From: a virus
Taxonomy: Duplodnaviria; Caudoviricetes
Virus record (IMG/VR): IMGVR_UViG_2706794911_000004
Span: 32,001-96,000 of that record
Direction: 5' to 3' (one strand)
Length of the DNA stretch: 64,000 nt
Shown here: piece after piece, positions 1 to 64,000 of the stretch
How the letters are laid out: each line of letters opens with the position of its first letter
How positions within the stretch are numbered: the first letter of the stretch is position 1
Program-made: the position numbers and the translations under genes
Notes under the pieces: generated by a model
Told to the model about the DNA's origin: nothing
The model's database searches: none
Seen by the model: the letters and a program-made list of their open reading frames with translations, nothing else

Positions 1-896
1 TTGGTTAACCCAGATGTGCGTGGAATAAATCCACTTTTAGGCTCAGTACGTATTGTTCTTATGTTACCTAGATTCATGGAAAGCGATGCTGATATCCTTT
101 CATACCCTGTACCACCATTATTAAAATAAACATTAGACACGTCCAAAGGACCATTAGGGGAACGGCATCCATCCAGCATTACAGCCAGATTACCGTAGAT
201 ATCTTCAATGCCCCTGTAAGACACCTGAACAGCATCTGCGGTAGATCCGTAGGTGTTGTTGCCTCTTTCCAGTGTACCACCTGTACTAACCGATGCCGCA
301 CCACTAGTATACCCTAAGCCTATTTGACTCTGAGAGTCTGGGTGGCCATATTCAGTTATATAAAGCATTTGGATAAAACGCCATAGGTAATAGTCTAGCT
401 GTGTCCACCCTAGCCCCATTGCTTTAGCAGCATCCCGTACAGCCTGTATGGTAATACTCCCTCGTGGTGTCTTGTTTGGTAGGCTCCGCAGCTTACCCTG
501 CGGGTCAATCCAGCCAAGAAATGCACCTATATATCTGTGGTCTACCTCCACGGGTGTACCCGCAGCGTCCACGTGTACACTTCTGTCCCTAAAAAAAGCA
601 TGGTCTATCTCCCACTCGTCCGCCCCGACGTAGTCAGTAGCCTGCGGGTCACCGGACACACCAAAATGGAATATATTACCATCCGCATCATACTTCTTAA
701 CAGAATATGCTTTGGGAATCTGAACCATGGCGTTCTGACTCAGTGTTTCAACTTCCTCCCAGTCTACTTCAGTGCCGTCTGACTTCAAGTTACTGTTATC
801 GGCATCTAAAAAGTACGCTACGGAATGATCTGGATTAACTACACACCTAGCTAACTGCCCCCAAGGAGCTACTTGATTTAAATTGTGTTCACTCAT
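1..896 (-). CDS. Tail fibre/receptor-binding protein, Mtd/C-type-lectin-like (partial, runs off left edge)
   Basis: Not in the ORF track. Hand translation from ATG at 896 (ATGA overlap with upstream stop) stays open to position 1: MSEHNLNQVAPW...YIGAFLG...KLRSLP...IQMLYITEYG...SYRGIEDIYGN, resembling CLec-fold phage fibre proteins. Confidence 0.7.
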   Translation of the reverse strand, partial: MSEHNLNQVAPWGQLARCVVNPDHSVAYFLDADNSNLKSDGTEVDWEEVETLSQNAMVQIPKAYSVKKYDADGNIFHFGVSGDPQATDYVGADEWEIDHAFFRDRSVHVDAAGTPVEVDHRYIGAFLGWIDPQGKLRSLPNKTPRGSITIQAVRDAAKAMGLGWTQLDYYLWRFIQMLYITEYGHPDSQSQIGLGYTSGAASVSTGGTLERGNNTYGSTADAVQVSYRGIEDIYGNLAVMLDGCRSPNGPLDVSNVYFNNGGTGYERISASLSMNLGNIRTIRTEPKSGFIPRTSGLT

Positions 897-1504
897 ATTT
901 TTACCTCCCAATTCAATTCCCCGCCCACATTAGCTATGAGAGGAGCTTCAAAAGAATCTAAAACTCTGTCGCCGTTAACAAACTCTAGACACCCGTTCAA
1001 ATCCCTGTCAGATACTAGATGCACAGTAAGTATATACTCATTATCTCTACCATGTGGCAGGGTAACAATAGGCTTAAAGTTAAAAGTTGTTTCACCAATA
1101 ACCATTTCAGACTTATAGCCAAAACTATAACTTATAATGCCATTTAAAAACTTTCCCTTCTTCTTTCGCCCGCCCACATTAGTCTCTGAGTAGGCTCTTT
1201 TGTAGGTAATAATGTCTCTTTGGTACATGTTTTGGTTAGTTAACTCGTAGATATTATCTTTAGTCCTATACCTTATATCAACACGCTTACCTAGTATATT
1301 GAAAGTACCTCTTGAACACTCAAACCACATCTTCTTCTTTCTTCCTACTAAACCGAATCTTACTAATTTTTCCTTCTCTATATCGTAAAAGCTATTCTCC
1401 CTTATAGTCTCAAAGTCAAACTCGGCTAGACCGCCCTTATAATATTCTGCTAGCCACACATAGTCTTGAGATACAGGGGAGAAATTGGGACAATCTCTAA
1501 ACAT
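893..1504 (-). CDS. Hypothetical protein in tail module
   Basis: 203-aa ORF, strong RBS (GGGGAGG), coupled to downstream gene. Confidence 0.7.
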   Translation of the reverse strand: MFRDCPNFSPVSQDYVWLAEYYKGGLAEFDFETIRENSFYDIEKEKLVRFGLVGRKKKMWFECSRGTFNILGKRVDIRYRTKDNIYELTNQNMYQRDIITYKRAYSETNVGGRKKKGKFLNGIISYSFGYKSEMVIGETTFNFKPIVTLPHGRDNEYILTVHLVSDRDLNGCLEFVNGDRVLDSFEAPLIANVGGELNWEVKI

Positions 1505-1518
1505 CCTCCCCGCCCCCC

Positions 1519-2055
1519 TTACACGTAAAAATACTCTACACGAAGCTTGAACTGCCTTAACCCTGCGGACACACCATGCAAGTCAGACTGAAAGTAGTTC
1601 GTAAGTTTGGCAAAGTTTACTGTGTTTGCTAAAACTCCAGTATTCGCAGTTCCTTGTATAGTACCTTCTGCCGCCCCGGCAGCACCTATAACATGTTTAG
1701 TTGCGCCCCCAACCTGAGTAAATGTGCTCTCATTTAACGAATCTACCCTTGTATAGACCCACTTGTTCGCAACCACATCCATCGTGTCGGCGGCACCATC
1801 AGTAGTAGTAAATTTACAATCTTGCATATGTGCTACGTCTTCAGCACCTTGGAAGTTATTCCAAATCAATATCTCCTGTTCGGCACTTTGCTGACCTGCG
1901 TTTAATGTGCCTATCTGCCATAGTGAAATAGCATCTGAATTATCACCTAGCCTCCATGAAACAACTGGTGCACTCATATATAACACCCCTTTTCTAAATT
2001 TAGTCAAGCATAAAATCCACACAAATACTAATATCAGCAGAACCAAGACTACCAT
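1519..2055 (-). CDS. Virion structural protein (true start probably MSAPVV, ATG at 1977)
   Basis: RBS AGGGGTG precedes the internal Met; beta-rich; tail-module context. Confidence 0.6.
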   Translation of the reverse strand: MVVLVLLILVFVWILCLTKFRKGVLYMSAPVVSWRLGDNSDAISLWQIGTLNAGQQSAEQEILIWNNFQGAEDVAHMQDCKFTTTDGAADTMDVVANKWVYTRVDSLNESTFTQVGGATKHVIGAAGAAEGTIQGTANTGVLANTVNFAKLTNYFQSDLHGVSAGLRQFKLRVEYFYV

Positions 2056-2464
2056 TTGCGTTTACCTGTAATGATTCAAAATCTAAGCTACCTGTTAGAC
2101 TTGCCTGAGCAAAAGTAGCTCCCACAGGTACTGTAATAGTCTCCAACGTCCCGCCACCCTTTAATAACACCACAACCAAGTCGATGTCAAAAGGCTTAGG
2201 GAAGCTGACATACATAGTCTTTAATGTACCCTTATAGGGAATATACAGTGACACTGTATGATTCTCTTGCGTAATCTGCTTAATATAGAAAACTGCTGTC
2301 TTTTTTATTGATAATTTTTCGGCTAAACTAGCCTTGTCGCCCCTAGCCTCATCTATCTCAGTTAGATAACTGTCTATAACAGCATGTGTTCTCTGTCCCT
2401 TATTAATAAGATCGTTATGATCATTTGTGGCGGTTTCACCCGCCCTGTTAAATCTCACTGACAT
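2000..2464 (-). CDS. Tail-associated structural protein
   Basis: 154-aa ORF; N-terminal HNDL...EIDEARG motif typical of fibre N-termini. Confidence 0.55.
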   Translation of the reverse strand: MSVRFNRAGETATNDHNDLINKGQRTHAVIDSYLTEIDEARGDKASLAEKLSIKKTAVFYIKQITQENHTVSLYIPYKGTLKTMYVSFPKPFDIDLVVVLLKGGGTLETITVPVGATFAQASLTGSLDFESLQVNANGSLGSADISICVDFMLD

Positions 2465-2468
2465 ATTA

Positions 2469-3596
2469 TCAACCTACCGATCCTGAAACTATATTAAGCC
2501 CAAAGTAAAACTCTGGAACTGCTGACTCTAACTCAGTTGCCCTTCTAACTCTAAGGTAAAAGCTCTTTTCTCCTAAAGCAGGTATGCTGCCTAATGCTGC
2601 GATGTTGCTAAAATTACTACCGTCTACTGAAACAGAAACGAACTGATTATAATGGTCTGTGTCTTTATGCATAGAAGGTTCTATACTTACGCTATTAAAA
2701 ATAGCACTGTGTGGATTTTTAACTGTCATAGCTATATCCCTGAACTCAGTAGTGCCTGAACCTGCCACTGAGTTCAGATACCCAAGAAACTCCTCTTCGT
2801 TAGCATCTACCCTTTTGTAAACACCGTCCTTGTCTGTGTAATATAAATCAAGGCTTAACTGAAACCTAAACTCATCCCCGCCCCACAATTCTCTGTTACT
2901 CTCGTCCTGTAGTATTGAGTTACCCTCCCACTTAAATTTACCTGTGACAGGTATTCCTAATAACGACAAATCAAAAGCTGTGGGGTAGTGAGCTGAATTA
3001 GTTTTTTCTGTTACCTCGTTACCATCTTCGTCAAGTAGTTTTAGCTTAGTACCTGCTGGTGGGTTCTCTATATACACGTTCACACTTCTGAATATCCTTA
3101 CGTAGTCCACCAACAAGTGTTCAGTACTACCATCTACGAATAATCCAATCTTGGGAGAAACCTCACCGAAATTTTGGGTACCCACTAGTTGCCATGTCTT
3201 ACCATCCTTCGACCAGTAGCCTGTGTAGACATTATAGTCCCTTACTAACCTTAGCCATGGGTAGGTGTTGGCAATACCTTTATCTACGTCAAAATATTCT
3301 TCTAGAGCAATGAAATTGTTCGCATCCGAGTATATCACTATGCCACCTATCTCACCCGCCTGAGTGGGGTTATAGGTATTCTTTACATCCATCACAAAGC
3401 GTTTTTCTTCTGTTAACTGATTAAAGAACAGATATAGTGGTGTACCCCCGCCCTCAAGATGAAGACGGGTGCCATCCGTATAGTACCTACTAGGGACATT
3501 GGGAGAAGCCTCCCATTGGTCACCTAGAGAACTCGAAAAATCCGATTGATATATAAAACCCGACTTTAGTTTTGTCACTATCGCCACACTAACCAC
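2469..3596 (-). CDS. Structural protein with ConA-like (beta-xylosidase C-terminal-like) domain
   Basis: YPWLRLVRDYNVYTGYWSKDGKTWQLVG...KIGLFV...VDYVRI motif. Confidence 0.6.
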   Translation of the reverse strand: MVSVAIVTKLKSGFIYQSDFSSSLGDQWEASPNVPSRYYTDGTRLHLEGGGTPLYLFFNQLTEEKRFVMDVKNTYNPTQAGEIGGIVIYSDANNFIALEEYFDVDKGIANTYPWLRLVRDYNVYTGYWSKDGKTWQLVGTQNFGEVSPKIGLFVDGSTEHLLVDYVRIFRSVNVYIENPPAGTKLKLLDEDGNEVTEKTNSAHYPTAFDLSLLGIPVTGKFKWEGNSILQDESNRELWGGDEFRFQLSLDLYYTDKDGVYKRVDANEEEFLGYLNSVAGSGTTEFRDIAMTVKNPHSAIFNSVSIEPSMHKDTDHYNQFVSVSVDGSNFSNIAALGSIPALGEKSFYLRVRRATELESAVPEFYFGLNIVSGSVG

Positions 3597-3607
3597 CTAC
3601 CTACCTT

Positions 3608-3623
3608 TAGTATAGGTACAAAC
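3608..3623 (-). promoter_or_regulatory. Putative late promoter (GTTTGTACCTATACTA)
   Basis: Same 16-mer also lies upstream of the portal gene at 37643. Confidence 0.55.
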
Positions 3624-3627
3624 TTGC

Positions 3628-6600
3628 TTAGGTAAACAGCCAAATCTTCTTACCTATAGAACAACCTTCAATAACTGGCTCGTACTCAAAGGTAAATATC
3701 TGACACTTGTCAGACTCTTCCTCTAGCAGTACAATGTTTACGTTATATGACTCTTCCGCCCCCACAAATTTGTAACCATCATATTCTTTTTTGCTTACTG
3801 TATAAACTCCGGGCATAAGATTAAACAGATACTCCGTTTCCAGAAGCTGGCTTGTTGTTACATCAATATGCTGTACTTCTATACAATCGAGTACTGGATC
3901 TTTAATGGTAGTACGCTTATACTTAAACTCAACTTCGGCACAAACATCATCTTTTGGCACATACATACTTTTTGAAGCATCGTCCCGCAACTCGTAGTGG
4001 TTTATTGTAATAGCTTCAAATGTACGATTACCTTCTTTAAGATCTTTAAATTCTTGTCTCAGTAAAACTTGACCAGTATCTATATCCACATGCCGTACTA
4101 TTGCACAACCTTCGGCTGGTAGTAAGTCTAAAAGACATCCTATTAGGGCTTCTACACACTTATCCCCGCCCTTTGGTTCGCAGTAAGGTGTAACCATTAC
4201 ATCATCACATACCCAATTAGTTAAGCGCAACCAGTTAATTTTTGCATAGTCCCATGTGTAATCATCATTATCATTCTGAAAAACCCATCTGTATTTATTT
4301 AAGCCTTTATTGACCGGATGTGCTACCTCGCCGCTTTTCTCGTGCTCTAAACTATTCTTAAGTGCGCCATTAATATAAAAGTCTAACTTACTTGAGAACG
4401 GACTAGCAACTAGCTCGTAGCAACCTTCTACGACAAAATTGTTTATAACGAACAACGTCCTGAAGTCAATACCATTTAATACCTCGCCTTTTTGTTCTGT
4501 AGAGATGGATACTTCAAAGCTATCAGGTAAGCCATCAAAATGAAACTCATATACTCCCTCGTCTGTATACGTCTCCGTCATACCGTCTACATCTACAGTT
4601 ATGTTACTTCCACTACAGCCCCCACCATATATTGGCTCATACTCATATAACCTAAAATTAATTGCCTCAAATCTTGAATCCTTGTACTCTTTCACCTTTT
4701 CGTAGTCATATCCGTCTATCCAGAACATGCCATTAAAGAACTCGAAAAGAGGCATACCCTCACACTCGTTCATAATGTTTTCAGTGTGGTAAGAGAATGT
4801 TAACTCCACAGGATCATCGAAAGGATTAGTAACATCCAGTTCTATCCTACCGCCGTCAAAGAGTATATCATCATGCCTATTCTTAAAATAACTGTTTGCA
4901 CCAGAGCTACTTGAGCTCACATTATCTAAAAATAGTCTTATACCATCTGGATAGCACATGCCGTCCTGTAAGTGATCGCCTAGTGTACCTTCTTTGTGTC
5001 TCTCTACCTTAATAGCATCTAACCACAACCATCTACCTACTTGAACATTGTCCTGTGCTTTAAACGTGTCGGGACTAGGGGTTTTTAGAAAGTCAGCTAG
5101 GTCAGCTACCTTGAACTCCGCCCCCTTATAGTCAGCAGGTATATCTGTTATAGGGACTTCTTGTAATTGTTCTGTGAGAGTTAATCCACTTAATGTGAAC
5201 CCGCCCCCCTTATCCTTTATCCCGCCCGCAGTACCAAAATCCTTCATCAGATAGTATACAACTCTGTAAGTCTTATCAGTAGGCACAGTAAAGTTTATAT
5301 GCTGCCCCATTACCTCTCCGTAGGTATTTTCACTTATTACATTATTAGTACTAAGGTCTATTACCTTTACTAATACTTGTGTATTATCCTTCGCTGTTTG
5401 CTGTGCTGTGCCTAGTATATTTAAGCTGTACTTGACAGAGCCATAAAAATTTATACCATTTGCGTCCTTGTTCATATCTTCGTAGGTATCTTCAAGCTCC
5501 AAAACCAACCCGTACTCCCCCGCCTGCATATTATTATAAGACTTGCTTATCTTGCCGGGGTCACATAATGTACTAGGGTTGACAGAGACACAACCTATAT
5601 TTCCGTTTACATCTATAATTGTGTCTACTATTTTCCAGTCCAGGCCATCATATTTTACAAGATGTACTTTAAATATTCCCCGCCCAAAAGAGTCACCTAA
5701 CTGCCTCAGATATGTGTTATAATCAATATCCAAGTCGAACCTATGAGAGTCTATGGTCCATATGTCTATTGCTTTATATGCAATATCATTATCTCTGTGT
5801 GGTGTGGAGGTTGAGTCAAAGGTTATATACCCCCCACCATTAATTTTTTGCTGACCGTAGTTGTAGCCATAACCGCTATAGACGGACAGAAACTCACTGT
5901 AGCTTATGGGGCCATAACTAGACGAGGCGATATCCCTGTAAACTACTGCGCCATCATGATAAGCGTGGTGAGATACTCCGTCGTAGTATACGAAGTCCCC
6001 GCCATAGTCAACAGTACTCTTACTCACAGGGTTATATATTCGGCCAGCCTCGCTATCATAGTCAAACTTAGTTGTAACATTAAATGCTCTGTAATAAGGA
6101 ACGTGTGCGACAGACCCTCCAGATAGCGGAATGTGAACCAACCCATCCTTTATCTCAATGTTCTGCGAACCATTACTGCCATCACTGAGGTATATTCCTG
6201 CGTCACTTAAATCCCCAGCAGTCACCTCACTTAGGAGCTTTGTAAGTGTTGGGTATGTTTTATTAAATGTAGCGTATACCTTAGATGCGTGGGAGAGTAC
6301 TGATGCATCATTACCCTCATAAATTAGTGAATAGAAGTATTGCAACGTTTTAGGGTCACGTAAAAACATTAGATATTGCCTACCCTGTGAATCAGTAAAC
6401 ACTACACTGTTATCTCCAACCCAATCCAGTCCATGTATTTTATCTACAATACTTCTAACATGTGTTCTGGACTCTTGCCAACTCATATGGTCTATTGACT
6501 GTACAATACCGTTAGCAGAGTCTCTAGGCGTGACCACGTTACTGCTCCTACCTGTCCATGCGTTACCCTGCGTAGAACTTGTGCTACTTGAACCGTTATT

Positions 6601-6738
6601 GCTTCCGTAAGAAGATGGTTGCCTCACTATCTTGTGTGTGCCTGCAACCTGACCTCGTGTCACTGTACTACCATCAGCCTTCTTATACTCTATAATTCCT
6701 GCGTCCATTACTTCCTTGATAGTAGGATAACGAGCCAT
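3628..6738 (-). CDS. Large virion protein with beta-sandwich domains and two C-terminal MucBP-like domains
   Basis: VRHVDIDTGQVLL...VEFKYKR and VQHIDVTTSQLL...YDGYKFVG...FTFEYE repeats resemble MucBP. Confidence 0.6.
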   Translation of the reverse strand: MARYPTIKEVMDAGIIEYKKADGSTVTRGQVAGTHKIVRQPSSYGSNNGSSSTSSTQGNAWTGRSSNVVTPRDSANGIVQSIDHMSWQESRTHVRSIVDKIHGLDWVGDNSVVFTDSQGRQYLMFLRDPKTLQYFYSLIYEGNDASVLSHASKVYATFNKTYPTLTKLLSEVTAGDLSDAGIYLSDGSNGSQNIEIKDGLVHIPLSGGSVAHVPYYRAFNVTTKFDYDSEAGRIYNPVSKSTVDYGGDFVYYDGVSHHAYHDGAVVYRDIASSSYGPISYSEFLSVYSGYGYNYGQQKINGGGYITFDSTSTPHRDNDIAYKAIDIWTIDSHRFDLDIDYNTYLRQLGDSFGRGIFKVHLVKYDGLDWKIVDTIIDVNGNIGCVSVNPSTLCDPGKISKSYNNMQAGEYGLVLELEDTYEDMNKDANGINFYGSVKYSLNILGTAQQTAKDNTQVLVKVIDLSTNNVISENTYGEVMGQHINFTVPTDKTYRVVYYLMKDFGTAGGIKDKGGGFTLSGLTLTEQLQEVPITDIPADYKGAEFKVADLADFLKTPSPDTFKAQDNVQVGRWLWLDAIKVERHKEGTLGDHLQDGMCYPDGIRLFLDNVSSSSSGANSYFKNRHDDILFDGGRIELDVTNPFDDPVELTFSYHTENIMNECEGMPLFEFFNGMFWIDGYDYEKVKEYKDSRFEAINFRLYEYEPIYGGGCSGSNITVDVDGMTETYTDEGVYEFHFDGLPDSFEVSISTEQKGEVLNGIDFRTLFVINNFVVEGCYELVASPFSSKLDFYINGALKNSLEHEKSGEVAHPVNKGLNKYRWVFQNDNDDYTWDYAKINWLRLTNWVCDDVMVTPYCEPKGGDKCVEALIGCLLDLLPAEGCAIVRHVDIDTGQVLLRQEFKDLKEGNRTFEAITINHYELRDDASKSMYVPKDDVCAEVEFKYKRTTIKDPVLDCIEVQHIDVTTSQLLETEYLFNLMPGVYTVSKKEYDGYKFVGAEESYNVNIVLLEEESDKCQIFTFEYEPVIEGCSIGKKIWLFT

Positions 6739-9700
6739 TTAACTACCACCACCTAACTGTAAATATTCAAATACGACATTAGACGTACCACTAGGTACAT
6801 CTAGATTCTTAACTTTTTTACCTGACATAGAAAATTCGCTCTCTTTGGTACTGAACAACAACTGTCTTGCCCCCCCGCCAAAGTAAGCATAGACATTTAA
6901 CTGATCGCCATACTGAAATCTAGCACCATACTCAAAAGATAGCCTATCCACGTATCCACTGGGTGGAGTGCTGGGCAAATCTACTTTCATCGTGTGACGT
7001 ATGAAGTCTTTATCGAATAACTGTGACTTGCTGACACCATCAACTATTACAACTCCGTCACCTGATCCGCCAGTGCCAAAAAACTGAAATATATCTACCC
7101 ACTCCCAAGCATATTGTTCAGCATAGGAGAAGTCTAGCGTTACACTTGAGTCAAAGGTAAAGTGCTCTATGTTATTCAAAGCGTTACTCTCCATCTGATC
7201 ATTGAAGTACTCCAATAATACAACTTCGGTAGCTAGTACCTCGTCTATCTCAGTAAGGGTGTCACTATCTATATAAGGTATAGTATTAAATGGAAGGTAA
7301 AACCTGAAGTCGTCACCTGGCATTAGTCTTACTGTAAACTCACCAAGAATATCACCTGATGATACCCAAGTGGTTTTTGAGGTTAGCTTCCCAGTATTTA
7401 ACAGTAAATCTAAACCACGTTCCCCGCCCACCAATTTCTGGCTGTAAGACTGCCTTAGACCTAGGTTGTCTGACGCGTAATTAAAAATGTTGCTTACTTT
7501 ATCCATCTCTGTTGGTAGGTAGTTACCATGATCTCCATCCACATACAGACTACTATAAAACTGAACAGGTGACTGTATACTGCCACTGGTATCAACTGAG
7601 CCTGCCACGAACTCAACTAAGGTAGTGTCATCGTGTAAGTGTACTGGTACTAGACTCCTATCGCCCTCGCCTCCATAGAATCTTTCCACAAAATCGCCAT
7701 TCGAGTAAACATCAACAAACTCGTCCTCGTTCAACTGATTACTAGTGTCAAAGTATAAGTAAGCATTACTGGGCGCGGCTAGGATGAACATGCCGTAACC
7801 ATAATCAGCTACAGGGTAACTAGCGGAAGGTATATCTAAAACCAAAGACCCATCGAAACTCCATAAACCACTAAGCTCTACACCGCTTGGCACGATATTT
7901 TTTAACTCTGTGCTATAATCATAAGGTATGCGAGAAGGACATATTATCTCCACCTCCCCCGCCACGGACAACCTGTTCATACCTAGCGACTCTATGTTAT
8001 ACGTTATAGTAGCATTATCCTCTGGTGTAGCGTAAGATTTGCTTAGCACCCGCCACCCATCACCATACTCAGGTGTAATAATTACATGTATATCACCATA
8101 TGTGTCAGCCTCCCATCGTCTGGGTGTAGTGCTTAACATGAAATCCTCATTAAACAGTAAGCCACCAATACACTCCCTATCGGGTTCGTTCACACCTAAC
8201 TCATAACCAAAGGAGAAAATACCGTCACACTCACTCTGCAGCTCTACCTCTAATTCTCTAGAATTATCATTGTTGCCATCAGTAAAACCCCTGTAGAAAG
8301 TGCTTAGTGAGCTATCTTTTGCGTATACCTTCCACTTACCTTCTATCATTTCACCATGCTTGTCATAGTCTTGTGGCATAGGATCATCAGCATAGCCAAC
8401 TGTCTCCACCACTTCTATATCTTTAATAAATACTGCATCTAAGCCCACGCCCATAGAAGCTAGTTTACTTACCATCATATCAAACTTATAGGTTTGTCCT
8501 TCACTCATGTTAAATTTAGCTTCCTGCCACCCATTTGTGTCGAACCACGGGCCGCCCACCTGATTCTCATTAATGTACAAGGATAGGTAACTTTGATTAC
8601 CACCTTCTATCAAGTACTTAAATGAAATGTATCCCTTCTTTTTCAGCCTCCAATTAAATGTAAGCTTGGAAGATAGTGTTTCAGGTAACCTATTTAAAGG
8701 AAGTTTAAGTATATTCTCGTTTCCAGCCCCGCCGTCCACGGAATTAACTAAATCCCATTCGATATTCTCCTTAGATGACACAGATCTCAGCATATCCATA
8801 AGGTCTGTAGTAGTACTTTGTCCCTTGGTTGAGAATAAGGGTACTTCTGCATCTACACCATTAAAGTAGTTAACATAGTCAGCACTAAAATGATGATTAT
8901 AAGGTAACGGACACTTTGGTATGAAGTCTTTTTCTACCTCTATGCCTAGCCCTGTAAACTGTATACTTTTAAATCTAACTGTACTACTACCTTTCGCCCC
9001 CTCAACTACCCACTGGAAAGTATGTGTACCTGCAGGTACGTTTACAGTACTATCACTAAAGTACAGGTCTGCTGTCTTATCTTCCCATAGACCTGATTCC
9101 TCGCCGCCCTCACGATAAACACTATCAATTACCTCCAATAACTCTACATCCGTATACACTGATAGGGGATAGTGCTGGCCTAGCTCGTCTATAAATGCTT
9201 CTGTCCACTTACCATCATGAGACTTCGTTATCTGGTTGATATTCTGCCACTTAGATGGCGTTGTATGAAAAGCTGACACAAACACAACTTTCCACTGATT
9301 GGGACCTGTCTGGTAATAATAGTACCTGTCTACTAGAGCCCCCACGGTGCCCGTGTCATGTATCCCATGCTTAACGTCTACAAAAGGTTTTAGATCACCA
9401 GACTTATTCCGCACATACCACTGTCCTTCTGTACCAACACGATCTGCGTGTCTCCAGATAACCTCACCGTCCAGAAGTAGCTTGACAATACCACCGTTTA
9501 AATCAGCCGCCATGTTGAATACAACCAAGCCAGCATCATTGTACGTTACTTGCTTAGAAAGAGATAGTGTTTGGCCCTCCCTGCTCTTACCTGTCAGAGA
9601 GTTATACTCACTAAACCAGTTACCATTATACGTAAAGCTATTGTCTATGGAGTTACTAAAATCAGCGAAATATATGACATAAGGCTTTTCACCTGTATCT

Positions 9701-10116
9701 AGTATCTTCAATATACAATCCTTAATAAAACTTAATGCCTGTGAGTATTGACTATCTAAAGGTTCGGTGTTCTGCCGCACCCACCACATAAGTCTGCGGT
9801 ACATATTCCACAAAGCTTCTCTGCACCTTACGTCTTTATACCAATCTCTATTATGCGTAAAGTGCTCTATCATTTGATCTACTATGTTCCTTAAAGCCTT
9901 TTTGTCAACCTTGCTCCAACGTCCTATTTCTCCATTACCCTCGTCTCCCAACAAAGGATTCTGGTAGCCTGGCAACCTAGTTTTCCTGGGTTGGTTGGGG
10001 CTACCTTCCTTAGAAGGGTGATTAGGGTGCTGTGGGTTTACTACATTTAAAAGCATATTTTTAAACTTAGGGTCACAGCCCCCACTACTATACAAGCCTA
10101 ATTTGCTCATGTACAT
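6739..10116 (-). CDS. Large virion protein with repeated jelly-roll/CBM-like domains
   Basis: 1125 aa, aromatic and beta-rich, tail-module context. Confidence 0.6.
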   Translation of the reverse strand: MYMSKLGLYSSGGCDPKFKNMLLNVVNPQHPNHPSKEGSPNQPRKTRLPGYQNPLLGDEGNGEIGRWSKVDKKALRNIVDQMIEHFTHNRDWYKDVRCREALWNMYRRLMWWVRQNTEPLDSQYSQALSFIKDCILKILDTGEKPYVIYFADFSNSIDNSFTYNGNWFSEYNSLTGKSREGQTLSLSKQVTYNDAGLVVFNMAADLNGGIVKLLLDGEVIWRHADRVGTEGQWYVRNKSGDLKPFVDVKHGIHDTGTVGALVDRYYYYQTGPNQWKVVFVSAFHTTPSKWQNINQITKSHDGKWTEAFIDELGQHYPLSVYTDVELLEVIDSVYREGGEESGLWEDKTADLYFSDSTVNVPAGTHTFQWVVEGAKGSSTVRFKSIQFTGLGIEVEKDFIPKCPLPYNHHFSADYVNYFNGVDAEVPLFSTKGQSTTTDLMDMLRSVSSKENIEWDLVNSVDGGAGNENILKLPLNRLPETLSSKLTFNWRLKKKGYISFKYLIEGGNQSYLSLYINENQVGGPWFDTNGWQEAKFNMSEGQTYKFDMMVSKLASMGVGLDAVFIKDIEVVETVGYADDPMPQDYDKHGEMIEGKWKVYAKDSSLSTFYRGFTDGNNDNSRELEVELQSECDGIFSFGYELGVNEPDRECIGGLLFNEDFMLSTTPRRWEADTYGDIHVIITPEYGDGWRVLSKSYATPEDNATITYNIESLGMNRLSVAGEVEIICPSRIPYDYSTELKNIVPSGVELSGLWSFDGSLVLDIPSASYPVADYGYGMFILAAPSNAYLYFDTSNQLNEDEFVDVYSNGDFVERFYGGEGDRSLVPVHLHDDTTLVEFVAGSVDTSGSIQSPVQFYSSLYVDGDHGNYLPTEMDKVSNIFNYASDNLGLRQSYSQKLVGGERGLDLLLNTGKLTSKTTWVSSGDILGEFTVRLMPGDDFRFYLPFNTIPYIDSDTLTEIDEVLATEVVLLEYFNDQMESNALNNIEHFTFDSSVTLDFSYAEQYAWEWVDIFQFFGTGGSGDGVVIVDGVSKSQLFDKDFIRHTMKVDLPSTPPSGYVDRLSFEYGARFQYGDQLNVYAYFGGGARQLLFSTKESEFSMSGKKVKNLDVPSGTSNVVFEYLQLGGGS

Positions 10117-10218
10117 CCCTCGACTTCCTCAGAACTTCTTGTGATTACTTGTAACCCTTTACCAGGTATCAATAATTCCCCCCTAGTTTTTGTTATTTTA
10201 TAAATTTGACTTCATAGT

Positions 10219-10248
10219 TATATACCAGAGAAGATGCTAAAAGTTAAA
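10219..10248 (-). promoter_or_regulatory. Phage-specific promoter TTTAACT-N15-GGTATATA
   Basis: Matches the repeated consensus with exact 15-nt spacer. Confidence 0.65.
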
Positions 10249-12246
10249 CTCATATACCAATCTATTATTTACTTTTATTTTTACCTTACTGTCTAAAGAT
10301 TCTATAGACACTGTGTAGAACTGCCCCGCCACCAATGACATTTTTGTCAAGGGTGACAAAATTTTCTTCTTCACACCACCCACAACCCTGTACAGTGACA
10401 CAGGATTTAGGCTACCTTGTTTTAACTCTAGTAAATAATAGTTTGAAGAATCCTTGTAATTAAATACAATGCCAGAAATACACTCTATACCCTGCCCTAT
10501 CTCAACATCCACACTGAGCTTAAAAGAGTCACCCTCAGTACCTATAACACACATGCCTTCTTTAGATTCCATCTCGTCTCTATCGTTAAACTGCCAGTTT
10601 TTACACCAATCTTTATCTTGTATTGTCTGCTTGTTATAGCTCTCCACCCAAGGATAATAAGGATTAAATGGATCACTTGAATCATAATCTTCGGGTACAA
10701 AGAATCCATTCTCCCATTCTGAGACATCCATACCTTCTTTTAAAATGTCATCATACTTATGGATCAATCCTTGCCCTTTTGTCACTGGTATATCCTTATC
10801 ATTTGTGATGACAAAATCCTTAAACTTGTCTGATAAGATGTCGTCGACTAAACTACCTAGTTTCTCATTGTATAGCGATACCTGATGCTGTTTGGTCAGT
10901 GGTACTACTTTCTCCCTCTTGTAAATGTCTATATTTTTTCTGTTTAGCTTCTCCCTGCCCACCCATTTTGACTCTAGGTTCCTCTGTGTATTGTTTAAGT
11001 GTTTGAAGTTAGGTCTGATAGAGTCTATGGCATAGTTTTGCTTAATACTCTTATCTTCCTGCCTTATTAAGGAGTAAGCCCCGTGGTTACTCAAACCTTT
11101 GCTACGGGGCTTCAAATAAGAGCCTATAGAATGCTTCGTCAGGTCTTTGCTTTGTTGCGTTATAGCATTGTCCATATAGTGTTTTCTCAACCTGTCAGTG
11201 TTTCTTCGATGTGTAGCCATAGGTGTGAATGTTTTAAATATAGGCCTACCCTGCTCTCTACTTGCCTCCCCACCCATATTTTTTCTGAGCTTACGTCGGG
11301 GTTTCGAGTACAGTGAGGCATCGTGTGTACTAGCCTCTCTAAACGAATCCGAAGAAGATAATACAAGATCACTGTACTCAACACCTTGTTCAGCAGTCTT
11401 GGTAGCTACTATGCTACTCACAGACTCAACCAATATAGTAAAATCCCTGCCAAACTGTTTACTAGTCACAAATTCTCCTTCGTGTTCATTATCAGACACA
11501 GCTAAGTCTACTAGACCAGCTATGTGTTCGAGTGGTCTGTCACTAGACAGTGTGTCACTGACTGTTGCTTGCAAGCTATAGTCTCGGTCAAGCAAATAGC
11601 TACTTTCAGTTTTATACCCCATTTGTAAATCACTTCGTAAGATGTCAGTGACACTAGCAACCTCGCCACCAAACGTGTTTACACGCCCAGGACTTATATG
11701 GCTCTGAACGTCACACCCCCGTATGTCAATTAAGCTCGTTACAGCTTTACTTAAAACACTGTGCCACTCTGTAGAATCTCGCTGAAACATATCTATAGAA
11801 TTATTAATAATCTGCTTACTTGAAGAATATGCATCTACATAGATGCTCTGAAAATGCAGGTTTCTCTCCAGATCCCCCCGCAAGTTATCCTTTTCGTCAG
11901 AGATACCACGCTTGTATATGTCTCTTGTAAACTGCTTGGGGTAAACCTTACTGCAGCCTAACTCTTTTTTAGACACCCCTAACAGATTAGAAAAGGTTGA
12001 CCTCCTAAAATTATCCAAAGTCACAAACCCGCCATCACTTGCTTCAAGCATATCTGTAAAGTAGCCAGCCAGAATAGGCTCGTCTAAACGCTTACCAATA
12101 AAGTAGTCAAGCATTAAAAGACTAGGAAACTTAGATATTGGTATATAAGCGAACTCGAAACCATCTTTTAATGTAGGGGCTGAAATCTTAAAAACATAGC
12201 TTTGATTGGAAACATAGTAGTCTATTAGTTTAAAGTTATAACTCAA
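10237..12246 (-). CDS. Virion protein with repetitive central region and C-terminal ConA/DUF1080-like domain
   Basis: GIVFNYKDSSNYYLL...IKVNNRLVYEF at the C-terminus. Confidence 0.55.
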   Translation of the reverse strand: MSYNFKLIDYYVSNQSYVFKISAPTLKDGFEFAYIPISKFPSLLMLDYFIGKRLDEPILAGYFTDMLEASDGGFVTLDNFRRSTFSNLLGVSKKELGCSKVYPKQFTRDIYKRGISDEKDNLRGDLERNLHFQSIYVDAYSSSKQIINNSIDMFQRDSTEWHSVLSKAVTSLIDIRGCDVQSHISPGRVNTFGGEVASVTDILRSDLQMGYKTESSYLLDRDYSLQATVSDTLSSDRPLEHIAGLVDLAVSDNEHEGEFVTSKQFGRDFTILVESVSSIVATKTAEQGVEYSDLVLSSSDSFREASTHDASLYSKPRRKLRKNMGGEASREQGRPIFKTFTPMATHRRNTDRLRKHYMDNAITQQSKDLTKHSIGSYLKPRSKGLSNHGAYSLIRQEDKSIKQNYAIDSIRPNFKHLNNTQRNLESKWVGREKLNRKNIDIYKREKVVPLTKQHQVSLYNEKLGSLVDDILSDKFKDFVITNDKDIPVTKGQGLIHKYDDILKEGMDVSEWENGFFVPEDYDSSDPFNPYYPWVESYNKQTIQDKDWCKNWQFNDRDEMESKEGMCVIGTEGDSFKLSVDVEIGQGIECISGIVFNYKDSSNYYLLELKQGSLNPVSLYRVVGGVKKKILSPLTKMSLVAGQFYTVSIESLDSKVKIKVNNRLVYEFNF

Positions 12247-12264
12247 TTACATCACCCACCTGAC

Positions 12265-12290
12265 GAAAAAGACTACCTTTAGGTAGTCTT
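12265..12290 (-). terminator. Intrinsic terminator
   Basis: aagactacct-tt-aggtagtctt hairpin with A-tract on + strand. Confidence 0.65.
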
Positions 12291-13380
12291 AGTATCTGAC
12301 TTCTGCTAGTAGAGCTACCGCAGTTCCTTGATTCGGAGAGAGCTTATAGAAATTCTGTTCAGTGTTTATGTCAAAGTATCTGAAAACTTCTTGCTTCCAC
12401 TTCTTGTCTGGATACTTGCACACATCCACATCTATAATAAGTTTATCCATATGGAGTATATTGTGTCTTATAACGGATATACAGTCAAATAGGTGCCCTC
12501 TGTAACCTTCATATGGGTGGGCTACGTATATAGGAGATAAGTGGTACTTATCCGTCCACCTAGACGCTTGATAGCCTTGTGCTTCTAGCTCAAGACCCGT
12601 ATCACCCAAAACTGAATCTACAAATGCATTACCTGGCTTAGGTGCCTGCGTTATAAAAGCAGGGTAATGTTTTTGGAACCTTACTCCTGATTTAGTACCT
12701 AACATCTGGAAAGTATTATTACCTGGTGAGGTATACACCCCGAAATACTCAGAAGGTGTTTTAGATTGAAGCTGTGCCATAGTAGGCTCCACGTTAACAC
12801 ACCCCGCAGTAAGTAGTACGTTGCCGTCGATATCATCTACATTACCTTCAAAAGTAACTATTTCACCAGCATACATAAAAGATTTTCTGTAATCATTAAA
12901 GTTAACAACAGGGTCAGCTACGATAACCATAGCTAGTCTTTTATTTGTGATATTCAAAAAGACATGCAAAGCACTTTCTTTTGACCTCTCTGTATTAGCT
13001 ATGCTCTCATTCGCACACTGATACTTGGCAACTGGACCAGCATTACCAAATGTGCTGGTACCTTCATTATAGTTCTCCAAAACCTGCACACTGAACGTGG
13101 CATAAGTGCTATCAGAGGCTAAAGTCTCATTAAAGAATTTAACATAGAATACTTTACCTACTTGCCCGTCCGCCACTCCCCTTTTGAATATAATAGAAGT
13201 AATATTACCATCTGTGTCAGTTTCGCTAGACTGTACAGTCCATACGTTATTTTCAGCAGTCTCGCCAGCATCTGCATTAAAAGGGTATGCTGTGAGGTTA
13301 TCTACTACTTCTTCTTTCAAAAAATTTAAAAATCGCTTAGCTTTGACATCGTATTTCTCCACCCACTTAAAATGAGCCAT
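12289..13380 (-). CDS. Virion structural protein, paralog of the C-terminal half of 13397..15205
   Basis: Shared motifs KSG.{2}FQ.{3}PAF.T, SPIY, YEGYR, EV[FY].{2}F. Confidence 0.65.
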   Translation of the reverse strand: MAHFKWVEKYDVKAKRFLNFLKEEVVDNLTAYPFNADAGETAENNVWTVQSSETDTDGNITSIIFKRGVADGQVGKVFYVKFFNETLASDSTYATFSVQVLENYNEGTSTFGNAGPVAKYQCANESIANTERSKESALHVFLNITNKRLAMVIVADPVVNFNDYRKSFMYAGEIVTFEGNVDDIDGNVLLTAGCVNVEPTMAQLQSKTPSEYFGVYTSPGNNTFQMLGTKSGVRFQKHYPAFITQAPKPGNAFVDSVLGDTGLELEAQGYQASRWTDKYHLSPIYVAHPYEGYRGHLFDCISVIRHNILHMDKLIIDVDVCKYPDKKWKQEVFRYFDINTEQNFYKLSPNQGTAVALLAEVRY

Positions 13381-13396
13381 TTTGCATTCCTCCAGA

Positions 13397-15205
13397 CTAA
13401 TTATTTTTTACTTCCTTGAGTATTGCTATTGAGGTGTTAAATGTAGTAGGTGACTTACTAAACATATTAATGTGTGTGTTCAGACTGAAAAATTTATAGA
13501 CTTCTGTTGTGTTACCTATCTGCATTTCTAGTTCCTCGCCGTCGATCATATTGTGGTCATGTATTGCTACAACACCATACAAGTTGCATCTGTAACCTTC
13601 ATAAAAATTGACTAAATATATTGGACTTGAGTGTATCTCCTCCGTCCAAAGAGAAGCATTAAAACCATGTATATCTAGTACTAGTCTCTGTAGTGGGCTA
13701 GGTATAGTTCCCACCGTTGGGTAATTTGGTAAGTGTGTCAAGAAGGCAGGGTGATACTCTTGGAAGTATAGTCCTGATTTACCTTTAAACATCGATACTG
13801 AATCCATCCCATTAGAAGAATGTCTACCAAATGCAGAGTAACTATTATTCTTTGTCTTATCTATATTATTATAAGTCATACCTGCTTTTGCTGCTGTTAA
13901 CTCACCTGTCCCCGCCGTTACCGCAAAGTTTCCTGTAGATGGTGTAGTAGCTAGGTCCTCTGTCATCCCTATATATACTAAGTTTCTATAATAGTTATCT
14001 ATACCATGACTAGGGTCCCCTTGTAAAATCATTACCAGTCTACTATTATCCACACTTATATAATAGTCCACCGTAGAGAAGAAAGGGCGTTTCTTATCTG
14101 CTATCCACGATTCTGTGTAGTCAGCACTAGTAAACGCCAACGTGTTTGGACTAGTGAACCCGTCTACAATGTTAAAGACTCTAGGTACAAAATGGTTAGA
14201 TTCATATACTTGCCGCTCCCACGCTAAGTATGCTTCATACTGGTCAATCACTACTGGTGTCTTACCTGCCCCTACTGTACTTAAGTCACAAGCCTTATTA
14301 TACGTATTCACCGCATACTGGTTATCCGAGCTAGGTACTATGTCACCTTCTACCGCAAAACCATACCTGATCTTGAAGTAATTAGCATTGTCTTCTGGCT
14401 GTTCTAAAAGTACGTTTACGATCTCGCCGCCCTCATGCTGTAAAACCCCTATAGCAGGTATAGAGTTGTGGGTAGGAGTAAACCTGTTAAGGGTTACTGT
14501 ATAAGTGCTTACTATCAAAAGGTTAATAGACAGGTTTGACCATTTACCATCGCTGTATTCTCTGTATCTGTGCAAAAGAAAGTTAGAACCCTTGCTCCTC
14601 AAATATAGGTAGTACGTCCAGTCGTCAGGCATAGGTGCTAATAGTTTAAACTGATTCCAGTTAACGTCCTCAACTTCATTGCCTGTGTAGTCTATTCTTG
14701 CGTGCTTTACCACATACGCCTGATACTTTTCCCAAGGGTTGCTGAACGTGCTCTCTGGGAAATTAGGCTGCATATCCACCAAGGTTACTAAAGCATCAGG
14801 TATATTATAAACTGTTCCTCCATGTGTAAAGCTCTTCACGTTTACTTTTCTGCCTGTTCGATACGACTCGTCATACCCTGTATAAGGTGTGTCAGGAGAC
14901 AGTTCCCATACGTACCCGTTATCATCTACATGATTTGTCTGCGTACCTAATTTGTTTATCCTAGATAAGCCGCCACCTGTGTGAGTATAGTCTACAGTTG
15001 TGTTTTGTGTGTAAAGTGTATAAGTAATCCAGTCTCTTTGAAGCTCAGTGAATATTTTTTTCCACTTGTTAGTCTCTGTCCCCCCGCCCGCAATAGGTAT
15101 AGTTGAAGCAGAAACTTTCTCCACAATATCCTTTACTAGGCTGTTTACTTGTGAGGTTTCTGTAATCCAAGCACATGGTTTATTAGGTGTTAAACATTCG
15201 TTCAT
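13397..15205 (-). CDS. Virion structural protein
   Basis: 602 aa; C-terminus paralogous to the neighbour. Confidence 0.65.
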   Translation of the reverse strand: MNECLTPNKPCAWITETSQVNSLVKDIVEKVSASTIPIAGGGTETNKWKKIFTELQRDWITYTLYTQNTTVDYTHTGGGLSRINKLGTQTNHVDDNGYVWELSPDTPYTGYDESYRTGRKVNVKSFTHGGTVYNIPDALVTLVDMQPNFPESTFSNPWEKYQAYVVKHARIDYTGNEVEDVNWNQFKLLAPMPDDWTYYLYLRSKGSNFLLHRYREYSDGKWSNLSINLLIVSTYTVTLNRFTPTHNSIPAIGVLQHEGGEIVNVLLEQPEDNANYFKIRYGFAVEGDIVPSSDNQYAVNTYNKACDLSTVGAGKTPVVIDQYEAYLAWERQVYESNHFVPRVFNIVDGFTSPNTLAFTSADYTESWIADKKRPFFSTVDYYISVDNSRLVMILQGDPSHGIDNYYRNLVYIGMTEDLATTPSTGNFAVTAGTGELTAAKAGMTYNNIDKTKNNSYSAFGRHSSNGMDSVSMFKGKSGLYFQEYHPAFLTHLPNYPTVGTIPSPLQRLVLDIHGFNASLWTEEIHSSPIYLVNFYEGYRCNLYGVVAIHDHNMIDGEELEMQIGNTTEVYKFFSLNTHINMFSKSPTTFNTSIAILKEVKNN

Positions 15206-15627
15206 TAAGCATCACCATCCGACCTTAAAAATTTTACATTGTACCATACACTCTTCTCCCCAGTATTTACACTAGTGAAAACAAATTTCAGCACAGCATT
15301 AGGCTCCAGTGGGTATACAATACCGAAACTATTACCCATTGATACACTCTCAGGCAGTTCTTTAGTATATATTGTTTCACATACTTTAACATCACCTATA
15401 TAGAAATCCCAATAGTCACCCTTACAGTAATCACTACAGGCAAAGGCAACAGATAGGAACTCTGTATCGAAAGGTAAAGAAAAAGTATCTTCATACGTAC
15501 CCGCACCGTTTACCGCAATCATCCTACCTTTAATGTACGGGACAGTAAGTTTTGAAAAATGTGGGTAAGGTAGCTGTCTTACTTTATCAACTACCCCGCC
15601 CGATAAATAACTAACATTAAATGACAT
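15205..15627 (-). CDS. Small virion/baseplate protein
   Basis: 140 aa, RBS GGAGG, coupled to the next gene. Confidence 0.6.
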   Translation of the reverse strand: MSFNVSYLSGGVVDKVRQLPYPHFSKLTVPYIKGRMIAVNGAGTYEDTFSLPFDTEFLSVAFACSDYCKGDYWDFYIGDVKVCETIYTKELPESVSMGNSFGIVYPLEPNAVLKFVFTSVNTGEKSVWYNVKFLRSDGDA

Positions 15628-15648
15628 ACGTAAACCTCCCCATTCTTG

Positions 15649-16071
15649 CTACCTTTTTACAACTTTGTTTCCTTCTAAATTGCCATCCTTAGCGTAGTCT
15701 AAACCTATATAATAGTCAGTAATAACATCTGACGAAGGAGAAAGAAATGTTATTACTACATAGTTAAGCCTAAAGTGTCTGTAGTACTCATATTCTTGCT
15801 TACGCATGTTTTCGGGGTAGGTATTTACATCATCATTACCTAAACCTAATGTCACCTGCTCTACATGACCTGATTCATACGTAAGCTCTATACTAGTTAC
15901 AGTGTCTTTGTCTAGAGGATGTTCCCTATACAGCTTTACATTAGGCATACCTAAACTAGAATCAGGTGTGATTTGCCTTACTTCCTTTCTTATTAAATCC
16001 AGGATTGGGTAGATAATATTCTCATTAGGTACTGCTCTGATCATTATACGATCACGTCCTCTCCCGCCCAA
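15649..16071 (-). CDS. Hypothetical protein (start probably near 16044)
   Basis: ORF between hub and baseplate genes. Confidence 0.55.
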   Translation of the reverse strand: MGGRGRDRIMIRAVPNENIIYPILDLIRKEVRQITPDSSLGMPNVKLYREHPLDKDTVTSIELTYESGHVEQVTLGLGNDDVNTYPENMRKQEYEYYRHFRLNYVVITFLSPSSDVITDYYIGLDYAKDGNLEGNKVVKR

Positions 16072-18713
16072 AATAAGTCGAGTGTTTGTGTATACTCACC
16101 ACTTTCAGCATCGTACGCATCCTGTATGCCTTTGATTGTGTAAGTGGCATATGTGGACGTGTTTCTATCTGTTACATCTATTCTATCTAGCACATCAAGT
16201 GCAGGATTTCCAGGGATACGCACCTGTAACGTTCTAGCTACTCTCTTCATGTCTAGAAAAAGTCTCTGAGCTACCTGTCTTTTCATTTCTAATGTATCCG
16301 CCCAATCAAGCTGTACCACAGCAGTCCTTACCTCACCTTTCAATTCCATCAGCAATTCTTTATCTACAAAACTCTGAGGCTTACCATCACTACCCACGAT
16401 AATTATATGACTTCTAACCCTTGAGTAGTCAGTGTTCTTTGATATACTCATTAGGTTCTCTGTACAGTCTACTGACTCTACAACAGGGTTATTGAAGCGT
16501 ATAGGCTCCAGTCTAAAAGTACCATACCTGTCGCAGTATGCCCTGTAATTTGTGTCCTTTAGCACCTCAACTATACAGTCTGAAACCCTAGCAGAAAACT
16601 GATCGAAGCTTCTACCATATGCTTCTACATAAGGATTTTTCCATCCTTGTGGAGTAGGTATTGAATCAATAGGCACTGCTTCAAACTGCCCCTCCTCGCC
16701 CGGTACCGCTTTTAGTACAGTACCCGCCTTTTCATTAATCTGTATTATATATGATTCCTCTATTACAGCATCTGGGTACCTTAGATCATCTGCAACTACC
16801 CGCCACCCAATTAACCCTGCATGTGCTATAAGATCATGTATAACAGCCGATTTAAGCCACGCCACCTTCTCTATGTCTAAGATCTCAAAGTCAGGTGTGT
16901 CGTCCTCTAGAAAGTTAACGTCAGGGTAATTCTTATCTTCTGTCAGTACCTTATCTACAGCCTTTTTGTACATATCCCTAGCTGTAACTGTGAGTGACAC
17001 ACCCTCACCCACCTCATCTGTCCTATCTATAAGACCTGTAAACACCCTCACTAAGTGGCTACCGTAGCCTAGATAAATTCTAATTGGCGTGTTATTACTT
17101 AGAACACCTATCAAATAATTACCTGCCCAGTAAGTGAAAACACTTTTTAGATTTAATTCTGGAAAGTAAAATGGACTATGCGTAGGGCTGTATGAACCAT
17201 TCTCGTTGGTGATAGTGACAGATGCACCCGCAGTCTCTTGATCCAGTGAATTGTTAACACTTACACTGGTTACATTATCTAGTGTACGTGTGTCCATATA
17301 GACAAAGTCGCCCACCACTATATCCATCTTGTTAGACACTTTATTAAACATAATGTCGTCTATCTCTTCCTCCACCCAATAGCCTTGCTGTATTGTGCTA
17401 CCACCACTTGTAGGGTCTAACTGCTCTGCTGTCTTGTTTCTGCTAACACTCATAGAGCCTAGTTCTTGTACCTCAATGTATCCGATAGAAAGCTTTTTAG
17501 TGCCAAACCGCGGTGCATAATTAGTCGGCAGTGCGTCATGCTTGCCACCAAAAACTACCTCAATACGTATAGTGACTTCGCCTCTAGGTACATAGATATC
17601 TTTTAGCTCCTGTATATTATCTAGTCCTTCAAATGTACCTAGATTAACCGAAGCATCATTTGAGTTACCAACAAACACTCTAAAACGGTCTCCCTCAGCG
17701 TACTTAAAATCTGACCTTACCACTAAATTCATAAAACCAGCATTAAGCATGTTTAAAGTGATGTTAAAGCCAGTTGTTATTTTCTGCTGTAGCTGCTTAA
17801 AACCAAATGTATAAGTCAGCCAGTTGCCTCTTTCCCTATTAGTTATTGTCTCGTAGGTGACCAAGTCGTTAAAGTTAGTATCTATAGCGTACCTTGAAAG
17901 TGTATGCCAGTTACGTGTTGCGAAGGTTTCATACAGCCTTAACTCTCCAGGGTAACCTTCTATCTCCTCACCTACTGATGCCCCGCCTCCCACATTTTGA
18001 ACACTTTTGTAAGCTTTTGCCGAACCCACTAGATAGGGTTCTGGGTTTACAGTCACATAAGTATTGTTAATGCTTTTGTGTACTTCAAAGTGTAGATGTG
18101 CACCAGCCCCTGCTGCCCTCTCTGCAGCAGAGGGAACCTTACCTTTACTCCTAACATTACCTGTGTTACCTAGTGTACCTATGATAGCACCAGCACTCAC
18201 TTCTTGACCTGTTGTGACTGAAACTGTATTAAGGTGAGCATACCTAGATAACAGACCATTAGGGTGTAATATATCTATATAGTTTCCATAACCTGTAGTA
18301 CTGTTAGAATATACAACCTTTTTAACTTTACCCGCCCACACAGCTACTAGTGGTGCTTTGAAAGTACCACTGGCCAATACATAGTCAACACCTGTATGTG
18401 AAGGTCTTGAAGATGTCTTATAGCCGCTGGTTTTTGTAGCTGTCTCGTGTGTGTGCCCGTGTATGGGAAAGACTGCCGATGCACCTTGTAGCTGTGTAGT
18501 GCCATCAAAATCACCTGACCCGTCACTAGCTATCCACCTCTGCTGTACCTTCTTTATCTCTTGTATATCAAAGGTGGTGAAGTCAAGCGTTTCTACCCTA
18601 CCCGGCACGTAGGACAGACGGTCTACTTCAACTACGCACCTTGGTCTTGCTTGGCTACCTGCTTTAAGTCTATTTCTTATTAATTTTTTGAACTCATCTG
18701 TTATAAGTTGCAT
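16044..18713 (-). CDS. Baseplate hub/tail-associated lysin with M23 peptidase domain
   Basis: HTGVD...GYGNYIDILH...YAHL...HLHFEV M23 motifs; C-terminal IPGNPALDVLD hub-like end. Confidence 0.8.
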   Translation of the reverse strand: MQLITDEFKKLIRNRLKAGSQARPRCVVEVDRLSYVPGRVETLDFTTFDIQEIKKVQQRWIASDGSGDFDGTTQLQGASAVFPIHGHTHETATKTSGYKTSSRPSHTGVDYVLASGTFKAPLVAVWAGKVKKVVYSNSTTGYGNYIDILHPNGLLSRYAHLNTVSVTTGQEVSAGAIIGTLGNTGNVRSKGKVPSAAERAAGAGAHLHFEVHKSINNTYVTVNPEPYLVGSAKAYKSVQNVGGGASVGEEIEGYPGELRLYETFATRNWHTLSRYAIDTNFNDLVTYETITNRERGNWLTYTFGFKQLQQKITTGFNITLNMLNAGFMNLVVRSDFKYAEGDRFRVFVGNSNDASVNLGTFEGLDNIQELKDIYVPRGEVTIRIEVVFGGKHDALPTNYAPRFGTKKLSIGYIEVQELGSMSVSRNKTAEQLDPTSGGSTIQQGYWVEEEIDDIMFNKVSNKMDIVVGDFVYMDTRTLDNVTSVSVNNSLDQETAGASVTITNENGSYSPTHSPFYFPELNLKSVFTYWAGNYLIGVLSNNTPIRIYLGYGSHLVRVFTGLIDRTDEVGEGVSLTVTARDMYKKAVDKVLTEDKNYPDVNFLEDDTPDFEILDIEKVAWLKSAVIHDLIAHAGLIGWRVVADDLRYPDAVIEESYIIQINEKAGTVLKAVPGEEGQFEAVPIDSIPTPQGWKNPYVEAYGRSFDQFSARVSDCIVEVLKDTNYRAYCDRYGTFRLEPIRFNNPVVESVDCTENLMSISKNTDYSRVRSHIIIVGSDGKPQSFVDKELLMELKGEVRTAVVQLDWADTLEMKRQVAQRLFLDMKRVARTLQVRIPGNPALDVLDRIDVTDRNTSTYATYTIKGIQDAYDAESGEYTQTLDLFWAGEDVIV

Positions 18714-18725
18714 ACTCCCGCCCCT

Positions 18726-20132
18726 TTACAAGAACCTATCCATGCATAATTTTCTAAACCTGTTTAAAATACTTGCACCCTCCGCCCTAGTTATGTGTGT
18801 ATAAGGAAGAAACCACGTTTCTGTGTCACCTGAACCACTTATAGGGTTGTAGTCATTATCTACGTGAACCACTTTCTGCCCTTCATGGGTAGAGGTACTT
18901 GTAACAGGTGTACCTGACACCATTTTAGATCCATCCGAGAGTACCTCATTCTCAAGATCGAGTATATGAGATGCCCACCACGATCCACTAGCAGTACCTA
19001 TTACATCAATGTAACTTGAGGTGGCTGTATTGTAGTACTTGGTATCCTCCCCCACATCTACTAAGGTGTCACTCTTAGACCTTTCGTAAAAGTATCTTAT
19101 CGTGTCAACACTAGATAGTGGGCTATTCAGTGTAACTGAGTAATCACTTGTTTCAGTATAGTCAGCACTGTAAGTTAATAACGTACCATTTTTCCACACC
19201 TTTAGCTCATTTTTACCTGATGGGTACTTACCATTTGTAAGAAAAGCTACCTGACCCTCATAAGCTGTAAAGGTCTCGTCTATCACTCTAGACGGTGGTG
19301 TTACATCAGTAAATCTTTGGTACATTATCTTCATTAGCTTATTAACAAGTATAAATGCCTCTGCTCTATTTATCTGTGCGTTAGGGAAAAACCTATTTAA
19401 AAACAGCACCTTTGCAGAAGTAGGCTTGAAGGTCTCTGTTGTCTGCGCGTAACTATCCGTAGTAGAGTAAGTTATGCTACATGTCACATTGTTCAAGTTA
19501 TATGGTACATACATTACACCTTGTGGTGATATTGTATAAACATCAGTATTATACTTTATTTTAGCCTCTAACAGATTCTGTACATTCCCCGCCCAATCAG
19601 CATCCGATATATCTATTCTTCTTAAAAGCTTACCGAAAGCAGTAACCTGCTCATGTAAGTTGCGCGAAAACTTATCGTACTTATAGTTAACTGCTTTACT
19701 TAACGTATACGAAGGATAACTTGCACCAGACGTATCACCATATGGCTTTCCGAACCTATCCACACTAGGTGTCCCTAGGCTGATGAATGATCCTACTGCA
19801 CCTTGCCTAGCTGGTGAATACAGCGTGACTTTCGTCTGTCCGCCCTCCTGTTCTACACTTTTGTAAACTGTCTGAACACCATCTATATATACAAATAATG
19901 GATTATCTGAGGTAGGTACTATACTTACATCAAGGGTAAAAACACTTTGACCCTGCGAAGTTATTTCTGTATATAAATAAGGCGAGCCTCCCTCAAAGGC
20001 ATTATAAGGTATACTGGCGATTAGAAAGCCGCCATCCTCATCCTGTATATTACTTGCTTCTGTTACATCTTTAAAAAACCAATCACCAGGTTGCACATCT
20101 AACCATGCCACACCTACCACCCCCTGTACCAT
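18726..20132 (-). CDS. Tail protein with SLH-like motifs
   Basis: FFPNAQINRAEAF and FLPYTHITRAEGASILNR SLH signatures. Confidence 0.7.
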   Translation of the reverse strand: MVQGVVGVAWLDVQPGDWFFKDVTEASNIQDEDGGFLIASIPYNAFEGGSPYLYTEITSQGQSVFTLDVSIVPTSDNPLFVYIDGVQTVYKSVEQEGGQTKVTLYSPARQGAVGSFISLGTPSVDRFGKPYGDTSGASYPSYTLSKAVNYKYDKFSRNLHEQVTAFGKLLRRIDISDADWAGNVQNLLEAKIKYNTDVYTISPQGVMYVPYNLNNVTCSITYSTTDSYAQTTETFKPTSAKVLFLNRFFPNAQINRAEAFILVNKLMKIMYQRFTDVTPPSRVIDETFTAYEGQVAFLTNGKYPSGKNELKVWKNGTLLTYSADYTETSDYSVTLNSPLSSVDTIRYFYERSKSDTLVDVGEDTKYYNTATSSYIDVIGTASGSWWASHILDLENEVLSDGSKMVSGTPVTSTSTHEGQKVVHVDNDYNPISGSGDTETWFLPYTHITRAEGASILNRFRKLCMDRFL

Positions 20133-20187
20133 TAGTATAGTACAAAAGTAGAATACTATATCAGCCTTCTACCTTATTTTAGAGAAA

Positions 20188-20877
20188 CTATTTCTTTACT
20201 CGCTTTATTGAGGTGGGGGAGATTTTTATATCATTCATGCTGTCATATATCTTTTGTATGCCGTTCTTGAGTACACCAATTGACTTGAATCCATCGTCCG
20301 ACTCAACAACTTTAAAGTAGCTCTCACCTGTCTTATTAACCTCCGTTATAGTTTTGTGTAGATAACCACTCATTTTAGCCCACGTACTTATCTGTCCACG
20401 TTTAACACCGAAGGTCTTTGTTAGATCAGTTAAGCTAACAGTACCTGTTCTGTCTATTCTCTTCTCTTCTCAGCTAATGCCAAAAGGTTTTTGTTCTTCT
20501 ATGGTGCCCTGCAGTTGAGATATCCGGGATTCTGCCATCTTTAACGCCCTAGCCATCACAACTTCTGGACTATTCCATTTTTTCTCCAGCTCTAGAAAAT
20601 AGCTCCTGTATTCATGTGACTTTGCTGTACGTGCCATCATAGCAATATGCTTCGCAAATTCCAGAGATACTGCAAAATCAACAGTTTCATTACCGTTCGC
20701 CATAATGGCGAACCCCACCCAATGTACGTTTTCTGGAAAAAATTCATTCTGCACGATGTTCTGCTCACTCCACCTTTTCCAGTGTGTCCTATTAAGACCC
20801 AAACCTAAATATAGATCCTTTGCACTTACTACTTGTTCCAGATTTTCATTTGCTGTTACTTTAATTAATTAATTCAC
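20188..20877 (-). pseudogene. AntA/AntB-type antirepressor, interrupted
   Basis: GTG-AAT-TAA (stop at codon 3), then LIKVTANENLEQVVSAKDLY...AKHIAMM...YFLELEKKWNSPE; in-frame TGA at 20470-20472; same frame continues to 20188. Confidence 0.75.
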
Positions 20878-20918
20878 TTAACCAATCCCTCTCAAAATAT
20901 TATTTTACTGCTTATGTT

Positions 20919-20948
20919 TATATACTGGTGCAGTAGGCAAAAGTTAAG
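20919..20948 (-). promoter_or_regulatory. Phage-specific promoter CTTAACT-N15-AGTATATA
   Basis: Consensus match upstream of the antA-like gene. Confidence 0.65.
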
Positions 20949-20956
20949 GGGATTAA

Positions 20957-20988
20957 TAAAAAAATCCCGCCACACGTGGACGGGAAAT
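20957..20988 (-). terminator. Intrinsic terminator after distal-tail gene
   Basis: tcccg-ccac...gtgg-acggga hairpin with A8 tract on + strand. Confidence 0.55.
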
Positions 20989-21018
20989 TCAAAAGTAATA
21001 TATAATGTAGAAATAGTT

Positions 21019-21714
21019 TTACTCTCTGACCAATCTTTCTACAAGTTTTTTAGTCCTATTTAGAGTAAGCGTGAACTCAGCTCTTGTCATATAATCATTA
21101 GGTCTAAACAGTAGTACTGGGTCACCATTAGATGATACTACTGAGACTAATCCTAGATTAGCCATATCTCGTATATTGTGCTCCGCCCAGTGTCCTCCTA
21201 TATCGGTGTAACTAAATCTGTCTTTTTTAATGAAGCTATCTTTCTTGATTAAAATTAACGAAACTTCTACAAGATACCTTCGGTTGGCTTCATGTGATAC
21301 AGCCTTTATGTCTTCTACTGTACCTGTATATATTTGCCCTCTTTCATCATAAAACTTATGCGTCCACCCCGCGTAAGACATATACTTTGCATAAGCTTGC
21401 CTACTATTAAAAAGTAGACTAAACGAAGTTTTATACACCGACATACCTGAGTGGTGAATGTGTGATGGCCCGTCTAGTATTCTAAGCTCAGTTACTTTCG
21501 GTATCGGTGTGGGTGGAGAGTAAGGCTCAACAACACGAGCCTCAACTTCCTCGAACTCCGTCCCCACGTCTACAAAAAGTCTTTTCTTATACTGACCATG
21601 TTCATTAGTAGACTCATCATCATTTCTATTTAAAAAAGGTTTTTGTCTTGACATTCTCCGCCGCCCCCTATTGATTAATCGGGTAGTAATTATAACCCAT
21701 GTTCTGCTGAACAT
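21019..21714 (-). CDS. Distal-tail (Dit)-like protein with C-terminal SLH domain
   Basis: Follows tape measure; YTDIGGHWAE...FRPNDYMTRAEF SLH motif. Confidence 0.7.
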   Translation of the reverse strand: MFSRTWVIITTRLINRGRRRMSRQKPFLNRNDDESTNEHGQYKKRLFVDVGTEFEEVEARVVEPYSPPTPIPKVTELRILDGPSHIHHSGMSVYKTSFSLLFNSRQAYAKYMSYAGWTHKFYDERGQIYTGTVEDIKAVSHEANRRYLVEVSLILIKKDSFIKKDRFSYTDIGGHWAEHNIRDMANLGLVSVVSSNGDPVLLFRPNDYMTRAEFTLTLNRTKKLVERLVRE

Positions 21715-24700
21715 TCCTAGCTAAATCATTGGCTATATTTCTCTGTACCATTGATACACCATCCTCTACAGCTCTCTGCACTCTTTTTACATCTTCTTCG
21801 CTACCTGACATGTTGTCTATATTTATATTCACTAGCGTTTCACCGGATTGAACGCTCACATTCCTGTGTGTGTTTCCTCTTGTCATTGCTTCATAATAGG
21901 TTATAGGCTCCATGCCCGATGGTAAGTTAAATGTAGATAGTTGACCTTTGAGTTTCTCATCAATCTCAACAAGCAACCTTGTTTGTTCAGCCTGTAGCTG
22001 TAGAATCTGTAGGTTGATCTTCTCAAGTTGCTCTGGGTTGTCTAGAAATGACTGCTTCAAGTTTTCTAGTTTTGATATAGCTGTGCTAGTTATACCTGCT
22101 TGTTCTTTCGCCATCCTCGCTTCCAGTTGTAGACTTGCTGTTGAACCTGACCTTACCCCCGCTAGTATAGCATTGTTACGCTTAATTTCACCCCTAGCTT
22201 GAGCAAATGATGTTTCTACACCATGTTTCCGCATATACTCATCGAATGCCCCAAACTGGTTTTGCACGGTCTGATACTCAACCTCACCCAGCTTAGATTC
22301 TAGCTCAAGTATTTTCAGACTCATTTCAGTTTCTTGTAAACTACCGGGCACCAGTAATTTGATCTTTTCATTTAGTTCATTTAAAGTACCTGCTATTAAC
22401 TCTGTCTCTAAGTCCAGCTTCCTCTTTAGCATGTTACGTATCTCGGCAGAATCCTCAGCCATACCTTTAGCAAGTAACTTATACCTCTCCCTGTTAAACT
22501 CATAATCAGCTTTAGACATTTCATTCTGTAGCTCACTTATTACATGATTCAGGAACTCCGTAATATCCTCCAAAGGTATCTGTGCTAATCTAGGGTCCCC
22601 CGCCTCAAGTACATTACCCTTCCTATCCGTGAAAGGGTCTATGACCTTCAAGTACTCTTCTTGCATCTCCATCTTAGCCTTACGACTGATAGTTGTGGGG
22701 TCAAGTCCTTTCTTACCTAACTCATCTAATATATACTCCTCTAGTGCTTCGTCTGTTAGACCCATCCGCTTACCGTCGAAAACTGCATCACGAGCCTCTG
22801 AAACTTCTGTCGGCGCACCTGTTAGCTTGCCTAGGTAATACTTAGTATCGCCGTAAAACTCACCTATATCCACACCACTGATAGTTTGAAGTAGGCTAAG
22901 TGGATTATACCAGCTTCTCTCGCTTCTGCTGACACTCTTACTAATATACTTCTCTGTTTTGCCAGCTATTAGACTGTCTATCTCAAAGTTTTTCATGCCT
23001 CTTGCCGCCACAGCTTCCATTCCTACACCAACCAAGTCGAAAGCTGCCATCATTAAGGCTAACTTAGGTATAGCCTTGACTAGAGACATTAAAGCAAATC
23101 CCGCTGTACCAGCATTATCTAAAGGTAGCTGCTTATCTAGTAAGCCTAGTCCGCTCTCCATGTTAGTGTTCAATGGTTTACCTGTCACAGTGTTTTTTCC
23201 AAAAGCGTTTCTAGTAGCATTATCCAACCCCGCTGCATATGTGTTAGCATCTATGTTTCCCTGTCTTAACTGCCTATTTAACGACTCTACATTAACTTGT
23301 AGCTTGTTTATGCCCTCACCACTTACACCAGCACTTTCCCCGAGTAACCTGATCTCTTCCCTAAACTGCTCATTGGTTATTTTACCTTGGTTTAGCTGCC
23401 CAGACAATTCATCTATTGGTGTCATATAGCGTTTTTCAAATTCGTCTAGAGCAAAATCCTCTGTCCTAGGTGTACTTGCTAGTCTATTAAAACCGTAACC
23501 TAGTGACTCTTTTTCGGCAAGGAGCTGGTGCATACTTTTGTTTAATCCTTGTATATTTTTCTCCGTCGCCGCCGCCTGCTCGCCTAACCCCTTCAGTGCA
23601 TTCTCTGGTACACTTTCCATTTTAGTATATATAGCGTTGAGCTTAGTGCTCTCCGCTACTAGTTGCGACGATGTTCTGTTTATCTCTTCATTGAGTATTG
23701 CATCACCTACACCACGTTCACCAGCCAAAGCACTTCGTTTTCTTGCTTCGTCGTCTAGTGTAAACCCTGACCCTAAGTGAGCAAGAGACACTTCATTTTC
23801 CCTACGCCGCAAAAGTAGCCTAGACTGTTGAGATGCTACAGCCTGCTCCTGCTTTGCTAGCATTTCCCTCTCTGCAACTATTCTCTGATACTCATGCGTG
23901 TCACCAAGACCATTTGTGCTTAGCTCTGCTTCTCTAACACCAAGTGCAGTATACTCTTTGTTGTAGTAATTTCTACGGACTTCTAGATCACGAACATCTT
24001 GTTCAATGCTAGTGTTTTCATTAGTGAGGTGTTGCATGTAGGGTAAGTTTTTTTCATATATTTCTTTCTTATACTTCACATTCATGGCATTTTTAAACTT
24101 ACCCCGAGCTACTTGGGCTACTAACGCCGCCCCAACTTTTGCAAAAGTTCTTATCACCTCTGCCGCTTCGTGTCCATTCTCCTCAAATTTTCTTAAAATA
24201 GCAGTCAGATAAGTTGAGGCATTACTGAAATCGCTTTTTAAGTCACTGAATATTTCAAAAGAAGTTATCTCCCACTGACTCTGTAACCCTTGCGTGGTAA
24301 GTTTAAATGTATCCTGAAGCCCTGCTATATACCCAGATATTTCTTCGTCTGTAACACTCATTATATTATCTACGTATGCCTCTAAAGTCTCTTTAAAAGA
24401 GAAATCAGCAACTGTTTTAGTAGGGTCTAGTGCACCTGTAGCCTGTAATCTTTCCACAGTAAGGTTTAAATCCTCTTGCATATCCTCTATCATTGTAGAC
24501 AATGCCTCTGCTGTGGCACCGTGTCTCCTAGGGAACATATCTTGCATTAAGCTTAGCCTAGAAGGGTCGTCTATTCTTCTAGTTGTCTCTACTATGTCTG
24601 AGAACACTTCTAAGAAGTCTTTCTGCTTCTTAACCCCGTCCTCCATATAGTATGGGTTTAGATTTTCAAACCCTTTGACACCTGAAAGATTTTCTAGCTG

Positions 24701-27172
24701 TGACAACTCGTCACCTGTAAAGGGTCTTTGTAGTATTGCTCTCCAGAAAGTTCCACCCTCCTTACCTGTTCTACCTGTTGATTGTACAAATAGTGAGGAT
24801 AAAGCCATTGATGTAGCATATGCTCTTTCATCATCCATGCCTGGTAAAACACCCCTAAAAGCCGCACCAGACAACTGTTGTGTTGAGATTAAATCCTTGA
24901 CAGTAGTATTGGATAGCATAGCAGTTTTTAACATCATGTTACTGTATCTATCCATGTCATACATGCTGACTCCCCACTGCGCTGATATAGATTCAAGACC
25001 TTTTGCCGCTGTTTCTATACCTATGTCTTCCTCCGCAGCATATATTTTTGCAACTTCTCTAGTCATTGCTAGTGCTTCGTATGGGTCTGTAGCTCTACGT
25101 GATGCTATATGGTAAGCCCTACCCATATCACTTAATGACCTTGTATATGCTTTAGATATTGCTTGTATGTGTTTGTCTACGCCGCCATTCATATACCTTT
25201 GTAGACTCTTCGATTCTGTTGTAACTCTGTCATCGAAATCTGTACCTGATGTAGAAAGTCCTGTTGAAACAGAATCCTCGTAGACTCTTTTAGTCGCCAC
25301 ACCACTCATGGTAGGGTCTTTTATTAAGATATTCTGTTTAGCTTTAGCCATCTCATAGTCATAATCTGACGTAGACCTAGCACCTGTATAAATAGCTCTG
25401 GTAGGGGCACCTATCACAGCACCTGCTGTAATGTAACGCATAGTGTTCATTATAGAGCCTAAAAAACTTCTAGTACTTAAATCTGTACCGAACCTAGGTG
25501 TTGCTATACCCCTGCCACTAGTGACTGCACTACTGCCAAACGAACTTGTAGCACCTGCACCAATAGACTCGTATCCCCTAGGTACCGAAGGTCTAGCAAA
25601 AGACCTAGTAAAGTCCTGTGGTGGCTTGTACCCCAGGCTAACTGCATCTAGCTTAATACCCTTAATCTCTGCTGTTAGTGCATCAAACTGCTTCTTTATC
25701 ATGGCTCTTGTTACCTTAACTATGGTAGCTTGTAGCTTTTCCATTTCTTGCTTAGTATAACTTACAACGGACACGTCCGGTCCAACCTCTACTTTAGCTG
25801 TGGACTTTTTAAAATCTTCTAGATAGCTCTTTATACTTTTGTGAGTCAAATCCTGTATACTTTGCTGAATAACCTTTAAATTTTCTCTTAATACTACACT
25901 TTTAAACTCGCTACCTTCTAGTTTAGGGAAGGCTTGAGTAAACTCTCTTACACTAGCATCCATAGATGCAGCTATTGACTTCTTAACATCCTTGTGTAAA
26001 TCCTTGGTCTTAACACTAAACATGTTAGGGTCAAAACTTGATAACTGCCCCGCCACCTCATTAGCTTTATTGGTAATGTGTTTATTAAGTGCTGTGTCTA
26101 TCTTAGACGCCACTTTCTGCACACCTTCGGAGGACATTTCTGACTGCGTTGCCTCTTTTAGAGTAGTGGCATACCTACCAACTATATCCTTCAATGCCTT
26201 ATCTATAGGTACTTGTAGTGATTTTGCCACCTGTTTTACTCTATTCTCGTCTACGTCTGCAAGCCCTACACCACTTTTTGTTAGTGTCTGCTCAACAGAA
26301 GTAACTACACTCTGTACAAGAGCGTTTATGTCAACCTTAGCCGCCACTGTGTAATCAACTGTAGTCTGTCTAAGTGCCTCAGCTATCCTTTCCTCCACCA
26401 TACGCATTATATAATCAAGTTGCACTTGACCTATATTAATAGGTGTTGGCGTACCCATTTTAAGATTATTGGGGTCTGCTAGGTAGTTACCTATGTGAGC
26501 ACCCAGTGATGTCATCACCTTCTGCATGTTTTCGTCTGAAATCTTCATAGGTGCCATCTGTCTTGGAACCATCTTACCTGTTTTATCTTTTGTGTAGAAG
26601 TCAAACAATTTATCGTCGTTTATAAGCACATCCACATAATCTTTGAACTTATTCATAAACTGTCCTGTAACATTTCGCATATCAAACTCAGGCACTTTAC
26701 CTGACTTACCTGTAAGTTTAACGTTATCTAGCGACTTACTAACTACTTGTTTAAATAATTGTTTATTCTTAGTCCAGAAATTTTCAGGCATGTTTACTTC
26801 TAGTTTTTGGCTAACTTCGGCCCCGCCCTTGTCTACAAGAATAACATCTGCTTTATCAAGATACTTCATTATCTTGTTAGAGAGAGACTTACTAAAATTA
26901 GTGCTATCTAATGCAAGCGTAGAATCAGACAAGGATTGTAGCTGTTTCTTTAGCTGTTCAGTTCCCACATTACCTACGCTACCTAGTTCACGCTTAAACT
27001 CTCTGAGTAATTCAACTGTTGCGTAAGCACTAGTTGACAAGTTCTCAAAGTCCTTAGACATATCTGTAAACTTTTTCTGACCAGTAAGATTCATTTGTAT
27101 TTGAGTTTTTAAAGAATGTGTTTTATCCCCTGCCACAATATCACCTCCAGTATGTAACAATAGCCCGCCCAC
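21668..27172 (-). CDS. Tail tape measure protein
   Basis: 1834 aa, helical, TGRTGKEGGTFWR TMP-like core, follows chaperones. Confidence 0.85.
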   Translation of the reverse strand: MGGLLLHTGGDIVAGDKTHSLKTQIQMNLTGQKKFTDMSKDFENLSTSAYATVELLREFKRELGSVGNVGTEQLKKQLQSLSDSTLALDSTNFSKSLSNKIMKYLDKADVILVDKGGAEVSQKLEVNMPENFWTKNKQLFKQVVSKSLDNVKLTGKSGKVPEFDMRNVTGQFMNKFKDYVDVLINDDKLFDFYTKDKTGKMVPRQMAPMKISDENMQKVMTSLGAHIGNYLADPNNLKMGTPTPINIGQVQLDYIMRMVEERIAEALRQTTVDYTVAAKVDINALVQSVVTSVEQTLTKSGVGLADVDENRVKQVAKSLQVPIDKALKDIVGRYATTLKEATQSEMSSEGVQKVASKIDTALNKHITNKANEVAGQLSSFDPNMFSVKTKDLHKDVKKSIAASMDASVREFTQAFPKLEGSEFKSVVLRENLKVIQQSIQDLTHKSIKSYLEDFKKSTAKVEVGPDVSVVSYTKQEMEKLQATIVKVTRAMIKKQFDALTAEIKGIKLDAVSLGYKPPQDFTRSFARPSVPRGYESIGAGATSSFGSSAVTSGRGIATPRFGTDLSTRSFLGSIMNTMRYITAGAVIGAPTRAIYTGARSTSDYDYEMAKAKQNILIKDPTMSGVATKRVYEDSVSTGLSTSGTDFDDRVTTESKSLQRYMNGGVDKHIQAISKAYTRSLSDMGRAYHIASRRATDPYEALAMTREVAKIYAAEEDIGIETAAKGLESISAQWGVSMYDMDRYSNMMLKTAMLSNTTVKDLISTQQLSGAAFRGVLPGMDDERAYATSMALSSLFVQSTGRTGKEGGTFWRAILQRPFTGDELSQLENLSGVKGFENLNPYYMEDGVKKQKDFLEVFSDIVETTRRIDDPSRLSLMQDMFPRRHGATAEALSTMIEDMQEDLNLTVERLQATGALDPTKTVADFSFKETLEAYVDNIMSVTDEEISGYIAGLQDTFKLTTQGLQSQWEITSFEIFSDLKSDFSNASTYLTAILRKFEENGHEAAEVIRTFAKVGAALVAQVARGKFKNAMNVKYKKEIYEKNLPYMQHLTNENTSIEQDVRDLEVRRNYYNKEYTALGVREAELSTNGLGDTHEYQRIVAEREMLAKQEQAVASQQSRLLLRRRENEVSLAHLGSGFTLDDEARKRSALAGERGVGDAILNEEINRTSSQLVAESTKLNAIYTKMESVPENALKGLGEQAAATEKNIQGLNKSMHQLLAEKESLGYGFNRLASTPRTEDFALDEFEKRYMTPIDELSGQLNQGKITNEQFREEIRLLGESAGVSGEGINKLQVNVESLNRQLRQGNIDANTYAAGLDNATRNAFGKNTVTGKPLNTNMESGLGLLDKQLPLDNAGTAGFALMSLVKAIPKLALMMAAFDLVGVGMEAVAARGMKNFEIDSLIAGKTEKYISKSVSRSERSWYNPLSLLQTISGVDIGEFYGDTKYYLGKLTGAPTEVSEARDAVFDGKRMGLTDEALEEYILDELGKKGLDPTTISRKAKMEMQEEYLKVIDPFTDRKGNVLEAGDPRLAQIPLEDITEFLNHVISELQNEMSKADYEFNRERYKLLAKGMAEDSAEIRNMLKRKLDLETELIAGTLNELNEKIKLLVPGSLQETEMSLKILELESKLGEVEYQTVQNQFGAFDEYMRKHGVETSFAQARGEIKRNNAILAGVRSGSTASLQLEARMAKEQAGITSTAISKLENLKQSFLDNPEQLEKINLQILQLQAEQTRLLVEIDEKLKGQLSTFNLPSGMEPITYYEAMTRGNTHRNVSVQSGETLVNINIDNMSGSEEDVKRVQRAVEDGVSMVQRNIANDLARNVQQNMGYNYYPINQ

Positions 27173-27192
27173 CTAATAGTAGGCAGAGCAGG

Positions 27193-27962
27193 CTAAAATC
27201 CACCAAGAAAACTTTCTAGCATTCTTATATCTTCTTCGGTAGCTACTTCATAACCACCTTCAGTAGTTGATTGGTCACTAGTACCATCAGACGCACCTTG
27301 TGCCCCGCCAAATAAGGACATTGGGCCCATTCGGGTAGAGACTTCAAACTGTATGTGCTTGTTAGTTTGTTTCATTAACTCAGCTATCTGCGGCAGGGTA
27401 TACTCCCATATCTTCCACTTGTCTAAGTTACAATACCTGTGGAGCCTAAAGAATATCTCACCCCAATGCAATGGTTTCTGCTCTTCAACATCCACTATAC
27501 CTGTTTCGTTTTCCGCCCCACCAACCTCTACTTTTTTGTTACTATACCGTTAATATTTAGTATTACCTCAACTATCTCTTGTGCAATAGCTAGGTCTACG
27601 TACTTGTCAAGATAATCAGCATCCACATGCTGGTAGTTTCTAAATGCTATGAGAAGTAATTCATATAGATTATCTAAATCTGGATCATTTCCCTTCTCAT
27701 CAGGGAGAAAGTTTGCCAATATAACATCAAGATTAACTACTTTAACTAAACGCATAATACGCCTAGCATCCCCAAGTGTACTTGGATGTACACGGTAAAA
27801 TTTACCATCACGCAGCCTTATTTTTGCATCATCCTCAAAAAATATTGTCTCCATCCTATCAGCCTCTGCCTGTGTAAGTACTTCTTCCTTTACTTTTGCT
27901 ACTGCTTCCTTGTTTATCTTCTCTGAATGCTCTTTCTCTAACTGTGCCTTAGTTTTTTCCAT
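27193..27962 (-). CDS. Tail assembly chaperones G (27528..27962) and GT via -1 frameshift into 27193..27495
   Basis: Slippery A-AAA-AAG at 27531-27537 just before TAG; the -1 frame reads VEVGGAENETGIVDVEEQKPLHW into the downstream ORF. Confidence 0.8.
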
Positions 27963-28062
27963 TACATAAACCTCCCCGTTTATATCTCCCCTGTATTAAA
28001 ATGGTAAGGGAATATAGGTCGGGGAGATGTTACCTATATCCTTAATCCTTACCAAAACTTAT

Positions 28063-28866
28063 CTAGTCGTTAAGCACACCACACGTGGTACCAGACCTGA
28101 TGTCAGTGAATCGCTTGATAGTACCTAGTTTTTTACCTATTGTAGGCTGGATAACCTGCAACTCAACGGCAGAAGTACTTGCTGTAGCCCTCTGTGCGTC
28201 TATAGAGAAAGCACCCTTAGCTTGGCAAGTGTATAACTCTGTTTCAACTCCTTGGAAGGTACCATCCTTCTGCTGGAAGGAGCCATGGTGTATGATGTGT
28301 ACAGGGAAAGGAACCTCGTCTGCCATAATGTCAGTCCATGTTGCATCTGTAACCTGTCGCTTGTATGCTACATACACTTGTTTACCTACTAAAGCAGATA
28401 GACCTGCTCCTGTTATCGCAGAGCCACCAACACCTGTAAAAGCACCTGCAATAACTAAGTTTGACTCAGCAGAACGTACTGAGATATCTACATCATTACC
28501 TGATACAATATGCTCAACGGCAATAGTAGGTGTACCAGAAACGTCCTCTACAGTGGCTAGCTCATTAAGCACCCATATGTTAGTAGTACCTTTCTCTAAA
28601 GTAGAACCCATCATTAAGGATACAGCGTTTAGGTCGAAACTGGCATCTGTACCTACTATCTCAATACCTTTTCTAGTAACTATGGTATCTATTGCAAACA
28701 AGCCGTCACCACCAAATATCTCGTCTACATCAACACTCATTGTAATACGTAAGTCCTGTAATGTACCTAGGGTTAGCAACTCCGGACTACCATCGGCACA
28801 GATTCGCTTAGCCAGCATTGTTCCGACACCTTTTATAATCATTTTTTTATTAGCCAAAAAATTCAA
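28063..28866 (-). CDS. Major tail (tube) protein
   Basis: Position before chaperones and TMP; IIKGVG...LGTLQDLRI...EIFGGDG motif. Confidence 0.75.
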   Translation of the reverse strand: MNFLANKKMIIKGVGTMLAKRICADGSPELLTLGTLQDLRITMSVDVDEIFGGDGLFAIDTIVTRKGIEIVGTDASFDLNAVSLMMGSTLEKGTTNIWVLNELATVEDVSGTPTIAVEHIVSGNDVDISVRSAESNLVIAGAFTGVGGSAITGAGLSALVGKQVYVAYKRQVTDATWTDIMADEVPFPVHIIHHGSFQQKDGTFQGVETELYTCQAKGAFSIDAQRATASTSAVELQVIQPTIGKKLGTIKRFTDIRSGTTCGVLND

Positions 28867-28887
28867 CTCCTTTCTGATTGTTACAAC

Positions 28888-29097
28888 TTACTTGCTATCT
28901 TTATACCAATCACCTTTCTCTGGGTTTGATATCACACCCGCCATAGCCAGGGTGGCTAGTAGAGCGTCTACTATAGTCTGGTAGCTTTCTGTGTCAAGTC
29001 CAATGGTTTCATATAAACCGTAGTTGCCTAACAATAAACCTACAAGTGAAAAGATAGAAACCCATAATCCATAATTACGATACTTCAATTTACTCAT
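28888..29097 (-). CDS. Holin
   Basis: 69 aa, two hydrophobic helices, GVISNP C-terminal motif, next to endolysin. Confidence 0.75.
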   Translation of the reverse strand: MSKLKYRNYGLWVSIFSLVGLLLGNYGLYETIGLDTESYQTIVDALLATLAMAGVISNPEKGDWYKDSK

Positions 29098-29186
29098 CCC
29101 CTTTCAAGTCTCTGTGTATCTTTGCCATGATTGTCATTGTCGTACACACAAGGCTAGCATCATCCATATTAGCCAGCCACCCATCA

Positions 29187-29825
29187 TTATTTTTTCACCT
29201 TCCTATCATAATCATATAGCATTTGCCACACTTGTTCCCTTGTGACACTATCTTTCGGCTTAGTTCCATCACTTACGCCATTTTCCTTTACCCATGATTG
29301 TGCAAGTTTCGCCCAGTTTGATACTTCATCCAGCACCTTCTCTGGTTCCTTAACTACACTCAATTTTAACAACTCCTTTTGAATATCCGCTGTAAACTGA
29401 TCCCATCTAGGTAAAATTAATCGTGGGCAATTTTTACTACTCCATGACTTATGTGTGCATACTTTGTCTACAGCCCACCCTCGTTCATACAGCATCTTGG
29501 CAATTAATTTTACTGCGTTATCCCACACTACTTCCTGGTTCCCGCTCTCGCACAGCTCTATACCCAATGATGTACGGTTTCCGACTGCTTTACCTGCGTG
29601 ATACGCAACTTCTGTGAGCGGTATGCACTCGATAGCCTCATTTTCATCTACCACTATATGGAAGGACGCATTTCTGATATTTTCGGTGTTAGTAAGCCAA
29701 CCTCGTTCGTTTTTCGCAGTGGAGGATGTGTTAGCAGTATTGTGAACTGTTATAGAAGTAGGAACTAGGGTAGTTCCTGGTCTTTTCCCTTTGCTTATAG
29801 GGATATGGTCTACTGTATAGATCAC
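29187..29825 (-). CDS. Endolysin, N-acetylmuramoyl-L-alanine amidase (Amidase_2) with C-terminal SLH-like segment
   Basis: ITVHNTAN, SFHIVVD, EVAYHAG, GIELC, HK.W..KNCP motifs; start reassigned to GTG 29825 after GGAGG. Confidence 0.9.
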   Translation of the reverse strand: MIYTVDHIPISKGKRPGTTLVPTSITVHNTANTSSTAKNERGWLTNTENIRNASFHIVVDENEAIECIPLTEVAYHAGKAVGNRTSLGIELCESGNQEVVWDNAVKLIAKMLYERGWAVDKVCTHKSWSSKNCPRLILPRWDQFTADIQKELLKLSVVKEPEKVLDEVSNWAKLAQSWVKENGVSDGTKPKDSVTREQVWQMLYDYDRKVKK

Positions 29826-30100
29826 TATAAACCACCTCCAATCAAGAAGTATGACATACAGGCAGTTAGGAAGGTTGTTACAGCACAAGCTATAGCAGTA
29901 GTTACCACAGTATTCCACCGCTGCTCGGGTAATGACTGTAACTTAGTTACTTGTGCTTGTAGTTGTATCATGCTTTGTGACATTGACTCTACCGTAGTAC
30001 GTACTACAGCAACATCTGTACGTATGTCACTCAAGCTCTCCGCCTGCCTATACACTCTTTTTTCTAATTGCTCCACTCGATTTTCTAATCCTTCACTCAC
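29825..30100 (-). CDS. XhlA-like lysis membrane protein
   Basis: Coiled coil plus C-terminal TM helix directly upstream of the amidase. Confidence 0.6.
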   Translation of the reverse strand: MSEGLENRVEQLEKRVYRQAESLSDIRTDVAVVRTTVESMSQSMIQLQAQVTKLQSLPEQRWNTVVTTAIACAVTTFLTACMSYFLIGGGL

Positions 30101-30131
30101 TACGACCTCCCCCTCTAAAATATATTCAGCA

Positions 30132-30380
30132 TCATACTTTGATTTCGTTGCTGTTTGTTAAGACAGTTGGTCGAGTACTTGTATTAGTACTCGCAGTACT
30201 TAAATGGGGTCGGTCACTTCTGAAAAATAAATAGGTGATAGATACTACAGTCAGTGTAAAGGCTAGTGAAAAAGCAATTACAGCTATTATCACAGCCTCA
30301 GCAAGTCTTTGATTAGTCCTATCTAATTTATCCAGAACATCTTTGTAAAGTTTTAAGTCGTTATCACCCACGACTACCAC
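30132..30380 (-). CDS. Small membrane protein
   Basis: One long TM helix, adjacent to lysis genes. Confidence 0.5.
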   Translation of the reverse strand: MVVVGDNDLKLYKDVLDKLDRTNQRLAEAVIIAVIAFSLAFTLTVVSITYLFFRSDRPHLSTASTNTSTRPTVLTNSNEIKV

Positions 30381-30386
30381 CCCTCT

Positions 30387-30842
30387 CTAAACTGTGACAG
30401 AAAACTCTATGACAGTAGTGAAGCAGTACACATTATTCTGGTCTACGCTACTCTCATATGCAGTTAAAAATTTTGTTTCATAGCTCTCTAAACCACACAT
30501 AATAGGAAACTTGTTATTGAAAAGCTCAACTAAAGAAGACGATATATTGTGTGCTAAGTCTACGTTATCTGTAGTATAAACATCGAACACAACTGGTGTA
30601 GAATAAACCAAATAGTTATCCGTATCTATCCGTCCCCCTGGTGGGGTATAGAAAGTAATCAAAGGGATATACTCAGTTAAATTCTGAGGCTTTGACCTTT
30701 TCTGAATCTTTCTTGCCTTAAGCAGGAGTAACTCCTCTTCGAGTAGACTACTATCTATCTGTAAATAGTTTAGTACAGCTTCTGAATTTGATAACATCCG
30801 ATACACATTATTATATAAATTTGTTACTATCATGCCGCCCAC
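30387..30842 (-). CDS. Tail terminator-like protein
   Basis: Synteny; PLITFY...VVFDVYT fold pattern. Confidence 0.6.
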   Translation of the reverse strand: MGGMIVTNLYNNVYRMLSNSEAVLNYLQIDSSLLEEELLLLKARKIQKRSKPQNLTEYIPLITFYTPPGGRIDTDNYLVYSTPVVFDVYTTDNVDLAHNISSSLVELFNNKFPIMCGLESYETKFLTAYESSVDQNNVYCFTTVIEFSVTV

Positions 30843-31700
30843 CTACACTTTCAAAGTATTGGTGTAAATGTAATCCGTAATATCTACGTCGTTTATATGC
30901 TTTAGGTAGATGTCTACAACCTGGTCCCTAACTTCTTCAACAGACTTCTCAAACCATCTATAGGCTTGCACATCCTCACCAATATATGTTCTAAAGTTAG
31001 ACACCATCTCAGCATACTTATCTGGAGCTATTTTGGTACCGTCTTTCTTACTTGGAGGGTCTGTGCCGCCAACCCCACCAATTGCAGAACCAGTCTCTCG
31101 GATATTTCCTCCAAAGTCTTTCCACTGACCATCTTTCTTGCTCCTACTCACAATAGAGGAACCTACACTAGCAATACGATAAGGGTTGGGATCACCAAGA
31201 CTACGTGTAAAGCCATATTGACTGTATAGGGAAGCATCTGAGTACTCCCCTGTACCTATCTCGTAGTACCACCCAATATGTGAGTCCTTAAAATTATTCT
31301 CCATTGCCTTTACCTGTGTTTCAAGCACATCATCTGACTTCCATTTAAGGTAGTCTACAGCTATGGAACTTGCTAGTGCAGCAGCTCTCTCCGCGTCAGA
31401 TGTCTCTAGCCCGCCAGCCAGTTTAACAGTATTAAACTTAAGAGGTAGTGAGTTAACATTCCTTTTAATAACATCTTGAAGCAGATCCCTTATTTCCTTT
31501 GTAGCAGCTTTTAATGCTTGCCTAAGGTCATTTACGTATTTAACACTGTCGAACCTTAGTAACTGGTTGCCGTGTCTGGGTACTGCTTTAGTTGGTTTAA
31601 AATCTACATTGGCAGATCTAAAGTTGCTATAACTTTGTTTGGCACTACTTCTGTATCCGCTATACCCTCTCTTTGCTCCGCCCATACTTCTTATTGCCAC
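30843..31700 (-). CDS. Tail completion/neck protein (HK97 gp10-like)
   Basis: YYEIGTG motif; neck-module position. Confidence 0.55.
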   Translation of the reverse strand: MAIRSMGGAKRGYSGYRSSAKQSYSNFRSANVDFKPTKAVPRHGNQLLRFDSVKYVNDLRQALKAATKEIRDLLQDVIKRNVNSLPLKFNTVKLAGGLETSDAERAAALASSIAVDYLKWKSDDVLETQVKAMENNFKDSHIGWYYEIGTGEYSDASLYSQYGFTRSLGDPNPYRIASVGSSIVSRSKKDGQWKDFGGNIRETGSAIGGVGGTDPPSKKDGTKIAPDKYAEMVSNFRTYIGEDVQAYRWFEKSVEEVRDQVVDIYLKHINDVDITDYIYTNTLKV

Positions 31701-31705
31701 TATAA

Positions 31706-32314
31706 TTACCTCGTTTCTGTAGACACTGTGATATGGCTAGTACCTAAAAATGTAGTGGTGTCAATACTAAGTAACTTAAACTCCTTGTAGCTGCCATTAA
31801 TCTCGATACTAAGCCTATCTGTATTACCAAGCTCCAAATACGGAGCATGTACTTTATAGATCATTTCATAATGTTGTCCATGTTTCTTCTGCTCAAGCCC
31901 GCCACCGATAAACTCAATATAAACTTTGATATCACTGTACTTATCAACAGGACTCCTAGTAATATTACCCTTCGTATCTGCTGATTCAAATATTGTGAAT
32001 ACCTTCAGCTTGCTATTACAGGAGATCATCCTTGTGATAGTAGTAGCCAGAGCACCCTCTATTACTTCTGGGTAATTAGCCATTACGAGGTAGTGCTCAG
32101 ATGTAACGTTGTTCCTAACAATCATGCCATTTTTCACCTGTAACTCGGGAAAAAACTGACCCTGCCGGTGAGATTCAAGTGATATCTCACTAAAAAACTG
32201 TCTGGTAGCCTTACCCACCAAAGCTGTTGTACTGAAAAGCTCATTGTTACGCCCGTCAAATACTGTAACAGGTAAACCTTCATCTTCTATAATCTCACGT
32301 TTGGTTTCTAACAC
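31706..32314 (-). CDS. Head closure protein
   Basis: Synteny; beta-rich. Confidence 0.5.
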   Translation of the reverse strand: MLETKREIIEDEGLPVTVFDGRNNELFSTTALVGKATRQFFSEISLESHRQGQFFPELQVKNGMIVRNNVTSEHYLVMANYPEVIEGALATTITRMISCNSKLKVFTIFESADTKGNITRSPVDKYSDIKVYIEFIGGGLEQKKHGQHYEMIYKVHAPYLELGNTDRLSIEINGSYKEFKLLSIDTTTFLGTSHITVSTETR

Positions 32315-32748
32315 TATTCATCACGCTCCATCTTGGCTAACGCCATTAATGCAGAGTCAGGGACTACCACTTCGACAGTTTCAATGTTTGCTAATGCGTG
32401 TTCAAATAGACCTAAAAACTCAGCAGCTAGTGCCTGCCAATCAACTTTACTACGCTCCCAGCTAACTTCAATAGTGGATACCTTATGCTTCAGTCTGTTA
32501 GCCATAGTAAGGCATAGTAAGTAGCTCATGTAGTACTGGACAGCGGCCTCTAGGAACATTAGATCAGATTCATCTGTTATCGTACTATAGGCAGGTACTC
32601 TCTTGATTACCATACTTTCTGATAAACCCGCCACCCCTTTAGATTGGATGGATTGATCAGAGAGCTCGCTCTTCTTAACACTTAGTTTAGACCTTACCTC
32701 AGTTTCAAAGCCCTCTGTTAGTATTTTTGGCTCATACATTAGTAACAC
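32314..32748 (-). CDS. Head-tail adaptor
   Basis: Helical 144 aa, downstream of capsid gene. Confidence 0.55.
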   Translation of the reverse strand: MLLMYEPKILTEGFETEVRSKLSVKKSELSDQSIQSKGVAGLSESMVIKRVPAYSTITDESDLMFLEAAVQYYMSYLLCLTMANRLKHKVSTIEVSWERSKVDWQALAAEFLGLFEHALANIETVEVVVPDSALMALAKMERDE

Positions 32749-32751
32749 GTC

Positions 32752-33222
32752 CTAACATAAATAGGTTATAGAAATAACAGGTCTGCTGCTTGAGCTTATT
32801 TTAAATGGGTCACCTGAGTCATATAGAGTGCTTTCACCTGGCATTAAGGGTATAGGGCCCGCATTGTCATTAAACTCTACCTGTGCAGATCCTCCGTACC
32901 TTACGTCTATTACAACACGCTTGGTGCCGTTCATTGGCGTAAAAGTCTTTTGCTCATTTAACCTAGGCTGATACGTGAACTGGCATATCTCTATCATTTC
33001 ATACTGAATTTCACCTTCGTTTGATTCCGCAGCACTATTACATATTTCACCAACACTATCACTTTCGCGAACACCCTTATCATATTCACCAACTTGTGTA
33101 TCAGTTTCTTTATTTATACAATCACTTAACATTTCTTCTAGTTTAGTGTTCGGCATCCTTTTAAGCTTAGACATCTCATAACCGTACTGTGTTAGCTTAC
33201 TTATAAGCTCTTGCTTAATCAA
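32752..33222 (-). CDS. Hypothetical protein with short helical (HeH/Rho-N-like) N-terminus
   Basis: KQELISKL...G...KLEEML N-terminus; directly after MCP. Confidence 0.45.
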   Translation of the reverse strand: MIKQELISKLTQYGYEMSKLKRMPNTKLEEMLSDCINKETDTQVGEYDKGVRESDSVGEICNSAAESNEGEIQYEMIEICQFTYQPRLNEQKTFTPMNGTKRVVIDVRYGGSAQVEFNDNAGPIPLMPGESTLYDSGDPFKISSSSRPVISITYLC

Positions 33223-33241
33223 AACTATCTACCCCCTTGTA

Positions 33242-33268
33242 AAAAGACCACTACTTGTGTAGTGGCTC
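33242..33268 (-). terminator. Terminator after major capsid gene
   Basis: ccactac-ttgt-gtagtgg hairpin plus A-tract on + strand. Confidence 0.6.
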
Positions 33269-33276
33269 TCTAGTTA

Positions 33277-34260
33277 TTATGAAAAAGTACCTAGCGGAAC
33301 TACCGCATCTGAAAACAAGAAGCCTGCCACATTTGAAATCATTCTCTGGTCAAACCATCTTTCAGCCTCAACAACAGTAGCCCTTCTACTAGTCTCATAC
33401 CACTTTCTAACCTGTACTGGCCCCGCCCCATCTTTATTCCACATAAAGCTGTATGCCAAGGCAGCAGTTTTCTTACCTGGTCTACTAGGAATATAAGCAA
33501 GTACTACTGAATTACCCCAGATGTAATCTAAAGGCTCTAACTGTCCTGCCTCAACTTGACCAGGGTTATTAACACTGGACACAAGAGCTGAACCGACCAA
33601 AATCTGGTCTACCCCAAAAGCTGTAGACATTAAGTCAGTGGTAACAATACCTTTCTGCACATACTTTATGATGTCTACTAATTTAGGATGTAGCTTTAAA
33701 ACATTCATAACAGGCTCTGACATGATAATAGTATTTGCTCTTAGCCCAGACTTCTTATGAATAGCTTCTCTAGCTTTTTGAACGTCTAAAATAGGGTCAG
33801 AATTTGTGTAGTCAGACCACTTAGCTGGAGCACCCGCTGCACCCAAAGTGATTCTAAGATCAGCGTGGTATGCATTAGGATTCAGCACCTTGTTAGCCGC
33901 GTCCACTTCCTTGTTCATGAGAATACCCTCAGTAACTAATTCTGTACCCTCAGTTTCTAGGTTAAACTCATCATCGGCATTTTGCTTTTCTTCGTCGGCG
34001 ATTGCATGTCTTAAAGCATGGCCCTCAGCAAAGTAAGACTCATCTGAGAATGTCCAGTTGATCTCGTTTGCTTCTGTACCAGGTGCTCTGTGGTCATCAT
34101 TAGTTCTGAACCTTTCCATACCATAAACATAGAATCTGTCAGATTGCTTGTTTACTACTATAGGTTTAAAAATCTTATCTCCAATATACTGCTCATTGCT
34201 GTACCCAATAGAAATGTTGGACAGAGCTTTGTCTATATGAAGTCTTTGTACTACTGGCAT
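33277..34260 (-). CDS. Major capsid protein (lambda gpE-like family)
   Basis: LSNISIGYSN, RAPGTEA, KWSD..SDP..D, LKLHP motifs; 327 aa. Confidence 0.9.
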   Translation of the reverse strand: MPVVQRLHIDKALSNISIGYSNEQYIGDKIFKPIVVNKQSDRFYVYGMERFRTNDDHRAPGTEANEINWTFSDESYFAEGHALRHAIADEEKQNADDEFNLETEGTELVTEGILMNKEVDAANKVLNPNAYHADLRITLGAAGAPAKWSDYTNSDPILDVQKAREAIHKKSGLRANTIIMSEPVMNVLKLHPKLVDIIKYVQKGIVTTDLMSTAFGVDQILVGSALVSSVNNPGQVEAGQLEPLDYIWGNSVVLAYIPSRPGKKTAALAYSFMWNKDGAGPVQVRKWYETSRRATVVEAERWFDQRMISNVAGFLFSDAVVPLGTFS

Positions 34261-34289
34261 CTACGTCACCTCAACTCTCCAAAAATTTA

Positions 34290-34703
34290 TTATATCGTAA
34301 TTACGTGGTAAGCCATTCTAACAGGAATAACGTCACCATCCTCGGCCGCCTTCTCTGCAAAACCTAAAACATTGTATGTTCCTGCATCACTCGGTATAGC
34401 CTTAGCTACCCCGCCAGCACCTAGTATTACCCTACTCATAGCAGGTATGACCCCACTAGCCTTGATAGAAGCAATGCCCTCAAGTTTTACAGCAACATTT
34501 CTGTTAGTCTGGCTGCCGCCCGCACTAAAAGCAGAATCATTAGCTCTCTCATCGTTATCTATAACACCTAAAGGTATCTCATTGTCAGCAGTAGGCTTCT
34601 TGCACTTATTCTCACCAGAATGTACTACCCCAGTATATAGCTTAACACCGTCTGTATCTTCAATCTGATAAGTCTTTTGAAGTCTTGTAAATTGACCCGC
34701 CAT
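34290..34703 (-). CDS. Capsid decoration/cement protein (DUF2190-like)
   Basis: LGFAEKAAEDGDVIPV C-terminus; directly before MCP. Confidence 0.75.
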   Translation of the reverse strand: MAGQFTRLQKTYQIEDTDGVKLYTGVVHSGENKCKKPTADNEIPLGVIDNDERANDSAFSAGGSQTNRNVAVKLEGIASIKASGVIPAMSRVILGAGGVAKAIPSDAGTYNVLGFAEKAAEDGDVIPVRMAYHVITI

Positions 34704-36136
34704 TATTCTTCATTCCTTTCTTTCAACTGCGCGTACACAATTTTAGTAGCTTCCCCTATAGAAACTTTATTCTCAGTGGCATACTTAGCTGCCTCCGCCG
34801 CCACATGATCCCTAAACTCCTGCTCATCCTCAAAGTCTTCTTTAGTAAGATTCTGACCTTTCTCACCTTTAACTCTAGTTGTACTGATCTTAGTACCCTC
34901 AAACTTGCTCTTTACTTCTTTCTCAAAGCCTTGTGCGACTTCTTTGATTTCATCGATAGAAAGAGTACCCAAGAACCTTTCATACATAGCCTTGTTGAAA
35001 GCATTACCTTGTGCTCTAACACCTAATTCTAATGTAGAAGTTGTTAAATCACTTCGATAAGTGTCCGCAAGACCTGCTTTCTCAGTCAACTTTTCATTCT
35101 CAGTAGTTAGCTCTGCAATTGTAGCATTCTTAGCTTCAATAGACTTCTCTAAGTCAATCTTGCTATCTGTGAGTTCAGTTACAGATGTTTCATGCTCTGA
35201 GATTTTAGCCTCGTACTCGCCCACCTTAGTATTTAGATCACTAAGCTGAACATCAACGTCTGACTTATACTTTTTCAACGAAGCAACAAACTCTTCGGGC
35301 TTATCAGACTGCAAACCAAATACAGATTTAATTTGTTCTAGAAATTGCTTAAAATCCAACTCTTCACTCCCTTTCATATTCCTTTCTGGTGTATCGGTAA
35401 AAAATACCGGGCCATCTTTTGAGTAGTACATTGATATAATACTCTCCAGAGGAACATTCTTTATATTATCTACTACATATAGGTTAGTCCCCTTATCAAA
35501 TTCCTTAACACTTTCAGTAGAAAAATTACGAACAATACTTGCTCTGTCACACGCCCCCGCGTACACCAGAGAGTTTTCAAGTAATTCACCCTCACCATCC
35601 TCACCTACAATTACAAGACATGTAACAGCTTCGTCACCTTGATCAGTCTCAACGACATACTTTCTACCAGGTATATGCTCACATTTCCACCACTGTCTTA
35701 TGTCGTTACCACAGATACTGCACTCAAAAGTCTTGGCGTTAAAACCTATAGACGTATCAAAAATTGTACCTGCATCTATGCCTTTTGAGACATCATCTGT
35801 AGTCATGCCACTTTCGGTGTTCCTGCCTAAATCCATGTAAAAGCTACCATAGACAGACTTAATAAGGTCGCCACCCTCAGTTTCTTCCTCCACCAGTCTT
35901 GCATCAAAAGACCTACCTATAGGTAACTTACAATTATCGTGTGACATCAGGAGCCCTACGCCCCTGTTGGCATCTTTAGTAAACTTGCGTAACAAATTCT
36001 CATGAACAGTTGAGTAATAAGACGTAACGCCTGTATCAATCATCAAATCATCAAAGACATAAGTGTTTTCCTCAGTAAGAGGCACCATTGAAAATTTATT
36101 AATCTTCTCCAGTTGTTGTGCTGTTGGTTTTGGCAT
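34703..36136 (-). CDS. Prohead protease-scaffold fusion
   Basis: SHD...PIGR, DTSIGF, CSICG...CEHIPG, ENSLVYAGA; C-terminal coiled coil. Confidence 0.8.
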   Translation of the reverse strand: MPKPTAQQLEKINKFSMVPLTEENTYVFDDLMIDTGVTSYYSTVHENLLRKFTKDANRGVGLLMSHDNCKLPIGRSFDARLVEEETEGGDLIKSVYGSFYMDLGRNTESGMTTDDVSKGIDAGTIFDTSIGFNAKTFECSICGNDIRQWWKCEHIPGRKYVVETDQGDEAVTCLVIVGEDGEGELLENSLVYAGACDRASIVRNFSTESVKEFDKGTNLYVVDNIKNVPLESIISMYYSKDGPVFFTDTPERNMKGSEELDFKQFLEQIKSVFGLQSDKPEEFVASLKKYKSDVDVQLSDLNTKVGEYEAKISEHETSVTELTDSKIDLEKSIEAKNATIAELTTENEKLTEKAGLADTYRSDLTTSTLELGVRAQGNAFNKAMYERFLGTLSIDEIKEVAQGFEKEVKSKFEGTKISTTRVKGEKGQNLTKEDFEDEQEFRDHVAAEAAKYATENKVSIGEATKIVYAQLKERNEE

Positions 36137-36151
36137 TTATTCATCTCCTCT

Positions 36152-37621
36152 CTATTCTTCGGTATTTCCGCCCGCCTGTGGGTTAGTGTCTGTAGTACCC
36201 GCAGGTGTTTCACCATCACCATTAGTGGGGGTTGTATTGTCTATAGGCCCATCAGCTACTGGGGCGTGGCCTACTGCCAGCTTAGCTGCTTCCTTTTGGT
36301 CTATCCAACCTTGATCACGCATAAATTGTATATTTATAAGTTTAGTCTGCCTAAACTGTTCCTGTTCGAGGTCACTACGAATTTCTGACGGCTTAAATTT
36401 AAACTCAACAACACCTTGAAGTCCCTTAATATTCAAGAAAAGTGTCAAAGCCCTGCTTATAACTCGCTCTACTACATTTTGGATACCTTCTATACCCTTC
36501 AAGTAAAGCTTAATCTCAAGCTTTGCAAATGACTCAGTGTTACCTGTAGACCTTCTTCCTAGTATAGTAGATAGTGTCTTTAAACCTGCTGTCACTAGAC
36601 CATCTAAAGCACTCATTAGCTTATCTGGATCTATCATCGCCCCGCCACCTTTACCACCACCAGCAGTATCTACTGTCACTGAATTAAAGTGTACAAAGGC
36701 ATCATCCGGGTCTAAGTTATTATACATGTTAATAATCTCATTTAACTTATCACTTAACCACTTTTGCTTCTTTGCTTCGTTACTCCTGATACCTATGGGC
36801 ATACGGTTTAAAAGAACTTCTTCGAGAATCGTAACATCAAACCTGGGGTAGCCTTGATTGTGAACAACTGCTTTTATATCGTTTAACACTTGAAGTTGAA
36901 ATAACACTATGTTTAGTGCACCTAGTATTGGTGATCTACCATACGGGTCATCAACCATAGCGTCTAATTCCTCGTAGAAAAATGTAGGACTGTCTAAAGA
37001 TATGCTCTCATCATCTTGATACGGCACGTATCTGTCATTCTCAAACAAAAAGTCTACAGTAACAGGGTCTACAGGAGCTAAGAAAGCCACATCATCTAAA
37101 CCGTCTGTTAAAACTAGTTCCATAGATGCCGCCCCACGTACAACTGTTGTAAGTATTAGTTGATTTAACACTTTACGTATATCTCTAGAGCTCTGAAACT
37201 GTTCAACATTCGGTTGTGCCAGTCTCTTAATAAGTAGATCAACTTCTTCCTTACCCTGCTCAAATTCGTCATCATTTTCTACATTAGTGACACTAATAAC
37301 GTACTCTGAGTTAGCCAGTCTGACAAAGTTCCAGACAGCAAATGACACATCTGGATGAGCATCTATAAGTGCATCAGTCAAATCTTCTACTGAGGATTTA
37401 CCTAACTGCTTGTCATCTAGTTCTAGATCCTGCTGTGTTTTCCTAGGTAAAGCACCAAAACTACCGCCGCCCCCAATCGTAAAGCGGGGGATAGTAGTCC
37501 TAGAACCACCAAAATCTGGGACAGAATCATACTCAGGAGTATTTGAAGTGGATATTTCACCACTTGCATAGCTAGTTTTTATATTCTTAATAACACTGCC
37601 TAATTTGGTCAAAAATTTCAC
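36152..37621 (-). CDS. Portal protein
   Basis: DDPYGRSPI motif; 489 aa; directly upstream of the protease. Confidence 0.85.
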   Translation of the reverse strand: MKFLTKLGSVIKNIKTSYASGEISTSNTPEYDSVPDFGGSRTTIPRFTIGGGGSFGALPRKTQQDLELDDKQLGKSSVEDLTDALIDAHPDVSFAVWNFVRLANSEYVISVTNVENDDEFEQGKEEVDLLIKRLAQPNVEQFQSSRDIRKVLNQLILTTVVRGAASMELVLTDGLDDVAFLAPVDPVTVDFLFENDRYVPYQDDESISLDSPTFFYEELDAMVDDPYGRSPILGALNIVLFQLQVLNDIKAVVHNQGYPRFDVTILEEVLLNRMPIGIRSNEAKKQKWLSDKLNEIINMYNNLDPDDAFVHFNSVTVDTAGGGKGGGAMIDPDKLMSALDGLVTAGLKTLSTILGRRSTGNTESFAKLEIKLYLKGIEGIQNVVERVISRALTLFLNIKGLQGVVEFKFKPSEIRSDLEQEQFRQTKLINIQFMRDQGWIDQKEAAKLAVGHAPVADGPIDNTTPTNGDGETPAGTTDTNPQAGGNTEE

Positions 37622-37642
37622 TGATTCACCCCCCTACGCACT

Positions 37643-37672
37643 TAGTATAGGTACAAACTGTAAAAACGTAAC
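37643..37672 (-). promoter_or_regulatory. Putative late promoter GTTA-NN-TTTTTAC-N8-CCTATACTA
   Basis: Same architecture at 40586-40615. Confidence 0.6.
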
Positions 37673-37696
37673 GCAAAATAAAAACTTTTTTAGCTA

Positions 37697-37726
37697 CTTA
37701 ACTTGTCTAAGTTTGTAAGGTATATA
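37697..37726 (+). promoter_or_regulatory. Phage-specific promoter CTTAACT-N15-GGTATATA
   Basis: Perfect consensus upstream of the DnaC-like gene. Confidence 0.75.
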
Positions 37727-37787
37727 ACTATAAGAAAATGAAACAGTTTGCAGAAAGCAAAATTAACCTAGAAAGGGGATTGTATGA

Positions 37788-38504
37788 GTGAGATACTCTA
37801 AATGTAATGATTGTGTATTTAGTCACAGATGTGATATGAAAGGCAAAGAAGGTATAATACAAGAAGAAAGGGGTAGACTTTTTCAGTGTGCTATTTGTCA
37901 TAAGTATAACGCAGTAAATGAATGTTATAATGGAATGAATATCCCCCCGATATATAAAGAAGCTAGTATAGCTAATATATACAAAGAAAGATTGAAGGAT
38001 TTATTTAATGAACTCTTTACCCCACCCACCAAAATATTTGATGAAAGGTTAAATATTATATTACATGGTACCATGATGGGAGCAGGTAAAACATATGCTG
38101 GCTGTGCAATGTTAAATGAGTTCCTGTACTTTATAATAGAGCATATTAACTTATTAGCATTAAAAAAAGATAAAGAGATAAGTGAACTAGACCCTATATA
38201 CTTTATAAGATTCAGGGACCTATCAGAGCAGGCAAGAAACTTTAGATTCGACTATGAGACAAAAGAAATGCTTAGAAAAGCTAAGGAATCTTGGTTAGTC
38301 TTGCTAGACGATGTTGAGGTAACTCCTGACGATATACACTCAATAAACCTATTATCAGACATTATAGAGTCTAGATACAACATAGGTAAGCCCACTATAA
38401 TAACTACAAGTATGGACGATATAATCGACATCGAAGCAATGTTTACAGCTAAAGCATGGTCTAGATTAAATAATAATATTAAGATAATGAGACTCACAAA
38501 ATAG
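37788..38504 (+). CDS. DnaC/IstB-like AAA+ helicase loader
   Basis: Walker A GAGKT, Walker B LVLLDD, IIESRY..KPTIITTS, WSRL; N-terminal Cys cluster. Confidence 0.85.
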   Translation: MRYSKCNDCVFSHRCDMKGKEGIIQEERGRLFQCAICHKYNAVNECYNGMNIPPIYKEASIANIYKERLKDLFNELFTPPTKIFDERLNIILHGTMMGAGKTYAGCAMLNEFLYFIIEHINLLALKKDKEISELDPIYFIRFRDLSEQARNFRFDYETKEMLRKAKESWLVLLDDVEVTPDDIHSINLLSDIIESRYNIGKPTIITTSMDDIIDIEAMFTAKAWSRLNNNIKIMRLTK

Positions 38505-38514
38505 CTACTACTTG

Positions 38515-38538
38515 AAGGCCCCTCACCTAGAGGGGCTT
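38515..38538. terminator. Bidirectional terminator between convergent replication genes
   Basis: gcccctc-accta-gaggggc hairpin. Confidence 0.65.
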
Positions 38539-38543
38539 ATTTA

Positions 38544-39929
38544 CTAGAATTCATAGTAATCTACTTTAACTTCCCTATTATTAGGGACACTGGAGTGGTC
38601 TGTATCCTTCTGAAACAGCTTATGCGTATTCTTAGCTTTCCACTGTTCACCTAAATACATATTATAAACGCCCTTTATTATAAAATTATTTAGCTTATAT
38701 GGGTACTTTCCCCCCGCCTTTTCTACATTTTTAAAAGAGTCAAGTAGGTCATTTAGAGAATATTTCTCTCTTGCCTCCACATAACTATCTAAAAACTCAC
38801 TAGTCATGTCACTATTAGTCATTTTAGTAAAAGGATATGCTTTATTAATACCTTTTAGCTCTTCCCTTAACAGCTCTTCACCTATACCTAACTTATCAGC
38901 ATATATCTTCAAGGACTTCTCACTACTAGACTTCTTTTTGGTGGCGGGCTTAGGATAGCCTCTATTAATAATATTTTCAATAATATCTACACTAACGAAA
39001 CTAGTAGGACACATTAACTTATTAGTACCCTCTTCAAGTTGTTTAAGGTACATATCTAAAGCCTTCATTATATCGTTATGAGTATAAGCCTTTACACAAT
39101 CAATATAACCTAAATAGAAGTTCCTTAACTTACTGCCTTCCTTGAGAGACATTCTATTAGGGATAATATCTAATAGCTCAAGACTATTCTCTATAACATC
39201 TAGAGTAGTATGCTTCATCAAGTAGCTAAATAGAGCATCATCACCTACAAACATTGGAGGTCTTTTCAATTGAATTTCATTATCATCTGCCCCCTCCTTA
39301 GATTTCTGGGGTAAAATAATACTATTTTCTAAATGCGAAGCATTATCAGTTGTGCTAACACTATAGGCTATAGGAGAATTATTTTCTGCTACCTTTAGCT
39401 CATCGTTTAACTTATTTCCATAATTATCCATATGACCTGTATGTTTTGTATGTTTAGAAGAAGTCTCTGAAGAAGTCTCTGTATTACTAGAGCTAGTCAA
39501 TTTGACAAATTGGCTTTGGCAATCTGACAAATTGGCTTTGTCATTTTGACTAAGGGGAATTGTTAATCCGAGAACATTTTCAGTATTTTTAAAGATATCA
39601 TCTAGCACTTTATAATCAATTCTATACCACTTCGTTCTGTCAGAGGCAACAAGGTTATATTTGTCACTTGTTATTAGCAGTTTCTTAGTCTCCAGTTTTT
39701 TTATAGCTCTGACAATGGTGCTGTTACTCCAGAATGGGAAGTTCTTTTCCCATTCTACGTAGCTATTATACGTCCAATAGTAACCATCTCTTAAATTGCT
39801 GTTTTTTGCTTTATTTTTTAGTACCCAGTAGTTAATTTGTTGTAATATTATAGCCTCGTTTAGACCTATCTCAGCCGCTAGTTCTGGTATTACTACCAAT
39901 GGTTGGGAGTCTAATAATATTTTACTCAA
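38544..39929 (-). CDS. Phage replication initiator (winged-helix N-terminus)
   Basis: LAAEIGLNEAIILQQINYW...WTYNSY..W...FPFWS..TI.RAIKKLE...DRTKWY.IDY. Confidence 0.85.
   Translation of the reverse strand: MSKILLDSQPLVVIPELAAEIGLNEAIILQQINYWVLKNKAKNSNLRDGYYWTYNSYVEWEKNFPFWSNSTIVRAIKKLETKKLLITSDKYNLVASDRTKWYRIDYKVLDDIFKNTENVLGLTIPLSQNDKANLSDCQSQFVKLTSSSNTETSSETSSKHTKHTGHMDNYGNKLNDELKVAENNSPIAYSVSTTDNASHLENSIILPQKSKEGADDNEIQLKRPPMFVGDDALFSYLMKHTTLDVIENSLELLDIIPNRMSLKEGSKLRNFYLGYIDCVKAYTHNDIMKALDMYLKQLEEGTNKLMCPTSFVSVDIIENIINRGYPKPATKKKSSSEKSLKIYADKLGIGEELLREELKGINKAYPFTKMTNSDMTSEFLDSYVEAREKYSLNDLLDSFKNVEKAGGKYPYKLNNFIIKGVYNMYLGEQWKAKNTHKLFQKDTDHSSVPNNREVKVDYYEF
39496..39550. repeat. Iterons inside the initiator gene (putative origin)
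   Basis: GTCAATTTGAC, GGCAATCTGAC, GTCATTTTGAC at 22-bp period; TGACAAATTGGCTTTG twice. Confidence 0.65.
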
Positions 39930-40476
39930 TATAGTCCCCTCCCACGTACTGCCTATTTTTACGCTCTGTGTTGACTTTATACCCGCCCTCTGCTGGCTTT
40001 ATGATCTTACCTGTTGAAAGTGCATTATCCATTGCTTCAACTACGTTGCAAAACAGGTAGCTTCCATCATACAGTCTGGGTAATCCGCACTCCCTCTCTA
40101 GCAAGTTCATCACATTACCATCTGCTCTGTACTTATCCCTGAGTTTTGATCTAGCTATAGTTGCGTTACATCTATTTATATAATTATTGTAAACAGGCTT
40201 GAATCTGTTCACTTGGTATGCCCATAGTGCATCCAGTGACTCTGGTTCTACTAATGTTATATAGTAGCTGTCAGCTTCTATGTCTTTAGCTTTAGCTAGT
40301 ACTGAAGCTAAGCCAGTAACTGACCTCCCTATATATATAATTTGGTTGTCCTTAATAAGGAAGTACACCATGTTAAGATTTCCCAACGTATCAATACTGC
40401 TACTCTTTTCCAGTATAACCTCTAAGGATTCTTTCATCGCAGTACCTGCAATTTCTTTCATCTTGTTTTTTTCCAT
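39922..40476 (-). CDS. GIY-YIG-like nuclease-domain protein
   Basis: VYFL.....IIYIGRS and .FKP.YN motifs; catalytic Arg/Glu look degenerate. Confidence 0.55.
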   Translation of the reverse strand: MEKNKMKEIAGTAMKESLEVILEKSSSIDTLGNLNMVYFLIKDNQIIYIGRSVTGLASVLAKAKDIEADSYYITLVEPESLDALWAYQVNRFKPVYNNYINRCNATIARSKLRDKYRADGNVMNLLERECGLPRLYDGSYLFCNVVEAMDNALSTGKIIKPAEGGYKVNTERKNRQYVGGDYIE

Positions 40477-40622
40477 AAAAATACACCCCCGATAAATTTT
40501 TAGTTCTCCGTATTTTAAAAATGGTGGGGCGGGTGGTTACGGAGGATCACCACTTTTTTCGATAGCTAGTCTAGCCCCACATAAATAGTATAGGTCAGTC
40601 TTGTAAAAATCTAACCTATTTT

Positions 40623-40652
40623 TATATACCCGAAAAACTTTATTTTGTTAAG
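40623..40652 (-). promoter_or_regulatory. Phage-specific promoter CTTAACA-N15-GGTATATA
   Basis: Consensus match upstream of the GIY-YIG/rep operon. Confidence 0.65.
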
Positions 40653-40653
40653 C

Positions 40654-42372
40654 TTATCTCCTGTTATTAGCACCTGCTATAATCGGCATACTCCAATTCT
40701 CTACTGCTTCTGGTTCATCTGTTGAACAAATCCATGCCGCCCCGCACCTAGCATCTGAGAAGTCTTTGCTACCACCTTTCTTTACTGGCGGGTGGTCTAT
40801 TTTATTTCCATTAATTAACTGAATATACTTTAATTCCTCATTAGCATTTCTACGCTTATCTTCCGGGTCATCTATCGTATGATCCAGTAGCTCTATATTA
40901 GACGTATATATTAGCCCTTTTAGATTCTGGTATATCTGTACTTGGAATGGGTTAGAGAAGTTTTTGTCTTCCGCGTCCACCCCGTACATCATCAACCTCT
41001 GCACTACATCTGCAGAGTTAAATTTATCAAATATAGCCTTTTTAACAAATACCTGTGTGCATATCTGCTCCAGTATATCTGCTACATTTAGTAAGTCTAC
41101 TGGTAACCTGTCTTTTTTGGATGGCTTCCATTCTATGAGTAAATCCTCTACAGGTTTGTTTACCCATTTACTTACTGTCTCCCCCTCCTCAGTTACTTCT
41201 ATGAGGGTGGGCTCCCCATGCATTAAACAAATCGCATAACTGTCTGTATTTACCCCACCGTCCCCGCCAATGTAGTAAGTGTAAGCAGGGTCAAGTACAA
41301 GATTATGCAACTGTAATCCAGTAAAATGCTTCTGTACCCCATTATGGAGGGTGCGGGTGGTGATAACCTCTTCTATTATTAAACCAGAACATTGTGCTTT
41401 CTTACCCAGTTGTATTGCATCATCTATACGCTCTGGGAACTTAAATAATCCCTCTGCATATTTAGGTGCTATACACTCGTACTTAAGGGCAGAGCCTTCA
41501 GGGTCCCTTTCGTAGTCTTTCTGTAAGCTTTCCCTGCTAATAGTTGGATTAACCTCCCAAGAGGCACCTGTTATACCGTATACTTGCGGATCTGTAAATG
41601 ACTCATTAAACTTCATGTTCATCATGTCCCCCTCATGGCGGGGGTAACTAATGAAAATTAGTAAAATATTATTATTATACCTCGATAGCGCAGACGACCT
41701 TAATATTGAATATGAGTCCTCCGCTTTCTCTGGTTCAAATCCTGCAATCTCGTCAAATATTACAACCAATGGGTTGAAACCCTCAAAAGAGTCTGCCTCG
41801 GAGTGGGCGGAGTGGGCGGTTATGTTCTTATAAAATCTTACTTGATTTTTAGTTGTCTGGAACTCGTTAGGTAATGCACCTGGTGTTTCAGCGGGATTGT
41901 ATAGTACCTTCTTAAACCATCCACAGTTAGTGAGGCGGGCCTTGAACTTCTTAAAAAATACACTGTTAGCTTGGTACGCATTAATTGCTACGTTAATAAC
42001 GTCGATTGGTTCATCTTGGCCGAAGTTGAAATAACCTTGAGGGTCATTCATGCAACACAGAATATAACACATATATGCCAAAATTCCACTGGCAAGAAAG
42101 TCCTTACCACTACCTTTTCCCAGCATGCATGCGATTTCTGTTATTTGTTGTAATGTTTCATCACAAGCTGTTTTATCGCCTGTAAGTTTATACTGGATCA
42201 CATCGTTTACCACTTCAAGTAACTCTGTTTGCTTTCCAGGGTAGGGGGATTCACCTAAATAATCTTTGCTTTTAAAGAAAGTAACTAGATCAACTGGGTC
42301 CTCTCGCCATGCACCAGTTTTTACTATATTATTCTCAGCTAGATTAATAAAATCTTGTAATAAGTTCTTCAT
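40654..42372 (-). CDS. terL: Terminase large subunit
   Basis: Walker A GKGSGKD, Walker B VIFDE, RNase H-like nuclease with IDHP...SKDFSDA. Confidence 0.92.
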   Translation of the reverse strand: MKNLLQDFINLAENNIVKTGAWREDPVDLVTFFKSKDYLGESPYPGKQTELLEVVNDVIQYKLTGDKTACDETLQQITEIACMLGKGSGKDFLASGILAYMCYILCCMNDPQGYFNFGQDEPIDVINVAINAYQANSVFFKKFKARLTNCGWFKKVLYNPAETPGALPNEFQTTKNQVRFYKNITAHSAHSEADSFEGFNPLVVIFDEIAGFEPEKAEDSYSILRSSALSRYNNNILLIFISYPRHEGDMMNMKFNESFTDPQVYGITGASWEVNPTISRESLQKDYERDPEGSALKYECIAPKYAEGLFKFPERIDDAIQLGKKAQCSGLIIEEVITTRTLHNGVQKHFTGLQLHNLVLDPAYTYYIGGDGGVNTDSYAICLMHGEPTLIEVTEEGETVSKWVNKPVEDLLIEWKPSKKDRLPVDLLNVADILEQICTQVFVKKAIFDKFNSADVVQRLMMYGVDAEDKNFSNPFQVQIYQNLKGLIYTSNIELLDHTIDDPEDKRRNANEELKYIQLINGNKIDHPPVKKGGSKDFSDARCGAAWICSTDEPEAVENWSMPIIAGANNRR

Positions 42373-42929
42373 CTGCCACCACCACCGAACATATCACCAA
42401 ACCACTTAGTACCTTTTTTATTTTTTAATTTATCTATTATAATAGGTATTGCTTCGGGTGAAACCTCTTTTACTGTTTCCATGATAATTTCCATAAACTG
42501 TTTTATGTTGTCATAGTCACTAATTTCTCTCTGTATCTCTATCATTAGCTTTAGTGTTTCCCGCATCTCACCTGAAATAGCCTTAAAGTGATGTGGATTC
42601 ATTACCCTACCTTTGTCTGCTGCTGCTTCTTCCATAGTGTCAAGTATATTTCTTGCTTTACTATACAAGTCAGAAGTCTCACGCACTATATCTATATTGT
42701 TATTTACAACTTCTACTAGTCTTTTTTCGTTACTTTTTACTACTTCCTTGCTTATTCCCGCCACCTTTTCAATAAACCTACTAACAGTGGCTGCACTTAA
42801 TTCCTCACCATCAGGCAGCTTACCAGAAGATGTTATCTCATCTACAATTTGTCTGTATGTTAACCCACTGTAGTATAGAGAAGCTATTTCTTCTTCTAGT
42901 TTGTACTTCTCTATTTTAGATTGTGCCAT
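42369..42929 (-). CDS. terS: Terminase small subunit
   Basis: N-terminal HTH, helical, overlaps the terL start. Confidence 0.65.
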   Translation of the reverse strand: MAQSKIEKYKLEEEIASLYYSGLTYRQIVDEITSSGKLPDGEELSAATVSRFIEKVAGISKEVVKSNEKRLVEVVNNNIDIVRETSDLYSKARNILDTMEEAAADKGRVMNPHHFKAISGEMRETLKLMIEIQREISDYDNIKQFMEIIMETVKEVSPEAIPIIIDKLKNKKGTKWFGDMFGGGGR

Positions 42930-42986
42930 TTTAACCCCTCCCCAAAAATTTTTCTACATATATAGGTTAGTCCAGATAAAAATTTA

Positions 42987-43016
42987 CTTAACTTTCAGCG
43001 GCGGGCGCGGTATATA
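42987..43016 (+). promoter_or_regulatory. Phage-specific promoter CTTAACT-N15-GGTATATA
   Basis: Perfect consensus at the strand-switch point. Confidence 0.75.
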
Positions 43017-43175
43017 ATAATGTACCAAAATTATAATCCTCCGTTATATTTTGTGTTTCGCCTTCCCCTCTCCAATGCAGGTTGGGGGAGGTGCTACATA
43101 ACCGGTAGAGATATAGATGCTCTGTCGCTAGTGGCTAAAAGTTAAGCCTTAAATTTTAATTCGAGGAGGAGTAAA

Positions 43176-43940
43176 ATGAAAAATTTGCAAGTAATTCGAG
43201 GTGTAAGAGGTTATTTAGACGGAGATGGCGTTGCAATGCTAAATTTGGAAGACTGTGCTAGAGGATTAGGCTTCACAGAAACTAAAGGTGACTACATTAG
43301 ATGGTAGAGACTAGAGGGATACCTAGCGGAATTTGATTTCTCCACTTGTGGAGAAAGGCCAGAGTACATCCCAGAAAACATTTTTTACAGGTTATGTATG
43401 AAAGCGAAAAATGCAGTAGCAGAAGCTTTTCAAGCTAAGGTGGCTGATGAGATTCTACCAGCCGTTAGAAAGCATGGCGCGTACATGACAACAGAGGTGA
43501 TTGAAAAGACATTGTCCGATCCTGATTTCATCATTGGTTTAGCTACTGCATTAAAGGAAGAAAAACAAAAGCGTATGGCGGCGGAGGCAGAGATTCAAGT
43601 TATGCAGCCTAAAGCACTATTCGCTGATTCAGTATCAGCATCTAGTACCACTATCTTAGTAGCAGATCTGGCAAAGTTATTAAAACAAAATGGTATCGAC
43701 ACTGGGGAGAAAAGATTATACGCATGGCTTCGTGAAAATGGTTATCTGATAAAAAGAAAGTGTGCCGATTATAACATGCCCGCTCAAAGGTCTATGGACT
43801 TAGGACTATTTGAGATTAACGAATCTACCATCAATAGACCAGACAAAGAACCAATTATTAGAAAAACCACTCGTGTAACAGGTAAAGGGCAGCAGTACTT
43901 CATAGATAAATTTATAAAGCATTTAGCTAGTGAATTTTAG
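43176..43940 (+). pseudogene. Bro-N-like/KilA-C (ANT) antirepressor with in-frame amber at codon 44
   Basis: RBS GAGGAGG + ATG 43176; LNLEDCARGLGF...IRW-TAG(43305-43307)-RLEGYL...IPENIFYRL in frame with the 43398 ORF; C-terminal TTRVTGKGQQYF. Confidence 0.8.
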
Positions 43941-43989
43941 CAGGGAGCCTCTAAACAGCTCTCTTGTGTTTAGAAGAAGGGGCGGCAAT

Positions 43990-44256
43990 ATGGAAGTGCA
44001 AATAGAAAAGATAGTAGCGGAACTACTAATAAAACAATTAAAAACAGAAAAAATACGTGTACTTATAATAGGAAGAAACTGAAAAGGTTTTAAACTAGGA
44101 CTTGCTCCGGGGGAGCAGAGGCAGAATGATGTTTTAATTCAATTACATGGTATAGATTTTTTAATTGAACAGCCTTTATACGATAGGTTAAATAGTATTA
44201 GAGTGTATTTAGCAGGACCAAACTTTCATGCTATATATGTAGAAAAGCCCAAATGA
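43990..44256 (+). CDS. HesB/IscA-like selenoprotein (UGA=Sec at codon 31)
   Basis: MEVQIEKIVAELLIKQLKTEKIRVLIIGRN-U-KGFKLGLAPGEQRQNDVLIQLHGIDFLIE...; TGA at 44080-44082; hairpin TGCTCC-GGG-GGAGCA at 44103-44117. Confidence 0.7.
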
Positions 44257-44275
44257 TACGTCTTTTTGGGCTTTT
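44243..44275 (+). terminator. Intrinsic terminator
   Basis: aaaagcccaaa...tttgggctttt. Confidence 0.65.
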
Positions 44276-44431
44276 GTTCCATCTCTAAACCTCGCATTGT
44301 TTCGTTAAAAATATTGATTTTTAAAAAAGTTATTCACATTTTTATAAAATTTAGTTTCACAATTGCCTGAAAACCATTATATTTTGCAGGACTAAAGTCC
44401 TGCTGTTTGTCGAAACTTGCGGTAGAAAGTT

Positions 44432-44458
44432 GCAGGACTTTGGTTTGTTTTGGAGAAT
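44432..44458 (+). promoter_or_regulatory. SigH-like promoter (GCAGGA...GAAT)
   Basis: gcagga-ctttggtttgttttgga-gaat resembles Firmicute sigma-H AGGA/GAAT; palindrome gcaggactaaagtcctgc upstream. Confidence 0.45.
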
Positions 44459-44465
44459 CGAGTAG

Positions 44466-45059
44466 GTGGGAGGTGATATTGTGGACTATGAGGTTGTTAA
44501 ACCAAATCTAATTACGCAATGCAAGAAGGAGAAAGAGTTCAATAAGAGGATGCAGAAGACCTTAGGGAAGAGAATGAAAAGAATGTCTAGTCTTACCTTA
44601 TCTTATTCACAATGTTTGCCAATAACCGAGTTATCTGGAAATTTGCGTTTACTTATACATCAACATGAAAAAGGATTCTCATTTAAAATTGTTAGTACCT
44701 CAGAAAAGATAGGTTATGTATTTGCTTTACTAGAAGAAGAAATAGTGAACGTCTATTTTGTAGATGGCGAAGAAATTTTTGAGGAAAGGTCTGTGATTGG
44801 TCGAGGTATTATCGGAACTTTAGTAGCGGGTCCCTTAGGTGCTATTATTGGTGGTCTTAGTGGCCTAAGTCAAGCAAAGGCACAAGATAAATATATGATT
44901 ATAAAAACCAATGAATATAACATTATTTTTAAATTTATATTATTTGAGAAGCTTCAAATTGGGATACTTCAAAAAGATTTTAAAAAAGCTTTGAAAGAAA
45001 AAATAATAACAAAAGATTCTAAAAGACAACAAGAACTGAAATTTTTGGATAAACTATAA
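44466..45059 (+). CDS. Low-GC moron membrane protein with glycine-zipper motif
   Basis: GRGIIGTLVAGPLGAIIGGLSG; own promoter; very AT-rich codons. Confidence 0.6.
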   Translation: MGGDIVDYEVVKPNLITQCKKEKEFNKRMQKTLGKRMKRMSSLTLSYSQCLPITELSGNLRLLIHQHEKGFSFKIVSTSEKIGYVFALLEEEIVNVYFVDGEEIFEERSVIGRGIIGTLVAGPLGAIIGGLSGLSQAKAQDKYMIIKTNEYNIIFKFILFEKLQIGILQKDFKKALKEKIITKDSKRQQELKFLDKL

Positions 45060-45173
45060 AAATCATATCTAAAAATGCTTTCATATAGAATTAACAACCA
45101 ACCATCCTTCTAATTCTGCAAAAGGTTTTATAAAGATAAACGGATGAAGTTCTCATTCCCTTCATCCATTTAC

Positions 45174-45332
45174 TTATTTTAGATTGATGTTGGAAAATAA
45201 TGCTTCACAACCATAATCCTCTAAAAATTCCTCAAAACTAATAGGGGCATCATCTACTCCCTGTGTCTCGCACCAGTCTTCGTGTATTATTAGATATATT
45301 TCGTACTTATACCTTAGTTCATCTCTGGTCAT
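45174..45332 (-). CDS. Small acidic protein MTRDELRYKYEIY...
   Basis: Hand translation; shares RBS and first codons with the upstream ORF. Confidence 0.5.
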   Translation of the reverse strand: MTRDELRYKYEIYLIIHEDWCETQGVDDAPISFEEFLEDYGCEALFSNINLK

Positions 45333-45535
45333 TTACCCTTCCTCACCCCTGCCATTATCCTGAATTTGTACACACATGCTTCTGACAATAGGTTCCTGTC
45401 TCTGTTTCTGATTCTGATATGTGGGCACACACACTTTCCATTGGAGCCATTATACATCTTAAGCCATTTACAGTTATAACACTTCTTTTTTAAATCCGCT
45501 TGAGAATATTTATACCTTAATTCATCTCTATTCAT
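45329..45535 (-). CDS. Small Cys-rich protein
   Basis: CxxC...CxC...C, 68 aa. Confidence 0.55.
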   Translation of the reverse strand: MNRDELRYKYSQADLKKKCYNCKWLKMYNGSNGKCVCPHIRIRNRDRNLLSEACVYKFRIMAGVRKGK

Positions 45536-45707
45536 TTACCCTTCCTCCTTATCCTCTTTTGTTTCCTGTTGGCAGCATATGTTAAAAACTCATCTTCTGA
45601 TAGCTTTTCTTTCGCCGCCCGCCTTGCTTTTAAACCCTTATAAATCAGGCTTACAGCTTCTTCTTTGCCTAGAACTTTCACTAAAACACCACTTCCTTTC
45701 TTACTTT

Positions 45708-45768
45708 TATATACCGGAAAAATAATAAATAGTTAAGGGTTAACTTTTGCGGGCGAGCACGGTAAGTA
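45708..45768. promoter_or_regulatory. Back-to-back divergent phage promoters
   Basis: Minus: CTTAACT-N15-GGTATATA (45708-45737); plus: GTTAACT-N15-GGTAAGTA (45739-45768). Confidence 0.7.
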
Positions 45769-45783
45769 ATAATAGGAAAGGAA

Positions 45784-46041
45784 GTGATGTTATTGGTTTT
45801 TCTTGCCATATTTTACTTATCATCTGTGGTTGTTTTTTATTCTTTCATTTTTGCCTTGCACCTAAAATGTATTGCTGATGGAGGGTTTTATGGTCACTTA
45901 TCAACCAGACTTGATAAACCTGAATCTGATAGTTCCTTGTCAGGAACTATGGTGCTAGGATTACTGCCTGTGCTTAACTTGATCGCAGTACTAATGCTGT
46001 TCTTAGTGGTATTCAAAGGTTTAGACTTAGGGGAATTATAG
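45784..46041 (+). CDS. Small two-TM membrane protein
   Basis: Two hydrophobic segments, LLPVLNL motif. Confidence 0.55.
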   Translation: MMLLVFLAIFYLSSVVVFYSFIFALHLKCIADGGFYGHLSTRLDKPESDSSLSGTMVLGLLPVLNLIAVLMLFLVVFKGLDLGEL

Positions 46042-46062
46042 AGGGGGGAGGATGGAGTTTCA

Positions 46063-46374
46063 ATGAAAATTTACATTGCAGGTAAGATAACAAAGTGCCT
46101 TAACTTCAAGGCTAAGTTCGGGGCCGCAGAAGAGAAACTATGTGCGGAGGGGCACATAGTAATGAATCCTGCGGTGCTACCCGGTCGGTTTGACTTCGAT
46201 GACTACATGCATATTTGCTATGCCATGATAGACGTGTGCGATGCAGTATACTTTCTAGACAACTGGCAGGATAGCAGAGGTGCTAAACTAGAAATGGAGT
46301 ATAGTATTGCATCTGGCAAAATGGTATTATTTGAAGCTATGCAGGCTGAAAACCTTGGGAATATGATGATTTAG
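46063..46374 (+). CDS. DUF4406 / nucleoside deoxyribosyltransferase-like protein
   Basis: KIYIAGKIT, MNPA, YMHIC, CDAVYFLDNWQDSRGAKLE. Confidence 0.85.
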   Translation: MKIYIAGKITKCLNFKAKFGAAEEKLCAEGHIVMNPAVLPGRFDFDDYMHICYAMIDVCDAVYFLDNWQDSRGAKLEMEYSIASGKMVLFEAMQAENLGNMMI

Positions 46375-46450
46375 TAGAATGTATAGAAGTGCGCCAAGTG
46401 GAAAAGGCAATTAAGATATAGGAACCAGTAAAATAAGAGGAGGAAATTAT

Positions 46451-46753
46451 ATGAGTGAAAAGGTAAATCGAATGGACATTAAAGAATTTAGAGAAATGGG
46501 TCTATTAGCAGAGCTTAATAGGGCTTTCTTACATCCTTTGGGATTGGCCTTGGAGGTGTGCATAGAAGATGATGGCACTGAAAAACTTGGCGGCATACAG
46601 GATTATCGGGATGACCCAGAAGGAATGCTTTATTCAAAAGAGTATTTCCCTGCTGATAAAATCAAAAAAGCACAGGACTTTATCGCAGGAAAACATAAAC
46701 AACGATGGGAAGCTTTAGGGTTTATTTACCAAGATGTGGATAATCCAGAATAG
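46451..46753 (+). CDS. Conserved phage hypothetical protein
   Basis: EFREMGLLAELNRAFLHPLGLALEV...DYRDDPEG. Confidence 0.65.
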   Translation: MSEKVNRMDIKEFREMGLLAELNRAFLHPLGLALEVCIEDDGTEKLGGIQDYRDDPEGMLYSKEYFPADKIKKAQDFIAGKHKQRWEALGFIYQDVDNPE

Positions 46754-46764
46754 GTGGTGGTGCA

Positions 46765-47022
46765 ATGCTTTTTCAAGAATTAGATGCATGGGCATATGAT
46801 ATTGAGCTAGAGTATAATTACCGTAATGGTATTAGCAGTAAGAAAAAGAGACAGCATGTGAAGCTATGTGCTCTAAGAGATGCCTTATACGCTAAGTATA
46901 AAGAGGAATTTGAGAAGTCACACAACCCAAGATCTTTTAGTATACCTGCGCCAAAGTGCTGTGGCTTAAGATCCGGTATAATTCCGCCACCACCACCTAA
47001 TAAAAGTGTTAAAATTCAGTAA
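46765..47022 (+). CDS. Hypothetical protein
   Basis: ORF with RBS, Pro-rich C-terminus. Confidence 0.5.
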   Translation: MLFQELDAWAYDIELEYNYRNGISSKKKRQHVKLCALRDALYAKYKEEFEKSHNPRSFSIPAPKCCGLRSGIIPPPPPNKSVKIQ

Positions 47023-47335
47023 AAAGGGAGATGATAGAAGTTAGTGTTTACTAGCTTCTATTACTTTATGGAGGTGGTTGTGTGTCTAGAGGAATACATG
47101 TGAACAAAACGTGGGGAAACTACGCTGTTGGATTCGAGAGAGTTACAGTAATGAAGTGGTTACGTTGTCCCCGCCCACTGGTGCTATCCAATAGTGTGTT
47201 CATATCTTTAGAAAGTGCACTATACTAATAATAACCTCCTTATTATATAAATAGCTCTTTTAAAGAGCAACCCTCACCTTTTATTTGGCGGGGGTTTTTT
47301 CTATCAGTACAAGTTTATTTAAATTGTGGGCGGGA

Positions 47336-47644
47336 TCAATCAAAGTCACCATAAGATAAGTCTTCATCAACAAATGAATCTAAGATGTTGCACATATTAC
47401 CAATAAAAATTTCGGTGTATTCCCTAACAAAATCATCTAGTGTACAAATAATATCCCCACCCCATTCAATGCCACATTCATCTGTTGCTAAAGTGTGTTC
47501 ACCCATCTCTTTGTGTTTTAGGAGCTTTGTATCATCTACCATCTCACTGATTACCTCATCTAAATCCCAACCTTCTTGAAGCTCTAAAAACTGTTTTACT
47601 GCCATTAATGTTTTCTTATCTACTTTCATATTTATCCTCCTCAT
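47336..47644 (-). CDS. Highly acidic small protein
   Basis: D/E-rich; RBS GAGGAGG. Confidence 0.6.
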   Translation of the reverse strand: MRRINMKVDKKTLMAVKQFLELQEGWDLDEVISEMVDDTKLLKHKEMGEHTLATDECGIEWGGDIICTLDDFVREYTEIFIGNMCNILDSFVDEDLSYGDFD

Positions 47645-47806
47645 CTATTTGTTTGGGTATTACAGGCGAGGCGACGTAGAAACTACAATCTGTAATCCCT
47701 TTCCTGTAACACTCTTCACCAACATGTAAAGCTATATGCTTACAGTCAGAACAAGTTTTTCTTTTGTGGCATGAATTGCATAAACAAGACCACATACTGT
47801 TGCCCC

Positions 47807-48484
47807 CTAATCATTAGTAAGAATGTTGTAACAATCTGTTACAATTTCAATCTGGTGTAACACATCGTCAATTGCATCATGCGCGTTGTTGTTTTCATAT
47901 CTTGCCAGAAACTGCTCTCTTGTCTTGCCTACCTTAGTGTAAGCCAGCTCTAAAATTGTCCTCACGTCTCTATCGTTCCTGTAGTTTATAGGGTACTTAA
48001 GTCCGAGATTCTCCATCTGAGTTCTAATGAGGTTGTTATCAAACAGTGTCCCATCCCCCCACAAGTATACGGCACCTTCCTGCTCGTTCAGCCACCTACA
48101 AAAACATCTAACTAAATCATCACTTGACATACTTCCTCTATTTAAAATATCCTGTAGAAGCTCTTTATTGGTGTTTAGCCACCACTTAATAGTTGATCCG
48201 GTTGTTTTCATTGTTTCATTCATAGTAATATTTGCACATTCGTTAAATATTCTTCCTACATACCCTGTTCTAATATCAAATGTGGCGGCTGCAAGCTGGA
48301 TAATATTAGAATCAGGTTTATTACCTAGTGTCTCAATATCAACCATAATATCTGTTCTACTTGAAACTGCGGGCGGGTAGTCATCAGCTTTTATAATAAC
48401 CTCAGTGACTACCCTCCTCTCTTTACGCCATCCTTCTTCGCTCTTAATATAAACGTCTCTTTCCACATTCTCATTAATTCCCAT
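47807..48484 (-). CDS. 3'-5' exonuclease, DEDDh (Rv2179c/DUF5051-like)
   Basis: MVDIETLG, LWGDG..FD, RDVRT, HDAIDD. Confidence 0.85.
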   Translation of the reverse strand: MGINENVERDVYIKSEEGWRKERRVVTEVIIKADDYPPAVSSRTDIMVDIETLGNKPDSNIIQLAAATFDIRTGYVGRIFNECANITMNETMKTTGSTIKWWLNTNKELLQDILNRGSMSSDDLVRCFCRWLNEQEGAVYLWGDGTLFDNNLIRTQMENLGLKYPINYRNDRDVRTILELAYTKVGKTREQFLARYENNNAHDAIDDVLHQIEIVTDCYNILTND

Positions 48485-48574
48485 ATCTATCCCCTTCCCA
48501 TTCTATTTAATATTTACAAAGTAAGTGATCCATAGGCTCCACCACTCTTAGGCGTGCCTACGTGGGCGGGTGAG

Positions 48575-48880
48575 CTAAGCAACATTTAATACATATACTT
48601 CTATTGCACCTCTACCCTTTTTACAGAATGTCCAGCCACTTTCAATTTCAAAACCTTCGGGCATTCTAGGATAGTATCTAATAAAATCTTCGGATATGTC
48701 ATCTGTTGTAAATTCTGGGTTTTCGTCTAAAAATGAAAAGTCGGACTCTAGTTCATCACAATCATGCATACACCAATCTAGAAAATCTTTCTTAGATTTA
48801 AACAAGTCTTTTCTTCCAACTATGCCAGTTAAAGAACCACAACCACCCTCGTAAAATGCCATTGTAGTAAATTTACTCAT
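48575..48880 (-). CDS. Hypothetical protein
   Basis: GWTFCKKGRGAIEVY C-terminus; RBS GGAGG. Confidence 0.6.
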   Translation of the reverse strand: MSKFTTMAFYEGGCGSLTGIVGRKDLFKSKKDFLDWCMHDCDELESDFSFLDENPEFTTDDISEDFIRYYPRMPEGFEIESGWTFCKKGRGAIEVYVLNVA

Positions 48881-48922
48881 TTTCTCTCTCCTCCTTTCAT
48901 CCCAGTCACCCCCTATAAAAAT

Positions 48923-49564
48923 TTATCTGTGGGCGGGGGCCAGGCATAACTCTGTAAATCTAGGTAAAGTCTTAATCCAATCACAATAGTACTGCCACTC
49001 TTCCAGCTTATGGTTATGCCTTTGATTATACTTTGATTTAAGTTGTAAATAGTTATCAGTAATTCTTGCTGTCAACTCTAGTCCCATAGGACAGTTTGAT
49101 ATTACTCTCTGGAACTGTTCTTGCTTTTCTGCTTTTGTTGCTCCATACATCTGGTTGTACAAGTTTATTTCTTCCTTTAAGCTTTCTTTAACATCTTCCC
49201 TTACATAAGGGTTACACATTTCATTGATATCCATTCTCAATATCCTATGCATCTTGCTCATTGAGGCTATATAATCGTGAAAATGATACCGGTCAAACTG
49301 TCTCCAAAAATATTCAGGGGCGACCATGTCGTACTGTACGATAATACCCTTTAATCCACAGTCATGGCCACTATTAGGTGTGGCGTTGCCTAAGTGTTTC
49401 ATTCTTTTTAAATGTTGGTCGTATGTGGGAGGCAATTCCTCATCTTTTAATACTCGGCATATCTCATTAAATTCGTATTCTGGGTATGTCCCAGACATCA
49501 TTGGGTACCCACTGGCCAGAATTGACTCCTCCAGCCCGTAAACTTTAACATTTGATATTTTCAT
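48923..49564 (-). CDS. ThyX (FAD-dependent thymidylate synthase)-fold-like protein
   Basis: GHD..LKGI.V...FWRQFDRYHF...SMSKMH...NY.QLK..Y.QR.NHKL.EW; canonical RHR motif absent. Confidence 0.55.
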   Translation of the reverse strand: MKISNVKVYGLEESILASGYPMMSGTYPEYEFNEICRVLKDEELPPTYDQHLKRMKHLGNATPNSGHDCGLKGIIVQYDMVAPEYFWRQFDRYHFHDYIASMSKMHRILRMDINEMCNPYVREDVKESLKEEINLYNQMYGATKAEKQEQFQRVISNCPMGLELTARITDNYLQLKSKYNQRHNHKLEEWQYYCDWIKTLPRFTELCLAPAHR

Positions 49565-49593
49565 GCTACTTTCCCTCCTTTTGTCTTCTTATT

Positions 49594-49623
49594 TATATAC
49601 CGTATAAAGCGACAAGAGTTAAG
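49594..49623 (-). promoter_or_regulatory. Phage-specific promoter CTTAACT-N15-GGTATATA
   Basis: Perfect consensus upstream of the ThyX-like operon. Confidence 0.75.
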
Positions 49624-49625
49624 CT

Positions 49626-49706
49626 CACTGAAACAAGTTTGTCAAAAAATTTCCCATAGGTCTTCCTCCCCCACTGAAACACTTTTTCCAAAAAATTTCC
49701 CATTGG
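49626..49706. repeat. 35-bp direct repeat, two copies
   Basis: cactgaaaca...caaaaaatttcccat(a/t)gg at 49626 and 49672. Confidence 0.8.
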
Positions 49707-49825
49707 TATCACAACGCACCCCCGCCCGCAGGGCGGTGTACAACAATTCCAAGGCACTGGGGAGGGTAAATGCTTATTGACAATATTTCCCTTTAAATTA
49801 CTTAAATTCTTTTTAATTAAAAGCA

Positions 49826-49854
49826 TTGACGGAGTTCGTGATGCTTGCTATGTT
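49826..49854 (+). promoter_or_regulatory. SigA-type early promoter
   Basis: TTGACG-N17-TATGTT with extended -10 TG. Confidence 0.6.
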
Positions 49855-49918
49855 GACAATGTACCACGACGGTACAGCAACATAGATTCTTGATAATTTA
49901 ATAAAGGAGGAAGTCAAT

Positions 49919-50044
49919 ATGACACGTAACGAAAAGATATCTTGTATAAGAGGGTTATACCTTGCAAGGGGCTACGAAGAAATAAAAAGTCCTTGTGGTA
50001 CATATTACTTTGTTAAAGGCAGTAACCTTATAAAAGTACGGTAG
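49919..50044 (+). CDS. Small early protein MTRNEKISCIRG...
   Basis: RBS AAGGAGG; 41 aa by hand translation. Confidence 0.5.
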   Translation: MTRNEKISCIRGLYLARGYEEIKSPCGTYYFVKGSNLIKVR

Positions 50045-50125
50045 GACTTGTTTCCTGCTCCCTACCACCTAATATAGGTGGTAGGCAGGAGGGAATAAAA
50101 TCCCTACTATACATACAAGAGGAGT

Positions 50126-50572
50126 TTGATGGAAATGATTAAAAACAGTAGAGTAGAAGTAAACGAAGAGGGTAACATAGTTATCACAGTATTAACAGGG
50201 GTAGACACTAACAAAGAACTGCACGAAAACATCGAGGATTTAAAGAAAGTAGGCAGAATGTATATCCCAGAGACAGGTCAAAAAGGAAAGCCTTGTTTAT
50301 TCTTTGCAGAGTTTGAAGGTAAATCACCTTATCAGAAGTACGACGAAGTAATAGTAAACGGTATTAAAATGAAGCTAACATTGAGTGTTAAAGTAGAAGA
50401 AGAAGAATTAAACCGGGCGGCGGAATTGAAACAAGCAAGAGAAATAGAAAAGAAAAGACTAGAGGGAGAAACTGCTATCAAGGAGAACCAAGATTTAAAG
50501 CAGCAACTAGCGAATATGCAGGCTATGTTAAATGAATTAATGGCAGACAAGAAGAAAGGAAAGAAGGCATAG
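50126..50572 (+). CDS. Early hypothetical protein with C-terminal coiled coil
   Basis: RBS, biased codons, basic tail. Confidence 0.65.
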   Translation: MMEMIKNSRVEVNEEGNIVITVLTGVDTNKELHENIEDLKKVGRMYIPETGQKGKPCLFFAEFEGKSPYQKYDEVIVNGIKMKLTLSVKVEEEELNRAAELKQAREIEKKRLEGETAIKENQDLKQQLANMQAMLNELMADKKKGKKA

Positions 50573-50784
50573 TGCCTTCCTTCCTTGCGGAGGTGGCAAG
50601 CGTGGTAGTACTGTATGCACTAGAGATTGACCATAAACAAAGACTTATACCTATACAAGCACCGACAGAGACTTTATGTAAGACACATTTAGAAAATCGT
50701 ATGGGGCACTTCCCCTATACCCTGCTTAACACGCAAGTGTTCGGGTCCTGGGATGAGTACAATTATATGTTCGGAGGCATCTAG
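50572..50784 (+). CDS. Hypothetical protein
   Basis: Short ORF followed by terminator gaggc-atcta-gcctc-T7. Confidence 0.45.
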   Translation: MPSFLAEVASVVVLYALEIDHKQRLIPIQAPTETLCKTHLENRMGHFPYTLLNTQVFGSWDEYNYMFGGI

Positions 50785-50825
50785 CCTCTTTTTTTGTGTC
50801 CTTTTTTATGCCCATGAGTTGTATA

Positions 50826-51206
50826 CTATAGCGGCTTCAAAATTAACCCTTGAAAATGCACTTAGTGGCTTTAAAAACAACCCTTGAAATTTCAACGTTT
50901 CATTCTTTAACCTCTCACAATATACATTATGAGAGGTTTTATTTTGCCCTATATCGCCCTTCAAATTAACCCTTGAAAGTCCTATACCTGCCTGCAGGAT
51001 TAGTAGCAAAGCTACTATATCGACTTTAAAAACAACCCTTGGTTTTGCAAGTTTGTTATGTTAATCTTGCAGAAAACAGCTAAAATCGGAGTCTCACACT
51101 AGGAATAAGTGACGCCAACTAGGTATCAATATTGCATATTAGTCATATTATGTGATGTCTACTAGTACATAACCATCTATATTGGCTTTAAAAACAACCC
51201 TTAAAA
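50826..51206 (+). repeat. Cluster of ~29-bp repeats CTATAKYGGCTTTAAAAACAACCCTTGAAA (five copies; sixth at 52366-52395)
   Basis: Copies at 50826, 50861, 50949, 51015, 51177 and 52366. Confidence 0.85.
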
Positions 51207-51529
51207 AGTGAAATATTACTTGAAAAGTGTAATTTTACACTATTGGAGGTGAATAAGCTGACGAAGCCTAGCAAATCTATAGATAAAAATAGCAAATCTA
51301 CCTGCAAAGCAGGATCAATCAAAGATTGCACCTCCGAAGGAGGATCATTCGTAGAATGTACAGATAAAAATAGCGAAAGGACTGGTGAGTATGATACTAA
51401 AGGAAAGGATATAGCTAAAGTAATGATAATGTTATTACAGTAATTATATACTATCAGTTGTAGTCTCTGCCCCCGCCCCCACTTTTAGGGGGCTTATGTG
51501 GTATATAACAATTGAAAGGATGAGATATT

Positions 51530-51772
51530 ATGAAGTTACAAGATGTATTTAACATGTCTGAGAGCACAGTATTTCAGTGTGTTACACAATTACAAGCTAC
51601 TGAGTTTCTACGTACACTACTTAATGAAGATCGTGTATCAACAGTGTATTGGGATGTATATAAAGAGAACACATGCTATGAGCTGTCTGAGGGTATAGTA
51701 TCCTATGGTAGCACTGGTCATTTCTTGGATAATGGCTATAGTGTTGCTAGATTTAATGGATGGTCTGACTGA
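51530..51772 (+). CDS. Hypothetical protein
   Basis: WDVYKENTCY motif; similar to the N-terminus of 56046..56693. Confidence 0.6.
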   Translation: MKLQDVFNMSESTVFQCVTQLQATEFLRTLLNEDRVSTVYWDVYKENTCYELSEGIVSYGSTGHFLDNGYSVARFNGWSD

Positions 51773-51810
51773 TACTACCCGCCCCACCAAATTTGAAAAG
51801 AGGTTAAAAC

Positions 51811-51996
51811 ATGAGAAAAATAAAGTTTATTGGTAATGATGGATTAGCTTATGCTTTGTTTAAGGATAAGATATACACACCTATATATGAGAGTGAAGAA
51901 AATTATTTAGTTAAGAATGAAGTCAATGGTAATTCTATTGTACCAAAATGTAAATTTATAGTTATTAAAGATGAGGGTAAGGATTATACAGGCTAG
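51811..51996 (+). CDS. Small SH3-like hypothetical protein
   Basis: RBS; beta pattern. Confidence 0.5.
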   Translation: MRKIKFIGNDGLAYALFKDKIYTPIYESEENYLVKNEVNGNSIVPKCKFIVIKDEGKDYTG

Positions 51997-52048
51997 AGGA
52001 TTTCTAGCCCCCCGCCCCACCAGATAAAAATTTAAGGAGGAGATTATT

Positions 52049-52258
52049 GTGAGAGGAATTAGTACCAGAGGAAAGAATACGTATAGTGTTATGAATCATT
52101 GTGGTTTTAGTGGTGTTACTATTGTGAAAGAAGGATTTAAACTACATATCCCGCCCCACCAGATAAAAAAGGACGGTGGCTTTAAGAAGACAGTGGCTAA
52201 GATGCTACTGTCTTTTGATTTAGATGGACTTATGTCACGTGGTATAAGCATACAGTAA
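52049..52258 (+). CDS. Hypothetical protein
   Basis: RBS AAGGAGG. Confidence 0.5.
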   Translation: MRGISTRGKNTYSVMNHCGFSGVTIVKEGFKLHIPPHQIKKDGGFKKTVAKMLLSFDLDGLMSRGISIQ

Positions 52259-52424
52259 CGAATAGTTTCATAATGCGGAACAACTTTCTGTTAACAGCTT
52301 AGTTGTTGTTCCGTATCGTGAAACAACTTAATAAAAATGTAAAAATTAAGTAAGTAGCGAAGCTGCTATAGCGGCTTTAAAAACAACCCTTGAAAAGAGT
52401 CGTAGAGGGAAGTTTACTTTTCCC

Positions 52425-52454
52425 CTTAACTTCTTGCGATTATCACGGTATATA
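52425..52454 (+). promoter_or_regulatory. Phage-specific promoter CTTAACT-N15-GGTATATA
   Basis: Perfect consensus. Confidence 0.75.
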
Positions 52455-52504
52455 TTAATGTAACCTGCTGGGAGCCTATCTCAGCAAATAAAATTTAAGG
52501 AGAA

Positions 52505-53365
52505 TTGCAAATGGAAGAAATTAGAGGTTTTAAAGTTTTTAATCCTGACTGGACTTGTAGAGAGTTTCAATATGAAGTGGGTCAAACGTATAAGCAGGAA
52601 AGAAAACCAAGTATTTGTGACACTGGATTTCACTTTTGTAAAGAAGCAAAGGATTGTTTCAACTATTACAGATTTGACCCAAACAATAAGGTTGCAGAAG
52701 TTGTTGCACTAGGTGAAATTGCAGAAGAAGGTGACAAATGCAGCACTAACAAGATTGAAATTGTCAGGGAAATTCCTTGGGGTGAACTGCTATCTTTGGT
52801 GAACCTTGGAAAAGGCAATTCAGGTCTTTGCAACAGCGGTGATTGGAACAGCGGTGATTGGAACAGCGGTAATTGCAACAGCGGTGATTGGAACAGCGGT
52901 AATCGCAACAGCGGTGATTGGAACAGCGGTGATTGGAACAGCGGTGATTGGAACAGCGGTAATCGCAACAGCGGTGATTGCAACAGCGGTAATCGCAACA
53001 GCGGTGATTGGAACAAGGCTTCCAATGTTGCAGGGTGTTTCAATACAGAGCAGCACAAATTAGTGTTCTTTGACAAAGAAACAGACATGACCTTTGAACA
53101 ATGGAGAATGTCAGATGCATATTACTTAATGAGCCAAATTGATTTCAGACCTACTGAATGGATTTATGAAGAAGATATGACTGATGAAGAAAAGGCGGCA
53201 CACCCTGAATATGAAACAACAGGCGGTTATTTGAAGAAACGTAACAATAAAGATTCATGCATTAACTGGTGGAACGGACTGCCCGAAGCAAGAAGAGATG
53301 TTATCAAGAGCATTCCAAACTTTGATGCTGAAAAGTTCTTTGAGATTACTGGAATCAGAGTGTAA
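52505..53365 (+). CDS. Pentapeptide (NSGDW)-repeat phage protein
   Basis: GFKVF..DWTCR.FQYEVG...GFHFC N-domain; 13 NSGxx repeats; YETTGGYLK...IPNFDAEKF.EITGI. Confidence 0.85.
   Translation: MQMEEIRGFKVFNPDWTCREFQYEVGQTYKQERKPSICDTGFHFCKEAKDCFNYYRFDPNNKVAEVVALGEIAEEGDKCSTNKIEIVREIPWGELLSLVNLGKGNSGLCNSGDWNSGDWNSGNCNSGDWNSGNRNSGDWNSGDWNSGDWNSGNRNSGDCNSGNRNSGDWNKASNVAGCFNTEQHKLVFFDKETDMTFEQWRMSDAYYLMSQIDFRPTEWIYEEDMTDEEKAAHPEYETTGGYLKKRNNKDSCINWWNGLPEARRDVIKSIPNFDAEKFFEITGIRV
52832..53011 (+). repeat. 15-bp tandem repeat, 12 copies (AACAGCGGTRATYGS)
   Basis: Directly visible; encodes NSGDW/NSGNR. Confidence 0.95.
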
Positions 53366-53647
53366 TAACATAGGAGGTGAAAGTATGGGACTAGAGTTAA
53401 AACGGAGTATTGTCATTAGTGCAGTAGCCGCCCACACGAGGTTACCACTTATTTACGTAACAGGATTGTTTGATAGTCTTGTTGTGGGTGGGGCAATCAG
53501 TAGTAATACTTCTATATATGATACCACTAGTATTCTTATGGAGTCTGTCTAGCCCCGCCCCACCTACCCACTGACTTCCTTAATTGGAAGTCTTTTTTAT
53601 TGTCATCAGTCATTCATGCATAAAAATCTATAGAGGGAGGGTTGCAT

Positions 53648-53785
53648 ATGAATACTATTTTAGGTGTCACTGATAGAAATATTGAAAAAGAAATACTGCT
53701 TGGAATCAATGAAAGAGCGTATGAAGCAGGAATAATTGACTATGAACTTTATACTAAAGCTAGGGCAGACCTAGAAAAATTATAG
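53648..53785 (+). CDS. Small helical protein MNTILGVTDRNIEKEILLGINERAYEAGIIDYELYTKARADLEKL
   Basis: RBS GGGAGG; hand translation, 45 aa. Confidence 0.55.
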   Translation: MNTILGVTDRNIEKEILLGINERAYEAGIIDYELYTKARADLEKL

Positions 53786-53916
53786 CCTTTCCCTGTCTTC
53801 GTAGTATTCATGCCTAAGAATCTTGTCTAGTGATGGACAGGTATTGGTGACGTAATTAAGCTTTTACAAGAGATTAAAAACAAAGTTAAAAAGCTAAATA
53901 ATTAGGAGGGGTTAAA

Positions 53917-54588
53917 ATGGATGATATTAAATTATGCAAGTCTGCACTAAATGACTGGTTTGAGTATTACATAAGTGGTAAGAAGTTAGCAGACTGGTGC
54001 ACACATAACGGTAAGAGCGAGGAAGAGTTGTCTACCGTGTCAAAGCAAATGTCCGCTAGGTTTAGGTATGGCACAACAGACGCAGAAATTATACCCATTA
54101 TAACCAAGGCTAAAAGGTATTGGTATGACGAGTATCTTAAGTTTAATGGCAAAGTTGTAGATGCAGTAGAGTGTGCAGAAGGCGACTACAGTACTGTTAG
54201 GGGTAGGTTCGGATCAGTCACAACTGAGCTCAGCAGGTGGAAAGACTTTAAGGCATCAGGTGAATCACTTGAGAGTTACGTTAGTAGTTCTGCCCCCACC
54301 CAGTCTACTGGTCATTTCAAGCTACTCAGTGCTGTATACGATGGTTATGAACCCAGCAACAACAATGATATTGAATTTACTTTTAGTCAGGAGGTATACA
54401 TCCCTTCCACCAAAGAGGGTTTTACCTCCTCAAATGAGACAACAGATACAACAAAGATCGACAAATTAACTGATAAGACACCAGAAGTTGATAAGGTCCA
54501 GCGAAGCCGTACAGTGTCATTTAAAATAAATGGTAAGGCTATTGAAATACCTGAAAACATGTTTGAACGTGCGATGGCGTGCATTTAG
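53917..54588 (+). CDS. IS66 TnpA(Orf1)-like protein with repeated HTH modules
   Basis: W...Y.SGKKLADWC..NGKS and RWKDFKASGESLESY; C-terminal VSFKINGKAIEIP. Confidence 0.55.
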   Translation: MDDIKLCKSALNDWFEYYISGKKLADWCTHNGKSEEELSTVSKQMSARFRYGTTDAEIIPIITKAKRYWYDEYLKFNGKVVDAVECAEGDYSTVRGRFGSVTTELSRWKDFKASGESLESYVSSSAPTQSTGHFKLLSAVYDGYEPSNNNDIEFTFSQEVYIPSTKEGFTSSNETTDTTKIDKLTDKTPEVDKVQRSRTVSFKINGKAIEIPENMFERAMACI

Positions 54589-54616
54589 TGAAAATATATT
54601 ATAAGGGAGTGTTTTT

Positions 54617-54964
54617 ATGAAAATGAGTTTAGCGGGTAAGACGTTGAAAGTTAACGTAGCGGCAGGTGTAACTGACCTAAGAAATTGTAGCAACGGTTTA
54701 TCTGAAATTGTGCGAGAACACTTTAAAATGGACCCTACAAATGGTCAGATGTATGTATTTGCGAATAGAAACCGAGATATGATTAAGATTATGTGGTATG
54801 ACATACCAGATCAAACTAGGCACTTGCATACAGTAGAAGCAGAAAATAGATTTAGTTTCAGTTGGCTAGATGGTACTAAAAAAGGTACTGCTAAAATAAC
54901 TTATGCTGAGCTAAACCGCCTACTGTCTAAAAGTTACCACCAAATTTCACAGATTTCAGTATAG
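54617..54964 (+). CDS. IS66 accessory protein TnpB(Orf2)-like
   Basis: GVTDLR....GL..IV...FKMDP....YVFANRNRDMIKIMWYD...RFSFSW...ITYAELNRLL. Confidence 0.8.
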   Translation: MKMSLAGKTLKVNVAAGVTDLRNCSNGLSEIVREHFKMDPTNGQMYVFANRNRDMIKIMWYDIPDQTRHLHTVEAENRFSFSWLDGTKKGTAKITYAELNRLLSKSYHQISQISV

Positions 54965-55009
54965 CGTACTTAGTCACTACCATCAAATAAAAATTTAGGA
55001 GGAGTTAAA

Positions 55010-55414
55010 ATGGATTTAAAAAGTGTAGTAGAGGAAGCTTTAAGGTATTACCTAAATGACAATACAGGTAAGTTTGATGACGGTGAGTTTATTGATATGC
55101 GTTACTTAAAACCCAGTGGCGTAAGGGATAGAATTGTTAAAGCTATTGCAGGTAGTGGCTTAGTAGGTAGCCCGCCACCCACAAAGGTTTTTACCAGTAG
55201 GCAAAAAGAGCTAATAAAACAACTAACTGGTGACTATATAATGGATTCTGGCATTACCTTGTGTAATGCGGTAGAGGATGAAGACCCCGAGAGCCTAGAG
55301 CAAAGTATAGTCGAATTAAACGCTGCCGCAGCGGTCTACCTTTACTGCCTACAAAACACAGATGACGAAGGAACAGAATGTAACTGTAGCGGGGGGTGCA
55401 ATTGTGGTAAATAG
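55010..55414 (+). CDS. Hypothetical protein with Cys-rich C-terminus
   Basis: CNCSGGCNCGK end; RBS AGGAGG. Confidence 0.6.
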   Translation: MDLKSVVEEALRYYLNDNTGKFDDGEFIDMRYLKPSGVRDRIVKAIAGSGLVGSPPPTKVFTSRQKELIKQLTGDYIMDSGITLCNAVEDEDPESLEQSIVELNAAAAVYLYCLQNTDDEGTECNCSGGCNCGK

Positions 55415-55500
55415 AATAGGTACGTTGTTATTTCAGGGGGTGCTTATAAGCACCCTCTTTATTTTGTGGAGAAATATTAGGAGTGAAGTCTAAAAACCCA

Positions 55501-55530
55501 CTTAACTTCTGCTGGTCTGTAAGGTATATA
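55501..55530 (+). promoter_or_regulatory. Phage-specific promoter CTTAACT-N15-GGTATATA
   Basis: Perfect consensus. Confidence 0.75.
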
Positions 55531-55687
55531 AGTATAGGAGGTGTTAATGTGTGAAAAGACAATGGAGAGTTATATATTACAACGGAGTAACTACATGTGG
55601 AGATAAACAGCTCAAAGAGCTCGTACAAAGTGAGTTAGAGTTCATACATAGTATTGAGCTTATTGAAAACTATGAGGGGGCGGAGAA

Positions 55688-55954
55688 ATGTCTAGATACT
55701 TTGTAATACAAAATAATGCAGACGGCGTATGTATCGACAGTGTGGATGAGAAAACATTGCTGGAAAGACTGAGAACAGATGAGCAAGGTGAGTCGTATTA
55801 TGGGGCAGACATGGAGTTTTTGGATTATCTACCAGACATATATGCTGGTAGCTTTATGTGGGGGGACGACAATCATGTCGTTATTATTAAAGGAAATGTG
55901 GTTGTACCTAAACCTGTCAAAGTAGTCACAGAATATACACTGGAAGATGTCTAA
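55688..55954 (+). CDS. Hypothetical protein
   Basis: IIKGNVVVPKPVKVVTEY motif. Confidence 0.6.
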   Translation: MSRYFVIQNNADGVCIDSVDEKTLLERLRTDEQGESYYGADMEFLDYLPDIYAGSFMWGDDNHVVIIKGNVVVPKPVKVVTEYTLEDV

Positions 55955-56045
55955 TGGGTGCTATATTAATTGCTATGCTGGTCATGTCACCTTACCTAAT
56001 TGTGAGGCTATTGGTTAGGTAGCATAGTTAAAATAAATTTAGGGA

Positions 56046-56693
56046 GTGGTATTCTTGAGAAAATATGTTGAAGGTTTGTTAAAAGATCATGAGGTAAATG
56101 GTGCTGTGGTATTCAATTGCACAAATGAATCATACGCCATTACCCTTCTATCTAGCTTAGATAACTTAGGTTACACATGGTTGTCTGGTGAGAACTTGGA
56201 CCATCACTTATGGTGTGGTGGCAGTAGTTGCTATAGGGTTGACATCATCAGTAAGGCAGTAACGTGGGGAGGCAGGAGCCTATATGAAAGACACAATTGT
56301 AAGATAGTTGAATTTAAGGGGCAACCTATTAGTATAATAGATATCCTAAAGGATAATGCACAGAATGTTGCTGATAACATGGGCCCCGCCCGCCTGACAG
56401 ATACTGATATATTCTGGCTTGAACTTGCATACGTGGCGGTAAAGGACAACAATTTAGATATTTTCTCTTATGATAAAACAGAATACCTCTTGTGTGTGAC
56501 TATGGAGGTACCTGCAGTGGCATGTTCATCACATACTCCATACAGTAAATACTACGAAGTGAGCATTAGCTTAGACACGCTAGCTATTGTTTTGTCAGTA
56601 CCTACTGCTGATATAGTCAGGTCAGTATTAAGCTTACGCCCCCCGCTAAATTTTAAAAAGCTAGTAGTAGGGGTGGGTGTTAGTGGAGAGTAG
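56046..56693 (+). CDS. Hypothetical protein
   Basis: FNC.......LL......GYTWLSG N-domain. Confidence 0.55.
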   Translation: MVFLRKYVEGLLKDHEVNGAVVFNCTNESYAITLLSSLDNLGYTWLSGENLDHHLWCGGSSCYRVDIISKAVTWGGRSLYERHNCKIVEFKGQPISIIDILKDNAQNVADNMGPARLTDTDIFWLELAYVAVKDNNLDIFSYDKTEYLLCVTMEVPAVACSSHTPYSKYYEVSISLDTLAIVLSVPTADIVRSVLSLRPPLNFKKLVVGVGVSGE

Positions 56694-57243
56694 TGTAAGA
56701 GTTAAACTCATAGATAGATACAGAGTAGCCAGTAATGTATCTGTCCTACTTATGATAGGCGTAATAGCGTTCCTGCTTCACATGCTAGGTGACGAATTTA
56801 ATGATTTAAACCTGCAGGTAGAAGAACTACGAACTGCAAATAGTGATCTACAGATATCTCTTACACAAGCATTACTCTATACTGAGGCACTTGAAGCTGA
56901 AGTGGTAGAACTTAAAGTAGAAAATGAAAAGCTTAGGACTTTTAGAGCAAAGGTTACTGCTTATTCTCCTTACGATGACAGGAATGGTATTAATTCTAGT
57001 GGTGACCCGAGCGTAACTGCTACTGGCACCCGCCCGCGTATTGGGGTGGCGGCAGTAGACCCAAAAAAGATTCCATATGGTTCAAGATTATTAGTCCCTG
57101 GGTATGGTGAGGTCACCGCAGAGGATACAGGAGGTGCTCTGAGACAGTATGATGGCTACGCTATAGATGTATTTATGGACACCTATAGTGAGGCTATGTC
57201 GTTTGGCGTGAAATACATCGATGTAAAAATATTAGACCACTAA
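56677..57243 (+). CDS. Membrane-anchored 3D-domain (MltA-like) cell-wall hydrolase
   Basis: TM + coiled coil + VTAYS...TATG...AAVDPKKIPYGS..VPGYG...AEDTGG...IDVFM. Confidence 0.9.
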   Translation: MLVESSVRVKLIDRYRVASNVSVLLMIGVIAFLLHMLGDEFNDLNLQVEELRTANSDLQISLTQALLYTEALEAEVVELKVENEKLRTFRAKVTAYSPYDDRNGINSSGDPSVTATGTRPRIGVAAVDPKKIPYGSRLLVPGYGEVTAEDTGGALRQYDGYAIDVFMDTYSEAMSFGVKYIDVKILDH

Positions 57244-57278
57244 CAAGTGGTCTTTTTGTATGGGCTAATTTATTAGCC

Positions 57279-57308
57279 CTTAACTTTTTGCTGAGTACCC
57301 AGTAAGTA
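57279..57308 (+). promoter_or_regulatory. Phage-specific promoter variant CTTAACT-N15-AGTAAGTA
   Basis: Exact -35 and spacer; follows a terminator. Confidence 0.55.
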
Positions 57309-57328
57309 TAGTAAAGGAGGAATGTTAG

Positions 57329-58936
57329 ATGGTTAGAATCAATGCAGCTAAGGTAGATAAGTACCTACATATCACAGAGGAGAAAAAGAAAGAGTGGCTG
57401 AGACTGTTTCCCTTCCTTGAGTTTGATAGGTTTGGGCGGGCAAGTGTAGGTAACATACAGGTAGATGATACAGCGTTGGCAGAAGAGTTGTACAACTTTG
57501 TATTGAGTGAAAGCTTTTTTAATGCGATAAAGATATGGGAGAACAAGAATGAGTTGAAGCTACCAAATTACTTTGACATAGCCCTTAAAAGGTTTAACTG
57601 CGGTACCACTCGCCTTGTTGCGAACAGCGAAGTGTACCTATGTAGTACGGCGGGCGGTGAGGACAAGCATATGAGACTGTCAAAGATACTTGCACAAATA
57701 CAGGCAATATGGGAAAAGGAAACATGTCCTGAGTATTCAGAGTTAAGAAAAGAAATTAAGAAGCTAAGAAAAGAAGGGCTCACTTTTTCAAACAGTCTTG
57801 AGTTAGTAGATCTAAGTGAGAAGAAAAAGAGCCTAGAAATAGGTAACTTCTATGTTGCCTACGACCACTTTCAGAACGCTATAAAAAAGGGTACTGAGAT
57901 GTGGCTTTCTATTAACCCGCTAGACTTGATTACTTCTTCGGGTAATCAAGGGGATAACCCCACAAGATTTGACTCATGCTGGTCACTTGAAATGGAGCTA
58001 GCCTCAGATGAAATTCATGTTGACAGATCTGGTTGTCATTCATCAGGTTCTGCTTGTTTGAACATGGGAAGAATTACAAACCGAGGTATATTATTCATAA
58101 AAAATGGTAGGACACTTAATGTTCCCGGCACAGACTTCGATTTTATCGGTTATTCAGAAAGATCCCATGTTTGGCTTGATGAGATATGCGGAAACAGTAG
58201 TCTCTTCTTAGAAAGGGTATACCCTTCTAAATGTTACGAAAGGAGACGTGACTGGTTTGAGGCATTAACCAAGTCAGGTTTTGATGTAAAAGAAGAATCC
58301 TGCAATACAGAAGAATTTGATTACCAAGATAGTGAAAACTTGAATAACTACTCAAATAAGTCGGGTGGCGCATTGTTCCTTGATAACGTAGCTATTACAT
58401 CTGGTACATTGTACTATTTAAACGGTTGTAGAATGGATTATGACTACGATGATAACATAGACGGAATCATAGAAGCTGTTTATTGTTGTGAATGTGGGGA
58501 TTCCACAGATAGTGATGACAGGTACGAAGTAGGTGGTAACATATATTGCAGTTACTGCTTTAATGATAGATATGTTAGTTGCCAATATTGCGGGGAGCCT
58601 GTAGAAATCAATAATGCAATTGAGATAGAAGGCTACTACTACTGTGAGTACCACGCTAACGTAAGAGGTTGTCAGTGTGAAGGTTGTGGGGAGTGGGCAT
58701 ATACCGAGCACATGGAAGAATACAACGGTGATTATTACTGCCGTAGCTGTTTTGATGAACACCACACTTACTGTGCAAATTGTGGTGAAGCTGTCAGTTA
58801 CAATGATGCAGTTGAATTAGAATATGAATACTACTGTGAAGACTGTGTATCAGTTTACAGTTCGTGCGGTAGTAAGTATCCAGTATCTGATGGTTACTTT
58901 GTATGCAAAAATTGTACAAACGAAGGGGTGGCATAG
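57329..58936 (+). CDS. Protein with C-terminal tandem zinc-ribbon (CxxC) array
   Basis: About ten CxxC/CxxH pairs; N-domain SINPLD...SCW, FLERVYP. Confidence 0.7.
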   Translation: MVRINAAKVDKYLHITEEKKKEWLRLFPFLEFDRFGRASVGNIQVDDTALAEELYNFVLSESFFNAIKIWENKNELKLPNYFDIALKRFNCGTTRLVANSEVYLCSTAGGEDKHMRLSKILAQIQAIWEKETCPEYSELRKEIKKLRKEGLTFSNSLELVDLSEKKKSLEIGNFYVAYDHFQNAIKKGTEMWLSINPLDLITSSGNQGDNPTRFDSCWSLEMELASDEIHVDRSGCHSSGSACLNMGRITNRGILFIKNGRTLNVPGTDFDFIGYSERSHVWLDEICGNSSLFLERVYPSKCYERRRDWFEALTKSGFDVKEESCNTEEFDYQDSENLNNYSNKSGGALFLDNVAITSGTLYYLNGCRMDYDYDDNIDGIIEAVYCCECGDSTDSDDRYEVGGNIYCSYCFNDRYVSCQYCGEPVEINNAIEIEGYYYCEYHANVRGCQCEGCGEWAYTEHMEEYNGDYYCRSCFDEHHTYCANCGEAVSYNDAVELEYEYYCEDCVSVYSSCGSKYPVSDGYFVCKNCTNEGVA

Positions 58937-59965
58937 ATGAGAAAACAGTTATTGAAAGACTTATTGCAGATTAGCTCAGTGTCAGGTAAAGAAGAGCTGG
59001 TAGTACCCGTTATATTAGATGAACTAGAGAGTTTAGGTTTCACCGCCCACCAAGATGCTATTGGGAACGTATTTGCTACTAGAGGAAAAGGTCCTTATCC
59101 ACTACTTAATGCACATATGGATATAGTAGACATACAAGGTTATGGTTGGTTTTATGGGCAAAATGACAATATCTATGATGCCAGTTATTACGAAAACTTA
59201 ATGAGTTACGGTTTAACCTGCGGAGACTGTGTCAACTACAATTACTGTAAACTTCTTAATCCTCTTTTGTGTGAACACTTTGAGGTTACCGGTGAAGCTG
59301 CGTATATACTAGAAATAGCAGAACTCGACTATCTCATGCCCGAAGATGTGGATATGGCTGACAATTTTTGCATCACTGAATCTTATGGGGTTTTAACAGG
59401 TTCAGGTGAGAGGGTTCTTGGTGGTGATGATAAGTGTGGTATATTTATAGCCCTTGAGCTGGCTAGGCTTCTCCCCCGCCAACCCTTCAAAATCCTATTC
59501 ACTGTGCAAGAGGAAGAGGGCTGCGTTGGTGTGAGACATGCGGTTAAAAATAAAAAGTGGTTTAAAGACATCCTGTATGCTCTCGTGATAGATCGTAAGG
59601 GTGGTGATAATCTTTTATGGTCACAGTTGGGCAGTAAAAGTTGTAGTAATAATTTTGCTTCACAACTTGCAATGAGAGGTGTTGATGCGGGTATAAGCGT
59701 TCAGGTAATGGATGGAAGTATATCAGATACCATGTACTTAAAAAATGTTGTTCCAGAAGCTGTAAATGTGTCTGCTGGTTACCATGATGCTCATACAGAA
59801 AAAGAGTATGTGGTGCTAAGCGAGGTAGCAGGTATTATAAATTGGCTTAGCCACTTTATAAGAAACTACCATGATATTAAAACTCTCTACAAACCAGTAG
59901 TACAATATAAAGCACCCAAAAAGAAAAAATCAAAGAAGTTATGTAAACGTAAGGGGGCGGTGTAG
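58937..59965 (+). CDS. M20/M28-family metallopeptidase with Cys-rich insertion
   Basis: SVSGKE, NAHMD, GGDDKCG, EEEGCVG, DRKG, SD, GYHDAHT. Confidence 0.85.
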   Translation: MRKQLLKDLLQISSVSGKEELVVPVILDELESLGFTAHQDAIGNVFATRGKGPYPLLNAHMDIVDIQGYGWFYGQNDNIYDASYYENLMSYGLTCGDCVNYNYCKLLNPLLCEHFEVTGEAAYILEIAELDYLMPEDVDMADNFCITESYGVLTGSGERVLGGDDKCGIFIALELARLLPRQPFKILFTVQEEEGCVGVRHAVKNKKWFKDILYALVIDRKGGDNLLWSQLGSKSCSNNFASQLAMRGVDAGISVQVMDGSISDTMYLKNVVPEAVNVSAGYHDAHTEKEYVVLSEVAGIINWLSHFIRNYHDIKTLYKPVVQYKAPKKKKSKKLCKRKGAV

Positions 59966-60493
59966 GTGATTATTGAAGTGAAGAATGTACTAAACAGCCA
60001 TACAGGTATGTTGGGTGAACTTGTTCTAGTGTCTTACGTGTATAGAGACAAAGGAAGTGTTCCGTTAAACCAAGGTTTAGTAGTATTTCATAGAGGTGAG
60101 TTCATAAAGTCTTTCGTACTCACACCAGATGAGGTCACTAACATAATTGAGCATGGACAAACCGTAGTAAAAGACATTGGATATATACTCAGCTTTACCT
60201 CCACCAACCTCCAGTTATTCGAGCTATGCGGCTATGGCGGAGCAGGAGCAATACATGAAACAAACTTCAAAGTAAGACGGACGAAAGAATGGGTTTTTGA
60301 GATAATGCAACCTCTCGATTACTTCAAGCTTGATTTATCAGCAGAAACATATGGCTACAAAGGCATTCAGTTAGCTGTTATCACAGCACTACAGAATCCA
60401 ATAGAGTCAGAGAACATGATACGTTGCGACCTACCTAATAGCGGTTATGCACTTATCTTTGACTACACCTTGGGTGGTGATAGCGTTGGGTAA
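59966..60493 (+). CDS. Hypothetical protein
   Basis: Coupled ORF. Confidence 0.55.
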   Translation: MIIEVKNVLNSHTGMLGELVLVSYVYRDKGSVPLNQGLVVFHRGEFIKSFVLTPDEVTNIIEHGQTVVKDIGYILSFTSTNLQLFELCGYGGAGAIHETNFKVRRTKEWVFEIMQPLDYFKLDLSAETYGYKGIQLAVITALQNPIESENMIRCDLPNSGYALIFDYTLGGDSVG

Positions 60494-60770
60494 TGATCTT
60501 AAATCTTTAATAGAGATGCATCTACACCTTAGCGTGGATAGCATTCTAGATGAGTTATCTATGGTGGGTATCATACTCACCCCTCAGACGCTTAGAGTGT
60601 ATATGAGGGAATTTGGTCTAGAAGATAAGCATAAGGAATTGCGGGCGAGGGCCAAGCCTAAAGACAATAGAGAGCCTAAAAAGCTTAAGCTATCCTGCCC
60701 CTACCCTACTTTTGTTCACCGCAGTGCAGCAAGAAGTAAGAAAGAAGCTGTAAAGAGAATTTATAAATAA
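60447..60770 (+). CDS. Possible HTH DNA-binding protein
   Basis: SVDSILDEL...LTPQTLRVYMREFG. Confidence 0.4.
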   Translation: MHLSLTTPWVVIALGNDLKSLIEMHLHLSVDSILDELSMVGIILTPQTLRVYMREFGLEDKHKELRARAKPKDNREPKKLKLSCPYPTFVHRSAARSKKEAVKRIYK

Positions 60771-60909
60771 GGAGGCAGGTTGGAATGAAGCTATATCTAA
60801 ACAATGGTGCTGTAGTGCATACTACTTTACCTGAACTAGACACCTTAGCAGTAACCGATTATATACTAGACATTTTAAGGTTTTATCGTGATAAACTAAC
60901 TAAAATTGA

Positions 60910-61866
60910 ATGGTTGGGGAGCGATGCGGAATGAAAGCTGAGAATGAAAATTACATTTTGAGAATAGAACGTTATGACGATGCGGAAAGCCCCAGAGAGT
61001 GGGACAACTTGGGTACTATGTTTTGTTGGCACAGTAGACATGTTTTAGGTGATAAGCATAATTACTACGACCACAGAGCTTTTTTAGAAAGCTTTGTTAG
61101 AGAACTATTACAGGTTGAACAACTAGCAGAACCCACAAGTGTTAGTGGCTTATTTAAGGTAGAACAGAGAGGCAATAAATATGATGTAATTGACGTTAGC
61201 CTAAAGTATACTAGGTGCTCTACTAAGAACCTAACTTTAGCTAGAGAGCTTGCTTTGAATTATGCTGCTGAGGAGCTTACTGAGTACGCTACCGACGCTG
61301 AACTACTAAGCATTATTAGTGAATATGCCGTTATACTGCCGCTTTACTTATATGACCATAGCGGAATTACGATGTCCTCCTCCCCCTTCTCTTGTCAGTG
61401 GGATAGCGTACAGGTTGGGTGGATATTCTGTACTAAAGAACGCTTTAGAGAAGAAACTGGATACACTGAGGATGAGCTTTTTAATACTGATTCCTCCCGC
61501 CACCCAGCCATAGGTGAGCGAATTAAAACAGCAGATTCCGAGTGGTGGGGGCAAGTAGTTAGTGTGTATAAAGATAGCTACGCTGTAGACTTTGACTGGA
61601 ATAAAATACCCTCAGCTAGAAGTTCCAAGAACATAAAAATAGTACGTAATGATGAAATTATAGAAGTAATGTCCTACCAAGCTGCTGAAATACTAGAGGA
61701 AGAAGTCGAGACATATGACAAGTACTTACGTGGTGATATTTATGGTTATGAGCTCAGCGAAAAGATTAAGTGTAATTGTTGTGGACACGTAGTACTAGAA
61801 TATGTAGATAGCTGTCATGGCTACTACAGTATACAGGATATAAAAGAAAATTTAAGCAGTTCATGA
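60910..61866 (+). CDS. Conserved phage/ICE hypothetical protein
   Basis: ESPREWDNLG...LPLYLYDHSGITMS...WDS.QVGWI...YL.GDIYGY...DSCHGYY. Confidence 0.7.
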   Translation: MVGERCGMKAENENYILRIERYDDAESPREWDNLGTMFCWHSRHVLGDKHNYYDHRAFLESFVRELLQVEQLAEPTSVSGLFKVEQRGNKYDVIDVSLKYTRCSTKNLTLARELALNYAAEELTEYATDAELLSIISEYAVILPLYLYDHSGITMSSSPFSCQWDSVQVGWIFCTKERFREETGYTEDELFNTDSSRHPAIGERIKTADSEWWGQVVSVYKDSYAVDFDWNKIPSARSSKNIKIVRNDEIIEVMSYQAAEILEEEVETYDKYLRGDIYGYELSEKIKCNCCGHVVLEYVDSCHGYYSIQDIKENLSSS

Positions 61867-61987
61867 ACTGCTCGACAAAGCTGTGGGAGGGGTGGTGCGA
61901 TGAAATACCAAATACTTACAAGATACAAGAACGGTGCATGGGAACACTGTGATTATGCAAAAGACGACTGTGAGTTAAATTACTTAC

Positions 61988-62527
61988 TTGATGAGTACAA
62001 AATGGCATACGGAAAAGACTTTACATTCAGGGTGGAGGAGGATGATGATGAAGTATAAAACTATTGAAGAAGCTACAAAAGCATGTGTGGGTGAGTTCAA
62101 TGCTATTCCCTATGCACTTATTGAAAAAGCTTATAAGAATGACATAGACAGCTTTTACGAGCTAACAAAGCCAGCTATAGGAGATTACGTTCATGTATTT
62201 AGCTTAAACAGTGAAGCTGAAATTACTGGTTATGACAGCGATACAGGTAAATACAAAGTTACTACATCTGATGGTTCAGTTAGTTTAGTAGATGAATATG
62301 CTATGGAGGTTTATTATGACGCATGGCTACCTATGTGGGGGTGGATGTGGAATCCACAAAGTTCTCTGGACGAAGAGTGGGTTGTAGATAATCTCCAGAC
62401 TGTATCAGACTTAGGCGTTAGAATCTATGAGTGCGATGAAGTAGGAATTTTATTAGGGATTGACGGGGCGGGGTACAAGCATTGGATACCGCTATACAAA
62501 GCGAGGGGGCTGAGGTGGCATGAATAA
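61988..62527 (+). CDS. Conserved phage hypothetical protein (start probably near 62048)
   Basis: LPMWGWMW...GIDGAGY.HWIPLYKARGL.WH. Confidence 0.65.
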   Translation: MMSTKWHTEKTLHSGWRRMMMKYKTIEEATKACVGEFNAIPYALIEKAYKNDIDSFYELTKPAIGDYVHVFSLNSEAEITGYDSDTGKYKVTTSDGSVSLVDEYAMEVYYDAWLPMWGWMWNPQSSLDEEWVVDNLQTVSDLGVRIYECDEVGILLGIDGAGYKHWIPLYKARGLRWHE

Positions 62528-62810
62528 GCTTGAGAGACTTAAGCATGATATTATGTCAGTTCACACATTTGAACAATTAAAAGAGTTACTAGTAGACTTA
62601 ATTGAAGTTGTAGATGGAGAAAACACTACGTATGAATACTGTAGTTGCTGTGAGCGTGAGGTAGAGATACCTGCCGATACGCCCTCACGTTGTCCGAACT
62701 GTGATCAACCCATTCTCCCCTGCTCCACCTGTTGGGATGACATAGACGGCATAACGAGGTGTGATTGGTCAAAAGAAAAAAGATGTTGGAGATTTCCAAA
62801 GGAGGGATAA
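62520..62810 (+). CDS. Zinc-finger protein
   Basis: CSCC, CPNC, CSTC. Confidence 0.6.
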   Translation: MNKLERLKHDIMSVHTFEQLKELLVDLIEVVDGENTTYEYCSCCEREVEIPADTPSRCPNCDQPILPCSTCWDDIDGITRCDWSKEKRCWRFPKEG

Positions 62811-63018
62811 TAGTATGTTAAATGAGAGAGTTAGATTGTTTGGGCGTACTAATTTAGTAGATTACCTACACATTGATGTAGCGGAAGTGCTTTATAGATA
62901 TTTAACATACGGAAGAATAGAAAGATTATACCTTGAGGGTGGCGGAGATGCAAAAAGGGAGCAAATTGTTAAGGTCATAGAGGATCATTTTGATTGTGCT
63001 GGTGAAATGTACATTTAA
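62761..63018 (+). CDS. Hypothetical protein (start probably 62815)
   Basis: RBS GGAGG before MLNERV. Confidence 0.45.
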   Translation: MIGQKKKDVGDFQRRDNSMLNERVRLFGRTNLVDYLHIDVAEVLYRYLTYGRIERLYLEGGGDAKREQIVKVIEDHFDCAGEMYI

Positions 63019-63029
63019 ATTGATATGGG

Positions 63030-63368
63030 GTGGTAGGAGGTATGCCGATGAAACCTGAAGATATCTTAAAGAAGTATCCAAGAATAGTATCCCATCTAAT
63101 AGCAGAGAGCTTAGGGTATTTTACGCCTAAGTCAGCCACCATAGCTATTATAAAAGCAAAAGAAAATGAGCCTTACTTTTGTGAGTTGTACACCGATTGT
63201 GCTAGACGATATGGTGAAATGTACGACAGAGATAATGTTCGGCGAGTTACAAGGGAGATATTATCTCAGGCTATAAAATCTAGACACCATCATACCTTTA
63301 TGATGGCTAGCTATAAGGACGCAAGACTAATAGTTGATGAAGCTACTAAAGGTAATATCCAACATTAG
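63030..63368 (+). CDS. Hypothetical protein
   Basis: YPRIVSHLIAESLGYFTP motif. Confidence 0.55.
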   Translation: MVGGMPMKPEDILKKYPRIVSHLIAESLGYFTPKSATIAIIKAKENEPYFCELYTDCARRYGEMYDRDNVRRVTREILSQAIKSRHHHTFMMASYKDARLIVDEATKGNIQH

Positions 63369-63386
63369 CGAGTTGGTTTTAGGAGG

Positions 63387-63620
63387 GTGATAATAGTGTT
63401 GTACAAGTGTAAGGGTATTATATTTGATGACGCAGTTTTAAAGAAAGAGAGCGGGGATGTCAATGACTATACATCAGTATGCATCCCCTGTGTACGTAAG
63501 CATAAAATTTCATGGTCTAAGTTAGACGGCATTGGTTCAGAATACTGTGGTGTGAAAGGCTGCACTAATCGGGCAAATTACTATCTTGACTTTGAAGATG
63601 GTGAACTGGAGGTGATATAA
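63387..63620 (+). CDS. Small Cys-rich protein
   Basis: CxxC...CGVKGC. Confidence 0.55.
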   Translation: MIIVLYKCKGIIFDDAVLKKESGDVNDYTSVCIPCVRKHKISWSKLDGIGSEYCGVKGCTNRANYYLDFEDGELEVI

Positions 63621-63733
63621 ATGCTAGGAAATCCGTATTGGTGGTGGAACGGTGGAAAAAAACCAAGAGAGTAAGTAAACGACATACGTTGTGACTTAAC
63701 AAGCTACAGTTTGAGTATTCAGGAGGTGGTTTA

Positions 63734-63958
63734 ATGATATGCCCTAAGTGTGGTGGGGAGTTAAGGTATATAGAAGAAGTAATCGGCTCCTTTACAAACA
63801 GGATTTACGACGACGGTTTTGTTGATTTTGACAGCAGTAGCTTTTATGGCGATAAACATACTGATGTAATGTGCACAGCTTGCAATACTTCATTTGATTT
63901 TGAGTGGGTAGGTGACCTATTTAATTCAGTAATTAAACTAAAGGGGGCGGAGTGTTGA
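63734..63958 (+). CDS. Zinc-ribbon protein
   Basis: CPKCG...CTAC. Confidence 0.6.
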   Translation: MICPKCGGELRYIEEVIGSFTNRIYDDGFVDFDSSSFYGDKHTDVMCTACNTSFDFEWVGDLFNSVIKLKGAEC

Positions 63959-64000
63959 CAATAACAGGAATAGTTAGAAGAGTTGATGATTTAGGTAGAG
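63955..64000 (+). CDS. AbrB/SpoVT-family transition-state regulator (N-terminus only)
   Basis: MTITGIVRRVDDLGR matches the AbrB N-terminal signature. Confidence 0.8.
   Translation, partial: MTITGIVRRVDDLGR

What the first reader, a model, noticed from the sequence alone, without database searches (positions are those of the whole stretch)
43990..44256. Hidden phage-encoded selenoprotein: HesB/IscA-like ORF with in-frame UGA and SECIS-like hairpin
Seen: an ORF missed by the track. ATG 43990 follows an RBS-like stretch, there is one in-frame TGA at 44080-44082, and the frame stays open to 44256, ending in a terminator. It reads IRVLIIGRN-[TGA]-KGFKLGLAPGEQ..NDVLIQLHGIDFLIE. Known: clostridial HesB-like selenoproteins have IR...GxG-U-GGP.LGLALDE...D.....GI.F.I, with Sec at this same position, and bacterial SECIS elements are G-loop hairpins shortly 3' of the UGA. 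Here TGCTCC-GGG-GGAGCA lies about 20-35 nt downstream. Inference: the phage borrows the host SelA/SelB/tRNA-Sec machinery to make a redox or Fe-S carrier, or uses Se availability as a translational switch. It is likely transcribed from the phage promoter at 42987. To my knowledge phage selenoproteins are scarcely described.
Basis: partly seen in the sequence, partly recalled or inferred. Interest (0 to 1): 0.9.

Follow-up and report, generated by a model that had tools for sequence, protein, structure and literature searches.

The report
Prophage-borne HesB-like selenoprotein gene
A large prophage carries a small, very divergent iron-sulfur-carrier-like gene whose internal UGA "stop" sits exactly where its bacterial relatives have selenocysteine and is followed by the same RNA hairpin, so it is probably a virus-borne selenoprotein, a kind of gene not described for bacterial viruses in the papers I could search.

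Summary
ATG 43990, in-frame TGA 44080-82, an open frame to TGA 44254-56, an RBS and a terminator are all present.

The read-through product is a homolog of the IscA/HesB selenoprotein families (NF038090, E 1.4e-9). It scores below their curated cut-offs. It models as an A-type-carrier fold.

The TGA falls in the invariant Sec/Cys column of 20 aligned homologs. The hairpin 44102-44118 is in register with a hairpin kept in 12 of 13 Sec-form relatives and mostly missing in 9 Cys forms.

The host has selA, selB, selD and tRNA-Sec, and its own TGA-bearing genes. The gene lies inside a ~110-kb GC-rich phage island.

Codon-position conservation and a neutral simulation argue that the frame was kept open by selection.

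Against: no close relative was found anywhere. The motif is U-K-G-F, not UxGP. There are no C-terminal cysteines, the branch is very long, the upstream ant gene carries an amber codon, and there are no expression data.

Verdict: a probable (~0.6) Sec-decoded accessory gene, but not a canonical Fe-S carrier.

This scan noted a phage HesB-like selenoprotein before on other DNA (e1-6027535, not checked by me).

The parts
43976..43982 (+). Shine-Dalgarno-like GAAGGGG, 7 nt before ATG 43990
   Evidence: Read directly from the sequence. The start is supported by the alignment of M1 with the starts of homologs.
43990..44256 (+). HesB/IscA-like coding sequence, 88 codons plus stop, read through one UGA
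   Evidence: Translation. NF038090 E 1.4e-9 and TIGR01911 E 2.2e-5, both below curated cut-offs. AF2 pLDDT 92.4. The Foldseek top 10 are all IscA/SufA/HesB-type chains. Codon-position identity 2>1>3 holds downstream of the TGA, though upstream the order is 2>3>1.
44080..44082 (+). In-frame TGA, candidate selenocysteine codon (residue 31)
   Evidence: It aligns with the invariant Sec/Cys column of 20 sequences. The 14 family-level genomic matches all carry 1 TGA; in the 12 recovered in full it lies at this column.
44102..44118 (+). SECIS-like hairpin: 7-bp stem (one U.G pair) with a GGG loop, -9.0 kcal/mol
   Evidence: It has the same register as the hairpin in Sec-form homologs. Covariation score is 0.356 against 0.133 for shuffled and 0.07-0.125 for slid structures. 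Sec forms keep it and Cys forms mostly do not. Rarity among TGA contexts is given. Own-composition shuffles are not significant.
44243..44281 (+). Intrinsic terminator overlapping the stop codon
   Evidence: -15.1 kcal/mol, z -3.73, followed by UUUUGUU. The pattern scan did not list it, because its loop exceeds 8 nt.
43176..43943 (+). Upstream co-oriented antirepressor (Bro-N + KilAC/ANT) gene, interrupted by an in-frame TAG at 43308-43310
   Evidence: Frame reading. ANT E 9e-34; Bro-N spans the TAG but is weak (E 0.0013, 19.8 bits, below the 25.6 cut-off). PHROG anti-repressor E 2.6e-61.
40654..42929 (-). Small-terminase-position gene (42369-42929) and large terminase (40654-42372), the start of the phage structural module that runs leftwards
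   Evidence: PHROG hits. Portal, major head, tape measure and tail genes lie further left. terL is 58-69% identical to 10 IMG/VR loci and 50% identical to Brevibacillus phage Jenst.

Best explanation
This is a real protein-coding accessory gene of a ~110-kb integrated phage. It descends from the bacterial IscA/HesB-type selenoprotein family.

Proposed mechanism:
1. The mRNA carries UGA at codon 31.
2. A 7-bp G-loop hairpin sits 20 nt after the codon.
3. The host's SelB-GTP-Sec-tRNA(Sec) binds that hairpin and inserts selenocysteine.
4. The result is an 88-residue HesB-fold protein with Sec in the loop where A-type carriers have their first cluster ligand.

The protein has lost the C-terminal cysteines and the G-U-G-G-P context, so it probably does not carry an Fe-S cluster the way IscA does. 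It more likely acts through its single Sec, either as a homodimer or mixed dimer or as a selenium/redox-active small protein.

What is shown: homology, the column of the TGA, the in-register hairpin, the host machinery, the phage context, and a long-maintained open frame.

What is inferred: that Sec is actually inserted, that the gene is expressed, and any biochemical role.
For: 1. Homology on both sides of the TGA. NF038090 E 1.4e-9 covers residues 8-73, and TIGR01911 E 2.2e-5 covers residues 14-80.

2. The TGA aligns with the invariant Sec/Cys column. All five invariant columns of the 20-sequence alignment (M1, R23, U/C31, G33, D47) are kept. All 14 non-self genomic matches in the host's family have one TGA; in the 12 recovered in full it lies at this column.

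3. The hairpin is in register.
- Phage pairs: 29-45 U.G, 30-44 U-A, 31-43 G-C, 32-42 C-G, 33-41 U-A, 34-40 C-G, 35-39 C-G.
- The commonest chromosomal pairs at 30-44, 31-43 and 35-39 are G-C, U.G and U-A, so the phage differs from them by changes on both sides.
- Covariation score is 0.356 against 0.133 +/- 0.033 for shuffles (0 of 500 reach it) and 0.07-0.125 for slid structures.
- Among 13 chromosomal Sec forms, the 6 core pairs are kept 6/6 in 8, 5/6 in 4 and 4/6 in 1. Among 9 Cys forms the counts are 6/6 in 1, 4/6 in 4, 3/6 in 2 and 2/6 in 2.
- The 22-nt piece folds at -1.9 to -8.8 kcal/mol in Sec forms, 0 to -2.5 in Cys forms and -9.0 in the phage.

4. The two residues that break the family's L-D/E-E motif (LAPGE against LALDE) are the very changes that add the C-G pair and the GGG loop.

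5. Host machinery.
- selA scores 634 bits, selB 383 bits and selD 396 bits; selD has a TGA of its own.
- tRNA-Sec lies beside them on contig C16.
- The host also has grdA x2 and its own HesB-like gene, each with one TGA.

6. The frame has been maintained.
- Nucleotide identity to homologs is 45-49%.
- Downstream of the TGA, identity by codon position is 0.447, 0.545 and 0.372 over 969 codon pairs.
- In a neutral substitution-only simulation to the same divergence, no new stop appears in only 0.12-0.28% of 5000 runs for each of 4 starting genes.

7. The RBS and a terminator bracket the gene.

8. Fold. AF2 gives pLDDT 92.4 and pTM 0.81. Foldseek ranks 1-10 are YneR, HI1723, SufA, IscA, DsrR and AQ_1857, with TM 0.60-0.73.

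9. Phage context.
- terS/terL lie 1 kb to the left, and ant is in the same orientation.
- PHROG-type genes lie to the right.
- The GC island spans C28 ~18-128 kb, with recombinases at 19.5-25.7 kb.
Against: - There is only one sequence of this variant. No relative above 36% identity was found in 36 family, 401 order or 401 class genomes, in 1.84 billion representative proteins, in IMG/VR, GTDB contigs or JGI metagenomes, or in GenBank phages. Conservation of this particular gene and hairpin therefore cannot be shown.
- Scores are far below the curated cut-offs (38.1 against 85, and 25 against 66.35), and Pfam gives nothing.
- The nearly invariant G30 and P34 are lost, the motif is U-K-G-F rather than UxGP, and the protein has no Cys and no C-terminal Cys tail.
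- The terminal branch is 1.82 against a median of 0.2. This is compatible with relaxed constraint.
- The adjacent upstream ant gene has a premature TAG. The cassette may therefore be decaying, and polarity could lower expression.
- The hairpin is not exceptional against shuffles of its own G+C-rich piece (z -0.89).
- The nine Cys-form controls are close kin of one another, so the Sec-versus-Cys contrast counts few independent events.
- Related ~103-kb phages lack the gene.
- No RNA data exist.
Confidence: 0.6

Rival explanations
1. Relic: the gene was a working selenoprotein gene in an ancestor of the phage but is now inactive or on its way out. Translation ends at UGA 44080, leaving a 30-residue peptide, and the downstream homology and hairpin are leftovers.
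For: - The family's near-invariant G30 and P34 and all C-terminal Cys are lost.
- The branch is very long.
- The neighbouring ant gene is broken by TAG.
- There are no relatives.
- Related phages lack the gene.
- Gene callers keep only the 30-aa piece (P0002).
- Hairpin z is only -0.89 against its own shuffles.
Against: - At 45-49% nucleotide identity a neutral sequence would almost always have picked up stops; only 0.12-0.28% of simulations stay open, with indels not even modelled.
- The 2>1>3 codon-position pattern holds downstream of the TGA.
- All five family-invariant residues are kept.
- The hairpin is the most stable of the 14 Sec-form sequences and carries compensatory pairs.
- The RBS and terminator are intact.

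Inactivation could therefore only be very recent, and nothing in the sequence shows it.
Confidence: 0.27
2. The UGA is read through without selenocysteine (near-cognate Trp or Cys insertion, or a recoded stop in the phage). This would give a full-length protein that is not a selenoprotein.
For: Low-level UGA read-through is common in bacteria (established knowledge). The frame is open and conserved past the TGA.
Against: - The phage is not stop-recoded: its large structural ORFs (up to 1834 aa) are open under table 11.
- Among 46 TGA-split ORF candidates in the 110-kb island, this one ranks second by hairpin. The first lies in a non-coding leader just downstream.
- No tRNA is found in the window.
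- The TGA lies in the Sec/Cys column with a SECIS-position hairpin, in a host with full Sec machinery.
Confidence: 0.05
3. Not a phage gene: a host or other mobile-element gene that merely lies next to phage DNA.
For: - Right-flank genes (47807-48484 and 52505-53365) have no match in the two near-complete related phage genomes.
- The slot upstream of terS holds other genes in those phages.
- IS66-like ORFs were noted at 53.6-55.0 kb by another first-stage note.
Against: - The gene sits 1 kb from terS/terL and directly after a phage antirepressor gene in the same orientation.
- PHROG families continue to the right: phrog_355, phrog_255, phrog_6721 (E 1e-57) and phrog_14105 (E 7e-121).
- The raised-GC island runs from C28 ~18 kb to ~128 kb, and the gene is at 99.9 kb, about 28 kb inside it.
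- In the tree it groups with the IscA_HesB_Se-type genes of another family (UFBoot 97, SH-aLRT 90), not with the host's own copy; the placement of so long a branch is unsure.
Confidence: 0.08

Closest known systems
Bacterial HesB-like / IscA_HesB_Se selenoproteins (NCBIfam TIGR01911 and NF038090). The 'HesB-like' family appears in Zhang et al. 2006 (PMC1794560, passages read) and in the 2026 review PMC13188914 (passages read; motif given there as UxGP).
   Same: - Significant HMM similarity.
- Same predicted fold.
- TGA in the same column.
- Hairpin at the same offset and register.
- Same small size (88 aa against 94-111 aa).
- Decoded, if at all, by the same host machinery that serves the host's own copy at C51:25192-25476.
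   Different: - Scores are below both curated cut-offs.
- The motif is U-K-G-F, not U-x-G-P, and N replaces the G before Sec.
- There are no C-terminal Cys or CxxC-type tails and no Cys at all.
- The branch is 9 times the median length.
- It is located in a prophage, not in a chromosomal context.
A-type Fe-S carriers IscA/SufA/ErpA (Pfam PF01521; PDB 1x0g, 2d2a, 1r94, 1s98)
   Same: Fold-level match, TM 0.60-0.71. There are weak HMM hits to ErpA and TIGR00049 (E 0.0016 and 0.0022). The first ligand position is occupied, by Sec.
   Different: Two of the three cluster-ligand cysteines are absent (the three-Cys rule is recalled knowledge). PF01521 gives no hit at E <= 10.
P0003, a 99-aa hypothetical protein of Alloiococcus sp. 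CFN-8 (name as given by the tools)
   Same: It shares 35% identity with the phage protein. It has a single Cys at the Sec column, no C-terminal Cys, and a shared C-terminal G-P-x-F-H ... E-K-P. It is also an orphan on a long branch.
   Different: It has Cys, not Sec. Its context is chromosomal, among aldose epimerase-like, helicase-like, AbrB-like and methyltransferase-like ORFs as I read them, with no domain search run. The tree did not place it with the phage protein, though long-branch placement is unsure.
Small HesB-fold proteins with non-carrier roles: B. subtilis YneR (PDB 9a4q_B, modelled with pyruvate dehydrogenase E1 alpha) and A. vinosum DsrR (2k4z)
   Same: YneR is the best structural match, at rank 1 (E 3.1e-4, TM 0.67). 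DsrR is at rank 7 (TM 0.73). They show that this fold is used outside Fe-S carriage. Their biology is recalled, not read here.
   Different: No sequence-level match: YneR is not found at E <= 10 with the protein or with A1. Neither is a selenoprotein.
Selenoproteins of eukaryotic viruses (poxvirus glutathione peroxidases; recalled; reviews seen only as search listings) and tRNA-Sec-like genes reported in phages (PMC6145125 and PMC5389517, passages read)
   Same: A virus-borne gene that needs the host's Sec machinery.
   Different: Those use eukaryotic 3'-UTR SECIS elements. The phage reports concern tRNAs, not a selenoprotein gene.
Earlier notes of this scan on other DNA: e1-6027535 (phage HesB-like selenoprotein), e1-3983606 and e1-2620121 (phage tail proteins with UGA plus hairpin)
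   Same: Same kind of claim. e1-6027535 also names NF038090 as the closest family.
   Different: No sequence look-alike to this window is in the scan's index. I did not see or test those sequences.

Membership tests
HesB-like / IscA_HesB_Se selenoprotein (TIGR01911, NF038090) | HMM score at or above the curated cut-off | tested here: not met
   NF038090 scores 38.1 bits against a cut-off of 85. TIGR01911 scores 25 bits against 66.35. The E-values of 1.4e-9 and 2.2e-5 still show homology.
HesB-like / IscA_HesB_Se selenoprotein (TIGR01911, NF038090) | Sec (TGA) or Cys at the conserved first-ligand column | tested here: met
   Column C31 is invariant in the 20-sequence alignment, and the phage TGA is in it.
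HesB-like / IscA_HesB_Se selenoprotein (TIGR01911, NF038090) | UxGP motif (as listed in PMC13188914) within G-U-G-G-P | tested here: not met
   The phage reads N-U-K-G-F. G33 is kept, P34 is replaced by F, and G30 by N (motif).
HesB-like / IscA_HesB_Se selenoprotein (TIGR01911, NF038090) | C-terminal cysteine(s) | tested here: not met
   18 of the 19 other aligned sequences end in a Cys-containing tail; P0003 is the exception. The phage protein ends before it and has no Cys.
HesB-like / IscA_HesB_Se selenoprotein (TIGR01911, NF038090) | SECIS hairpin about 20 nt after the UGA in Sec forms | tested here: met
   All 6 core pairs are kept in register, with a GGG loop and -9.0 kcal/mol.
A-type Fe-S carrier (IscA/SufA/ErpA, PF01521) | Three conserved cluster-ligand cysteines (recalled rule) | tested here: not met
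   Only the first position is occupied, by Sec. There are no C-terminal Cys and no PF01521 hit.
A-type Fe-S carrier (IscA/SufA/ErpA, PF01521) | HesB/IscA fold | tested here: met
   AF2 pLDDT is 92.4. Foldseek ranks 1-10 are all of this fold. This is a predicted model built with an alignment of homologs.
Bacterial selenoprotein gene (SelB/SECIS-dependent UGA decoding) | Host encodes SelA, SelB, SelD and tRNA-Sec | tested here: met
   All lie in one cluster on C16:78211-84536, and all three proteins score above their cut-offs.
Bacterial selenoprotein gene (SelB/SECIS-dependent UGA decoding) | Selenocysteine actually inserted at the UGA | not testable with these tools
   This needs 75Se labelling, mass spectrometry or a reporter. 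No RNA run was listed.
Phage-encoded gene | Lies within a phage genome, with phage genes on both sides | tested here: met
   terS/terL, portal, head and tail genes lie to the left, and ant and PHROG families lie to the right. The gene is inside a ~110-kb GC island with recombinases at one end. Exact att ends and inducibility were not determined.

The most novel reading that the evidence does not exclude
A ~110-kb temperate phage of a selenoprotein-using anaerobe makes its own selenoprotein. The host's SelB reads a phage-borne SECIS and puts Sec into a stripped-down, single-ligand HesB-fold protein. That protein no longer carries Fe-S clusters. Instead it acts on the host's selenium or Fe-S/redox network, for instance by pairing with the host's own HesB-like selenoprotein, and its synthesis is tied to selenium supply. 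This would be one of the first bacteriophage-encoded selenoproteins and a natural case of a virus depending on the 21st-amino-acid machinery.
Probability: 0.5. Interest if true: 0.75.

Novelty: new variant of a known kind. Interest (0 to 1): 0.6.

Why it matters
Selenoprotein surveys work on cellular genomes, and the 2026 review I searched does not mention phages or viruses at all. The phrases 'phage selenoprotein', 'phage-encoded selenoprotein', 'bacteriophage selenoprotein' and 'selenoproteins in phages' occur in none of the ~8.4 million papers held.

If the gene is decoded as proposed, three things follow:
- Phages can carry SECIS-dependent genes, which adds a class of genes that phage annotation systematically truncates. 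Here only a 30-aa stub is on record.
- It gives a small, tractable test case of SECIS evolution under a double constraint. The RNA pairs are kept by compensatory changes while the protein motif gives way.
- It points to a HesB-fold protein with a single Sec and no Cys, whose chemistry cannot be that of IscA.

If the gene is a relic, it is an ordinary decaying moron and of little interest.

Tried and rejected
Searches for relatives of this variant, all empty:
- The search for homologous proteins.
- GenBank phages by tblastn.
- IMG/VR with the protein, with alignment A2 (the pattern demanded a Cys codon) and with the degenerate DNA pattern for G-U-G-G-P-x-F-G. Of the 23 stretches from that pattern, 0 look HesB-like on translation.
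- GTDB contigs (none, only the P0003 locus).
- JGI metagenomes.
- 1.84 billion representative proteins (3 hits, one of them the gene's own 30-aa stub).
- Genus (own genome only), family, order and class genomes.

Related phages:
- Five IMG/VR records found through terL have no HesB-like gene. Two of them are at least 94% complete.
- Two right-flank genes are absent from the two near-complete records. Those answers say themselves that an empty result shows little.

Other results that led nowhere:
- Rfam found nothing in the window.
- PADLOC on 7 neighbouring proteins gave only a weak REase_II hit (E 7.6e-5) for the 197-aa neighbour.
- PDB by sequence gave only HI1723 at E 0.037 and 0.0093.
- Expression: no RNA holder was listed. 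The only run is the probable source DNA, and its contig is identical to the window.
- The ant-hesB intergenic hairpin is not significant (z 0.37).
- SECIS comparison with the host's other selenoprotein genes (grdA x2, grdB x2, selD) showed hairpins of differing shape and offset, so no host consensus could be drawn.
- The promoter at 42987 is not found by the scan.
- Pyrrolysine as an explanation of the TAG in ant: the aragorn listing flagged no Pyl tRNA.
- I considered a homodimer or mixed-dimer prediction with complex prediction.

Limits: I did not request supplementary files. The supplements of PMC1794560 and PMC13188914 (family member lists) may bear on whether any listed HesB-like selenoprotein lies in a prophage.
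Full report
OBSERVATION

- ATG 43990 follows GAAGGGG (43976-43982).
- There is one in-frame TGA at 44080-44082.
- The frame then stays open for 57 more codons to TGA 44254-44256.
- That stop lies inside a strong terminator hairpin: -15.1 kcal/mol, z -3.73, 1 of 200 shuffles as good.
- Under table 11 only a 50-aa (GTG-started) or 30-aa N-terminal stub exists. The 30-aa stub is what public protein sets hold (P0002).
- A second assembly of the probable source run is identical over 43000-44400.

HOMOLOGY AND FOLD

- Read with TGA as a residue, the 88-aa product matches NCBIfam NF038090 (IscA_HesB_Se) at E 1.4e-9 (38.1 bits, residues 8-73) and TIGR01911 (HesB_rel_seleno) at E 2.2e-5 (25 bits, residues 14-80).
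- Both scores are far below the curated cut-offs of 85 and 66.35 bits. Pfam and PHROGs give nothing.
- AlphaFold2, with a 20-sequence alignment, gives pLDDT 92.4 and pTM 0.81.
- The ten best Foldseek matches in the PDB are all HesB/IscA-type chains: YneR, HI1723, SufA, IscA, DsrR and AQ_1857, at TM 0.60-0.73. Everything below rank 10 is noise.

THE TGA COLUMN

- Searching the host's taxonomic family, 15 of 36 genomes match at E <= 0.01, the host included. Each of the 14 foreign matches contains exactly one TGA.
- In the order, 149 of 401 genomes match at E <= 0.001. These are a mix of TGA forms and forms without a stop.
- I read the closest ones. They carry G-M-G-C-S-G-P (Cys) or G-M-G-U-A-G-P (Sec).
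- In the 20-sequence alignment the invariant columns are M1, R23, C/U31, G33 and D47. The phage protein keeps all five, and its TGA is the C/U column.
- It departs at the nearly invariant G30 (N) and P34 (F). It ends just before the Cys-containing C-terminal tail that 18 of the other 19 sequences have, and it contains no cysteine.
- The family motif listed in the 2026 review is UxGP (PMC13188914, passage read). Here it is U-K-G-F.

THE HAIRPIN

I aligned 60 nt around the TGA of the phage gene and 13 chromosomal Sec forms.
- A helix at columns 28-35/39-46 is shared. 82.1% of cells pair, against 70.6% in shuffles.
- The covariation score is 0.356 against 0.133 +/- 0.033 (0 of 500 shuffles reach it). 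It is 0.07-0.125 when the 3' partners are slid by 1-3 columns.
- The phage keeps every core pair in register. Relative to the commonest chromosomal pairs, it has both-sided changes at three of them (30-44, 31-43, 35-39).
- The six core pairs are kept 6/6 in 8, 5/6 in 4 and 4/6 in 1 of the 13 chromosomal Sec forms. In nine Cys forms the counts are 6/6 in 1, 4/6 in 4, 3/6 in 2 and 2/6 in 2.
- The 22-nt piece folds at -1.9 to -8.8 kcal/mol in Sec forms, 0 to -2.5 in Cys forms and -9.0 in the phage.
- The two codons that break the family's L-D/E-E motif in the phage (P and G in LAPGE) are the ones that create the extra C-G pair and the GGG loop.

Caveats on the hairpin:
- The nine Cys forms are close kin of one another.
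- The columns are coding.
- Against shuffles of its own G+C-rich 27-nt piece the hairpin is not unusual: z -0.89, 42 of 200 as good. For the 61-nt piece, z is -1.48 and 20 of 200 are as good.
- Measured instead against all 2173 TGA contexts in the window it is rare: 0.18% at the same offset, and 1.6% at any offset from +12 to +30.
- Among 46 TGA-split ORF candidates in the whole phage island it ranks second. The first is a non-coding hairpin just downstream.

HOST MACHINERY

- The window is G000:C28:55884-119883, in a 5.39-Mb genome that is 99.99% complete.
- selA (634 bits), selB (383 bits), tRNA-Sec and selD (396 bits, with a TGA of its own) lie together on C16:78211-84536.
- The host also has two grdA genes, each with a TGA.
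- It has its own canonical HesB-like selenoprotein at C51:25192-25476, reading G-F-G-U-G-G-P ... G-G-G-C-N.
- SECIS shapes in the host's other genes differ from one another, so I could draw no host consensus.

HAS THE FRAME BEEN UNDER SELECTION?

- Nucleotide identity to four homologs is 45-49%.
- Identity by codon position, summed over 17 homolog genes, is 0.367 / 0.578 / 0.398 upstream of the TGA (510 codon pairs). Downstream it is 0.447 / 0.545 / 0.372 (969 pairs). The second position is the best kept on both sides, the coding pattern.
- A substitution-only neutral simulation from each of the four homologs to the observed divergence left the frame free of new stops in 0.12-0.28% of 5000 runs each.
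- In a maximum-likelihood tree the phage protein sits on a terminal branch of 1.82 against a median of 0.2.
- In that tree it groups (97/90) with the NF038090-type genes of another family, not with the host's own copy. The placement of such a long branch is unsure.
- I read this as a gene that evolved fast but as a coding sequence. A very recent death cannot be excluded.

PHAGE CONTEXT

- To the left, on the minus strand, lie a small-terminase-position gene, terL, portal, major head, a 1834-aa tape measure and tail genes.
- terL is 58-69% identical to ten IMG/VR loci. Two of these are ~103-kb genomes, one with terminal repeats. It is 50% identical to the 126-kb Brevibacillus phage Jenst.
- Directly upstream and co-oriented is an antirepressor gene (KilAC/ANT E 9e-34). 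Its Bro-N part is interrupted by an in-frame TAG at 43308-43310.
- To the right are further PHROG families.
- G+C is raised (0.37-0.42, against 0.349 genome-wide) from C28 ~18 kb to ~128 kb. Four tyrosine-recombinase matches and a large serine recombinase lie at 19.5-25.7 kb. The gene, at C28:99.9 kb, is well inside this island.
- The related phages have no HesB-like gene and have other genes in the slot upstream of terS. This is therefore a lineage-specific accessory gene.

WHAT IT PROBABLY DOES

- With one Sec and no Cys, it cannot ligate a cluster as IscA does. The three-Cys rule is recalled knowledge.
- The nearest protein of similar build is P0003, a 99-aa chromosomal orphan with a single Cys at the same column, no C-terminal Cys and a shared G-P-x-F-H ... 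E-K-P ending (35% identity).
- The language-model atlas places P0003 near small Bacillota clusters in which 13-15% of members carry PF01521.
- The best structural match, YneR, and DsrR are HesB-fold proteins that, as I recall, act as regulators or binding partners rather than carriers. There is no sequence-level link to them.
- My best reading is a Sec-dependent small protein that works as a dimer or mixed dimer through its exposed Sec loop. This step is inference only.

NOVELTY

- Searches of the held library found no paper with 'phage selenoprotein', 'phage-encoded selenoprotein', 'bacteriophage selenoprotein', 'selenoproteins in phages' or 'phage genomes selenocysteine'. The 8 hits were all for 'viral selenoproteins' in animal-virus contexts, seen as listings only.
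- The searches 'selenoprotein + bacteriophage + SECIS', 'prophage + selenoprotein' and 'selenoprotein + phages + metagenom + Sec-containing' gave nothing on a phage selenoprotein in the titles and abstracts listed.
- The 2026 selenoproteome review has 0 occurrences of phage, prophage, virus or viral. Zhang et al. 2006 has 0 of phage.
- Phage reports concern tRNA-Sec-like genes only (PMC6145125 and PMC5389517, passages read).
- This scan has noted the same kind of thing on other DNA: e1-6027535, and phage tail proteins in e1-3983606 and e1-2620121. There is no sequence likeness to this window. I did not test those notes.

VERDICT

The selenoprotein reading is the best supported (about 0.6), and a recent relic is the main rival (about 0.27). 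The canonical Fe-S-carrier function and the proposed promoter are not supported. I class it as a new variant of a known kind, with moderate to high interest that depends on one labelling or reporter experiment.

Noticed in passing
window 43176-43943 (TAG at 43308-43310): The antirepressor gene upstream of the finding is one Bro-N + KilAC reading frame interrupted by an amber codon. No Pyl tRNA was flagged in the genome. It may be a domesticating nonsense mutation of the prophage.
   Followed up: partly
window 43030-43175: The leader upstream of ant folds strongly (-46.4 kcal/mol, z -3.03, 2 of 200 shuffles as good). A UCCUCC stretch pairs with the ant Shine-Dalgarno GGAGGA, which may be an RBS-sequestering regulatory leader.
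   Followed up: no
window 44266-44440: A non-coding stretch between the finding and the next gene (44466-45059) holds two terminator-like hairpins at 44386-44403 and 44416-44436. The first of them, starting about 14 nt after the TGA at 44368, is the strongest hairpin after a TGA in the island. This is probably a leader or attenuator, not a Sec site.
   Followed up: no
window 37788-39929: DnaC-like (+ strand) and DnaD-like (- strand) helicase-loader genes sit between the large terminase and the portal gene. This is an unusual place for replication genes.
   Followed up: no
G000:C51:25192-25476: This is the host's own canonical HesB-like selenoprotein gene (G-F-G-U-G-G-P ... G-G-G-C-N) with one TGA. 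A table-11 gene caller would cut it at the TGA; I did not check its annotation.
   Followed up: partly
L037 1465-1779 and 1857-2144; also pairs listed, e.g. G262:C7:833407-834147: Many genomes of the order carry a Cys-form and a Sec-form IscA/HesB gene side by side. This is a tandem Sec/Cys paralog pair, as known for some selenoenzymes.
   Followed up: no
G000:C28 ~18000-128000: A ~110-kb raised-GC island (0.37-0.42 against 0.349) contains the whole window's phage genes. A cluster of four tyrosine-recombinase matches and one large serine recombinase lies at 19.5-25.7 kb. This is probably the full prophage. Its ends were not mapped.
   Followed up: partly
L049 8001-8300 (P0003): A single-Cys, tail-less HesB-like orphan lies in a chromosomal context. 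With the phage protein it hints at a sparse subgroup with a G-P-x-F-H ... E-K-P ending.
   Followed up: partly
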